A DNA stretch of 63,328 nucleotides, the filler included, from Reticulomyxa filosa (taxonomy: Eukaryota; Protista; Foraminifera): NCBI GenBank assembly GCA_000512085.1. It is 23 parts of 23 records of this genome, joined end to end, with 100 filler letters (N's around TTAATTAATTAA, not from the genome) between each part and the next. Parts side by side here need not be neighbours in the genome. Positions count along the whole stretch, not along the records: positions 24,714 to 26,153 come from ASPP01001423.1; 22 more parts are not named here. One strand, given 5' to 3'. Position numbers and translations under genes: made by a program. Of the stretch, positions 1 to 63,328 are shown piece after piece (the stretch's first letter is position 1; every line of letters begins with the position of its first letter). The notes below the pieces were generated by a model. That model was given only the letters and a program-made list of their open reading frames with translations, did no database searches and was not told the origin of the DNA.

Positions 1-620
1 TATGCACAATGTTTGCCTTTTTCCATTCAATTGGCATGTAACCCCATCCAAATAGGAATATCAATGATTCAATCATTGCATTCTTAAGCATCTGATTGTG
101 GATGTTATCTGGTCCTTGTGCTTTATATGGAGACCTCAATAACTTCCTCCTTTATAACATCACTTTGATCAAATGACCAAATACAACTTTCCTCCAATTT
201 AGATATCGCTACTTTAAATATAATATCTTCTTCTACTATCTCATAATGCTTTTCATCTACATCTTTTGGAGGCTGAGGTGGCTCTGCAATATCTTTGCCA
301 ACATATACGCTTTCTCTGCATCTGATCTAGCCACTGAATTGGTCTCCTTGTGCTGATGCTTTTCTAATAACAATTTCCGTCGCAATTGTTTGGTAATTTT
401 TTTATACATCATCAAATTCCTTGATGCCTTGATTTTTGAACTCTCTTTCGTAATCGACAACACATTTGGTCCAAGATTCAACTGCTTTGTCCAAGGTCTG
501 TGAATACATTAGGATCAATAGATTGCATCCAATTGTCAATGTTCCTCTTCAATCTCAATCTAAATTGTTCCCATTTGTTGCATCTCAGATTCCAGCAATA
601 TCTTTTTCATGACCAATTCC
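1..620 (-). mobile_element. Degenerate non-LTR retrotransposon (LINE) ORF2 fragment: post-endonuclease linker and start of the RT domain
   Basis: Minus-strand translation across frameshifts gives WNLRCNKWEQFRLRLKRNIDNWMQSIDP...DKAVESWTKC...KETNSVARSDAEKAYMLAK...SPYKAQGPDNIHNQMLKN...LIFLFGWGYMPIEWKKANIV. This matches the LINE RT N-terminal motifs KAPGPD and G..P..WK.A.I. Confidence 0.85.
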
Positions 621-929
621 TTTCACAACTTGAATTTGCTATCTAACACATGACAAATGATGTATTTGCCTGACACTGCTGTAACAATATCATTCACAAT
701 GTCTTGAACTTTATAAAATTACTATTTCTATTAAGGCGTAACACTAATTTGTTAGCCTTTGCGATTGTGGACATATACGTCATTTTCAATAATTGTTCAT
801 ATGGTTTACCAATTTTTCGAAGATCTTGGAGTATTTTGATTTATGACAATGTTCGATATATCTGCAAATGTGAAGTTTTACACATGTTTCAACGAATTTT
901 CACCTAGAAAGTGTCAGATTGTCATGACC

Positions 930-1300
930 TGATATAAAAATTATGGCACAATATTGGTTCCCTTCTATATTTTAGGAAAATAACCAATCTTGAGACTCCA
1001 ATCGAATAATAGCACGAGAGAATCAATGTTTATATATCGGCACTTTAAATCTGATGTAATCTTCAATTATTTCATAATGTTTTTCATCAACATCTTTTGG
1101 AGACTGATAATGTTCTACAAATATCTTTGCCAATAAATATGCTTTATCAATATCTGATCTTGCAACTGAACTGGTCTCCTTGTTCACCAATGTTGGAATA
1201 ATACATATTTTTAATTGTTGTGTTAATTTTGAGTTAGTTTTAACAAATTTTGTATATTGTTTTTATTTTAGTACTGTATTCCTTTTGGGGCGATGTGGAA
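930..1300 (-). mobile_element. Second, more heavily deleted fragment of the same LINE family
   Basis: Translates as IPTLVNKETSSVARSDIDKAYLLAKIF...IDSLVLLFDWSLKIGYFPKI*KGTNIVP. Segment 1085-1182 aligns by eye with 255-351, and 1231-1298 aligns with 43073-43157. Confidence 0.8.
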
Positions 1301-3167
1301 TAACAAATGATACAATGATGTTTTGCTAAAAAAAAAGAAAATATATTCTTTCATCACTAATGTTAACATCTTTCTTTTAAATATATTTATAACTTTGTTA
1401 AGTAGCAATTTAAAACTGATATTGATGTCATTAGTCGCACTAATCAATTAATTATTGTAATTATTTCCAATTGCGTGTTATTTCAACTACTGTCATTTCA
1501 TCAAAATGTGATCGTCGATACGACATTTTAATATCTTATGTATTCAATATACTTTCCTTTCAAATGTTTGTATAGTTCGAGTTTCTGAAGAAATTACTAT
1601 CGTGTCAATCTTCACATAGATTGACTACTCGTTTTTGTATGTTCAAAACTTTAATATATAAGAAATCGCCTTTCGGAGTTTAGAAGTTAAAATGTAATTA
1701 GTAATTAGTAATCTTCATTATGTTGATCAAATACTAAATCGCCAGAAAAAGAAATCTCATTGTCGATTTCGGTCGAAATGACAAAATAATTATATTGTAG
1801 TTGCAATTATTGCCTTGCTCAAGTTGAGATTGAACAAAGTGACAATATTATTGCTATTTCTATTATGAATATTAGTTCTTTACACTTTCCAATGTAAATA
1901 CCACATTTATTTTGCAACAATACTTCTCTAATTCGCTCCAAAATCTGTTAAATGCCATCCCGTTTGATCTTGGCAATCACATATTCTGACACATAAGTGA
2001 CATAAAAAAGTATTTTGTATTTCGATCAAGCATTGTACATATTTTTGTCCAGAAATTACCGATTCATCATAACTATTGTTACAGCTTTTAATGGACTAAT
2101 AAGACATCTTTGTAAGCCATATTGCATTCTTCTTCAAGTCCACCTTATGTCATCATCACAATGTTGCAAAGGTCATGTTTAAACAGTCAATTAATTTAAT
2201 GCTTTAACGTGCTAAAATCGATTTACACCAGCTGATTATTCATATCATTTTTAATGTCATCATATCGAATCAACGATTCGTTATTAAACTTGACTAATCA
2301 CTTGCCAAGCCTCATGTCGAATGTCTTTCAAATAAAGTTGCATCATCAGTTTATACTGTAACAACTACGTAGTCACTATAATTTCTGCACCCATATTGCA
2401 GATTGTGCAACTATCATTTCATGATATTAACTGCATGCTTTCGTCAAAGTACTCCATATCGCACTAGTGACTTCCTCACAGTCAGCAAATCTGTCACTTG
2501 CAAGGTCATGTCATTTGCCGAACAATGCTAATCCAGCTTGACTGTCGATTACACATTTACCTTGTGCAAATTAAACTTTCGCGTTAATTGCATAAATTTA
2601 AAGTCATTATTCGTTTGGCGTGTGACTGTCTGTATCTATCATCAGGCCTCCTGGAAACGCTTAGTTCCAAATGATTTAGTAGATGACCTCATTTCATGGC
2701 TTCCAGAAACACACTGTATTTGATTTTTGCTATCTCCAAAAAGTCTTACACTATTTATTGTTTTTCATATTGCTTCCATGATCTCTTTCGCTCCTTTGTG
2801 CGCTTGGATCATGTTGTCGCAGTTAATCGTCGTTGGCTGCTGTTGTCAGCATGCCTCTTGACATAAATTATAATACTGCAATTTGTGTTTTCAAGTCCTG
2901 TATTGCTACTCTGTCTGGTCGCAACTTCAAATGACTCTTGACTCTTATTATGTCTACTGCCAATGATAGATCGTCCATATGACTGTACAGAATTATCTCT
3001 GCAAATGACAATTGTTGACTTGAAGTTATTCTCAAATTTACAGTTAACTAAGAAAGCTTTATATATGGCACGCCGACTTGTCGTGATCCACTCTCATGGC
3101 GAATGTATCTTTGCTTCAGAAGACCAGTTCGAAGCCCTAGTCTTAATACGCTTGGGTCAAAACAGAA

Positions 3168-3207
3168 CTAGTTGGTTTTTTTTACGCCTCGCCTAAACGG
3201 GAGCGCC
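3168..3207 (-). mobile_element. Candidate Helitron 3' terminus
   Basis: Minus strand reads GCGCTCCCGTTTAGGCGAGGCGT (GC-rich imperfect hairpin), then about 12 nt, then CTAG followed by T. This is the canonical Helitron 3'-end layout. No 5' end or RepHel gene was seen. Confidence 0.35.
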
Positions 3208-3575
3208 AAACGTAGAAAGTAGTCTATGCTAGGAACCCAAAGAAGCTAAAATAGAAAATAATTGTAATGTTGACAGAAAAACGCTGATGCAACTTTAAAG
3301 TCAATTATGACTTTACTGATAGTTTATATCACAAGCAGCTTACTTCATTTGGAAATTGTATTTGATTAAACTATAAGCTACGTGAATACTTTATGTGATG
3401 ATACTTCATGCTTTGGAATGTTCTTGCAATACATTTATTTCTAGGAGAAACAATCTTTTTTTTGTTTTTTGTTACGTTGAAGCCGAAATTAGTACTACTT
3501 TTACAGTTGACAAATGCAACTTCTACGTTAAAAGCTGAGCTCTTTAAATTTTTGATCTATTGAAGACGCCTTAAC

Positions 3576-5834
3576 ATGACATCACCAATCTCTTCGACAA
3601 GTGTTTCTATTCGAAGGAGCGTTCGCTTGGCAAATAGACGTGACAATGATAGAGTATCTGACTTCCAAAATCAAAACTCTACTGACGACGAACAAAGTGT
3701 TGGGATTGCATTCTCTGGTGACACTAGCACTCTACAACAAAATGTCCAAAAATGTGAGGTAGGCACTTCAAGGCAAGTGAATGAAATCACTGGTGTTACA
3801 AATGCCAACAGTAACACGAGTGATGGCCCAACACAGTATTTGAGCAACAATAATGGACGCGCACGCCGTCGAAATCACGCAGAAATGGAATCAACAGATA
3901 ACGCAGTGTGCAATAGCCAAAATCTGAGTACGACATCAGCAAACAAAAAATCGAAGGGAAGAGCCGAGACAAAAGACAACCAATTGACGAAGTGGCAAAA
4001 ACAAGAAGAATCTCGGTCGATGGCTTCGTCGAATAAAATAACAATGAGATTTATCGTGGTGAACACGATGGGCTGGGACGAGACAAAGCTCGACTTTGCG
4101 TCATCAAACGATTATATTTTATGTGTGAACAAAGCCAATCGATTTATCGACTTGCTTGGGAGTTTATATGATTGTGGATTTGTATCTCCGAACTGCCGAC
4201 TTTGCGGCAAACAAGTTTCCAAAACCACTCCAACGGACGAAGGTTTTTTCGGTGATGATACTCTTTACTTTGAGTGCGACGATCACCACGGACAGAACTT
4301 GTTGATGACATTGCATAACACTGTGCGCATTTGGCTGCCATTGTACGTGTTGCTTCCCGTCTACGCGACCAGTGGACACAGCGCAAGAACGCCTGGCATC
4401 GGGTTGGATAGCGTGTATCGAGAGTCCAAATGCTATCGACACAAATGGACGCAATTACCAATGGATCGATTGTATATGCCATTTTCCGATTTGGAAGCAT
4501 GCCAAAACGAGGATGGAGATGTCGACGATTGCGAAAGCAAAAGCGACAAGCAACATCAGAGCCGTTCACAAAAACACAGTTCCAAAAAGCCATTCACGGT
4601 ATTACTTGAAATGTATGATGTAAAGCACGGCATTTGGCCAATTGGCAACAAATATCATCCCAACTTTGAGACGGTCAATGATCTTGACCAGCTCAAGATT
4701 GGAGACATTGTTTACGCCTGCGATTACAAAACGCAATGGTTCACAAGCTATATTCGAATGATAGATCGGCTCAAGCAACAAATTTGTGTGCATTGGTTAT
4801 TTTGGGATAAAAAATGGGACGAATGGCTCCCCTTACAACGTGTACAAAGTGTAAATAATCACACCCTGTACTACAACTTACCATTTACAAATATGTATGC
4901 GATGGATGTCTCCCAAGTCAACAATTATCAACATATACATGTACGAACTGTGTTTGGCTCCAAAGATATCACCAGTTTGTTGAAAGATGCATCCGAGTTC
5001 TTTCGATATCATTCTCACGTGTCTGACAATGATGATGATGACAATAACAAATTGGACGAAGGGGATCAAATGCCAATGGAGGATTGGGACATAAGTCGTT
5101 ATCTTCCTATGCTACAGTATTATAATGAACTTAAGAAACACGTAAATGAGGAAATCAATGCAAATGAGTCAAAACGATGGAATGAAGAAGCAATTGGCTT
5201 GGATATTACAATGTCGCAACATAAATTAAATAAATTAGAACTTCGATTAGATGAGGTCAAAACAAAATTGTTTCAATTAAATCGAATGAAACATGGAATT
5301 CACAATTTGCCAAACAATTTCAAACAATGGTTTCAAGAATTGGAAACTGGATTTTTGGAATGGAATACGCAAGAAACCAAGTGTTGGATTCGTCATACTT
5401 TTACCAAAGAAAATTGGGATATCAATCATAATGACAATGATAATAATGGTAATAGTGATTGCCATCAACAAGAAATTGTGAAAGCTCTGCTAGAATATGT
5501 AGATCGCCATCAAATCTGTGGCAAAGACTTGCCAGAAATAAATGATCTCATATTGCAACAATCTGCTTCAATTGTCAGAAAATCTGATCGTAATATTATC
5601 TTGTTTCATTTGAACAAATTGAAAATCATTCAAAAAAACTCAGTACAATCTGCAGGTGAATGTCCAACTTGCTGTGGGCCTGGCACAACCAAGGGATTAG
5701 TGCCTTGTGGTCATGTTGGCTTTTGTGATCGATGTGCTCAACTTCTTTTGCAAAACAAACTCTGTCCTATTTGTCGTCGTACAATTACCGATGTTATAAC
5801 CATTTATCGAGTTGGTGTTGTTAATTCAAATTAG
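3576..5834 (+). CDS. Intronless 752-aa protein: Tudor-knot/chromo-barrel, coiled coil, SAM and C-terminal RING (putative E3 ligase)
   Basis: Tudor-like LKIGDIVYACDYKTQWFTSYI...CVHWLFWDKKWDEWLP (about 4692-4835). SAM-like WNTQETKCWI...HQICGKDL...IVRKSDRNIILFHLNKL (about 5361-5620). IAP/MDM2-type RING CPTC...LVPCGHVGFCDRCAQ...CPICRRTI (about 5661-5785). Confidence 0.85.
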   Translation: MTSPISSTSVSIRRSVRLANRRDNDRVSDFQNQNSTDDEQSVGIAFSGDTSTLQQNVQKCEVGTSRQVNEITGVTNANSNTSDGPTQYLSNNNGRARRRNHAEMESTDNAVCNSQNLSTTSANKKSKGRAETKDNQLTKWQKQEESRSMASSNKITMRFIVVNTMGWDETKLDFASSNDYILCVNKANRFIDLLGSLYDCGFVSPNCRLCGKQVSKTTPTDEGFFGDDTLYFECDDHHGQNLLMTLHNTVRIWLPLYVLLPVYATSGHSARTPGIGLDSVYRESKCYRHKWTQLPMDRLYMPFSDLEACQNEDGDVDDCESKSDKQHQSRSQKHSSKKPFTVLLEMYDVKHGIWPIGNKYHPNFETVNDLDQLKIGDIVYACDYKTQWFTSYIRMIDRLKQQICVHWLFWDKKWDEWLPLQRVQSVNNHTLYYNLPFTNMYAMDVSQVNNYQHIHVRTVFGSKDITSLLKDASEFFRYHSHVSDNDDDDNNKLDEGDQMPMEDWDISRYLPMLQYYNELKKHVNEEINANESKRWNEEAIGLDITMSQHKLNKLELRLDEVKTKLFQLNRMKHGIHNLPNNFKQWFQELETGFLEWNTQETKCWIRHTFTKENWDINHNDNDNNGNSDCHQQEIVKALLEYVDRHQICGKDLPEINDLILQQSASIVRKSDRNIILFHLNKLKIIQKNSVQSAGECPTCCGPGTTKGLVPCGHVGFCDRCAQLLLQNKLCPICRRTITDVITIYRVGVVNSN

Positions 5835-6366
5835 TTTTTAATGTACTTGACAATCGTCTTATGAATATGTGCTTTTTGTCTGAGCAGTCTTGATTTTAGT
5901 ACAAACAATCTTTAAGGTTTTTTTCTAAAAAAAGCAAATTTCAGATTAGAATAATCTTAATTAATTGCAATTTCGGTTGCAATACAAACAATTTTTTATC
6001 ATAATTTGATGTAATCCATTTGTATTCGTCTGAAATTGGAAACATATTTGTAATTTCAATAGTGCGGTTTAACATTACAAACACTTGTTATTTTCTTATT
6101 TTTATCAGTTCACAAAAGTTTTGTTACAATCCAGACCGTCCTAAATCATTTTCACACCAAAAAACTGCTTGACAGCTGAACTTCCAAATTCAGAAAAGAT
6201 TAATAATTTACTTCTATTTCATGTGATCCGTTGAAGACTCAGCTTACTTTACAATAAAGCAAATTTTTTACAAAACAAAATGCGATTGTTTTCTCTTACT
6301 TTCAAAAAAAATCGATTATGATAACTTTAATTCAATTACCAAGATTCGATCAACCTTACGCTATAA

Positions 6367-6466
6367 NNNNNNNNNNNNNNNNNNNNNNNNNNNNNNNNNN
6401 NNNNNNNNNNTTAATTAATTAANNNNNNNNNNNNNNNNNNNNNNNNNNNNNNNNNNNNNNNNNNNN
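6367..6466. other. Artificial contig spacer, first of 22
   Basis: N44-TTAATTAATTAA-N44, with stops in all six frames. It recurs at about 9257, 15902, 17198, 20313, 22361, 24614, 26154, 27331, 31163, 32846, 34780, 36612, 38143, 40407, 41619, 48846, 50307, 53541, 55366, 57247 and 59642. Confidence 0.98.
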
Positions 6467-6679
6467 TAAATAATGTGATGTTGTGTGTATGATATAATAG
6501 GAATTCCCCCGCCAAAGAAAAAAATATATTTTTTTGTGCACCCTCCCCCCATCTGTTTAAAAAAAAGTTTTGAGTGTTGTACAGTAAATGAAATGTGAAC
6601 TGGAGCTTGAACTCCACTAACAATAGGTATATATATTTTTTCTATTCTTTAAAAATATATAAAATAACGTTGTTTGGCT

Positions 6680-9256
6680 ATAGATGTCCCAGCTGCGAAA
6701 AAGATCCAAAGGTATTTGATTATTTTTGAAAAAGAAATTTTATAAAGTGTGGATTGGAAAGAAAAGTAAAATAATTGATAAAAAAAAAGGGATTAGATGG
6801 AAAATAATGTATAAAAAAAAGGAAAATATAGATTAAAAAAATGAGAAAAATATTTTAATATAATGAAAAAAATGATTGAAAAATAAAAAAATTGTGATAA
6901 ATGAAAAAAAAAGAAAAAAAACAAAAGAGAAAAAAAATAAAAATAAAAATGAAAACGTAGTAAAAAAAGAAGAAAGAAAATAAAAATAAAAATTGAATAT
7001 ATAATTTTTTATTTTGTTTGGGTTGGAGCTATGCTCCAAAAATTGTTTATTTCATGTTGATACCAAATGTATAGTTAAGTGAAATAAACAAATATATATC
7101 TTTTACATATTGACTTATTTAAAATAAAAAAATAGATATTGAAGACGATGGCACGAATGAACATAAAGACAAGTTCCAATAACAAAAGAAAATCATACCC
7201 AATTTATACTTCTTCTAAATTCACATAATCTTCTAGTGTGTTCTACCAATTTTTTTTTGCAATCCTAAAATAAGCTTTTTTTTGAAATATAGACGGCAAG
7301 TGGCAAAGAAAGTATACGTGTGTGGAGCGTCAACAAGAAGAAAGTGAAAAAGCCGATGCATTCAAAGAGATCGGTCGGCATTTAATGGACATTGATGAAA
7401 CTATCGTAATATTGTGATGAATGTTGTAACTGTTCCGGAGACAACAAGTATTGATGATAAATTGGTTTTGAATTCAAAAAAATTTTAAAAAACAAATTAA
7501 AGATAAAAATAGAAAGTTGTTATCAAGATATTTGTTTGCGATACATAGACTAAGAGAACTTGGAGCCGAAACCTTGCAAATGTTTGAATAGCGTGGTGTA
7601 TTGCAAATCTGGAGCAAAAGTCTTACACGTGCGCCGAAAGTGTTTCACATTGAAGAAAAAAAAGCGGCTGATCTGTCGTGCAATCCCGTTAAAAGAGTAT
7701 GAAGTAATACAAACGTTTGCTATGTATTACCATGAGAAGCAGCAAAGTGTTTTGAATTTGCAAGTGATTACTTTTCTTGTAACAATCCCTCGCACACAAC
7801 CGTACCCATTGGATTACCCGACAAAGGTCCCAGCTTTGGTACCAACACAAGATCAAACGGTACCTCTATCGATATTCCCGACAAGACATTCCACAATGTC
7901 TCCGCAAGTCTTTGCACTACAGTTGTGTGAGGACGATGCATGTTGTGATGTATCAATGTGCTATAGCAAGTATAGTTGTTACGAAGCCGTCTTGTATATG
8001 TTGGATTAATTGTAGACATACAGTGAAAAGCAAGAGCGTTCCTGTTTTACACAATGGCGCACAACGACAAAGATTCTCGATTGCAAGGTGAAGATGAAGA
8101 CATTCCAAATTGAAGTTGGATAGCCCATTTATATGTGTACAATATATGATATTGCAGTATCGATTGTGGCATCGTCGTCAATATTTATATCGGTTGCTAT
8201 AATAATAGTATGTGATCGATTTGTTGAAATTTGATCGGTATATCCATTGGATTGAGGATTGCAATTATTCCATTGCGATACGAAACAGTCAAGCAAATGT
8301 CGATAGTGGGTGAGCTTGAGCATTATAATGACCAAGCTTTGAATTTGCTGCAAATCTTTCGTGTGTTTGCCGAAGAACTCGACCACAAGAATTTTTGTTT
8401 CAATTTTGGGATCACGTTTTGATTCATCTTCTTGTGAAACGCCAGTATCCATGCGATCCGGAATACAAAGCAAGGGATTGACTGCGTTTAATGTGGCCTA
8501 TAGTATCACCATTTTCGCCATATACGTTCAATCCAACTACTGGCCCATTGTCACCTCACTTTTATCATGTTTGGAAAGCAAACCAATTTCATTTCAAGCA
8601 AACAATTCTCCAAGCAAGTATACAATCAAATCCACATGTTTAATATTGCAAAATCTTTACGATGTATCGCAAAGATGGCTGGAACGACGGCAGTGGTAGT
8701 AAATGGCTCTCTTTTTTTTTTCATTTAACACCAATGCGATTCATACAATCATTCATCTGAATCAATGGCTGACTCATAAAATTGCATATCAACTAGTTTG
8801 TGTACCGGCGCAATAAAAGTGATCACGATTATCTTCAACACGTACTGGAAAAGAAATTGGGTGAATTATTGTTCGACTCTCTCCTGTGATCATACATTTG
8901 AGTAACAAAGACAGCAATCCAAAGATTTTATCCAAAATGAAAATATTGGAGCCAGATGAAAGCGTCAAAGATTGAATGTCTTTTCCTCGAAAACAATGGT
9001 ATTGACTTGGGCTCCGACAATAGCACTGTTATATGCTTTTGCTCATTTTCAAAGTCGTGTTGCTGCAGAGAGCAAGTCATTAACTGAATGTTGTGTCATT
9101 ATCCAACTCCGCTTTTTGGTATATATCGCAATTACATAAAATATATGCAATACATACAATTAAAGAAAGATAAATTTACTGTGATTGTACCTGGTGAAGA
9201 TATTCAAATGGAACAGAAAATTTCCCTTGTGACGTGCAATCCTGCATTACTCAAAT
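6680..9256 (+). pseudogene. Degenerate cell-surface multi-pass membrane protein gene (P/T-rich repeats, Cys-rich module, hydrophobic segments)
   Basis: Contains PTxxP-type repeats (7790-7900), CEDDACCDVSMCYSKYSCY and several hydrophobic stretches, broken by many stops and frameshifts. Intron and exon segments resemble 61140-63328. Confidence 0.5.
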
Positions 9257-9416
9257 NNNNNNNNNNNNNNNNNNNNNNNNNNNNNNNNNNNNNNNNNNNN
9301 TTAATTAATTAANNNNNNNNNNNNNNNNNNNNNNNNNNNNNNNNNNNNNNNNNNNNTTTTTTTTTTTTTTTTGTTTCCTAAAAAAAAAAAAAAAAAAAAA
9401 TTTATGACAATGATAA

Positions 9417-9855
9417 GAATAATACGCTTTGATACCGTAGATAGGGACGATGTTCAGAAGGGCGGCCATATCCTCGCCCACGGCGTTTGTTGGAGGCCCA
9501 ATCTCGTGGTCGAGAAGACGTGCCACGTGTACCTCCATGGTCGTATGTGCGAGGGTTATTATATTGACGAGATGGGTTCGTCACACGAGACATTCGTACA
9601 TCGCTATTCGCATTTTTGTAAGGCGATGGGTCGTGGTGTTCACCACCGAAATGCGGTGATGTCATTGTTATTTTTATTTTTATTTTTATTTGTTTGTTTA
9701 TTTATTTATGTATTTTTCGTGAATTTTAGTTGTTTTTTTTCCCCCAAATTTTTAAATTAGTTGTTGATGGTCGGATTGATTTGGTTGCAAGTTTGTTTTG
9801 TGATTGGTCGAATTGTCGAATGCCACAGGCAAAATTGGGTCAAAATGTCAATTAA
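9417..9855. CDS. GC-richer exon-like fragment of an unidentified gene, strand unresolved
   Basis: Open frames on both strands (9371-9760 on +, 9402-9665 on -), flanked by intron-like homopolymer tracts. No domain recognised. Confidence 0.3.
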
Positions 9856-10461
9856 ACACCGATTGAGCCAAGAACACGGCAGGTTTACAAATTAACAAAA
9901 AGAACAGCAACACAAATTAACGGAATTTTTTTTGTTTTTGTCACGTGTAAACTACACAGCACAAAAACGGAAAAAAGATATACTTGTTTTCAAGGAAATT
10001 TTAACCGCTTTTCCCGAAGTTGCCCTCTAAGCTGGTAATTCAAAATGAACGAAAAAAAAATGTCAGATGAGGCAAAGGAAGCGTTGCTTTTTTAAAACCA
10101 AACAACAACCAAAAGAATTATTAATTAAAAATACAAAAAGATGTACTAATATTTTAAGTCGTCGCACAAGAAAATTAGAAGCTTCAGATTTTCGAAACAT
10201 AGAACAATAAGTAAATTTGGTTTATTTTTGTCCATTGACAAGTATACAAAAATGCCGAGTATTACTTTCTATCAAAGGTTTAGATGTTTATTTTTGCATT
10301 AATTTTTAAAAAGTATCGATGAATTTTGTGATTACGAAATTTTAGGAATTAGAAGAGGAGAAATATAACATGCCCTTTCGACATCAGCATGAAAAATCGA
10401 AGCAAAAAGGTGCTTGGAATGACAAAGAAAAAGACCAGCTCTATACAGAAAAGGCAAAAAC

Positions 10462-13400
10462 TCACTCCTTGTTTTGAGTAGATTTGGATAGCAGTTCCTG
10501 AGCCTTGGCAGCAGATTGGTGTGTCACGTTTTGCAATTTTTCAACAGCTTGTTTTTGCGCAGCAGTCAATTCTTCTTTTTCTTTTTTCTTTTGTTCTTCC
10601 ATTTCTCGCTGTTAATTTTTTTTGTACAGGTAAAACACATTTCGCAGTTTAGGAAAAAAAAAAAGATAAAAACGTACTTCTCGTTGTAGTTGTTGTTCTG
10701 GAGTATAAAAGATCAATGGGACTTCTTCTCGGATAAATGGAGCTAAAGAGACCAAGCCCAAGTCAAAGTCTTCTCGAGTATACAATTCCTTTTCGTTTTT
10801 GTCTTTGAACACAAGGTATTCACCACTTTTGCATTTCCAAGGCCGGGAAACTAAAGTGGAATCATCGCGGATATCGGCCATTTCCCAGTCCGCCACACAT
10901 ATTTTGGTGCGTTCCTTGACTTTGGAAACCTGATAGGGGAATGGGTGTATGACCTGTAAGTTTTCATACGGTATGCCGCTGTATTGACTCAATATCTGAC
11001 GGACCTCCGTTTTAATCGCAGTCGAATTGAGGAAGGCCAGCTCTTCAAACTCGGAAAAGTCCATTTTTCGTGAATACCATCGGCCAATCAAAAGCAAAAT
11101 GTGATCTTTTGTTAAGTGTTCCTTTGTTGATGTTTTCTGGACGCAAATTTGTTGAAAGTCATGCACAGTGTTTTTTCCACGGCCGCAGTTGCCTCGCAAC
11201 GTTTTTGTGTCCAAGTATACTTTGGTCAAACGCGATGCGGTGAAATCGCGAATTCGCATAAAATCAGGATGGGGCATCTGTAAATATTGTATAATATAAG
11301 ATCAAGTTTCTTTTATAAATGATATATAATATATACATATATGTATATATTAATATAAATAAGTTTTATTTATTGCAATAACATTGGCGATATTTTCATA
11401 AATGATTTGTTTGACGTGAGCCATTTTCCAACTTTCGTCCAACACGACATTGCCAACAAACAGGAAAGCATCTCCCAAATCGGACTCGGTGCTAATATTG
11501 GGAAGTTCCACCCCCGTGGCTTCCGTGTTTGTCGTCGATGCATCCTCGTTGGTCGTGGTTTGAGTTTTTTCATTGTTTTCATTTTTCGATTGTTTTTCTT
11601 TCTTCACTCGCTCGACTTCCTTTTTCGCTTCTTCCAACACTTTCTTTTGGTCGTATTCTCTTTTTTTTTTCTTGTATACTTCGTCCTCAACGAAGATCTG
11701 AAACAGAAATTCGGTGGGTTTCAATGGTTTTCCTTTTTCGACAAAGATATGAGCATTCGTGCGAATTTCATAATACAACAACGACTTTGTCAAATCCTTT
11801 AATTCATGGTCATTGAAGTTGCGTCTCAACACGAGTTCTTCCATTGGTACGTCTTTTGTGTTCCATACACATGTACATATATGTAAATATAAGTTTATAA
11901 AAAAAAAAAAGTGCATACCCAAATTTTTGCTAAGTATGGTTTTCAACTCTCCCAATGATTTACGGACATCAAAGCTGACAAACTGGTCGAACTTTACCTC
12001 TTCCTTTTCTTTCAAAAGTTTGTTATAGCGAATGGTGATGACATTGAGCATTTCATCGAATTTCTTCAAAAGGGTCGACTCCCCACTCAAGTGGTTTTCA
12101 CAGCGCTCGACATGGATGGTGTCTCCCGGACGCAGACGTTGGTCGCCTTTCAACTTCAGGTTGTCATTGATCCACAGCGTAGCTGTCTCTTGAGCTTGGA
12201 AGACAATACGCAGTTGTTTGGCTTCGGTCAGTCCCAACAGCTTCGCACACGCAGCACGCACGTCTCCAACGGTGCCGTCCTCGGGAACAAGACAATCAGT
12301 TCTGGTTTGTACTCCATTCGCTCGGCGTCCAGCTCCACCATTCGTATTTCCATCATCGACGGCTCGTACTTTGGGAACGTTTCGTCCGGCTTTCTCGTTT
12401 CTAGCCACAAATTCTCCACCTCGCCAAATCGCAACTGCTGCAAGGTTTGCTCAAACAAGTCGCTGGTCAAGGGCTCCACCGGTATCGGGCGCGGCACCAC
12501 TTTCATTTTGCGCAAACGCATGCATTCCAACGAATCGATTTGCAGCTTTTCGCGCAACTTGTCGAAAATGAGTTGATGTGCTTGTCCCAATGTAATGTTT
12601 TTGTTGGCATGGATCTCGTGGAGGTCGCCTTTATAATGCACTGCCAAATTCAACAGGTCCTTCACCTTTTCAAACTCTTCTTTTTGACGTGCGTATATCT
12701 CGTCCTCTTTTCGGATTTCCTCGATCAATTCTGGCGAAATCAAGTCTTTGGGCACGCGGTTTATGTTCTTCGAAGTGTCTTTCAATCGGTAAATTAACAT
12801 ATACGCTGCCTTTTGGGGGTTGATAAATGAAGGTTTTGCAGGGGTTGTTTCTGCTGCCGTTGTTGTGGTTGATGTTGCTGTTGATGTGGATGTTGATGTT
12901 GCGCTTTGGCCAGAAGTGGGTGCATCACTGGACGGCTTTGCGTTTTCAAATCTCTTTCGTGTGTCCTCTTTCTTCTTCAAAGAGTCAGCCAACGTTCCAC
13001 TTACGTCCACGCCACCCATTTTGTCAATCAACTTTTTCTTTATGTTTCCCTCCAATGTTAGGTCCCCTTTTTCTAATTGTTTTGTGTTTATCCATTTTGT
13101 TCTTTTTTTAAAAAAAAAAAATAAAAGAAAAAAAAAGATTTAATATGCAGTTCACCATTGGCATTGTCTTGCTTCTTCTCTTTGTCGTCACTCTCCGATT
13201 GCTCCGTGTCTTTATCTTTTTGCTCGTCTTTCTTCTCAGTTTTGGGAGTGAAAAATTCGGTTATCGCTTCCAATGGGATTTCAATGACACGACTATCGTT
13301 AAATTGAAACCATTTTCCACTCTCAAAATCTTTGATATAAGCAAAATAATGACCACCCGTGGCCCCACCAGTATGAATTAGCATTGCATACAATTCGTAT

Positions 13401-14797
13401 ATTTGAGGAACTTTCGTAGTTGACTTTTTTTTTTTTGAAAAAACAACAAAATAAGCATAATTAAATACCTGTGGTACAAGTAAATATATACATGTTACGT
13501 GTATACATATATGCATGATGTATATAGTATACGTCCCGTTTGGCAAGAGGTGACCATCTCCCACGTATAATTGGCATTATAAATAGAAAAAAAAACAGTA
13601 AAATATGCAAGGATTTGGACAAGAAAAGTTGTAGTAACGTGTCTTTTTGAGCATCAGGTTTATCCGCTTCCGACACTTCTCCATATCCATCGCTGCCAAT
13701 ATATTGATTGGCGTCAAATTCCAAAGGAAACGGGATTTCCTTGTCAATTTTGACACGGGTGAGAGTGGCCATGTTGAAGGTCCATCGTCGAAAATAGACT
13801 TTCAAAATGTAAGGAAACGAATCAAAGCGATATCCTTTTTTCGTTGTGGTCTTTTCATTGCATATGTCACAAGTGACTTTGTTCCCATCCGTTAAGATTT
13901 CTGGCGTGATATAGCGTTTCATCGCGTCATCAAAAGATATCGCCTTTTCGATGTCCAATCCAATGCCGTGTGATGAGTCTTTTCGTGGACGTATATCCAT
14001 GCACTGCATACATTGCGCATAACTCAACACATTCATACGGTGGTAAACGCTCACGACTTCCGCCAATCGAAAACCAAACGCCTGATTCTCAACAAAGTCA
14101 AACAGCACATCCGCCAATTCCAATACGTCGTGTTGCACATACACTTGACGATCAGTCCATCCAAATGACGTGGTCAAGTCAGTTGTCGATACCTTTCAAG
14201 TTCAATTCAAAAAAAAAAGGGATTAAAAAAAAAGGTTCATCCGACATACACAAAAAAAAAAAGTTTGCATATTAAAAAAAAACAAACTAAACTGCTCCTT
14301 TGATAGAAATTTGTAGTCTTGCAAACAATCGCTGCAATTGCAATGGAATACACGACTTCTCTATTGGATGCAATTCCGGATTATACGCAAATTCGTACAC
14401 TGCTTGTCTCAGCTCTGGGGTCATAAACAATGCTTGCAATAAAGAGTTTAGGTAACACGTTGCCCCTTGGTTTTGTATCCCCGTAAAACCTGTCTCCGAT
14501 TTGTCGCTTATGTGTCCTGTAAAGAAATTCAATTGTCGCCATGGCGGTAATGGCACTCGGGCATTGCGCACTGGCAACGGAACGCTTGGGTCCGATATCG
14601 AAGGAACACCACCTGTGTCGTATTCGCTTCCTTGTCCAACACCCACGGTTGTGTACTGGTACCTTTTGTTTTAAACTAAGGGAAAGGGTCGGAAAAACAA
14701 ACGAAAATTCTTAACAAGATTATTCACAACTTTAAAAACTTAAACCTACTGTTTCCTCCTTTCTCTTTTTCAAAGCGTTCAAAAATGCAGCGTTCAT
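10462..14797 (-). CDS. Ubiquitin-specific protease, USP47/USP40-like (peptidase C19 plus C-terminal ubiquitin-like domains), multi-exon
   Basis: Cys box GIQNQGATCYLNSLLQ, TTSFGW, QHDV, His box YELYAMLIHTGGATGGHYFAYIK...WFQFNDSRV, and AAYMLIYR. Inferred ATG at 14797 and TGA at 10462. One apparent 1-nt frameshift near 12290. Confidence 0.92.
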
Positions 14798-16001
14798 TAT
14801 GTTGCTGTTTACTTCAAGCCCCCGTGCAGGTCTTACGTTCCAAGTTTTTTTGTTACGAGAAACTTTTTAGTAGCTGACCAGAAAACAAGTCACCAAGTTT
14901 TGTTTTTTTAAAGAAGATATACGAAATCTTCACTGTTTTAGCTACTTAAGAAATTTGACCTTTTTAATTAATGAAAAATTTTAATAAAAATTGCTCAGAT
15001 ATCTGAGCAAAAAAAGCAAACATTTCAAATTTAGAACAGATATACCGAAAGTTTTGGGCGTGCACAGTGACATATCCGTTCATTCTTACTATTTGCAACC
15101 AAGAAAACTGAAAAAATTACTAAATTATCTTTGAAAAATTTCGTGGATCAAGTGAAAATTTAAGTTTTTGTTATTAATAAATTCTTTTCAATCAACAACA
15201 CGAAAACATTGAAAATGAAAATATGATTATGTTGTGCAATCTAAGAGAAAATGATACCTAATTATGATCTAAGTTATTGTTATTCTTTGAATGAAAGATA
15301 TATTTTCTTTTTGTGTGTTAATGATACAAAGCTATCATTCTATGACAGCTCTTGTATTTCAAGATTTGCATTTTCTTTTTGATTTAAAAAATGTAGTGAA
15401 AACAATTCTTTTAAAAAGAAAAGTGTATTTTGTAATGATCACTAAAATTAAATGCATATAAATATATATTTTTTATGTTTTGCTGAAAAAAAAGCATCAA
15501 CTGCTGTTCAGATGCAGCTACTCATACAAACAAGAAATTAATATAAAGAAACAAAAACATATAAAGCGCTTGTTTTCCAAAACAGAGTTACTGACAAAAA
15601 AGATGAAAGAGAAAATGGAACTTTTCATTTGTCTGATTTTATGATTATATTATTTTCATCTTTTTTTTAAATTTAGTGTTGAGGGTAATTTTGTTGAATT
15701 TATGTTTAATCACTTAAATCTATATAAACAAGTTAAATCAAAATAAAAAATTATTGTTATCTTGGATTTTGTTAAAATAATTATCTAGCTGATTTGATTC
15801 AAAATAAAATATAATTGGAATAGAATTTTGAGATTAACAATTATTTTTTACCATAAGTATAATATAAATCAAAAAAATTAAAATATAATTATTACAAAAT
15901 TNNNNNNNNNNNNNNNNNNNNNNNNNNNNNNNNNNNNNNNNNNNNTTAATTAATTAANNNNNNNNNNNNNNNNNNNNNNNNNNNNNNNNNNNNNNNNNNN
16001 N

Positions 16002-17197
16002 CCAAGTTATTGACTCGTGACATTGTTCTTGTCTGGATATTTTGGCAGCGTTGTTTTGCAGTAATATACTATCCCATACATATGAACTTGTCACTTCATT
16101 CAATATTATTGCAATGTTATTTGCAAATGTGCTGGCACCAAAATTGCTCTCTATCTCTTGTATCATTCAAATAAAGAAGGATACGATTGCTGCTTGTCAC
16201 ATTCGAAATATTAATATGACTAACTTGAGCTGAGATTACCACTTGCGTGCACATAAGGTGTATATGTAGACAAATCTGTACCGCAACATAAATGGCCACC
16301 AACATCATCACGAAATAAAAAACGATTGCAAAAATTATTTGCAATTGCACCATCCACGGCGCCATTTCTATAAATAAAAAAAAACACATACATACACACA
16401 CAAACAAAAAATTCAATTACAATTTATCTATCTATCTTTTTTTTTTTACATACTTTGCTTCTGTTGCTGCTGCTCTTGTAATTGTAGCCTTTGTTGTTGC
16501 TGTTGTTGCATTGGCAGCAATTCCTGTTGTGACCGCCAATGCTGTTTCTTTTGTTGTTGGTTTGGCCTTGTCTGTGGCCTTGTCTGTGGCCTTGTCTGTG
16601 GCCATAGTAATTGTTGTTGATGTTGTTGTTCTTGTCGTCTGCGTAATTGTTGTTGTTGCTGTTGTTGTTGTTCTTGTTGCTGTTGCAGTTGGATTTGTCG
16701 TTCTCTGTCTTGTTGTATTTGTCTTGTCGTCGTCCTTTTCTTGTTGTTGCGTTCTCGTTGCTCTATCTCTTGTTGTTGGTGTTGCTGTTGTTGTTGTTGT
16801 TGTTGCTGCTGCTGTTGGAGTTTCTGTTGCTGCTGCTGCTGCTGTTGGAGTTTCTGTCGGAGTTGTTGTTGTTGTTGTTGCTGCTGTTGGAGTTTTTGTT
16901 GTTGTTGGAGTTGCTGTTGGAGTTGCTGTTGGAGTTGCTGTTGGAGTTGCTGTTGGAGTTGCTGTTGGAGTTGCTGTTGGAGTTGCTGTTGGAGTTTCTG
17001 TTGTTGTTGTTGTTGTTGTTGTTGTTGCTGCTGTTGGAGTCGTCGTCGTCGTCGTTGTTCTCGCTCTTGTTCTCGTTCTTGTTCTCGTTCTCGTTCTCGT
17101 TCTTGTTCTCGTTCTCGTTGTCGTCGTCGTTGTTCTCGTGCTCGTTCTCGTTCTTGTTCTCGTTCTTGTTCTCGTTCTCGTTGTCGTCGTCGTTGTT
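16002..17197 (-). CDS. Fragment of a mucin-like Thr-rich surface protein (possibly a pseudogene)
   Basis: Minus frame reads (TR)n, (TPTA)n, then ATDKATDKA...TTATTKAT. A GT-AG intron follows (about 16454-16370), then a frameshifted Cys-containing exon. Confidence 0.55.
16780..17197. repeat. Coding tandem repeats: 12-nt GTTGGAGTTGCT, (GTT)n, and 6-nt GTTCTC/GTTCTT
   Basis: Directly visible. These repeats produce the spurious poly-V, poly-L and poly-C ORFs on the + strand. Confidence 0.95.
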
Positions 17198-17961
17198 NNN
17201 NNNNNNNNNNNNNNNNNNNNNNNNNNNNNNNNNNNNNNNNNTTAATTAATTAANNNNNNNNNNNNNNNNNNNNNNNNNNNNNNNNNNNNNNNNNNNNTAA
17301 TGCGAATAAAACATATTCAAATTAAATCATGTATGACAAAGCGAGTCTTATCCCATTATATTACACTTTATTACATTTTCCATATATTAGTCTTTTTTAA
17401 AGTAAACAGTTTTTTTGAAAAATTAAAATGTCTAAGGCTATTTCTAAACAAAATTAGACAAAAGGTTTATCTAAGGAAATAAATTTATTATTTTTTGTTT
17501 AGTAGACAACTAAAATTATATTTAAAAACTACAAAATTTACATATATTTTTTTAAATAAAAAAATTATTTTTTAATGAATAAAATTGATCATATCTAAAT
17601 CAATTAAGATTATACTAGTTCCAGTAATAACAATTTGTATAAAGATCTTTAAAGCATTTTTCTTTTAAATAGATTTATTGAGAAAATAAAACCCAGGTAA
17701 AACTAATTTTGTCGAATCCTTAAATCAATTTAGTCTTTGTGAAATAATAATTATCGTGATTATAGAAAAGCAAAATTGAGGATACATAATGTTAAATTTT
17801 AAAAAAATGAAAATTGAATATAAACAATGAATAATACATTGATTTGTTTTGTTTATTATTGTAAACAGTACTTAACATAGATTATAAAAAAAAAGTCAAA
17901 TGCTTTTTAGTGCAAAGTAATCTGATAGAATATTATCAAAAAATGTTTAATGACTTTAATA

Positions 17962-18075
17962 CAGTATGTTGCAAAGAAAACTGAACGCCTAAAACGATAT
18001 ACTATGATGATAATTGATTTTCATGGAGAAAATCAATTATCATCATAGGATATCAGTTTTCTTTGCAACTTAATG
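17962..18075. mobile_element. Fold-back MITE with Tc1/mariner-type termini and a TA target-site duplication
   Basis: TA|CAGTATGTTGCAAAGAAAACTG...CTATGATGATAATTGATTTTC-ATG-GAGAAAATCAATTATCATCATAG...CAGTTTTCTTTGCAACTTAATG|TA. The element is almost entirely palindromic. Confidence 0.85.
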
Positions 18076-18574
18076 TACATTTAAATATATAGTGCAACTG
18101 ACTTATGAACAAACAAAATTGAGTCAAGCATGACTTATTTTTGTTTTAGCATATTGTCTTTTGTGTATCAAATGAGTTTTTTCTGATCACGGTTTAGTGC
18201 AGGATTAATTAGATTTGTTCATAAACAGATAGAATTTTCTTTTTGTAAATCATATTTTGTAGTTCTATTAGACAAGGACTTGTTTCTTTGCTTTATTGTA
18301 TTTTTTGTTATATACACTATTGATCTATCTTAAATTTGAGATCATGTTCTGGATGTTCTAGCACATGTCGTAGATTCACAATATCCAATGCATGTAACTT
18401 CCTTGGTTTAGAAGTTGAAAGTTATTGTAATTTTTTAAATGTCAAAATCGATAAATGTAAAGTCAAACGAAAAACTTCACTTTGTGGTTTATTGCAATGT
18501 CTAAGAAACCAGCAGATAACGTTTGAAAATATTGATTTGCAAATTCAAAATTGTTTACGCAATCCAAACACTTA

Positions 18575-19374
18575 AGCTGATATAAAAGAATCACAATTAA
18601 GAAAAATACTGAATGAAAATGATGCAAGTACTTACGAACTCAAATGTGATAATAATGATATTCAAATATTAGTTCAATCTATAGATGAAGAAGGAATACA
18701 AAAAATTGCTAGTAAAGTTGTCAACTTACTCAAACAAGAATGATAATTACTGAAGCTATATCTTTAAGTAATGATATACACTAATACAGGTGAATCAACA
18801 AAATCAGTAATTGCTAGATTTGGACGATCACAAGCAAAATATATCTAATTCATTAATATTATCATTAGAAGAAAAAGAGTGTCTATTATCATATTTACCA
18901 AAAGGAAATCAAAGTAAGCTATCGTTATTATATCATAGTAGTTTGGATGGATTTAAGACAAGTGTTTTTCATCGAAAATGCGATAAACAAGGACACACTG
19001 TTACAATTATACTTAATGAAAAACAGCAAGTTTTTGGAGGCTACACTAATGTTAGTTGGGGGACCAGTAATGGTTATTCAAGGGATGAATGTGTATTTTT
19101 ATTTTCATTGAGAAATCCAAAAAGTATCAGCAAACAAAAATTTACTATTATTGCTGATCAAGCCAATTTTGCAACCTTTAATAGCAAAAATCATGGTCCA
19201 ACGTTCGGTAAGAAAAAAATTCAAAGGCTATGATATCAGTATTAGTCCATGACGCAAGCACTTTTTATGGAGTAGTTGCAAACCAATGAACTACATATGT
19301 CCAAGTGATGAAACAAATCTAGAAGTTGCAAATAGGTCCAAAGTGGTAGATATTGAAGTGTACTTGGTTGAATG
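18575..19374 (+). pseudogene. TLDc-domain protein pseudogene
   Basis: LLYHSSLDGFKTSVFHRKCDKQGHTVTII...VFGGYT...HGPTFG...VVDIEVYLVE. In-frame stops (for example TGA TAA at 18741) and a frameshifted last exon. Paralogue of 33829-34779. Confidence 0.8.
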
Positions 19375-19612
19375 AGAAAATACATTATATAAGATTGAAC
19401 AATTTTTCTTTAAAATTTTGAATTAATATAAATTTAAAAAGAAAAAAGTTTCACTTTATATATTGCAATATGAAAATCTAGATAAAATTTGTCTTTCTGA
19501 AATTGTTAATTATTTCTTCCCATTTTGATTCATTGTTCTATCTTGATGTTATCTTAAAGTGCAGTGACAGTAAAACTCTTTTAAAAAAGGTGAAAAAAAT
19601 CACATCTATTTA

Positions 19613-19740
19613 CAGTAGGTTGCAAAAAATTGAACGCATAAAACTCCACTTTATGAAGTTGGTTGATTTTCTCCATGAAAAATCAACATTTAAACCTAAC
19701 TTTTTTTTCATTTAAAAAACTATCTAAAAATCTTGTAGTT
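19613..19740 (+). mobile_element. Solo terminus of the same Tc1/mariner-type family
   Basis: TA|CAGTAGGTTGCAAAAAATTGAACGCATAAAAC...TTGATTTTCTCCATGAAAAATCAACATTT matches the copies at 17962 and 49635. Confidence 0.8.
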
Positions 19741-20639
19741 TATATATATTATCCTTTTTTTTAGCAATTTGTTAGCTTGCTTTTTTCATTGTGATATCTT
19801 TGGTTATGTGTACATAATCACTCCAAAAAAAAGTACGTATACTACAAATTCTAAAAATTTAAAGTGAATAAATTTTTTTTTGTATATTGAACAGTCTATA
19901 AAATCATCACGTCCACAAAACTTGTGCAGTGTTTCAGTTATTTAAATTTCTTAGCTTTTGCAAACCGTCAATGCTGCCTTGCATTTCTTGTCGTGCAAAG
20001 TCACGTTGTGTCCACAATCTGTGCGAGTTATCAACAGCACCTTTTTGGATTTTCAACGTCCCTTCCAATCTTTTGTTGTCTTTTCAATTTATTTAGCAAT
20101 TGTTGTCTACTGCTTTATCTCCCTAATCAACATTCTACTCAAAAAAATTGTTTCAAAGATAGTACCAAGTTCTTGATTATGGAGGTGGGAAAAAAGTAAA
20201 AATTTATGTTTTTATTAAACAATGCTGAAAGGCCCACAAGGATAAAAAAAAATAACAAAAAAAAAAGAAATTTAATCCTCTCATTCTTCATTGTCAGATT
20301 TCTCATGGTCTGNNNNNNNNNNNNNNNNNNNNNNNNNNNNNNNNNNNNNNNNNNNNTTAATTAATTAANNNNNNNNNNNNNNNNNNNNNNNNNNNNNNNN
20401 NNNNNNNNNNNNAAAATATGATTTAAAGAAAGAATATATATGCAATTTGTATTGTAATTGAGCTATATTCTTTATTATTAAAATGTTGAAGAAAAGAAAG
20501 AAGAATATGTTAAAAATAAATAAATAAATACCACATTTAATAATAAATTATCAAATATGAAAATGAATATAGTTGATATAAATGAATAAATAATTGAAAT
20601 AAATGAAGAAAGTATTGAAATATTTAAAAATAAATAACT

Positions 20640-20790
20640 AGAAAAAAAATTATTAAAAATGCATTAGTTATTATGATCGGAATTGGTGAATGAATAAATT
20701 TGTCAAATTTAAAGAAATATGATTTATTAATTATAATTATTTGTGGACATGGTGATAATGGAAATATATTAATAACTAGTGAATGTAATT
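20640..20790 (+). pseudogene. Caspase-like (peptidase C14) gene remnant, truncated by a LINE
   Basis: KNALVIMIGIGE*...YDLLIIIICGHGDNGNILITSE, homologous to LIFIWCGHG...DTLITSD at 38142. It has an internal deletion and a stop. Confidence 0.7.
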
Positions 20791-20792
20791 AT

Positions 20793-22360
20793 ATACCGAG
20801 TGACAGAGGCTTGCGGTAGAAGTTCGGACATTGCTTGCCTTAAGAGTGTACGGTACATTTGAGAATTGGCAAAAAAAAAAAAAATAAAATCTATCATCGT
20901 CATCATCGTAAAAGATTTTTCAAGATTAACAAGAATATCGACAAGCAAACTAGATATATCGGAATATTTCGAAAGATCTCGAAAGTCCAAGAAAAATCGT
21001 TTTAAGAAACCTAAAATTTTTTTTTTTTACTAGTAAAATTAATTTTTTTAATTAAATTTTTTGTATTTTTGTGTTGAATATATTCGCTTAGCAGATTAAT
21101 CTAGAGCTGCTATACTCAGGTCTAGAAACACATGCTCGTAAAAGAAGTTTTGCTTTTATCAGACAGTATTTCGCGACTGAAAAATGCAATCCGGAGCTTT
21201 AAAACTTTTGTTGGATATTCAAATAAAGATGCAGTCAGCAAATTCTCAAACTCGTAATGCTGCCGATTGTGATTACAGCTTATTTAATGGGAAATCTGTA
21301 ATGAAATCGGATATGTTGAGTGGATTATTTGGTGATTCCAGTATTGGGATTCCATTATTGCAACAACAGCAATCAACCATGGATATTGATGGCAACGCAA
21401 ACAGAGCAAAGAAAAGGAAACTTCCGAAAATGATGACATTCCCTATATGAATGTCAAGAAGAGAAGGACTAATGAACAATCTTCTCAAATGCAAGTACAA
21501 ATCGCTGTGCGACCTGAAGTGGATGATAAAAAGAAAGAGGAAGAGATCACTTTCTCTAACATGTGGAAATTTTCGACAAGAATCGACACAATTTCATATA
21601 CTCATCATCACCAACCTTGGTGATTACACCAATTCAAGCCAAAGAACTTAAGTCAACAACATAAGTACTTAAGCTTCTTGGCTTGAAGAATAAACATCAG
21701 CTGACCAGAAATGTTATTGCTCACATTCTCTGGCAATCTAAAAACAGTCTATGTTTATTTTGCTGCGAATGTGAATGCTCAAAGCTTTGTACGATCAACA
21801 GTAATCAACATTCGTCGGATGGAGATGAGAAAGCCAAAGGACAATCCATTCGACAACCGAAATTTATCGACGAAATTATGTCGATGAAATCAAGAAAAGA
21901 AAAGAGCAGGAAGTATACAAACCTTAACAATGTTGTGTTATTGAAAAATGTTCAGTTCTGGAAAATGAAAAAGAAATCAAAGAGACATTGGAAGACTATG
22001 GCTATCCAAAGCCGAAAATGTCCTCGATGATAAGGAGATCCAGATTGGATACTCCATGGCACAAGCTGTCCTATATGATAAAAACAAGTCAAGGCCCAAG
22101 TACATTTTAAGCAATGTTGAATTGTTATAAATTGAACTACATTGCGAAAGAATGTGGATTGAAGAACCACGAAGCATCGAAATGTCGACACAGCAACAAA
22201 TGGGAACAATTTAGATTGAGATCAAAGAGGAATATTGACAATTGGATGCAATATATTGATCCTATTGTATTGAGAAACAAAGAGACATTGAACAAAGCAG
22301 TTGAATCTTGGACCAAATGTGCTATTGAAACTTAGAGATCAGATGCAGATAAAGCGTATC
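20793..22360 (+). mobile_element. Degenerate LINE: 5' region, ORF1 with CCHC knuckles, then deletion-fused ORF2 pieces
   Basis: Decayed gag knuckles C.NCYKLNYIAKEC and CGLKNHEASKC. These run directly into NKWEQFRLRSKRNIDNWMQYIDP...AVESWTKC...RSDADKAY, as in 1-620. Segment 20833-20872 resembles the minus strand of about 41240-41282. Confidence 0.8.
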
Positions 22361-22639
22361 NNNNNNNNNNNNNNNNNNNNNNNNNNNNNNNNNNNNNNNN
22401 NNNNTTAATTAATTAANNNNNNNNNNNNNNNNNNNNNNNNNNNNNNNNNNNNNNNNNNNNAAAAAAAAAAAATTAACTAATAATTGCTGTCTATTATATT
22501 CATCCACACATTTGACCCATTGTCTTTGGTTTCTTTTTTTTTGTTTTGCAACTATTTTTTTTTTTTTTTTTTGGTGTGTATGTACTTTTGTGCGACTAGG
22601 TTTTTTTATAAAAACAAACCAAAAAAAAAAAAAAAAACA

Positions 22640-22973
22640 CCAACTCAACTCTGATGGACTGAGTGTCACCTATTGTAACTAGCTTCGCGGGTAGCACATC
22701 TCCGCAAATGAAGTCAGTAAGACATATGTCTCCTTTGGGCTCCTCTCCCAATTCAACTTGCAGATTGGATCGACAGCAAACAAATAATTGAAAGGGAATG
22801 TAGTCACTTGATGATTTTTGTTCGCGTTCTTTGTGGTGATGAGGTTGGGTGTCACTGTCTGTGTCAATGTCATGCGGACGCTTTTTTCCCTTTTTATGTG
22901 ATTTTGACTTGTCTGAAGGCTCCCCTTTGCCATCATGGCGCCGACTTCTATGTCGGGATGGTTGTCTTTCCAT
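22640..22973 (-). CDS. 5' exon of an unidentified protein (basic, His-rich N-terminus)
   Basis: ATG-initiated frame ending in a GT donor followed by a poly-T intron. No domain recognised. Confidence 0.5.
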
Positions 22974-23489
22974 GGGGCACGTTTTTTTTTGTAAATTTTG
23001 GACAAGTATCTTCTCCCCTTTTTCTTTCGCTTTGGGCTGATAGTGATTAGGGACAAAAAGACATAAACAACTTTTGAGGTCATCATATTGGTAACGTTAA
23101 GAAAAGAAAAAGAAAATATTTAAGCATTTTCATACTTCCAATATCATGCTGAAAGAGTAAGATATAGGAGGTATCAAAATAATTGCAAAGTAAAAGGACA
23201 CAGCAAGAAAAACGGTTGCATGGTTCATTATTTTAGGTCTTTTTTTTTAGATTATTTTTGGACCACGAATACTCATGACCTCTTTTGCTCATTACACAAA
23301 AACAGCCAAACTAAAACTTATTTTACTCCTTAACATTGAGTTGCTTTATTGTTGCGGAATGAAAAATTACATCATATTTACCACAATTAGTAAATTTTGT
23401 TATACAAGACATGCTTAAACGAGTTTAAAATCATTTTACTTCTTTAAAATTTTGTCAATACAATAGTTGATGCAAAATGTCATACCTTT

Positions 23490-24385
23490 CGGAAAAAATG
23501 ATTTGTTTGTGAGTCTCCAAATTGAATATGAGATTCCTGGATTGATGCATTGCTTAACAGCTGGGACTGGTTAACTGTTGGTAACTTTTTAAAAGCCGAA
23601 ATAAATGTAGTTTCATAGGAAATGGCGCCAACACTTGGATTCAAGCACATTTCCTTTGAGGACAGTCAAATAAACAAGTAGCAAGGGTATGGTTCGAAAC
23701 GCTAAAAAAAAAAAAGACACGAAACTAGTAATTCAGCTTTTTGAACGCTTCGCCGCTGAACACCAGTACAAGGATGGTGAACATTTACATTTTGTGAAGT
23801 AGTTTTCCATTCATTTTTGTCATCCCCAACTTTCCAGCTTGTTGCAACAAGTAACTTTTTGTCAACGGAGTTGTGTACACATTCTTTGTTTCTATCCCCA
23901 CAAGGGGCTTGGCAGTGCCGTAGTTTTGAATTGTGAGAAAATTTTTGTTTTTCAAGAGGATGAAAGTTTTTGCACGTTGGTTCAGAACACGACCAATCAC
24001 ACATATTATCCCCCAGCACAATTATACTTTTTAGTCTATCGGTTTTCATTTCGTTTTCTGTCTCGTGGTTGCTTGTTGCTGAATTAATATTTTTTTAGAA
24101 AAATCACATCAGTTTTTTTTTGTTGTTGTTACGTTGCCATTGTTAAAACAAACCAGTTGGAAATGGCCGTCTGGCAAGACTAGAAGTTTGATATGGAGTC
24201 AGTTCATTTTCTGTCCATGCTAGCGAAACATTACTTTTATATGGATTATTGTTCATTTGCTCTGTGTGTATTTTCTTGAGCGCCATGTATGACGATCTTT
24301 GAGTGGAATTACGCTGAATCCACTTTTTTCGTCAGCGATGGACACACTCTGTGGATTTTTGGAGAACTTTGCCATGAGACCACAA
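23490..24385 (-). CDS. Unidentified multi-exon gene or pseudogene with CCCH-like Cys/His clusters
   Basis: CDWSCSEPTCKNFHP and CQAPCGDRNKECVH lie in ORF 23702-24049. Flanking exon-like segments contain stops. Confidence 0.3.
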
Positions 24386-24713
24386 TCCAAAAAATAAAAT
24401 AAAATAAAATGAAAAAAAAAAGACAAAATATGGAATTATGAGTTTTAAAATCAGAGGGAAATGCTACCATACTAACTAATGCAAATTTATATACTGATAA
24501 GAACAAACACACCAAGTTCGGTCGCACTTCTCTTTGTGTTTAAGGTTAGACGCGGCCAACAAAGTTTTTTTTTTGTGATAATTAGTTTGAAATGTCGGCC
24601 AAAAAAAAAAAAANNNNNNNNNNNNNNNNNNNNNNNNNNNNNNNNNNNNNNNNNNNNTTAATTAATTAANNNNNNNNNNNNNNNNNNNNNNNNNNNNNNN
24701 NNNNNNNNNNNNN

Positions 24714-26153
24714 AATTTCATTAACATTATATTTCCATGAATTGATATCAAATATAATTTTTTGTGCTGCACAATATTCTTGACAAGATTTATGTACAAA
24801 TTGATATTTATTATCACCAATGCATATTTTGAGATGATATCGTCGTTGAAATACTTTTCCCAATATTTTGCATTTTTATAATGGTGTATTGATTTCATTT
24901 GTTTTTTTTACATTTTCTCAATCATATTTTGGTTTTTGTCATTATCTCTCAATGTTGTCCTTTTTTCATCCATCTTCATGTCTGCTTTTTCATTTGCACT
25001 TTTAATCTCTATTTTTATTTTTGGATCCAATTTGTCCAAGATTTTATCGTTGCCAAATTTTATATCATTATTTTCTGTTGCAACTTGATTTCCTTGGTCC
25101 TACAATGCTTCTTCTAAATGACGACAAAATAGACTTTTACCTGATCCTGATTTTCCTTGTAATATTATCACTTATTGTTCATTTTTTTTCTCTTCTTTTT
25201 CTTCTTTTAATAAATCAATTATATATTGGTGACAATCATGTGCATCATTTTTTTTTATTATCATCATCGACAGTACATGGATAATTGTTTGCATGTAATG
25301 AAATATATGTTTCGAGTGCTTGCAACATTGTTGTATCTTCTTCCAATTATTGTTTTCTTAATTCTTTTAATAATGATATAACATCAGCACAATTTGCAGT
25401 GTTCATTTCACCCATAATATATTTCTTAAAATACTCAAATAAAATAACATAAATAGCTTGCCCTTTCATTTTTGTTGGATTGAATTTACAAAGTTAATTA
25501 TCTATAAACTTAGTTAATTTTAATGAGATATCATTTTTGACATTGATTTTACAAATTATATCATCGATCTTTGTTAATGTTTTATCACTTGCTTGTTTTA
25601 ATTCTTCTCCCATTTGATTATTAGGTTTCCATGCTCGAATATGTTCATAACAGTATATCCTTCTAATATTGTGAAATTTTTTAACGTTACTTGCATTTCA
25701 ATATATACATCATGTTTTGGAACATACAATTTAATATTATGAAATCGATGATGTGTCTTTGATTGTGTGAAATCCTTATCTTCAGATACAATCAAATTGA
25801 ATTGCTATGCTTTCTTCATCACTGCAAGTGCTGTTTGTAGTTTAGTAGGGTTATCACATAAAATTGTAAATTATCCAATATCAAATTATTGATTAAAATC
25901 ACACCATAATCTGCTTGAGTCTTTTACAATAGTCTTTCATTCCTTTCAAACTAGATGGCTTCACAACGGTAATTTCATATTTTTGTAATTCTGTTACCAA
26001 ATTGCATGTTCACAAATCTTCAATATTCTTTGCATATTGTCTAATTTTATTTGCTTTCAATTCATAAGAAAATCCAGATTTGATTGAATATGAACATTGA
26101 TAATTGTCATTCACATGTATTGAATCACCACTTGCACAAATAAAATGTTCAGC
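24714..26153 (-). pseudogene. NLR-like pseudogene: RelA/SpoT-like nucleotidyltransferase followed by a NACHT NTPase (internally deleted)
   Basis: Translation across lesions gives LKGM/ERLL*KTQADYG/DFNQ*FDIG*FTILCD...HHRFHNIKLY...VYIEMQVT.../YEHIR. Next is Walker A VIILQGKSGSGKSLFCRHL (about 25133-25156), then the NACHT winged-helix motif YQFVHKSCQEYCAA (about 24765-24806). Confidence 0.78.
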
Positions 26154-26253
26154 NNNNNNNNNNNNNNNNNNNNNNNNNNNNNNNNNNNNNNNNNNNNTTA
26201 ATTAATTAANNNNNNNNNNNNNNNNNNNNNNNNNNNNNNNNNNNNNNNNNNNN

Positions 26254-26747
26254 GTCCAACGTATTCTTTTTCTACTTCAATTTCTTTTTCTGCTTGACCC
26301 CCTTTTCGATTTCTTCATTCTTCTCATTGTCTTTATTTTTATCTTTATCATTGTCATTGTCATTATCATTATCGTCATTGTCATTATCATTATCGTCATT
26401 ATCATTGTCGTTATCGTTATCATCGTCGTTGTTGCTTCCATCGACGCTCTCCCTTTCTTGATTGGGTGAACTCACGTCGTCATTATCCTCCTTTTGCTCC
26501 AATGCCAGCAAATTCCCCTCCGACAAACTTCGCAACCCCTCTCGCGTCTTCTCTTCGTCAATTATGCTGCGTTTACGTGCTTGTGTTGTCTCAATAAATT
26601 GCTTCTTTTCTTGGCTTGTTTCATACGGGATTTCACGTTTTTCCCACCTATTGCAAACTTTTTTCGGACATTCTTTGCTCCCATACGCTGGATAAACATA
26701 TTATTTGCAAGTGAAGGATTTGGAGAAGCTTCAACAAACGAGTTCAT
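26254..26747 (-). CDS. 5' part of a low-complexity (D/N-rich) protein gene with an apparent frameshift
   Basis: ATG at 26747. Two overlapping frames meet near homopolymer runs. (DN)n repeat at 26340-26430. Confidence 0.4.
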
Positions 26748-27430
26748 GGTTAGAGTTAGAAGAGTTAAGCGTTAATTGCAAATGCTATTATTTTGTTCTC
26801 TTTTTTTTTTGTTTTTTCCTCCTTTCGCTAAACTCTCCGAGACTTGAATAAATAAACAAAACAGAGACAAAAAAGTCGGTTTATAAAGTGGCATTATAGT
26901 TTTGTCCTTTTTTTAAATTATTGTGGTTTTCAATATAACATTTAATTCAATCTCCAAAAACATAAAGCATATTCTCTTTCATATGTCATTAATTTTTTAA
27001 ATAAAATTTATGCATGTTAACACCAATTTTTTAGTTGTACCATACTTTTTGCTTTTAAACGCTGTTATTTATAATACTTATTTTTTTTTAAACAGTGATT
27101 TTAAAAGATGTCGATAGAAACCTTTTCAAATCTACAGTAATTTGTTAAGAATTAGTTAGAAGTGCTTCTCTTTGTAAAATTGGTTATCTATGTGTAGTAT
27201 TTGATTAAACATTGTTAAAAAACTTAGTATATTCAATTAACTTAAATTAAGTTGCAACAAAATAAAAGAGTGAAAAGATTTTAACATTGCCAAAAAAGTA
27301 TAATTAACATTAATAATGATAGCTGGGCTANNNNNNNNNNNNNNNNNNNNNNNNNNNNNNNNNNNNNNNNNNNNTTAATTAATTAANNNNNNNNNNNNNN
27401 NNNNNNNNNNNNNNNNNNNNNNNNNNNNNN

Positions 27431-30430
27431 GTCTTCAATGACTTTGTCAGTAATTCATTCCATTTATCAATTTTCTGATTGATTTTATGATTGAACAGTT
27501 GGATCCAAACTTGCAAAGATGACTCCGACTCTGACTGCCTCTGTTCGCGTATTGTTCGAATATTTTCCAATAATTGTTCGGTCAATTCAATTACTTTATC
27601 ACTAATGAAATTATCTTCCAGTGAAACCTCCTTTATTTTTTTTTAAACAAGCAAACAAAAAATACATTTGTAGATTTTTTTGTTTGCATGTCTTACCCTG
27701 CAAACAAAAGAAAATATTGACAAAACATTCCAAAGGATGTTAATTAAACATGACATTATTTTCTCGCAATAAAATATGTTGTTAATGTATCGTTCAATTG
27801 TCGTCAGCAAATCATCATCACTTTTCCAACTGTTTTTTTTTATTGTTTGTAATTTTTTTGACTTTAGACTCTGTTCATCCAATGAAGAAAAAAAAAAGGA
27901 TATATTACATATTTTTTTGCGTTTGGATAAAACCAAAGAAATCAAAGAGATGCTGAGATGAGGTTGTCACCAATTGTCGAAATGTGCTATTGACTTTGAA
28001 ATTCTTGAAAAAAGTGGATCGAACTTTGTCGTCTTCAAAAATATTAACAATTTGAAGTCGCTCAATAAATTTATTCCACATCGAAAAATCATTTTGAAAT
28101 GCAATGCACATAACTCGCCAACATTTGTCACCATTGTCCGATTGACAAATATTGTTCCATATCTCTTCACTTTGTGCAAATAGAAACTCCAAAACAGATT
28201 GACACAAGCGACTTTCATCGGAATAGTGCTGCAGCAATTTAATCACATACATCTCTACCTGGTGTCTTTGTACGCGTGCGTATGGATTGGATGACTGCGC
28301 AACCGCGTCATTTCCCATTTTGAGAAGAGTTAAATCAGTATCTAAAATTGATGTGACTTTTTTGTCAAGATCGTCGTATTTACCCTCCCAAACACTACCT
28401 TCCTCAAATTTGCTGGGAAAGCTGCTAATCAAGGGATTCTTTTCATGTAAAAACGACAAATAATTGACGCATGGAAGGAGGAAAATGAATTGTAGCTTTG
28501 AAAGACGTCGACAGCAATGCTCCTGCAAATCTCTTAACAACACGTTGCGAACTACATCGTCATTTTGAGGAGACTTGTTTTGAATAAGCCTTTGGACAAC
28601 AACAAATAACTGCCAAGGAGATAATAATTCTTTTTTTATTGTCGCATTTTCACTGGCTTCTGCCAGGGTACGTAGCAATAGGTATTGAAGTATCTTTTTT
28701 TTTTTTTTTTAATTGATATGTTTTAATAAAGAAAAATTTATTATAGACAAACCGATGTCAAATTGCTGACAGACTTCTCCAAATCTTTTGTGATAACTTC
28801 CAAGATATTACAAAACGATTCTGGTAATGCTTTTTCAATAACTGCACTTAGGTAATTTTTTGCTTGAATTGTAAATTCCAAAGATGGCCAATCTGTAATA
28901 TTGTCCATCAAATGCTTAAACACAGTGATCTCAAATGTGATTGGCACTCTTTCTTTTGGCGGTCGGAGGAAATACACGTTACACTTGTCATCTACATGGT
29001 ACCATATGCTGTTGTATTGAAATGAAATTGGACTTCTTGTCCACCTGAAAATCTCCAACAAAGGTATTATCACCAATCTTTTGCAAGGGACGCTCTAAGA
29101 AATTATTTATGTGTTGAAAATATCTACTGAAAAAAAAAAAAAATGGGGTAATATTTCATTTACAAAAAAATCAACTTTGTTTATCATCTGAAAATGAAAT
29201 AGCAGGTTGGTCAATTTGTGTCACGAAAGCATACATTCGAAAAAGTCGGGTTTGCTTTATGGTGTGATTACAGTGGATAATAATTTGTGTACACTCTTTC
29301 AACAAAGTTTTTGTATCCACATTTTCGACGAGTTCTTGAAATTTTTGCACAATAAGTTGTAACGGTGGCACCTCTGTTGTATGCTTTTGCTGGAAAGATT
29401 CTTCTGCCAATCTGTCTAAAATCTCTTGTGGTATTGCACATCGACATTTCAAACACTCCTCCACGACTTCTTTGATGGCACTTAGATCGCAATGTCTATC
29501 AGGTGTCTCTGATATGTGTTACACAAGCCCATACTATTACACAGTTTTACAAGTCTTTTTTTTGTATTAAAAACGGAAAAACTGTTGCAATCGTCAATGC
29601 ATTCCTTCCATTGCTCTAGCTTCCACTTCACACTACCCGAAGGCGGGATTACTTTCATTTGTCGACTGCACTCAATTCAACATAAAAAAAAACAGGTACA
29701 TTTGTTAAGTGTGTATATATGTATACGTTTTTTTTGAACAAAAACAAAACCATTCAAAAAAAAAACAAAACAGTGGATTGTGTGGCACTATCTTCAAATC
29801 TTTGGGATGCCATTCATTATTTACAAATCGCAATCGAAATCTCACTGTATCCCCTTCTCTTGGATGAACCTCATTTCTTGATTCTTTCCCATACTTTCCA
29901 TAACACCACCTATTGTCGCATTTGTTAAACAGCAATCAGTATGTTACCCTTTAAACTAACGTATAAAAAACGACTCCAAAATTATTCAAGCATATAACAT
30001 AATTGAACCATTTTGTTTCATGTTACATACTTTTTCACGCTTTTCACTTGGATAAGTGGAAAAAGGAACAACTTCTACTGTCGATTCCTTGCTTGATACA
30101 CACACTTTTCCAGAATATAATTTTGGTAATTTCATTTCTTTTACTGTCACTGTATTATTTTTATCTATTGCATATATGCATTCCATTTCATCACCTGTTT
30201 CGCATCTCAAGTCTTCCCATTTCTCATCATTTTGATCAAGTTCGATCTTTATACCACACTATTTTAAATCATTTTTATTGTTTTCTTTGAAAAGAGTATT
30301 TGTTTTGGTTGAATTTTCGTTTAAGAAGTGTTGCTACCTTCAACAGTGCCTGCACAGTGGAAGATTCGATCGAAATCACAACAGTTTCTTTGTTTTCTGA
30401 AGTTTCATTCTCATTTTTTTCGTCCTCCAT
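27431..30430 (-). CDS. 5' part of a large multi-exon protein: N-terminal OB-fold/cold-shock-like repeats, then an alpha-helical region
   Basis: ATG at 30430 with an in-phase GT-AG first intron. LRCETGDEMECIYAIDKNNTVTVKEMK and HPREGDTVRFRLRFVNNEWHPKDLKIV resemble CSD/OB strands. Later exon ORFs: 29171-29464, 28741-29076, 27905-28678 and 27431-27625. Confidence 0.65.
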
Positions 30431-30824
30431 TTTTCGTTTGGCTCTATTGATAGTTTTTCTTTGTCTGAGAGTTAACTCAACACAACTTTACTTCTTTATT
30501 TGATGATATCTTTAAAACTTATATGATCTATGGAACGTAAAAAAAATGAATAGCTTATTGAAACTGCCTATATTTTCTCACGCAGCAAGACAAAGATTTT
30601 AAATATTTTTAATTTCCAGGATTCTAAGATTGCGTAAGTTAAAAAACAGTTTTATTTTCTGAAAAATGCCTTAACAATACTTCAAAAAATTTCACTGTCT
30701 AGCACAGTGAAAAGAAAGTTCGTTAACGGCTAGAAAGTTTAAAAGTGTTTAGTTTTAAATCTATTGGGGTGACCTGTTATCATTTTAATTCTTCAGCTTC
30801 ATAGAACCAGATTTTTCATCAAGT

Positions 30825-31046
30825 ATGAGTCTTGAACGTGCTTTGGGAATCATTGACAGTTTATTGGAGGTTCTTGACGAGGCTGACAAACGCCAGTCCC
30901 ACACAAAGGAATCATGCACAAGTGCAGAAATCAAAAAAGCCGCCCCTGCAAAGCCATTTGAATATTTCACGAGCTTGGATGACATTGAAGAGTCCCAGTT
31001 GGTTCAAATTACCTCTGATTTTGCACTTTTGCAAGAAAAGTGGAAA
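30825..31046 (+). CDS. First exon of an unidentified gene, head-to-head with the 30430 gene
   Basis: MSLERALGIIDSLLEVL...LQEKWK, followed by a GT donor. Confidence 0.55.
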
Positions 31047-31319
31047 GTAGCAGGCTTGGCTGAAAACGGTTTGAAATCCGAATCTCTCTTCATTCACTTT
31101 CAAACATCTCCAACAAACAAAAAAAAACACGCCAGCAAAAGGGAAAGGAGAGAAAAAAAAGGNNNNNNNNNNNNNNNNNNNNNNNNNNNNNNNNNNNNNN
31201 NNNNNNTTAATTAATTAANNNNNNNNNNNNNNNNNNNNNNNNNNNNNNNNNNNNNNNNNNNNGAAAAAAACACGGAAATGCAACAATACAAATACATTTG
31301 AAAAAATTACTTAACGATC

Positions 31320-31641
31320 ACTTGCTTTGCGGTCAACGATTTTGGGCCGACAATGATCGCGGGTTTTGCACTGCAGTTGCAAAACTGATTTCATACAAAG
31401 TGTCTTGGTCACGCTCGCCTGCTAAAATTGCGCCAAATCCTCCGTCATATTTTTTTTTCTCCAATTTACAGGGCCAGGGCAGATGATAATAGGCGTACTT
31501 TTCCGTTGGATTGTAAAATGGGTCCACATTTGACGCCACCACTTTTATTGGATCACCCACTTGGTAATGTCCGTTATGAGCGGCTTCATTTGAACGAATA
31601 TTCACAAGCCACGTCAAAAAAACAAAAAATGTAGCAAGCAT
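31320..31641 (-). CDS. TM9SF1: Transmembrane 9 superfamily (nonaspanin/EMP70) protein, N-terminal exon
   Basis: Signal peptide, then HYQVGDPIKVVASNVDPFYNPTEKYAYYHLPWPC...FGAILAGER...LYEISF, matching the TM9SF1/3 lumenal domain. Confidence 0.85.
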
Positions 31642-32094
31642 GGCGGGTAGCGGTTGAGTTTTTGTCGTGATAAAGTTTTTTGTCACGTTTGGATCACTTG
31701 AAAACTACTCTTTGCGTTTCTGCGTACGCTTTGATCTTCTCTAGATGTATTTCAAGCTCAAAGTACAACGTACTTGCTCCTAAAAAAAGACAATAAGTTG
31801 CGAAAAACAATAAATTAGTATTAAAATCTTGTTTTGTTGCATGTGCTTTATCACAATTTTTTTAATTGAGTGAAATGGCACTGCCAAACTAGTTTCGTGA
31901 TAACGTAAACTATGTTATTTTCAAAAAAAGTTTCGAACGACCAAGCATTGGCAGTTGAGCAAGATGTATTGTGGCGACAACTGGCCTCCAAAAAAAGTAT
32001 TTTGACGTACACTAGTTTTTGTGAAAGAAAACGGTGACAGACGTGGTTGGACTATTGAAGTGAACCTTTTTTCGTTACGTCATTCGAGTTGGTC

Positions 32095-32757
32095 ATGACA
32101 TCCAAGCATAGCAACGAAGAAGCTCTTGATGGATGGGTTATCTTGGAGCACTTGGATACGGCCACACATACTGTTTGTTGTCATAAAATATTTCACTAAT
32201 ATCTGTGTTTGGATGGTTCTATTTTTTGATTGCTTGTACAATGCCGAGCGTAGTGGTACCCCTCAAAAAAAAAAAAAAGTGTGTCTGTGAATTGCGATCG
32301 TTGTCTTGCATATAAATATTTCCTTCAGGGCGTTCGAGACTATTTAGTATCCCACTTATATAAAATTTCGGATGATGATATAGACTTTTTTCTGCCTCAA
32401 ATATGGTATGAGAATTTTCTTTGTGCATTCAAAGGCTTCTTTTTCATCCGTTTGGTGTTATTTTACCACTTTTTTTTTTTGTTATTTTTATTTTTTAATA
32501 ACTTGATCTTATCTATTGGTAATTGGGTATATCCATTGTGAAATAGTGTGTGTGTTTTGTAATGTGGGAAGCACGTTGTTGATAAATCGAGGCACAGAAC
32601 TATCCCAAGGTTTGGAAGCATTCTTATTGCACAAGTGTATGGAAAGCATTCACTTTGCAATAAAGTGCTTTTGGAACTTGCATGCTATCCAATACTACGC
32701 AACAAAAGACCGGCAACGTCAGAGAAGTGAGCAATTGCGTACCACTTTAGAAGTTTT
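32095..32757 (+). CDS. PI4KB: Phosphatidylinositol 4-kinase III-beta, N-terminal PIK helical domain (partial)
   Basis: GVRDYLVSHLYKISDDDIDFFLPQI and LEAFLLHKCMESIHFAIKCFWNL match the PI4KB/Pik1 helical domain. Confidence 0.8.
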
Positions 32758-32964
32758 GTAAGGATTTTTTTTTTGAAGAGAAGGAGGTGTTAATCCCCCT
32801 TTTTTTTTTTTTTTATTTAAAAAAAAAAAAGGGGGACAAAAGGGGNNNNNNNNNNNNNNNNNNNNNNNNNNNNNNNNNNNNNNNNNNNNTTAATTAATTA
32901 ANNNNNNNNNNNNNNNNNNNNNNNNNNNNNNNNNNNNNNNNNNNNCCAGTAAAAAGGAGATTGC

Positions 32965-33461
32965 TTATTTTTGATATTGTTTCAAAGCTTCTTTCATGTG
33001 CTTGACACGATAAGCAAGCTGATCTCTTTCTGTTGTTAACTTGCTATTATCTTCTTCCAGCTATTGTTTACATTCATTAACATTCACACGCATATTCAGC
33101 ACGAGGAAAAAGACACAAATCGAAAAACAACAAACACGTACATTTTTAATTTTGTTTTCCAATCCTGCCACTTCTTCTCTCAGTTTTGTGAGCTTTGTGA
33201 TGATGTGCTGTTTTGTGGAGGAATCAATTTCTCCTATTGGTGGTGCTGTGACAAAAAAAAGAATGCACTCGCCGGCGAAATTTCGGACATGATTCAGAAA
33301 TTTGCGCAGAAATTTTGCAAGAAAATAGTATTCTCCTAACCTGCTCCGCCAGCATTTTTGATGGCTTCGATTTGTTTTTGTAATGCCTGTGTCAATTTTT
33401 CGGCTCTATCAGCTCGTTCAAAAAAAAGACGTAATTGTTCTTCCGTTAATTGGGTAGCCAT
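32965..33461 (-). CDS. Complete three-exon gene for a coiled-coil protein of about 105 aa
   Basis: Splices in phase to MATQLTEEQLRLFFERADRAEKLTQALQKQIEAIKNAGGA/APPIGEIDSSTKQHIITKLTKLREEVAGLENKIKN/LEEDNSKLTTERDQLAYRVKHMKEALKQYQK*. It is absent from the ORF track. Confidence 0.8.
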
Positions 33462-33828
33462 GTTGATATGAACTTTGTTTCTTTAGAGAATTTTTCCTTT
33501 TTTCCTTTAAACTTTTTCCCAACAAAAAGAAAACAAATTAAGTTTCTTTGTAGTTGCGTAAAACTGCGGTAGGTTTAGTTAATGATAGCACAGTTTATCT
33601 TTTCAGTTTTTTGTTTTGAGAAATTTGCTTATCTGAAGAAAACGAATTATTTAATGTTCAAAGATGCCTACTCAATATATTTTAAACATTTTCTTTCATT
33701 TTTTCAATATTAAAGCTAGCATTTGTGACCAGTTTCAATAATTGAGCACTATATTGTTTATTCATCGCTAAAGAATTCCCATCAACAAAAGCAGCCCTTA
33801 CCAGAATTCATTTAGGTAAACAGAAATT

Positions 33829-34779
33829 TCAAGACAAGTCTGACCAAAAATCAGGCCATTCCACCAAATACACTTCTATCTCTTTCACTTTGAAATTTCT
33901 TGCACCTGCCAGTCTTGTATTGTCACTTGGACCATTGTAACTGTATGGATTGCAGTAATTATTTGTATTTGAATTGCAATTGTCAGAAATGTGGAAGTCA
34001 TGTCCACCACCTATAATAAAAATGGTGTGAAAACAATAACAAAAAAACATTTGAACATAAATATTGTTATCAATCCTATTTTTTTATTTTTTTATGTTTT
34101 ACTTTCTTACCAAATGTTGGACCATATGATGAATAGTCATAGATTGCATGTTGTTCTTGTCCAGATTTGATAGTGAATTTTTGAGGATTGTCACCTTTTC
34201 CACTTCTCAACAAATACACAAATGCTCCTGCATCATTTGCGTAAGTATTTCTACTCGTCCATTGCAAATTAGTAAAACCACCAAAAACATGATTGAATTG
34301 ATCAGATAATACAATTGTAACTGTTGCTCCTTTGTTATCACATTTTTCATGAAAATCACTTACTCCAAATCCATCACGACTTCCACGATATAATAATGTC
34401 ACTTTACTTTCTTTTCCTTTTGGTAAAAATGAAAGCAATGTATTTATTTCATTATTGTTTATTATTTTGGAGTATGATAAATTTTGATCGATTCGCAACG
34501 TAATTGATTTTGAGAAAGAAGTAAAAGAAATTCCTTGACAGAATGATGCTCTCATTCTCAATGAATGATTTTTATTCCATTCCAATAGATTATCTTTTTC
34601 ATCTCCAAAATCAATTGTTCCATTTGATTGATTAAGTACTGCTGGAATCTCTTTAATTATTTTCCATTTGAATTGTTGATTATCATTGTTATCATTGTCA
34701 TCAAATGATAATATTTCCAATTGATACAAATAATCATTTTTCCATTGTTTATTTACTTTTTCAATACTATATTTCATGG
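33829..34779 (-). CDS. TLDc-domain protein, 3' part
   Basis: LLYRGSRDGFGVSDFHEKCDNKGATVTIV...VFGGFT...YGPTFG, an intron, then GGHDFHISDNCN...LAGARNFKVKEIEVY. Confidence 0.9.
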
Positions 34780-34879
34780 NNNNNNNNNNNNNNNNNNNNN
34801 NNNNNNNNNNNNNNNNNNNNNNNTTAATTAATTAANNNNNNNNNNNNNNNNNNNNNNNNNNNNNNNNNNNNNNNNNNNN

Positions 34880-35118
34880 GTCGAGGAGACAATCAGATTC
34901 TCAGGAAAATATAATGCCAAAAATGTATTACAATGAGAATGATCTACATGAATTGATATTAAATGATAAAATATAAAAAAAAGTGAAGAAATTATATTAT
35001 AATGATAGTCATAAGCATATGAGATATTTACTTCAATTACATGAAATTTGTGCAATGTTATTGTATTGCGGTAAATCATGTAATGGTCAATTCAGCTATG
35101 ATCAAATTTAGGCATCAT
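34880..35118 (+). pseudogene. Fragment of an expanded family, possibly the helical part upstream of an ADP-ribosyltransferase domain
   Basis: LLQLHEICAMLLYCGKSCNGQFSYDQI*. The family is recognised from memory only, and the catalytic part is absent. Confidence 0.3.
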
Positions 35119-35689
35119 ATATAGCCTTACAAAATTTGTTTCAGTGCTGTCTCAACGATGCAAAGGAGGGGGTATGTAGTGATACTACTTACGCCACAAT
35201 GGAGTCAGTATGACTCCAAATATACAAATTGTTCTTTTTTATTTAAATTCAAAAACACATTCTTACTTTTTTTTAAAACGTGCTTTTCCGCTCCATGCTC
35301 TCTAAACATGCGTTGAGCCACATATCACACACGTTGACCTTTTAGAAAACACATGAACGTTTGGATGAAAAAATTTTGACCAAAAAATGTGCGACTTTTT
35401 GGACAATTGTAACTTGGCAAAGACTGTGCTTTCCCTTTCTCGAGAGACGCTTCGCCCTCCGGCGAATTGGAAGGAAAAAGTTGGGGACGGTGACTTTTAC
35501 ATCCAATGGCACGTATGATAATTGTTCAAATGTACGAGCTATTTTAACTTTTTTTACATATCAAAAAAAATTCTGTCAATTTCATATTTTTTTTTACATT
35601 TTGATTTTTCTTATAGGGAAAGTTGATAATTCACATAAATACTGTTTTAGTGTGTATATAAAACAGACTAACTTAAAATTTTTTTCCTT

Positions 35690-36060
35690 ATTTTTTATTG
35701 GATTTTTTGAATATTATTTCTACAATTTGTGGACACAAACTTATCATTTGTTGCAGTAAAAAGTCGTGTTACTCTTATAACACAATTAATAACGAATACA
35801 AGCTTATTTGTAATTATCCAAGTTATCTTCGATTACTTGGGCACAGTGTAATGAAACTGGTAGATGACATAATAACAACGAACACATAAATCAACTCACT
35901 TTATTATCGCTTGGTTCTTATATGTATTCAAACACTAAACATACATTGGTGATGAAATATGTAAGTGTTTGGAGTAATGACAACAATAATAAAAATGATA
36001 ATAAAAGTAATAAAATAAAAATAAAATCAAATAATCGAACAATTATAATGAATAGATCCA
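35690..36060 (+). pseudogene. Kelch-repeat family pseudogene
   Basis: KSCYSYNTINNEYKLICNYPS...LLGHSVMKLVD...TLLSLG...KHTLVMKYVSVWSND, paralogous to 52609-53540. It has stops and deletions. Confidence 0.75.
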
Positions 36061-36711
36061 TTTTAAAGACGATCAAAATGCACTTATTGATTTTTTATTG
36101 TTTTTTCAAAAGTGTTTCCAAGGAATTTTTAAAAAACTAGCTAACTAAAACAACTTATTGTCGTCGCCAAAAAAAAATCAAATTTTTGTATTTCCTTATT
36201 ATTTGGCAATAAATAAAAAATAAAACAACTTGTGTTTTGGACAGCCCAAGTGTGTATGAACAGGTGTGTTCTACGTACGTCCTTTAACTTGCACTTCTTC
36301 AGACAATTCATCTGAGAGGAACGTTTGAATTACATGCGGCCCACCATTGGCAACCAAAAATAAAATCTGTTCCTCGTCCAAATGATTTGGTGAATAGCCC
36401 CACCGGAGTTGACGCATACATCGTAACAACTATTTTTGTTTTCGTTACGTAGCTCGTTTTCTAACTTTTGGAAGAGAAGCACTTACGTATAGTTTCACAT
36501 TATTTGATTTGGTGAAAATAACGAACCGTACATTCAATAATTACTTAGCAATGGCCCAGCTTTTGACGACTTTTAGTGCAAAAAGTTTCAAATGATTTTG
36601 TTGCGCTATCTNNNNNNNNNNNNNNNNNNNNNNNNNNNNNNNNNNNNNNNNNNNNTTAATTAATTAANNNNNNNNNNNNNNNNNNNNNNNNNNNNNNNNN
36701 NNNNNNNNNNN

Positions 36712-37090
36712 TCCCAAATTGTTGTATGAAGTAGCAACATCAGGATGATCATGTCCCAATTTATCCAAACTAATTTTCAAATCTTTTTCATAATATTCAA
36801 TGGCTTTGTCATATTCTCCTTTGCTTTTATAAGCCTTTCCCAAATTGTTGTATGAAGTAGCAACATCAGGATGATCATTTCCCAATTTATCCAATTTAAT
36901 TTTCAACGATTTTTCATAATATTCAATTGCTTTGTCATACTCTCCTTTGCCATCATAAACACTTCCCAAATTGTTGTATGAAGTAGCAACGTCAGGATGA
37001 TCATGTCCCAATTTATCTAAGTAAATTTTCAATGAGTTTTCATAATATTCAATTGTTTTGTCATATTCTCCTTTGTTATAATATGCAATG
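36712..37090. repeat. 126-nt near-identical tandem TPR-coding repeats
   Basis: CCCAAATTGTTGTATGAAGTAGCAAC starts at 36713, 36839 and 36965, a period of 126 nt. Confidence 0.95.
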
Positions 37091-38142
37091 CCTAACCAGG
37101 AATAAGAATAGGCAACATGAATATGTAATGTTTGCAGTCTAACACAAAGTGCGAAACGAAATAACTGAATTGCCTGATTTAATTTTGAGATATTTAATGC
37201 ATTTTCCCCCAACTCCATTAAATTTTCTGTATCAATAGGCCAAGAGCAAGTGAAAACATGAGAAGGGAAATGGTAACGAATAGCAGATTGATTTGTTTGA
37301 ATAAGTTGTTGAGTAATATGACAATTTCCAATTCCATCAATAATACAATCAATAACATAAACACATCCATTAATTATAATGTTATCAAATGTTATTTTTT
37401 TTGAATGGAATGAACAAATAGAATATGGTCCAATAATTATTTTTTTTTTCATATATTCATTTGAATTAATCATCATTGAGAAAGGGATATCTTGTTGATG
37501 TGATTGACTATTTGACTTTGATAATCTATCAATATTTGTTGCAACAACAATAATTCCTTGTTGTTTATTATTAATCATTTCATTCACCATTTTATGTGCT
37601 TTTTTATTTGATTTATTCCATGAAGAATTTTTATCAATTTCAATATCTGATGAATAATAAGAATTACTAATATAAAGGAAAACATGTCGATCACAAGTTG
37701 TAGTTCTTTGAATAATTTGTCCTGATAATGCTTTTCGTTTAACCATTTTTGAAATTGACATTAAATTGTCATCTAATGATTTTGATGCTATAGTATTTTG
37801 TAACATAACATTATAAAAGCATTCAGCAAAATAACTTCCAATTCCTTTTTCAGGATCTTCTGAATCAAATATTAATTTTCCAGGAGTTGTTGAAAACATT
37901 ATAAAAGTATCTGATTCATTGTTACACCATTGTAAACGATTTCCTCTTTTTCGTTGTTGAGGTTGTTCATTTCCTCGACATACATTTTTAATAAATATTT
38001 TTGGTTTCTTTAAAAATACATTTGTATCACTTGTAAATAAATCTTGAATTTTTTTAAAAGGTTTATATTTATCATCATCTGATGTTATTAATGTATCACC
38101 TTCTTCTGTTGTGTTACCATGACCACACCATATAAATATTAA
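36712..38142 (-). CDS. Caspase-like protease (peptidase C14, p20 and p10 parts) fused to 42-aa TPR repeats; partial at both ends
   Basis: One open frame spans the whole contig: LIFIWCGHG (catalytic His)...KKPKIFIKNVCRG (catalytic Cys)...DTFIMFSTTPG...GSYF...QII. A linker follows, then kinesin-light-chain-type repeats HPDVATSYNNLG..Y..KGEYDKAIEYYEK.LKI. Confidence 0.88.
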
Positions 38143-38352
38143 NNNNNNNNNNNNNNNNNNNNNNNNNNNNNNNNNNNNNNNNNNNNTTAATTAATTAANN
38201 NNNNNNNNNNNNNNNNNNNNNNNNNNNNNNNNNNNNNNNNNNTTTTTTTTTGACTAAAATTTTAGTGGGCTTGAAGAAAATTTGAATGAAATGGGCAAAA
38301 ATAGACAAATAAACACATAAAACTATACAAGAAAAGCTACAAAAAAAAATAA

Positions 38353-40350
38353 TTACACTTTTTGCCCAATTCTAGTTTTGACTTGAACCAAGGTTTCCAA
38401 CTGTTGAGTACTATGTCTTACCAAGTCACTATCAAACTGAACAACGCCTTTTTGAAACAAGACCAACACAGTGGAGCCACCAAAGCGGAATTCGCCGCAG
38501 ACATCACCACGGACGACATCATGTCCCTCTTCCAAAGTCACTCCATCTTTTTGGAACAATAAATAGCTTCCGACCATGGTTGCGGCAACAGCAATAAGAA
38601 CAACTGATCCAAATCGCTCCTCACCAGTGTCAATTTCGATAATGCAGCGTTTGTTTTCAGTGAAGACATTGATTGGTTGATTAATGGCAATAGGATTGAC
38701 TGTATACAATGCACCATCTACAGGAGTAATTTTAGTAACTTTGCCACTAACAGGCCAGTGGAATCGGTGGTAGTCTTGTGGTGCCAATCGAGCAATGACA
38801 AACCCTCCACCTTCGAGATTTTTCCCAACTGCTTCATAGCGTTTTCCCAACAAGTTTTCGATGGTCCAATCGCTTCCCTTATTGTTTTTTTTTTTTTTTT
38901 TTAATCTCTCATTTGCACTCCCATGAATTATATATACATGGACAAAAACATGTACGAAGCAAACTCTCAACAACACATTATACAAAACTTTGACCCAAAT
39001 GGATGATTCAACAACATTTGGAAAAACAACCATTCGACAATCTGCAGGCGAAACGAGAACACGATCGTTATCAGGCGAGTGTAAAGGTCTCGCATCAGAG
39101 CGAATGGGCCGCGCAAAGAAATCATTAAAAGTTTTGTAGTCCTCGACTTTGGAATAGACCATAACACTCATATCGAGGTTATGCAAATCAACAAAGGGTT
39201 GAATTTCTTGGGCGGATTCGGTCGTGTCATATTCTTGTCCTTTGTCTTTGCTCATTTTAGTAAGCATCGGTGCAATCTGTTTGGCAAAGACTCGGCCCGT
39301 TGAAGAATTGTACATCAATTGCAATGCCTGCCAAACATAGCCGGGGATATTTTCTTGGATAATCAAACCCGTGCGACGATCTTTAACTTTAATAAACTTC
39401 CGTTCCTCACCGATTTGAGATTGCTCGGTCACTCCGGTCATTAAATGAGCTTCGAACCAATTCTTATGTTTCAGTTTTCGTTTCATATTTTCTTTCTTCT
39501 CTTCTTGAAACTCTTTTTGATACTTTTTCAACTCTTCATCATGTTTCAAGAAATGGAACAACGCCAATGCCAGCCAAGGACTTCGTTGGAAATGATAGTC
39601 TTTCAGCATATTTACAATCTCTTCTTTGCTCCACACCTCATTGGCATCCTCGTCAAACTTTCGGAAAAACTTTTCAGGATCTTCTGGAATATCTAATGAC
39701 AACACTAGTTTTTCAACCTCCAATTTGTCCAATTCGCCATTGCCATTCTCGTCAAAGTAGTCCACCATCGCCTCATAATAGCGGATTTGCACTTTTTCTT
39801 TCTCATGAAGCTTCACTTCCACTTGCAAGATGCCATGTTCCGGATTTGCCGTTTCTTGGGCACGTAGCTGTTGCATTTGTTTATTGGTTTGTGTTTCGTC
39901 TCTTGAATTTTGCCCTTTTCACGCACAAACGAGCAAAGAAGGGGGGGATGGAAAGAAAGGAGGTGAGGAAATGTTTTTTTTTTTTTTTTAGGAGAGAGAA
40001 GGTTGGAGAGGGGGAGGGGAGAGATTATACGTGCACAAGAAGGGTCGAAAGAAAAATGGAAGGTATGTTGTGCATGATGTGAAAACACAAAAAGAGAGAG
40101 AGAAAGGCAAGAGGGAGAAAATGAATGAATATTTTTGAAAAAAATAAAACCAAACGTTAGATGAGGACAAGGTTTTATCCAATTCGATTTGCAAAGCAGA
40201 GAGTGGGACATCCTTTTGCAAACCTCCAGAGTTTTCAAATATGGTTTTGGCGGAAAGAACACCCTGCCCAAATGCAGGGTTTTTCACATTTTCATCCATC
40301 ACTGTCAATTGCAAGTAGTGACTTTCATGGAAGTTTTGATGGACAAATAT
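38353..40350 (-). CDS. PSD2: Phosphatidylserine decarboxylase, type II (C2, EF-hand, PSD), 5'-partial
   Basis: TFNDFFAR, SPADCR, RLAPQDYHRFHWPV, VAATMVGS and the self-cleavage motif FGGST. EF-hands DENGNGELDKLE and DEDANEVWSKEE. A stop-free 111-nt intron at 38878-38988 is read through by the ORF track. Confidence 0.93.
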
Positions 40351-40365
40351 AAACGCCTTTTCATT

Positions 40366-40406
<41 letters not shown>

Positions 40407-40506
40407 NNNNNNNNNNNNNNNNNNNNNNNNNNNNNNNNNNNNNNNNNNNNTTAATTAATTAANNNNNNNNNNNNNNNNNNNNNNNNNNNNNNNNNNNNNN
40501 NNNNNN

Positions 40507-41618
40507 TGTCTTTGGACTTCTAATCCGACAAAGATTGTCTACTGTTGAATGCCATGTACGGTTATTGTATGTGCTGCACATTCATATTCACAGAAAAATA
40601 GCTCTCTAGCCCGCTGATCATTGCTTTTCAAGCCAATGAACTTAATCACTGATGTTGCTGATCGAAGTTCTTTAGATTTAATTGGAGTTATGACTATCGT
40701 TGGAATGTTTCAGTAGAATACTGTGTTCCTTTGGGCGAGGTGCTCATTTTAACTTGGATAAGTTCTTATTCTGCTAAAAAAAAAAAATACTTTTTATTAA
40801 TCCATCATTTGGTGTTTTCCTTTTCGTTGTGTTTCTTTTGATGTTATTATTATCAACATCCTTCTTGTTCTGCCATAATCTTGGGAATTTGCTAGTCTGG
40901 AATTTGAAATATGAATCCCATGATTAATTTCAATTTCAATGCCACCATGCACACAGCAGCAAATGATTTACTAGTGGCAGACATGTTCGGAAGTGTAGTT
41001 AACATGTCTGCCTTACCATTAGATCGGATGCTTGAACCAATTCTATGTGGGGTATTTTGTCCCAACATGGCTTGCAGTAGAGCCAATTGGTGTAAAGACA
41101 CCTTACCTCGACCGTCCGGATCGCCTTCACAAGCATTGTTATCAGCAAGTGGATTTCGGTTTTGCCCGATGCTCAGTAGAAATTACCAGACTCTTGTTGT
41201 TCTGCCAAACACAAAAGACTGATATTTGCCTCGAGATTGCCAATTTCCCGAAAGGCGTCGAACACCCTTAATGCTAAGCTAGTATCGATACCCTCTCACA
41301 CAAGTCGTCCGTTGCCAGTAAAAGAGTTACTATCTCAGTTACCATGAGTTTGCACTTCGTTATACTAAAGCAGCTGACGACAAGATACGCAGTAAGTTTA
41401 AAAGTACTTCCACCTCACACTAAATGCTGAACCGACAACAATTATTCAAATCCTTCTCTTGGTATGAACTTTGCTGCCTTCACAACTTTGATTTTAATAT
41501 TCAAAATATATATATGTATATCCCCCCTTATCATCACTGGCTAGCTAAAAGCCAACAGTGGGTAACAGCTTAGCGAAAGTGATTGGCAAGAATGCCAAAA
41601 TACATCTCCTCATCGCGA
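40507..41618 (-). mobile_element. LINE 5' non-coding region and deleted ORF1 remnant
   Basis: KDVDNNNIKRNTTKRKTPND resembles MDIDGNANRAKKRKLPK at 21379. The motif CACCTCGCCCAAAGGAACACAGTATTC (about 40716-40742) is shared with 1270-1298 and 43128-43157. The upstream region resembles 20800-20872. Confidence 0.7.
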
Positions 41619-42879
41619 NNNNNNNNNNNNNNNNNNNNNNNNNNNNNNNNNNNNNNNNNNNNTTAATTAATTAANNNNNNNNNNNNNNNNNNNNNNNNNN
41701 NNNNNNNNNNNNNNNNNNGACAAATATCCAGACATTGCTTCCAGATATCAATGTATTGCCCTATCGATGATATTTCATTGTTAGAGACCAAATATGGAAA
41801 CCAGATATCAGGATCAAGGTTGTCAAGGCAGCAGCGAAATTCGTTATTGATACCAAGAGAAAGATTTAAATCAATTTCAAGTTTTTCAAGACAAATTTCA
41901 ATTAAATGGAATAACTTTAATGTTTTTCTTTTAATTATTTTTGTGCGGATCTTTTGGTTGTTGTAAGAGTTTGTGATATTCTTCTTTTGTTTTTGTTTTC
42001 TTTTGAGTACTGCTCTTTAAACTTGAAAGACCTGAGTTTGTGCATGTAGATAGCAAAAAGAGTGCGAGTTGAAAATAAAGCGATAAAATAATCCAATACT
42101 TTTCAATTCTCTTCATATAGTGCCATTTAGGTATGACAGTTTTTTTCCCGGTTTCCAATACTATACATAACTTGATCATTCTTTAGTCGTTCCATCAGTA
42201 CATAATATTTTTATTCATGTTTTGTGCTTCATTGATAATATGCTTCCACTATCTTAGCTTGAATCAAATGCTATGCTCAGTTATACTGTCTTATCACTTA
42301 TGCTTGAGTATTTTCATCATTGCATTCCAAGCTTATTACACTTTAATGTGTTTATTATGATATATCACGTATGTCTCATGCAATCGCTTTATTAAAATTT
42401 GCATGTATTCGAATTGCAGATAAAGTGTAAGTGTAATGTTTATTATTTGTTATAAATAAAAAAATAAATAAATAAATAATTTAAATATCCTTCATCATCT
42501 AGATAAACTTTTGAAAAAAAAGTTGTATTTTGAAGCACAGAGCAACTAGATATTGCAACATCTAGCAGTATCTGAAAGAAGTTCGAAGTTAATCTTCGAT
42601 TATCAGCAACGATTTTCGTCTTCAACAAGATTGAGGTGAAAACAGAAACAAAGACAAAACACAAAGAAAATAAACTTTTCAAACTAATAAGAAAAAATTT
42701 TTCAATTAGTAAAATTTTTTTCGTAGATAAAAAAAAATGTTTATACTAAGCGTTGAAACAGAACTTTCCATTGAATAATTGCAATTAAACATTCACACAA
42801 TTGATTATTTTAAGTATTAAATTTTAATTTTTGTTTTAGTTTTTTCTAATTGTTAAAAGAATCGAATTGAATATCAATA

Positions 42880-43170
42880 TTTTATTAGACTTCAGAGAAT
42901 TCAGTTTAGCAACACTACTATAATTCCCACTGACCTCCATAGTGAATAGCCAAATTGTTTTAACAGCCGTTGATTGATCTCAACCTTCATCTTTGAAATT
43001 TACTTTGCTCTTTTGATATTTTTAATTTAATTAAGACTTTAAATTGATATTTTTACTTGTTGTGTTGACTGTGAGTTAGTTTTAACAAATTTTGTAGATC
43101 TTTTCCTTTGCTTTTTGTTTTTATTTGAATACTGTGCTCCTTTTGGGACGAAGTGCTCTTTAACTAGGAT
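42880..43170 (-). mobile_element. LINE fragment (probable ORF1/ORF2 junction)
   Basis: GAGTTAGTTTTAACAAATTTTGTA is identical to 1231-1254, and the adjacent ACTGTGCTCCTTTTGGGACGA motif is shared. Confidence 0.6.
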
Positions 43171-44260
43171 TAGCTATTTGCTATATTTCTACTTGCAACG
43201 ACAGTGATTTAATCGTGTTGAGAAAATCTAGTTTTTTTTTCACATTGTATTAGTCTGAAAAAGTGAAATTGCGGTTCACTCAATTGTATATTTGATTCAA
43301 TATGATTGCTTTGTCAACGTCACTTGCGCATTCTCCTGTCAAAATATACATAATTTGTATATATCCTTCAAATTTTTCGATAGCACGATTAATTTACAAT
43401 GCTTTTAAAATAAATACATTTACACGTAAACTCGTACAATAAAACAAAAAATCTTTTCAAAAATTTTTACTATGCATTCTCTTTCTAAAAAAAAATCGTC
43501 ACAAAAAGTTAATCTATGTATTAATAATATTATGTTTGTAAAAGGTTAGCCAAAATAGCTATTTTTCGGTATTTATTTACATTTGCAAAAAATTTTGTGC
43601 ATTTTCTCATTTTTTTTGTTTGTTCAAAATAAAAACCTGCATTTTTATCCTGAAATCAAAGTTATTCTTGCAATCCCAATTGTTAATTACATAAATTGAA
43701 CAGCATAGTTGCTTTGTTCAATTTAGACTGTTTTATCTAACACGCGAATCGTCGTTACGTCCAGTCCAGTGTTGAAACACTCAAATCATCGCATTACTGA
43801 CTCTTCACATCTTCGCCACAACTTCCATCTAGTACTAGTATCTCGTCAACAGATTGGGACGTCATTGTGTTAACGCTGCTTTTTTAAAAAAAATAGTTTT
43901 TTTTTGCAAAAGTGCTCTTTTTTTTGTGCAATGTTTTATGTACATGTTGCAAATTTATTAAAGGACAACAACGTTATAACAGTTCCAAACTGCCAAAGTA
44001 TTTTCTCTTCTTTGCAACAAAAAACGTTACATAAAATTAAATTATAACAAACACTGTCTTCATGCGAGTACATTCGGTATGACCGAATTTTATGTCTGTC
44101 ACATTTGATTTTCAATCTCATTTGATAGATGTCAACAACGTGAGTAATTGATTCGAATAATCAAAGAAAAAAGAAAAAACATTTACAAAAAAATTTAAAT
44201 AAATTAATAAATAAAACTAGTCAAAGATAAGCAAGTTTCTAAAATGAGCAAAACATCATA

Positions 44261-44918
44261 TCAATTGATGAAAGTGCTATTCTTTGTCATGATATTATAA
44301 AATTCGTCAGCAGTGACATAGCCTTTCCCTTCCATGTCAACTTTTTCAATCATTTCTTTCAATTCTTCATCGGTCATATCTTCACCTAATTCCATTGCTA
44401 CTCTTTTCAAGTCTTCCAAATCGATATTCCCTTTACTCTGATGATCAAATAATTGAAAAACTCGCATTATGTCTTCTTTCGGGCTATTTTCATTCATTTT
44501 TCCAGTCATTAAATCCAAAAATTCTTCAAATTCTATTCGTTCGTTATTCATTTTGTCCAATTTATCCAGTATTTGTTGCATCATTTTGTTTTTCCGATCA
44601 TTGCTTATACTTGTTATTGCATGTTTTAACTCGCTTACTTCCAACGACCCTGTTTTCTGGGTATCAAACAGCTCAAAGGTTTCTCGTAACTGTGATAGCA
44701 CAAGTCAATTCAATTTTTTTAAGTAGTTGTTACTTAATAATTTTATTAGTTTGTTTTCGTACCTCCGCTATTTCATCTTGGGAGACTCCTGGTCGGTGAT
44801 ATTTCTTTTCTTGCAGTTGTTTTTTTTGGACACGTAGAGTCTAACAATATTTTTTTAAAACGCGTCATATCCCTGATTTCCTGGCAAATCAATAAATCTC
44901 AAACAAATTACATACCAT
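44261..44918 (-). CDS. CETN: Centrin (divergent, ICL1-like), three exons
   Basis: ATG is followed immediately by an intron (ATG|GTATGT). Then TLRVQKKQLQEKKYHRPGVSQDEIAE|LRETFELFDT...DLKRVAMELGEDMTDEELKEMIEKVD...EFYNIMTK, with four EF-hand scaffolds. Confidence 0.92.
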
Positions 44919-45938
44919 TCTAGCACAAAGATTGTGTTTTTTTTAGAAATAATCCCCTTTGTTTTTGAAACTCGAGAAAAACTGACGTCACGGCATCTTC
45001 AGTACGAGTATAACGTTATTTTTAATTATTTCAACTTTTCTTATTTTGAATGTAGCAAATTTTATTAAAAACGGAACATCCTTAAAAAAACAGTCAAACA
45101 TAAAAAACAAAATTCACAAAAAATTTAAAAATAGCTTTTTCTATAAAAAATAAAGCACAAAACTGCTTGTTCAAAAAATAATTTAAATTTTTGAAAATTT
45201 GATTTTTAATCGAGAAATATATCAATGGACTGGAAGAATTGTAGTCTTTTTGTTTAATTTCAGATCTTTGGTTTCAACTTTGTCTGCTTTGTTTATCATA
45301 GTAATGGATTACATAATTAGCTATACTTTCTAATGAGCCAATAATGTTTGTGATATTACCAGTAGACCAAATCAGAGTTGTGTGTTCTTTTAATATATTT
45401 GCATAAGTTTTGACAAATAATTTTTACTCGCTGTTCATAAGTAGAAAGATATGAGTGTTCGAAGTAAAGGGCTCCCAAATCAGCACAAACTTCCCAATCA
45501 AGTAATTTATGAAATATAGGACACTGCCATTGCATAACGAATATGATAGGATGGAGGCAGAATGAGATGTGAATAAACAAGATCTTATAGTACCTAAGAT
45601 ATATCAAGGACCAATCAGTGAAAAAGGAATAACCGAAGCCTTGAGACAATGAATTTGTTTTTTTATCTTGTCAGTGCAATAAGGGATGACTCAACCAATT
45701 CACACAAAACATTAAAATGAAATGACGGAAAAAAGACTAAAACTAAAAACAAATGCTACTTCCAAGACAAAAAAACCAAACCATGCAAAAATTACAACCA
45801 GAATAAAAGGAAAGAGTAGTTCCTTTGAAACATTGCCAACACAAAAACAGTAAGAAATACTAGCATGGACGTATATTATATATTATAAAAAATAAACCAT
45901 TGATAATTTGTGAGAAACAAACAATCAACGCAAAGAAT

Positions 45939-48760
45939 CTACTTGTGTGATTGACCGTCATCAACTTTGAGCCACGACAAAAAATTTTTTTGTAATGAGT
46001 TTTTGCCATTTTGCCATGAATTTTCGCGATCATAATCTTGCGGGCGGTTATGATGATGTGACGAAGAAGCATCATGGCCGAGCTGCTCGTTCTTCTTGCT
46101 AAACGAGCCGTCCGAGTATCGTCTTTTGCGAATGGAATCTTTTCGATCGACTTTGGCGATCGAAAGAGGATTGTCAGTTTCATCTCTGTTTTGCTGCAAT
46201 GTCGACAATGCGGTGGATGGAACATGTCGTTCGACTTGCGAAGGAGATGTTCTTAAGCAGGCAATGGTGCTCATCCAATCGGTACGCTCAGTGTCACCGA
46301 CACACGCCAAAAAATATGTTCTGGACTTTGTTTCCAATGCAAATCCAAAGGAAAACTTGGAATCTGCTGTTGTTGTCATGGTGAGACGGTAGACCGAATT
46401 CAAGGGAATGATGCCCTTGTATTTGAAGGTGTCATGTGCATTTTCAAAATAATATAAGCAATTGTCATTTCGCAATGTAAAGTAGCGGCGGTTCCAATTG
46501 GAATTCCAGCTCCCTTTTTTGTGAAGATAACCTGCCATCAATACATCGACCTCGCCAAAATCAAAAGTTGAATCCTTTTTTGTATTATTTTATTTTATTT
46601 ATATATTCAACATGGAATATGATAGTGTGTATGTTTTTTTTTTCTCTCTTTATCTATCCCTCCTCCTCCAAAGATAAATCAAACTGCAATTTTGGCTCTC
46701 AATAACTTGGCTTGATCCGATTTGCCATACTTGGTGGCAGCAAGTACATGAATTCCGATAATTTGATTGGTAGTTTTGTCTTTGTTTACACAGCACCGTG
46801 ATTGATAGGGGGCAATCCGATATTGTTCAGCAAATGAAATCCAATCATTCCAGCGTGAATCAAATCCGTCATACTTTACCAATACTTGACATTTGCCCGG
46901 GTCGACTCCTATAACTTGGGCATTGTACCAGTATTCGTACGATCGGTCTAGTGCGTCCACTCTGCGTCCGATTTGTAATGCGGACGTGCTTATGTTGTTA
47001 TCTATAATAGTGCTGGATTCTAGGCTTTTGCGTGTTTTCTCTCCTATTCTTTATTATTATTATTATTATTGTTATTATTGTTATTATTTGTAATGTCATT
47101 TGATGAATAATTTGTCAATGAATCTGTTTTTATTTGTTTTGCATAATACCTTTCACTGATAAGGTTTGTATCAGAAACAATCGATTTGGAAGCTGGAGAA
47201 GATAAGAGTGGCTGTTTGCGATTCGTTTTCTCGGGTTGTTCGAATATCATTTCAGTGTCGTCGTCTAATCTTGAAAAAAAATCATCGTTTTCCTTTTGTT
47301 TTTGTTTTTGTTTTTCTTCGTCTCTTGTTTTCGCTTTCAATTCCACTTTTTCTTTTTCTTGCTCTTTTTGTTTATGGCTCTCTTTTGGTCTTTCTTGTGT
47401 CTGTTGAGACTCTTTGTTTTTTTCAGCTTCCAAATACTCTTTCATATCGTCGACGACTTTTTTATCGTCGTTAAAAAAGTCAAGTCCAAAATCTTCCCAG
47501 TTGTCTTCCTTTTTGATAGGTTGATAAGAAGGCACAGATACATCAAACATCGAAATTGATAAATTGGCCAATGGTTGTGACCGTAATTGTGGTTGCAGTT
47601 GCGATTGTAGCTGAGGCTGTGTCAGAGGCGATAATGATCGTGATTGTGATTGCGGTTGTTGTTGTTGTTGTTGTTGTCGCGGAGGTTGCAATTGAGATTT
47701 TAATAAAAGTGGAGAAGATAAATTAGCAGCAGATTGAGTTTTGGAAATAGGTTCGGGAACGTTTTGTTTTTGAGAGAAATTGGCCAATTCGGCAGATATT
47801 GCGGCTTGCTGAGAAGAAAATTTGTCGGATAATTCATGGAATAACGACAATGTCTGTTCATTTTGTTTATTCATGGATTGATGGATTAACTCTAATTCGC
47901 CACGGTAATCTTTTTGCACTGCTGTCACATTTTGCAATTGATTCGATAGATTGTGGAAATATGTGAACATTTGATTTTGTTGTGTTTGCTATGGTTTTTG
48001 TTGGTTTATTTGTTTATTTATGTATGTTATGTATGTTATGTATGTTATGTTTAGTGCTGTTTTTAAAAAAAAAAAACCATTTGTTGCAAAGCAGTAGCAA
48101 TGGCTTGCGTTTTGTCGTTCAATCGATCTTCCAACGCCGTGGATACATCACGATTATGCGTCGCGAATGACTTTTCCAACATTTCTTGCGTATTCAACTG
48201 CTGCATTTGGACCTGCAATCGCTGATTCACAAACTCCAAGTCCTTGTGAAGTTGTTCCATTTGTTCCTCTTTGTCAAGCAACACCAGTTGCAATTTCTTA
48301 TTTTCATCACGGGATTTTGACAGGTCTTCAATCACCTCTTCTTTTGCTTTCAAGTCTTCTTCGAGTTGCTGTAGCATAAAATAGTGAATGACATTACTGA
48401 TTAGTACTAAGCGCATTGCAAGTCATTTTGTATTAAAAGTCATAAAAAACCAAAACATGCCTGTATTTGCTCCTTTTTTTTTTCCAGTAAGACTTTGACA
48501 GCGTCGTGTTCTTCAGTTAACTGAGCAAGTTTTTTGGACTGCTCTTCGTTAACAACTTCTTTAATCATCAAATTGTCTTGACTATTGATGCGAGTAGTTG
48601 TGATGGCGTTTTTCGCCTTTAATTTTTTTGCAAATCGTTTACAATTTCTTCCAATTCTTTTATTCGTTTTTCCAGTTGCTCTCGCGTTCTCTTTTTGTTG
48701 ATTGTCGCTCTGTGTCATTGATTTTGTGTTGTGCAATTGTGAGGAATCACCACATTAGAT
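45939..48760 (-). CDS. Multi-exon protein (5'-partial): coiled coil, Q/S-rich linker, Tudor-like domain and PH domain
   Basis: Tudor-like GRRVDALDRSYEYWYNAQVI...VLVKYDGFDSRWNDWI and PH MAGYLHKKGSWNSNWNRRYFTL...ERTDWMSTI. Collinear exons are separated by GT-AG introns. Confidence 0.8.
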
Positions 48761-49634
48761 TTGCAATAAGAGGGTTTGTATACAATGGATGCCCTAAAAC
48801 ATTGCAAGGGGACACAAAAAAAAAAAAAAAAAAAAAAACTTGTTTNNNNNNNNNNNNNNNNNNNNNNNNNNNNNNNNNNNNNNNNNNNNTTAATTAATTA
48901 ANNNNNNNNNNNNNNNNNNNNNNNNNNNNNNNNNNNNNNNNNNNNAAGGTCCCATCCGTATTTGGGGATAATTTACTTTTTTGTTGAACAAGAAATGAAA
49001 GTGTTTTTGTTTGAAAAGTTTAATTAAAAGAAAAGTAAGTTGATATTAAACTTGTTTGATTTGGTTGAGCACAAACTGAAAGACGTGTTCTATCTTACTT
49101 TGTTGTTTAAAAAAGTTGAAAAAACTGCGTTTAATGTTTTTAAAGAATTGAAAAGCATAATAAATGAAAACTGTACTTTGAAAAAAATTAGATTATATTT
49201 TTGTAATCTTATAAAACTTTATTCAAGTCAATAGTGAATGATTGCAGATGGAACATCAACAATGTAAGAATATTGTTGAAAGATGACGAATTTATGACTT
49301 TGATGGCTAATGAAGACAGTAATTTGTTTTGAGAATATATTGAAAATTATCGAACTATGAGCAAATATTTGTAAATGTCTACACTTTTCTATGTTCAACC
49401 CCTTTTTTGTCACTTATTTTGTTTCCACAGTGGCATAATAAGCAAAGTGTGAATTATGCACAACATTAAATGAACTTTCAAATATCTTAAATTTACATCC
49501 TGTTGAAATAATTTTAATCAATTTTTCTGTTCGAAAACATCAAAAACTATTTAGAAATTATGCAAAGCAAATATATTCTTCCAGATATCATATTTTATAA
49601 TATGCTTTTACGTCACTTGAATAAATTTGACTTA

Positions 49635-49765
49635 CAGTAGGTTGCAAAGAAAACTGAACGCCTAAAACATATCTTATGATGATAATTGATTTTCTCCATG
49701 AAAAATCAACATTTAGACCTAATTTTTTTTTTAAAAATATCTATAAGTCTTGTAGTTTTTAAATG
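49635..49765 (+). mobile_element. Solo Tc1/mariner-type terminus
   Basis: TA|CAGTAGGTTGCAAAGAAAACTGAACGCCTAAAAC...ATGATGATAATTGATTTTCTCCATGAAAAATCAAC. Confidence 0.85.
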
Positions 49766-50204
49766 GAAAAATAAAACCTTGTTTGCAAGTAAAAAGGCAA
49801 AATACTAAAAAAATAAGTCCTTCATTTTCTTTCATTAACTATACTCATATTCTCTTTGTAGAGTTTTAGAAATTTGTTAATTGTTTGAAATGACAAAAAG
49901 AAGAATTCTGTCCAATAGAAAAAAATAATATTCAAATAATGGATGCTAACAATTTACAAAATGAAACATTTATTTCTCATTACAAAATTTATATTTATTA
50001 AATAAAACAAATTCATTTCAATTTTTTATTGATCCTTCGTGGTCTTAAAAAAAAAAAAAATTAAAAGCATCTTTTTCATCATCTTTGCATCATCAGAGCC
50101 CATCTCAAGAAAAAAAAACTTTACCTTAGTCATGAAAGTTTCGTTTAAGTTGTATTTTTAGGTTTTCATTATTGTTTTTATCATTTGCTTTATGATTGAA
50201 ACAG

Positions 50205-50306
50205 TCAAAAGAAGAAGAGATCCAAATCATTATTCATCATTGGATTAGAACATTCAACATTAAATTAGGATGGATCAAAGATTTCGATAAACTCGTTGTC
50301 AATTAT
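50205..50306 (+). CDS. Exon with the family linker motif that precedes WD40 repeats
   Basis: KEEEIQIIIHHWIRTFNIKLGWIKDFDKLVVNY is homologous to EIETIIEYWLRSLSIKIGWINDFTIITLKY at 52517-52606. Confidence 0.6.
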
Positions 50307-51568
50307 NNNNNNNNNNNNNNNNNNNNNNNNNNNNNNNNNNNNNNNNNNNNTTAATTAATTAANNNNNNNNNNNNNNNNNNNNNNNNNNNNNNNNNNNNNN
50401 NNNNNNGAACGCATAATTGGGTGTTTGGTTTTATAATTGTACTTTTCTTTTGTTTTATTTAGTGCCATGTCCTATTTTGGACCAGGTGCTTTTTCAACTT
50501 GCTTTTGTTTGCACTTTGGGGTTGAGGAAAGGGCGAAAATCGGTGATGAGTGGATGATGAAGCAAGGATCAGTCTGACACCTTCACGCCCTCCCAGTGCA
50601 AAAGCTTAAAAAAAAAAAAAAAAAAAAAGTGAATGTATTGAGTAATTTGGATGAACGAAATGTGTCAAACGATAATAAAGAAATAATAAAAACGTAAAGA
50701 ATTTAGACTTAACTTTCATTGATAAATTTAAGTTCATTCTTGAGCTTTTTTTAGTTTTTTCTTGAGAGATTTTTTGATTGAAAAAAATGAAAAACTGAAC
50801 TAATGTGTACATAAGAAATGAAAGATAAATGCTACATTGTAAAATATCTTTGCATCACAATAATCAATAACAACAATTTTATAATGCAGAAGGTTACTAT
50901 TTTTGAATTTTGTAAGCAGAAATGCTTTTTAGAATAAATTGTAAGATATTTGTGAATGAAATAAATAAGTGTTCATATTTTAATTATTCCTTTAAAGTTA
51001 AAAATAATAGAAAAGACCCTATCAAACTAATTTCTAATTGCGTATTAAACTCAATTTTAAACAATTACAGATATTAATTCTATTTTTTTTCAAATTTTTG
51101 ATTTAGCAAATCAAACAAAAATTATTATCCAATTGCTCATGAAAGGAGAGAGTATTTTTATGACAAAGAGTCTTCAAAATTTTTTTGCAAATATGCAATT
51201 AGTCCATAAATCCATTCGAGAAAAGCTATTAATGATTTTGTCGCAATTTGGTGAACAACAAAGAAAATAAAATGAATAATTTTCCATTGTTCATCCAATC
51301 TCTCAAAAGTACAATGTATTATTTGTTAATTCGCACTGCCCTTTGTAACCTGATTGCTAACCGGACTTCTAAGGATTACACAATACCTTTAGAATAGCTA
51401 AGTAATTTTAATTTAAAGTTGGATTTATAAAATTTGATTTTCTGTTTTATTGAACAACTTGTTTCTTGAGACAATTTTTTTAGGTTAGAAAATTTTAATA
51501 GTTTCATTAATCTCACAAAAATTGCCTCTTACAATAAATAAAAAATATTTGTTGACAAGCAATTTTGT

Positions 51569-53540
51569 TCACATTAGCGTCCACATACGAATTGTATTAT
51601 CCCTAGAAGATGACACAATAATATTACCATCTGGAGAAACATCCACTCCTGCTGTATCATCACTATGTCCTTGCAATTGTTGTATTTCCATTCCTGCTTT
51701 CAAATCCCATAATCGAATTACTTTGCTAAAATGACATACGATAGTTTGTTCATCAAGAAATTGAATATTGTTTATACCCCTGCAATGCAAATAAAATTGT
51801 TTTAATTGCATTCCTGATGTTACATCCCATAATCGAATTGTTTCATCGCTTGAACTAGACACAATGAATAAACCACTTCGAGAAAACTGTGCTGCCAATA
51901 TTTGATTTTTATGCCCTTTTAGAGTACTAATTATGTCACCAGATTTTAAATCCAAAATTTGAATTATTGTATTATTTGAAAATGATATAAGCTGTTCACC
52001 ATTTGGAAAATATTTTACATCCAAAAAACTCCCAAACTTTCCTTTTATACTTTTCATCTCTTGTCCAAATTGTATACTCCATATCCTTATAGTGTCATCT
52101 AATAATGCAAATAGAATATTTTTTCCATCTGGTGAAAAGTGTATACTTTTTACAATATTTGCATATCCTTCTAATCTTAATACTTCTACACTTGATTTCA
52201 CATCCCATAATCGAATAGTTTCATCATATGAAGATGATGCAATTAAATTACTATCTGGTGAGAATTGTAAATTAAAAATAGTACTTGAATGACCACTTAA
52301 TACATGTGTTTCTTTTTCTAGTTTTATATCCCATATTTGAATTGTATTACCTAATGATACTGTAATTTTGGTACTATCTGGTGAAAATTTTACTCTACCC
52401 ACAGACCCAGACTTCAATTGAAATACTTTTGATGGTTTAAAATATTTTCTCTATTTTTTTTTATGTTATAATCTTGTTAATGTATTATTCTTCGCAACAA
52501 AAAAAATTACCAAAATATATTTTAAAGTGATAATAGTAAAATCGTTAATCCATCCAATTTTAATTGATAATGAACGGAGCCAATATTCGATTATCGTTTC
52601 AATTTCGTTTAATCTCTTTTTCTTTTTTTTTGTAAGTATTGTAAATGTACAAATAAATTAAAAAAACAAAAAGAAAACAACCAAACTTTCCATTCTTCAA
52701 TATCAAAATCTCCTGTTATATTTTTTAATTGTTTTTTAATTCTGTCAATGTTCATTTTTTCTCTTTCTTCTATAATCCATTGTCTTTCTTTTTCAGTTTC
52801 TTCTTCTCTCATCCATTCCTTTACTTTTGTTTTAAAATTAGTTGATGATTTATTATTTTGATAATTTCCTCCAAAAAAATATATGTAATTGCGATCTTCA
52901 CTTAATGTTCCCGTACAACCTTTTAATGAAATAGTCAAATTGTATTCAAATTCAATCCATTTATTTTTTGAAATAGAATATTTATAAATTGCTTTGGAAG
53001 TATCGATAAATGGACCAGTATGACCATCAAAAAATAATATGAAATCATCAACATAAACATAAGCATATTCATTAAATAATCGAATTGTTGAACAAATCCA
53101 AACGTCATTAAATTGAAATGTATTATTACCCTCATTATAGTCAATTGATAATCCTATATTTTTACAAAATAATAACATTTTGTTGTTATTATTTGTATTA
53201 TCTTTTATTAATATAAAACAATGATATCGTATCCAATCGCCACTCACAATTGGTAGAATATCTTTTTTAATAAATTGTAATTTATCTAAGTCAAATATTT
53301 CAATATTTTTGGGGTAATATGTAATGAATAATAAATTATTATTATTACCACCTATTATTCCACGCACACCACGATAATCGTCTTTATTTTTACCAATAAT
53401 TATTGAATTATTCTCTTTATCAATTAAAGAAGTCCATTCATTTATATGTTTTATTATATCATTGTTATTGCTATTATTATCATTATCCCAAACACTTACA
53501 TATTTCATTATTAATGTGTGTTTTTTTTGACCATTACTTT
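51569..53540 (-). CDS. Kelch-like propeller, linker and WD40 propeller protein, 5'-partial
   Basis: Kelch-like exon 52680-53540, a short linker exon, and a WD40 exon with repeated GH...FSPDG..I.SSS.D.TIRLWD motifs. Confidence 0.85.
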
Positions 53541-54909
53541 NNNNNNNNNNNNNNNNNNNNNNNNNNNNNNNNNNNNNNNNNNNNTTAATTAATTAANNNN
53601 NNNNNNNNNNNNNNNNNNNNNNNNNNNNNNNNNNNNNNNNTTAGCTTATTATTATATGTTGAAATTTATCACATTTCCATTGCATCAAATGTTTTCTAAA
53701 GCGTTTGAAATAATGTAGGATTTTGTTATGTTAATCACATTTATTTCACATAACACAACAAAACAAATACAAATGTTTTGTGGATATCTATTTGAAATAT
53801 CTTATCATACAATTCACCAGTTTATAATTTTCATTTCTTAAAAGGGTACTTTCCAACAAATAATCTTTTGGAATAAAGATTTGAATACTCTTTTTTGTTA
53901 CCACAAGAAAGTTCAGTTTTGTTATAGTATTTTTATTGCCCTTCAACTGATCTTTGTTTGTCTTTGGAATTTAGACATAGCAACAAAAGTCTCTTCAAAA
54001 AAATATGAAGAGGTCGCATAAATATGTTATATAAGTGAGATTACTTATTCCAAGGTTGTCTATATTTTCTAAAAAGGGGAATTGACGATTATTTCAACCT
54101 GTCCTTATTTCAGACAATTAATCGAATTTCTCACACGAAAGTAGAATATTTTCAAACAATGTTTTGTCTAAGAGTCTCTTTGTATATTCCATGTTTTAAT
54201 TGTTAGAATGTTTTTAATTATTGACATTGATATTGCAACGACAAATAAACCTTGTCAATTGTTTTCATTATTCATAACAGTGTTGTTATTCAATAACTAT
54301 CAGTTGATCTAAATAAAAAGGAAAAGAATTTTAAGCATTTCTTCTTTTCCTGTTATTTTTAACAAAATCGCGAAAATGAAAAACTTTAAAATCGCACATG
54401 TTTTTGTTACTCAAGTGTAATCATTGAATGACCTTTGCTCTTGAGTTTTTTCAGCTTTCTACTTATTAGCGTGGATCCTTTCTTAAAAGGAAGGGAGTAC
54501 ATGAAGCAGAGCAGATTCATATAAAAAGGGCTTGAGTAGTTTTATGGCCAGAAATAGTTTAGTGTTAGATTTTCTAATTCCCCCTTTGCAAACACAAACT
54601 GGTTGAAAAAAGAACAAACAGTGATGATGATCGATTTTTGTAATTTGGATTTGCTTTTGAACAGAAAAATCTTCAAATAGGAAGTTCTCCTACTTTGGCA
54701 TTAAAAAAAGGGAACTACATCCTCCGTTTAATTATCCGCTCATCAAAAAACAAAGTTTTTCCTAAAATATAATAATTTGGCATATATATTTTTCCAACTT
54801 ATAAGTCTATCTGTTTTTTAAAAAAGACTTTTTTTTTGTATGAAAATTCAACTCCAAAAACTTTTTTTTAGAGCTTCAATTGATCATTATTTATAAAATA
54901 AAAAAGATA

Positions 54910-55365
54910 ATGAAGCAAACAACTGAAGAAAACTCAAAAGATGAAGTAAAAACTGAAGCAACTTCGCTTTCATTTGTGCAGTCATGCTTTAACAAAGATT
55001 GGGTTTTACGGTCCTACGCACAAGAATACATTCAACATTTCATTTGTTTGATTTGCAAACAAATTGCAAACAATCCAATGGAAATCGAATGCCCACAACA
55101 TGAAAATATGGATGAAACATTGATTGCTGGAGAGAATTGTCTAAAGTTATTCTTTAAAAATCACAATAACTATTGCCCAATTCAACCACATGACAATTGC
55201 CATTATTCAAAAAGTAATTTAGCACGAAGACAAATTGGTGACTTAACTGTGATGTGCATAAGACAATTTGAACAAGAGTTGAAGATATCAAATGAAACTG
55301 AAGGAGAAGGAGAAATACCAGGAGTGATTAAATGTGATTTCAAAGGAAAATTAAAAGATTTAAAT
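54910..55365 (+). CDS. N-terminal RING-like/TRAF-type zinc-finger region of an expanded family, 3'-partial
   Basis: FICLICKQIANNPMEIECPQH...GENCLKLF...CPIQPH...IGDLTVMCIRQF...CDFKGKLKDL resembles a TRAF N-terminal RING plus first zinc finger. Confidence 0.75.
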
Positions 55366-55465
55366 NNNNNNNNNNNNNNNNNNNNNNNNNNNNNNNNNNN
55401 NNNNNNNNNTTAATTAATTAANNNNNNNNNNNNNNNNNNNNNNNNNNNNNNNNNNNNNNNNNNNN

Positions 55466-56220
55466 GCGTAGTTGACTGAAGGATCATCCATTTTGTTTAC
55501 ACTGACTATCAATTGTTCAATTCCGAAAAAGTAGCATAATCGAGCATGTTGTCGGATTTGTCCTTGAATTTCTCTATTATTTTATTTTTAAATGATATAA
55601 AAAAAAAAGAAATTTATTAAGAAAATTATTACGAATTTTCTTGCACTTGTCATTACAAATAAACATACCCTTTTTTGTTATTTCCTTTCGCAATCGAGGC
55701 TTCAAATCCACCTTTGTTTGCAGGCACCACCAGTAAAGCGACATTAGCATGCGAAGCTCCGCTGATCATGTTCCTAATGAAATCTCTACATTTTTTTTTT
55801 TTTAAGTAAAATATTTATACTTTCAAATAATTTGACAATTCACCTGTGGCCAGGGGGATCAATAATTGTGTAACGCCAGGTTGGGGTAAAGAACTCTCGG
55901 GTTGTGGAAACAATTGTCACACCACGGGCTCTATCCTTTGATTGGTCCAAATAAAATGCAAACAAAGTTGAACTGCTTCCCAATTCTTGAGCTTCTTTCT
56001 TGAATTTTTCCAATTCTCTGTCACTCAAATCTCCTAATTCGAATAATAAACGACACATGATTGTGAGCTTGCCTGCATCGACGTGTCCTGTAACAGAAAA
56101 AAAATCATAACATTTTTTTGTTTGTTAAAAAAAACTAAGAAAAAAAATTCGAAAAAAAAAAATAAACCGACGACTGACAATTCCCAAATCTTTTTTTACT
56201 TGTTTTGGATCAGCTGCCAT
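55466..56220 (-). pseudogene. EFL: Elongation factor-like (EFL) GTPase; divergent or decaying copy, 3'-partial
   Basis: GHVDAGKLT...LLFELG...FAFYLD...RGVTIVSTTREFFT...[20 protein letters not shown]...[10 protein letters not shown]...[25 protein letters not shown] is EFL-type rather than EF1A-type. Lesions: P-loop S-to-L change and an apparent extra base in exon 1. Confidence 0.82.
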
Positions 56221-56507
56221 TATTGTTGACTAAACAGGGGAATGTAAATTATAAAAAAAGGGAGAACCCAAAAACAAATCGTAAAGATTTTTTTAAAAAA
56301 ACCGTTCCAAACTTCTCGAGTTTTTGTACAACGTCCTAGTTTTCTGCATGTGGTTACACACCAGTGCCAGCATTCAAAATGAAACGTACAAATGATTTTC
56401 AAATTAGAAATGTTTCGACGCTTCGCATAGAAACGCTGTTGATTGAGATGTTTAAGAGTACATACTTTCTTTTCTTTTAAAAAGAGAGGGGGTAGCGTTT
56501 TAGCTTA

Positions 56508-57205
56508 ATGGACGAAGAGTTAATTCGAGTGCTAGGACGATTTCGTCCAATAAGTAAGAAAAGCGTCATGCAGAAAAAGAAGTGTGGTTTTTCAATTCTT
56601 GTCTTAACACGAAGTTTGGACAACAGCAAAAAACATGGATACATTTTGAGCGACAGTATGAAAAAAATGAAGGAAAAAAAAAAAGGAGTTAATAGACATG
56701 CCTCCAGTATATCTAGACTTGCAAAGTGTGAAGTTGGTACGATACAACGAAAACTCACAGAAGCCATACAAGTGTACATTGGATGGCTGACTTTTTTTTT
56801 CAAAGTTGTCTATTAACTGATTTAAAACTTTGTTGATGTACGATTATTCTTCAAGTCCACGTAAGTTGCGAGAAGTCTCTTATTACACGCATTTATGTTT
56901 TGTTTTTAGGTTGCTACTTGCACGTTGGACTAACCCAAGAAAAGAACGCAAAGGCAAGTGAGGGGGGGAGGGAAGAGGCAAAAAAAAAAAAACTAGTAAA
57001 TAATGTCGATATATTGCTACAACTTTTCAGTCTTGTGCCCAGCATTAAGATTGGGAATCCTAAGAAAGGGTCGCTTATGGCTGCGAACAAGTGAGCGAAG
57101 CATTTCCACAGCAGTATTGACTTCACTGCGTTCTTCGTTGGACATGTACCTGAAATCAAGCAAGCACGACGTGCTCAAAGTAAGATCTTCAGAAGACGTC
57201 TGGTA
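56508..57205 (+). CDS. Multi-exon gene fragment with a kinesin-like first strand
   Basis: MDEELIRVLGRFRPI resembles the kinesin motor start. No P-loop was recovered. Confidence 0.25.
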
Positions 57206-57379
57206 ATACGAATAGGATTTTTTTTTGAAGTTTAAAAAAAAAAAAANNNNNNNNNNNNNNNNNNNNNNNNNNNNNNNNNNNNNNNNNNNNTTAATTAATT
57301 AANNNNNNNNNNNNNNNNNNNNNNNNNNNNNNNNNNNNNNNNNNNNAAAAAAAAACTTCAAAAAAAAAAAAAGGGTTAC

Positions 57380-57713
57380 GACACTGAACTTGATGAACGA
57401 GATATAGCCACCACAATGGTTGCATATCGTAAAGCATTCATTTGCGATCGGACATCGCGGATTATCTTCTCTTCAAATGTGATCCAATCGACATTTGATT
57501 GCCATTTCTTTGACAACATTTCTTCAATTGTATCTGTCAGCTGGTGATATAGTCTTTTTTTTTTTTTTCTAGTAAGAATTTTTTACATCTTTTCACAAGT
57601 AAAAACCACACAACAAACTCAACTTTCTCCGATAAAAACTCTGAGCATTGCGTCAAAGGACCTGCAAGTTCAGGGAATAATTCTATCTGATTATCCAAAT
57701 AGGTTAAAGCCAT
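57380..57713 (-). CDS. PSMD13: 26S proteasome lid subunit Rpn9, N-terminal part
   Basis: MALTYLDNQIELFPELAGPLTQCSEFLSEK/LYHQLTDTIEEML...FEEKIIRDVRSQMNALRYATIVVAISR matches the K-LWHQLT...FI...N.L pattern. Confidence 0.8.
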
Positions 57714-58224
57714 GCTTGGTATCAAATGGGTTTTTTAATTTATATAATGAAGGGTTATTGAGGTTTTTTTAAATTTCTTTGACTCCCGAACACAAACTTT
57801 AAAGAAAAGTAAAACTTCGGCTTCGAACCATTGTAGCATTTCAAAAATAAAGACCTTACATTAAAAAAAGATTGCGGTTATATTAGCTGTTATCTGTGCT
57901 CTTGATAACTTTTTGTGCTTTAGTATTGTTTACTATTTTAAACGTGAATCCATTTGTCGGTAGTTCTTAATTTTTTTTTTTGCATCATGTGATTGACACA
58001 AATTAAACTAAATGTGTATTTATCACATGAAAGTAATTGCAAATATTGATACTTATAAAATGTTCAAACAAACAATGTAGAAATATCCAAAAAAAAAAAA
58101 AAAGAAGGAGAGTGTTTGGTTGATAATTTTGCGTTAGCATATTGTAAACTGAAAATATTTATTAAACTTTTTTTAAACCAAAAAGAAAAGGAGATGGACA
58201 GAGAGAAACATGGACACACATGGA

Positions 58225-59607
58225 TCAAGTGTCACTTTCATCATCCTCAAATTCTTCCGATACATCTTCCTCTTCTGCGTTGTGTCTTTTCCGTAAGCGT
58301 TCCAATTGCTCCACGACCGTTTTGTATTCTTTCATCACCTGGTCTAATTGAGTGTGGACATTTTGTACCTCTGCGAACATTTTTTCTTTGACTTTGAGAT
58401 GCATTTCCATTTCTCTGGTCCGTTTTATTAGTTCTTTTTCCATGGATTGCAAGCGATCTTTGGCCACCCACAAAACGGATGGGATGGCTTTCTTTTTATC
58501 CTATAACAGAAACCATACAGTCGATATAGAAGACGATAATAATAATAATAATAATAACAATAATAATAATAAAACATATGAAACTTGATTGAATTGCCAA
58601 ATATATTTCAAATAAGTCAATTTTTGCGAAAGCAATCGATTACAAAGCATTTGCAAGGTGGAGTTATTATCAGCCTGGTTGAGCTGCTGTTCGACAGCGA
58701 CGACGCAAGGTTGGCACTTGAGCCATTGTTGCCTGTGCTTATCCTCGGCTTCAATGGTAACACTTTCATTGGCGTCAATTGTGGCGTCCGAAATGACTTT
58801 GAAAAAGTCGTTAAAGTTGGAATTGGACGATTGATTCATCACCCTTTGCACCAACGCATCCACCGGTTTCAGTTGGTCACACATTCCCAAGTATTTTTGC
58901 ACCACGTTTAGTTGAGCGTTTATCGATGCATTGTTTGTCAAAAGGAAATTGGACAAGTCTTTTGATCCTTCGGATTGAAGTTTAGTCTTTTAACACAAAT
59001 ATATACATATATATATATATATATGTATATATTTGTGTTAAAAGAATATGCAAATTTAATACTTGAATAGATATGACAACATAACTCTAACCTGAAAGTC
59101 AAGGATTTGTTGATCTTTGGCATGCAACAGTTCGTTTTGATCGGCGACTTTTTGTGTTAGTCCGTCAATGTTTTCTTTTTGTTTGGACAACACTTCGTCA
59201 TTTTCGCCCAGCTGTTGCTTGAGTTGTACGACCTCAGTTTGCAGTTGCTGTCTTTCCTTTTCGGCTCTGAGGTTCAATTCGCTGAACTCATTCTTCGCGT
59301 GGTCGCGCTCCTGCTCCACCTCTTTCAACTTGTCCTTCGCCTCGTCTCGGTCCTTATGTATCCCGTCAATCGTGGATTGCAACAGCTCCAGCTCTTCGTT
59401 GCGCTTGCGTTCAATCTCGTTCTTCTCGTGGATGATCGTTTCGATCTTTTGGTTCAACAGCTGTACCGTCGACGACTCCTCGCCGCTCTGCGCTTTTATC
59501 TTGCTTATTTGTTGGTTCAATGCGTCATTCTCTCGCCGCACCTGTTGATACGCTTCTTCTACTTCCGACACCTTTTGCGCATGCAATCTTTTCATTTCGT
59601 CCATCTT
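58225..59607 (-). CDS. Long coiled-coil protein, 3' exons
   Basis: Three heptad-rich E/K/Q exons (59090-59607, 58585-58990, 58225-58500), ending in an acidic tail. Confidence 0.75.
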
Positions 59608-60099
59608 TTTTCGATTCCACATGCACACGCACATATATATANNNNNNNNNNNNNNNNNNNNNNNNNNNNNNNNNNNNNNNNNNNNTTAATTAATTAANNN
59701 NNNNNNNNNNNNNNNNNNNNNNNNNNNNNNNNNNNNNNNNNACTAATATTTCAATTAATAATTAGTTAATGCTGATGAAATATTTTAATTTTAAATATAT
59801 ATTGATGTATCAAAGCAACTTAATTTATTAATGAACATAAATTAGATTGTTATTGCATTAAATTGACTTAAAAAGGCTCTCTTTTTTGTTTCCACCAAGT
59901 TTTGACACTTTAATCTCATTGAAGAAAGAAAAAAGTAAGTTGTCCTTCATAAAAGGATAAAACTTTAATGGTTCATTGTCACATCTCTTCTCAATGTTAA
60001 AAAATCAAAAAAACTAGCAAATATTCACAAAAAGCAAATATCAATTGACCAATTGACATTCTAAAAAAATTACAAATTTCTTTTTTCTCAAGGTTGTGC

Positions 60100-63000
60100 G
60101 GTTGGGTAGTCGAAAACCCCTTTTTTAATTGTATTGGAGAAGTTTGGAGTCTTGGGCTGGCGTTACGAGTATGATCACGCCATTCAATGTTTGTCCGATT
60201 GCCCAAGTCATTCCTCTCAAAGTTGGCCGTTACAAATTCGCAATTCATTATTTAAGGCCACACACAACGGGCACAAACACATCCAAGCCCACAATCAATC
60301 TAATTATCACTCCAACAACAATCACTCCAACAATCAAATCAACTCCAGAGCATGTTCATTTCAGTTAATTTCATCATATCTTTCAATTAAAAAATAAATA
60401 ATAAGTAAACGGGACATATATGAAACTTTGGCAAAAGTAATACGTATTCAATTGCACATATATAAAAAAATAAAAATAAAATAGTCAATATTGCAAGTGG
60501 ATGCAATCAAGAATCTAATTGCACGTTTGCTAGCAAGCAAGGTGTGAATGTGGCATTGTGCCCATGTACACTAGTGCATCAGATGATTGGGCGTCCATGT
60601 TGCAAATGTTGGAATGTGCAAAGTAGTCACAAAATGGCCAGCATGTGGTAAATGATATGGCCGACTACAACGACAGCGCCAGCAACGACAAATAACGGTC
60701 AGACAAGCACAATCAACGAATACAAGATTATTTGATAATAACAATTTTTTTGATATACGTATATATATGTTTTTTTGGAGAACATTTTAAAAGAACCACA
60801 AAACAATTTATGATTGTATTATTTTGTATGATTTGCATATTAAAAAAAATAGGCAACAACGACAATGACAAAAAAATAAAGTGGCATAGTCCACCCCTCC
60901 AGTCTCCGAAAGGAGTATATATGGTTTGTTTTTTTTATATTATTTTTTTAAAAATATTAACATGTTGTACGTGTTGTGAATAGAAATCCATCGCCACCGA
61001 GAACTGTTATTTTTTTCACTTACCTCCAATCCACACACACAAAAAAGAAATGGGGTTGAATGCCAACCCAGTGTCCCAAAAAAGTGCCAACGGTTTGTTA
61101 TGCTTATGTGTAAATTCTTTTTCTTTTGTCAAAATAATGTGATTGTGTGTATGTGTAATAAATAGGACTTCCCCCGATCACATAAAAAAAATTGTATTTA
61201 TATTTGTTTGTTTTTCTATGCACACATTATATATAAAAAAAAAAGTTGTTAAGTTTGCACCACAGGAAAAAAGTCGAAATTTGAGACCGAGCGCCGATCA
61301 AAAAGTTAATTGTATTTTTTTGATGTTCCTAAAAATATATAATAATTTTGTTTGTGTGTGACAGGTACAAGAAGATCAAAATATATTTGTTTTTTTTTTT
61401 AAAATATTGAAAGTGGGGAAGGGGAAAAAATTAATAGATAAAAAAGATAAATGGAAAAAAAAAATGGAGAAAATGGAAAAAGAAAAAATGAGGAAAAAAA
61501 AAGAGAAAAAAAGGAGAAAAAAAAGAAAGTAGAAAAAAAATTGTTATTATGAAAGAAAAAATAATGATAATAAAAAAAAGAATTATGAAAAAAAGAAAAA
61601 TAGAAAAAAAAGAAAAAGAAAAATAGAAAAAAAAGAAAAAGAAAAAAGAAAGAGAAAAAAAGATTGTTTTTAAAAGTTGGAGCTATGACTCCAAAAATTA
61701 AATGGTGTCGGTGAGCATCGACAAGCAGTTAAGTAAAATAAATAATTTTATCAATTTTTTATATTTGATTTGTTAAATAAAAAAATAGGACCGCAGCAGT
61801 GAACAACAACAACAAGTTCCAACAAACTCACATTATTCTCATTTTCATACTGTCATTGTGTGTTTCTCCATTTTTTTTTGTCACGATTTGTTTTATGATA
61901 TACAGACTTGGCAAGCCCAGCTGCAACAATACGAGTTTTTGGATGGTGAATTATGTATCGCGATAGCTGCCTTGCAATGTCGTCAAAAGTGTGTGCGGCA
62001 ATATAAACGTTGTGGATCTGGTTTTTTAGAGATTATTGTATTTGGGCAGCGACTGCTCGTTGTGATATCTTCAAGTTGAATCCATCAGCACCAACTTTTT
62101 CGCGCGCCATATTCTGCTGTGAAATGGGCTGTGGATTGGATGATCATTCGTGCTCACAGGCATATCGAAAGTTTTTTTATATAAACGCTTGCATTATCAC
62201 CTTGCCTGCGTTGATCAAAGCCAGCTTCTCGTGGACGATCTTTGGCAAAAAAACTATGGGTGATACGTTGTATAATAGCGTACATTTATTGCGCTTTATC
62301 GTGTTGCTTTCCAAGACATATACGTCCATGCAATGAAAGGCAGCAAAATTTTTTTAATTTGGGTGTTGGTTTGCGATACTCGGTCATCCATCATAGTCCA
62401 ACAAGCAAGCTTTATTTCAATGGAATATCTGGATACCACTGCGACAATCACTCCGGTGCAAATTGGTTCGACCACGTTCCACCGACAGTATAAACCCATC
62501 AGCATTTGCGTTCTCCAACAAGAGTCCTAAATTTGATACCAACACAAGGCCAAATGGTACTTATCTCAATATATTCTCAACAACATATTTTACAATCTTT
62601 CCATGCTTTTGTATTATAGTTTTGAAGACGATACATGATGATTATGATTTTTTATAAATTTGTCTTGGATATTGCCTTACCATCGTGTTTTTCAGGGTTG
62701 CTCAGGTTATATCTCGCACGTGGACAAATTATAGCGACAATGAAGATCAAAGGCGTGCACTGTCGTATAAGTGGCTTTAAATGCCGAACTGGTCAGTAAC
62801 AAAGATCCTGGGCTACAACAAGAGCAAAGGTGAAACAATTGCAAATTGAAGTGCGTATGTATTTGGAAATAGTTGCTAACACACGGTACGTAGTTTTGCA
62901 ACAATAATTATAGTGCGCATATCCATTAACATTGTGAGTGGCAAGCTTTCAAATGAAAAGGACGATAAGGGTATTACGACCAATACACATAGATGCTCAA

Positions 63001-63328
63001 ATCCCTTGTCCAGCAAGAGCCAGTTTATTCTACTATGCTATACATTACGGGTTGCAGTACCAATTCTGGAAGTTTCGGTGTGTGTTAATCTTTGTCAACA
63101 TTTACCTCAAATCGAGCAAATGGTATAAACTTTATCTGTTGTTATAATACATAGATCTGGTATGTGGACATTTGATAATATATCACTCGGATGGAAAATG
63201 TCGATTATTTGGTTGCAGACATGGAACGACGCAATGTCTGGATATTAAATATCCAAGCGTAGGCAGTGTGGCGAGTGAACTTGGATATTATTGTGAGCAA
63301 AGTTTTGGACTTGCTTGTAATTCTTTCA
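60100..63328 (+). pseudogene. Degenerate cell-surface multi-pass membrane protein gene, paralogue of 6680-9256
   Basis: P/T-rich repeats (60270-60350), Cys-rich exons and hydrophobic segments, with many frameshifts. Introns at 61145-61200 and 61675-61788 align with 6482-6530 and 7021-7135. Confidence 0.5.

Follow-up and report, generated by a model that had tools for sequence, protein, structure and literature searches.

A decayed gene in Reticulomyxa filosa points to a large family of NLR-like proteins with an RSH-type enzyme domain, NACHT and WD40 repeats

The locus described here raises the question of what kind of gene could have left a row of nucleotidyltransferase motifs ahead of a P-loop in a reading frame that is broken at many points. 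It occupies positions 24714 to 26153 of the window, by which we mean the whole stretch of 63,328 nucleotides from the foraminiferan Reticulomyxa filosa (assembly GCA_000512085.1) that was analysed. The sequence-only reading had proposed a dead copy of a receptor gene in which ordered motifs of a RelA/SpoT-homologue (RSH) enzyme are followed by NACHT motifs. All of these motifs were found on the minus strand in the proposed order, spread over three frames and broken by TAA, TAG and TGA codons. Chance is excluded as the source of this motif set, as the intact paralogue P0002 matches the piece with a chained E value of 9e-105 (tblastn) and a single 68-residue piece (25601 to 25804, minus strand) gave 25 matches among 1.84 billion proteins (phmmer; best E 1.1e-21, 91% identity), the best of them R. 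filosa proteins. The locus is very probably a dead paralogue of a large R. filosa family of NLR-like STAND proteins with the order RSH (Tas1-type), NACHT and WD40, for which we propose a mechanism by analogy. The features of the decayed copy are as follows.

24714 to 26153, minus strand: whole piece, pseudogene of the R. filosa RSH-NACHT-WD40 family (tblastn and blastn maps)
26013 to 26153, minus strand: remains of the N-terminal beta-rich domain, C-terminal part only (equivalent to P0002 amino acids 100-146), with TGA at its end (tblastn)
25551 to 26012, minus strand: remnant of the putative RelA/SpoT-homologue (Tas1-like) pyrophosphokinase domain (fold and family assigned via intact paralogues)
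~25903 to 25946, minus strand: K..R...K block (translation)
25853 to 25885, minus strand: FDIG*FTILCD, second synthetase motif, Mg-binding Asp kept (family D110 = P0002 D203)
25727 to 25753, minus strand: HHRFHNIKL, end of the acceptor-side loop and next strand (family T154-H155-H-R157-F-H159)
25685 to 25702, minus strand: IEMQVT, E-x-Q motif, catalytic Glu kept (family E173 = P0002 E266)
25635 to 25649, minus strand: YEHIR (translation)
25172 to 25550, minus strand: remnant of the helical linker between enzyme domain and NACHT (linker seen in model A2)
25103 to 25171, minus strand: NACHT Walker A stub (VIILQGKSGSGKSLF...), with TAG at its end (W600 of P0027)
25133 to 25156, minus strand: GKSGSGKS, Walker A (translation, Pfam)
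25097 to 25098, minus strand: junction of the ~750-nt deletion (blastn jumps)
24876 to 25096, minus strand: decayed variable region past the NACHT core (QGNQVATENN...), many frameshifts, nonsense codons at 24966-8 and 24876-8
24765 to 24806, minus strand: YQFVHKSCQEYCAA, winged-helix signature after NACHT (family consensus Y.FLHKSCQEYFAA)

The decayed copy matches P0027 (RFI_21712) over amino acids ~185 to 990, minus amino acids 601 to 852, and over an alignment of 1,058 nt, its 5' block and the P0027 gene agree at 85.3% of positions. Both ends are truncated by the edge of the piece, and the repeat end lies beyond that edge. At least ten nonsense codons, about 20 frameshifting indels and three larger deletions have accumulated. 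Four of the nonsense codons (25924-6, 25886-8, 25871-3, and 25805-7) fall within the RSH remnant, together with frameshifting deletions at ~26014 (-11), ~26004 (-22), ~25944 (-1), ~25903 (-1), and ~25651 (-31). The linker remnant has lost ~105 nt at ~25547-25552, has a +1 frameshift at 25256, and contains nonsense codons at 25494-6, 25347-9, and 25172-4. The copy is thus as dead as had been supposed: it is a badly decayed, non-functional pseudogene. It is extremely unlikely that the locus is instead a working gene that only looks broken because of introns, an unusual genetic code, or errors in sequencing or assembly. The R. filosa assembly is indeed fragmented and some of the lesions are 1-nt indels within A/T runs, but ten of the nonsense codons are of the substitution type and include all three kinds (TAA, TAG, and TGA), the deletions measure 11, 22, 31, ~105, and ~750 nt, and paralogues in the same assembly have stop-free open reading frames of 1,244 to 1,665 codons. 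Because of these long open frames, the standard code can be taken to apply, with no intron at the deletion site.

For the NACHT part, the earlier proposal holds for the two flanks and fails for the middle. The Walker A stub and the winged-helix motif are present, whereas the NACHT core has been lost with the ~750-nt deletion, which takes out amino acids 601 to 852 of P0027, including Walker B (FVFILDGFDE), the VTCRS sensor region, and the helical portion of the NACHT module. Across this deletion, the blastn alignments jump from nt 1535 to 2269 of the P0002 gene and from nt 1937 to 2689 of the P0027 gene. As ~250 codons between the Walker A stub and the winged-helix motif have been deleted, the window copy lacks a NACHT domain. 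The stop-free pieces of the broken gene were searched singly rather than as a joined read-through translation, and in Pfam they matched generic P-loop models only (AAA families), with NACHT at 19.2 bits, below the cut-off of 26.7, and with no match to RelA_SpoT.

The intact members of the family have all the parts that the window copy has lost. The same N-terminal domain recurs in more than 120 gene models of R. filosa, and the family models comprise 61 long and 58 short ones, in addition to models of intermediate length. The order in intact members is a short leader, a beta-rich domain with four invariant cysteines (Cys4), the RSH domain, a helical linker, NACHT, pentapeptide repeats, and WD40. 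The Cys4 domain lies at about residues 35 to 135 of P0002, and beta strands were predicted for residues 1-48 in model A1 and 35-135 in model A2 (pLDDT 84-94). Walker A and the winged-helix Y.FLHKSCQEYFAA motif are present in the family, and intact NACHT domains scored 43.0, 31.5, and 30.2 bits (PF05729), all higher than the cut-off of 26.7. A C-terminal WD40 sensor had been predicted, and the intact paralogues indeed end in 9 to 14 WD40 repeats, making one or two propellers. A single unbroken genomic ORF encodes RSH, NACHT, and WD40 together; it is free of stops for 1,665 codons in P0027, where it takes in the RSH domain, the WD40 array, and all that lies between, and for 1,244 codons in P0002. 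Highly similar WD40 repeats, as found in fungi, were not seen in P0027 (TRF: 1.9 copies, 77%). In the enzyme domain of intact copies, dN/dS is 0.03 to 0.13, with pS near saturation, and this domain is under strong purifying selection. The proteins are already public, labelled "NACHT domain-containing" or "WD-40 repeat", and therefore the novelty is in the reading and not in the sequences.

Structure prediction confirmed that the enzyme domain of intact paralogues has the RSH-type nucleotidyltransferase (Pol-beta) fold that the decayed motifs had led one to expect. The AF2 model of P0002 residues 94 to 346 has a pLDDT of 89.3 and a pTM of 0.82, and the best 50 Foldseek matches are all RSH synthetases, the first being Tas1 (6ox6_A; E 6.2e-8, TMt 0.63). 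The enzyme module covers residues 94 to 346 in RFI_29183 and residues 178 to 429 in RFI_21712. VIA gave Z-scores of 10 to 13 for ten RSH enzymes versus at most 8.3 for other nucleotidyltransferases, and a second model gave the same result. The individual VIA Z-scores were 13.1 for SAS2, 13.1 for Rel, 12.0 for Tas1, 11.8 for RelP, and 11.3 for CapRel; by these values, Tas1 cannot be told apart from (p)ppGpp synthetases or from CapRel, which modifies tRNA.

Sequence comparison points in a more specific direction. Tas1 was the only PDB sequence recovered by family profile A1 (E 7e-4), and the two have in common the block K.K..ER...KI..DY.GD....D..R.TI. The Pfam RelA_SpoT model (PF04607) matched the same region in 54 of 57 domains at E <= 0.01 (best E 1.3e-6); against a gathering cut-off of 27 bits, P0007 scored best with 27.0 and others scored 17 to 24. 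Alignment A1 was matched by hhalign to the right block of the E. coli RelA synthetase region, with a weak E value of 0.13. No canonical RSH was recovered by the family profile, NCBIfam gave no relevant match for five domains, and tblastn of the enzyme domain against phage genomes gave no significant match. Pattern scans with A1 of metagenome, viral, and prokaryotic genome contigs yielded no confirmed relative, and no bacterial relative of the RSH-NACHT-WD40 family was found by sequence. A feature search of the ESM Atlas returned scores of 0.84 to 0.86, which serve as a lead only. The enzyme domain thus appears closest to Tas1, a toxin that makes (p)ppApp, with SAS2 and Rel tied with it by VIA Z-score.

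The putative catalytic residues are very well conserved in the family. D110, H155, E173, and T177 are invariant among the 57 domains, as the earlier expectation of conserved catalytic Asp and Glu had it, and K88, K96, and Q175 are each present in 56, R92 in 53, and R113 in at least 53. The Mg-binding Asp aligns with the Asp of FDVRAVRIV in RelA and with D306 of Tas1. In the ladder that holds the ATP triphosphate, R-x-K-x3-S-x3-K, R92 takes the place of the Ser, and position 86 is variable (Lys in 28/57). The invariant and conserved residues map onto the donor-site residues described for FaRel2 (PMC11782079). The family motifs differ from the canonical ones: D-x-x-G-x-R has become D-I-G-R-F-T, so that G-R-x-T replaces the G-x-R part of the Mg-Asp motif, and E-x-Q-x-R-T has become E-M-Q-A-T-L. 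As the canonical motifs are altered, the chemistry could differ from that of known RSH enzymes. In the window copy, the codons for Asp and Glu survive, and the conserved Arg codon beside the Asp in the second synthetase motif has become a stop (TAA). A refinement of the sequence-only reading is that the domain looks Tas1-like and has the D-x-x-R-x-T variant of this motif.

Among the known bacterial toxins and antiphage effectors there are RSH enzymes that synthesise (p)ppApp and others that pyrophosphorylate tRNA. By analogy with these and with NLR and STAND receptors, the WD40 end of an intact member would bind a ligand, upon which NACHT would oligomerise and activate the N-terminal enzyme. 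With ATP as the donor, the activated enzyme may then pyrophosphorylate an adenine nucleotide at its 3'-OH, and this synthesis of (p)ppApp would drain ATP, as with Tas1; less likely, it would modify the CCA end of tRNA, as CapRel does. Either chemistry could shut down the affected part of the syncytial cell in an immune or allorecognition response. From these analogies, we infer an immune role for the family and (p)ppApp as its enzyme product.

Other activities of the enzyme domain have to be weighed against this proposal. Under the receptor logic just described, the domain could pyrophosphorylate the 3' CCA of tRNA and so halt translation, as do CapRel, FaRel2, and PhRel2. CapRel has a Z-score of 11.3 to 11.7 over 180 to 196 aligned residues, within ~2 of the best, and is itself a fused sensor-toxin in immunity (PMC11782079), and the acceptor-side loop of the family has many basic and His residues that are conserved (K.SKTHHRFHN.K). 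The profile, on the other hand, found Tas1 alone, a (p)ppApp synthetase that is also the top Foldseek match, and the D-x-x-R-x-T variant is common to the family and Tas1, so that we regard a tRNA target as rather unlikely.

A regulated alarmone synthetase of the (p)ppGpp type, acting in stress or nutrient signalling and not as an immune or cell-death receptor, seems less probable again. SAS1, SAS2, RelP, and Rel are structurally on a par with Tas1 (Z 11.8 to 13.1) and the Pfam RelA_SpoT model rests mainly on (p)ppGpp synthetases, but the family profile recovers no canonical RSH, and housekeeping signalling has no need for more than 100 NACHT and WD40 paralogues, many of them pseudogenes, a pattern of copy number and decay that is typical of birth-and-death receptor families. 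It is also quite improbable that the N-terminal domain is a catalytically inactive fold serving only as an oligomerisation or adaptor module. The replacement of the canonical G-x-R and Q-x-R-T residues and the sub-threshold Pfam scores would fit such a loss of activity; against it, the Mg-Asp, the catalytic Glu, and the ATP-phosphate Lys are invariant or nearly so despite saturated synonymous sites, and the same D-x-x-R-x-T variant occurs in Tas1, which is an active enzyme.

The preferred reading, a Tas1-type enzyme in a NACHT and WD40 receptor, can be compared with known systems. Tas1 (Apk1) is a type VI effector of Pseudomonas aeruginosa, a (p)ppApp synthetase (PDB 6OX6) that is neutralised by an immunity protein. 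The family resembles it in VIA Z-score (12.0 to 12.8), in the top Foldseek match, in the K.K..ER...KI..DY.GD block, and in the D-x-x-R-x-T variant. Identity is only 17 to 19%, and Tas1 is a secreted bacterial toxin, whereas the R. filosa domain is part of a predicted eukaryotic STAND receptor; published lists of Tas1 homologues contain no Reticulomyxa or eukaryote term. CapRel(SJ46) (PDB 7ZTB) combines toxin and antitoxin in one RSH protein, which recognises a capsid protein of a phage and pyrophosphorylates tRNA, and its fused sensing part keeps the enzyme inactive until recognition of the invader releases it (PMC11782079). The toxSYNTH fold (Z 11.3 to 11.7) is the same as in the R. filosa family, and the logic of release by a sensor is as proposed for it, but CapRel, a bacterial protein consisting of one small chain, is controlled by a pseudo-zinc-finger domain, acts on tRNA, and has neither NACHT nor WD40. 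The synthetase domains of RelQ/SAS1, RelP/SAS2, and Rel/RelA/SpoT have the same fold (Z 9.7 to 13.8) and the equivalent Mg-Asp, E-x-Q Glu, and phosphate-binding Lys; they are not detected by the profile, and their canonical G-x-R and Q-x-R-T are missing in the R. filosa family. SAS1, SAS2, and Rel-type enzymes act in the stringent response, as producers of (p)ppGpp, and are not receptor effectors. In the bacterial antiphage STAND/NACHT proteins (Avs, bNACHT), a NACHT/STAND switch connects the sensor at the C-terminus with a cell-damaging enzyme at the N-terminus, with sensors and effectors that differ from those of the R. filosa family.

The closest precedent for the architecture as a whole is fungal. 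The precedent that the earlier reading had cited is real: NLR-like RelA_SpoT-NACHT-WD40 proteins, and hence the tripartite architecture, are already known computationally from fungi, for example Gaeumannomyces graminis (Dyrka et al. 2014, PMC4986451), where RelA_SpoT makes up less than 1% of the annotated N-terminal domains (PMC4986451). In both groups, the order of enzyme, NACHT, and WD40 is the same, the genes are multi-copy, and the proteins, putative direct-effector receptors, are known from sequence alone. R. filosa belongs to Rhizaria, another supergroup, and its family is far more expanded (more than 100 models), with a leading Cys4 beta-domain and with pentapeptide repeats before WD40.

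We found no literature description of an RSH-NACHT-WD40 architecture in Foraminifera. To our knowledge, eukaryotic RelA_SpoT domains on NLR-like proteins have been listed for fungi alone and have never been studied. The more than 100 rhizarian models, with their conserved catalytic residues and strong purifying selection, suggest that eukaryotic STAND receptors may really use an RSH effector, and the family widens the set of bacterial immune and toxin modules that are reused in eukaryotes. A more tentative possibility, on which we would not insist, is that the intact members, around a hundred NLR-like receptors in a free-living foraminiferan, are ligand-gated (p)ppApp synthetases from a bacterial lineage of interbacterial or antiphage toxins, independent of the fungal RelA_SpoT NLRs. 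If true, an immune or cell-death pathway of a eukaryote would here for the first time employ an alarmone-type nucleotide, with ATP being drained by a Tas1-type toxin domain. The intact R. filosa genes are natural material for testing the chemistry.

What the window locus offers is a lead to the family and evidence of its birth-and-death turnover, a process in receptor families that would leave wrecks such as this one. A comparison of the window copy with the P0022 locus (L009) did not support their being sister pseudogenes with a common lesion, because the P0022 locus, with 73 to 75% identity, is less similar to the window copy than the intact P0027 is. P0007 was considered as a stand-alone enzyme and rejected, as its stop is the result of a frameshift and the family sequence resumes in the next frame.

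The piece at 24714-26153 of the window has 26.5% G+C and no long ORF. The sequence-only reading had named the motifs of a RelA/SpoT-like domain followed by NACHT here, and all of them were found on the minus strand in the order claimed, over three frames together, with TAA, TAG or TGA codons and frame changes standing between them. When the separate stop-free pieces were compared with Pfam, only a generic P-loop was recovered; NACHT stayed below its threshold (19.2 bits against a cut-off of 26.7), and RelA_SpoT gave no match in these pieces. The pieces by themselves are therefore no proof of that reading.

A phmmer search of 1.84 billion representative proteins with one 68-aa piece (window 25601-25804, minus strand) gave 25 matches (best E 1.1e-21, 91% identity), some of them 1,000 to 1,700 aa long. 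These proteins come from Reticulomyxa filosa, assembly GCA_000512085.1, and are named in the databases only as "hypothetical", "NACHT domain-containing", "NB-ARC domain-containing" or "WD-40 repeat" protein. In two further searches, all 61 long models carrying the domain belonged to R. filosa, as did 58 of the 61 short models, these 58 being fragments. There are thus more than 120 gene models with the domain; since the assembly is fragmented, the count of loci is uncertain, at roughly a hundred. One member, P0026 (RFI_08856, L005:814-3897), has two tandem RelA/SpoT-homologue (RSH) domains, at aa 80-331 and 462-713, ahead of a single NACHT, which reflects either a genuine duplication within the gene or a fusion of two neighbouring genes by the gene caller.

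In intact members, Pfam places NACHT above its cut-off in P0003 (43.0 bits), P0010 (31.5) and P0004 (30.2), the last of which has pentapeptide repeats, and finds a weak RelA_SpoT match upstream of the NACHT. The predicted C-terminal WD40 sensor is present as 9 to 14 repeats in P0002 (RFI_29183) and P0009. The modules share single genomic ORFs: in P0027 (RFI_21712) the frame stays open for 1,665 codons, from the enzyme domain right through to the end, and in P0002 for 1,244 counted from the start, so their fusion does not depend on splicing. Ahead of the enzyme domain comes a beta-rich domain whose four cysteines are invariant and spaced C-x4-C...C-x2-C; the window copy retains only the last part of this domain (26013-26153):

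P0002 aa ~35-135: N-terminal beta-rich domain, confident in the model, with C46, C51, C81 and C84 invariant

This domain probably binds zinc. That it regulates the enzyme, like the pseudo-zinc-finger of CapRel, is only a thought by analogy.

The RelA/SpoT-type fold was recovered in the intact paralogues. An AF2 model built from an alignment of 57 enzyme domains had a mean pLDDT of 89.3 and a pTM of 0.82, and the best 50 Foldseek matches in the PDB were all RSH synthetases, the first being Tas1 (6ox6_A; E 6.2e-8, TMt 0.63). VIA, an independent structure search of 48,161 chains, gave Z scores of 13.1 for SAS2 and Rel, 12.0 for Tas1, 11.8 for RelP and SAS1, 11.3 for CapRel and 9.7-10.2 for RelA/SpoT, with a clear drop below the RSH enzymes to generic Pol-beta nucleotidyltransferases (Z at most 8.3). 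A second model (P0002 1-500) recovered the same structural matches. Fold neighbours in the ESM Atlas were also of RelA_SpoT type, in bacterial, phage and giant-virus (Nucleocytoviricota) clusters, and two mostly diatom clusters also align across the beta subdomain (model residues 4-228); neither the giant-virus nor the two diatom clusters were detectable by sequence search.

Pfam RelA_SpoT matched 54 of the 57 domains at E <= 0.01, in the same region. The catalytic residues that the reading required are conserved, D110 (FDIGRF) and E173 (YIEMQATL) being invariant among the 57, while K88, R92, K96, R113 and Q175 are each kept in at least 53. Their counterparts in FaRel2 are the triphosphate-binding ladder, the Mg-binding Asp and E-x-Q (PMC11782079). 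The only solved structure matched by the alignment profile was Tas1 (E 7e-4), through the block K.K..ER...KI..DY.GD....D..R.TI. The family has D-x-G-R-x-T in place of the canonical D-x-x-G-x-R, and this R and T also stand in Tas1 (KDLARNT). Between six intact domains compared pairwise, pN was 0.04-0.18 and pS 0.50-0.75 (dN/dS 0.03-0.13). The enzyme domain is thus old and kept by selection.

The window copy is dead, as had been proposed. Its lesions were mapped against P0027, the nearest full-length paralogue among those compared at the DNA level (85.3% identity over 1,058 nt of the 5' block), and comparison with P0001 and P0002 gave the same picture:

25924-6, 25886-8, 25871-3, 25805-7, 25494-6, 25347-9, 25172-4, 25100-2, minus strand: eight nonsense codons of the 5' block
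25097/25098, minus strand: deletion of ~750 nt, with P0027 aa 601-852 lost

The 5' block also has nine frameshifting indels, among which are deletions of 11, 22, 31 and ~105 nt, the last of these appearing in the alignment as 86 + 19; the 3' block has two further nonsense codons and about 10 frameshifting indels. With the ~750 nt the NACHT module has lost Walker B (FVFILDGFDE), its VTCRS sensor region and its helical part, at a site where intact genes have no intron. Sequencing error, introns or an odd genetic code do not account for the breaks, since the ORFs of paralogues in this assembly are long and clean. The piece edge cuts the copy at both ends, and any WD40 end would lie beyond it. A second decayed copy, L009:599-2329 on the RFI_16856 contig (24.8% G+C over the contig), is spread over several frames and retains a degraded NACHT core. 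Its identity to the window copy is no more than 73-75%, which makes it a separate, independent pseudogene, and this second wreck is consistent with birth-and-death turnover of the family.

In the mechanism we propose, recognition through WD40 would lead to NACHT oligomerisation, which would switch on the N-terminal pyrophosphokinase. By analogy with Tas1, the enzyme would then most probably make (p)ppApp and drain ATP. The main alternative is that the enzyme would instead pyrophosphorylate tRNA CCA, as CapRel does. Structural scores do not tell the two apart, and we prefer (p)ppApp synthesis because sequence links the family to Tas1.

RelA_SpoT-NACHT-WD40 proteins had already been listed among fungal NLRs (Dyrka et al. 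2014, PMC4986451), a precedent that the reading had cited correctly, so this kind of protein is known; the architecture is here found in a new supergroup. What distinguishes the R. filosa family is its unusually large expansion, the Tas1-like motif variant and the extra Cys4 domain. Our literature search found no paper tying Reticulomyxa or Foraminifera to NACHT, NLR or RSH genes, and neither Reticulomyxa nor any eukaryote term appears among the 2,959 Tas1 homologues of the published lists.

Environmental relatives are few, namely P0007 (JGI), P0021 and P0112 (ENA) and P0020 (JGI and Logan), and no others came from pattern-based scans of contigs from metagenomes, viruses and prokaryotic genomes. 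P0007 (JGI 3300030741, L004:316-1403; 31% GC) is a relative at 57-58% identity; a frameshift accounts for its annotated stop, beyond which family sequence (KPHSIVGILKPP) continues in the next frame up to the contig end. The P0020 contig (L010:768-2505, plus strand, and L011; 43% GC), environmental and present in two samples, encodes in a single frame the Cys-rich domain, the RSH enzyme domain, the linker and Walker A, with 36% identity to P0027. The gene has no frameshifts and only two in-frame stops, both TAG, which means either light damage to the gene or an organism in which TAG is read as sense. Upstream of it is a bacterial-type RecA C-terminal ORF.
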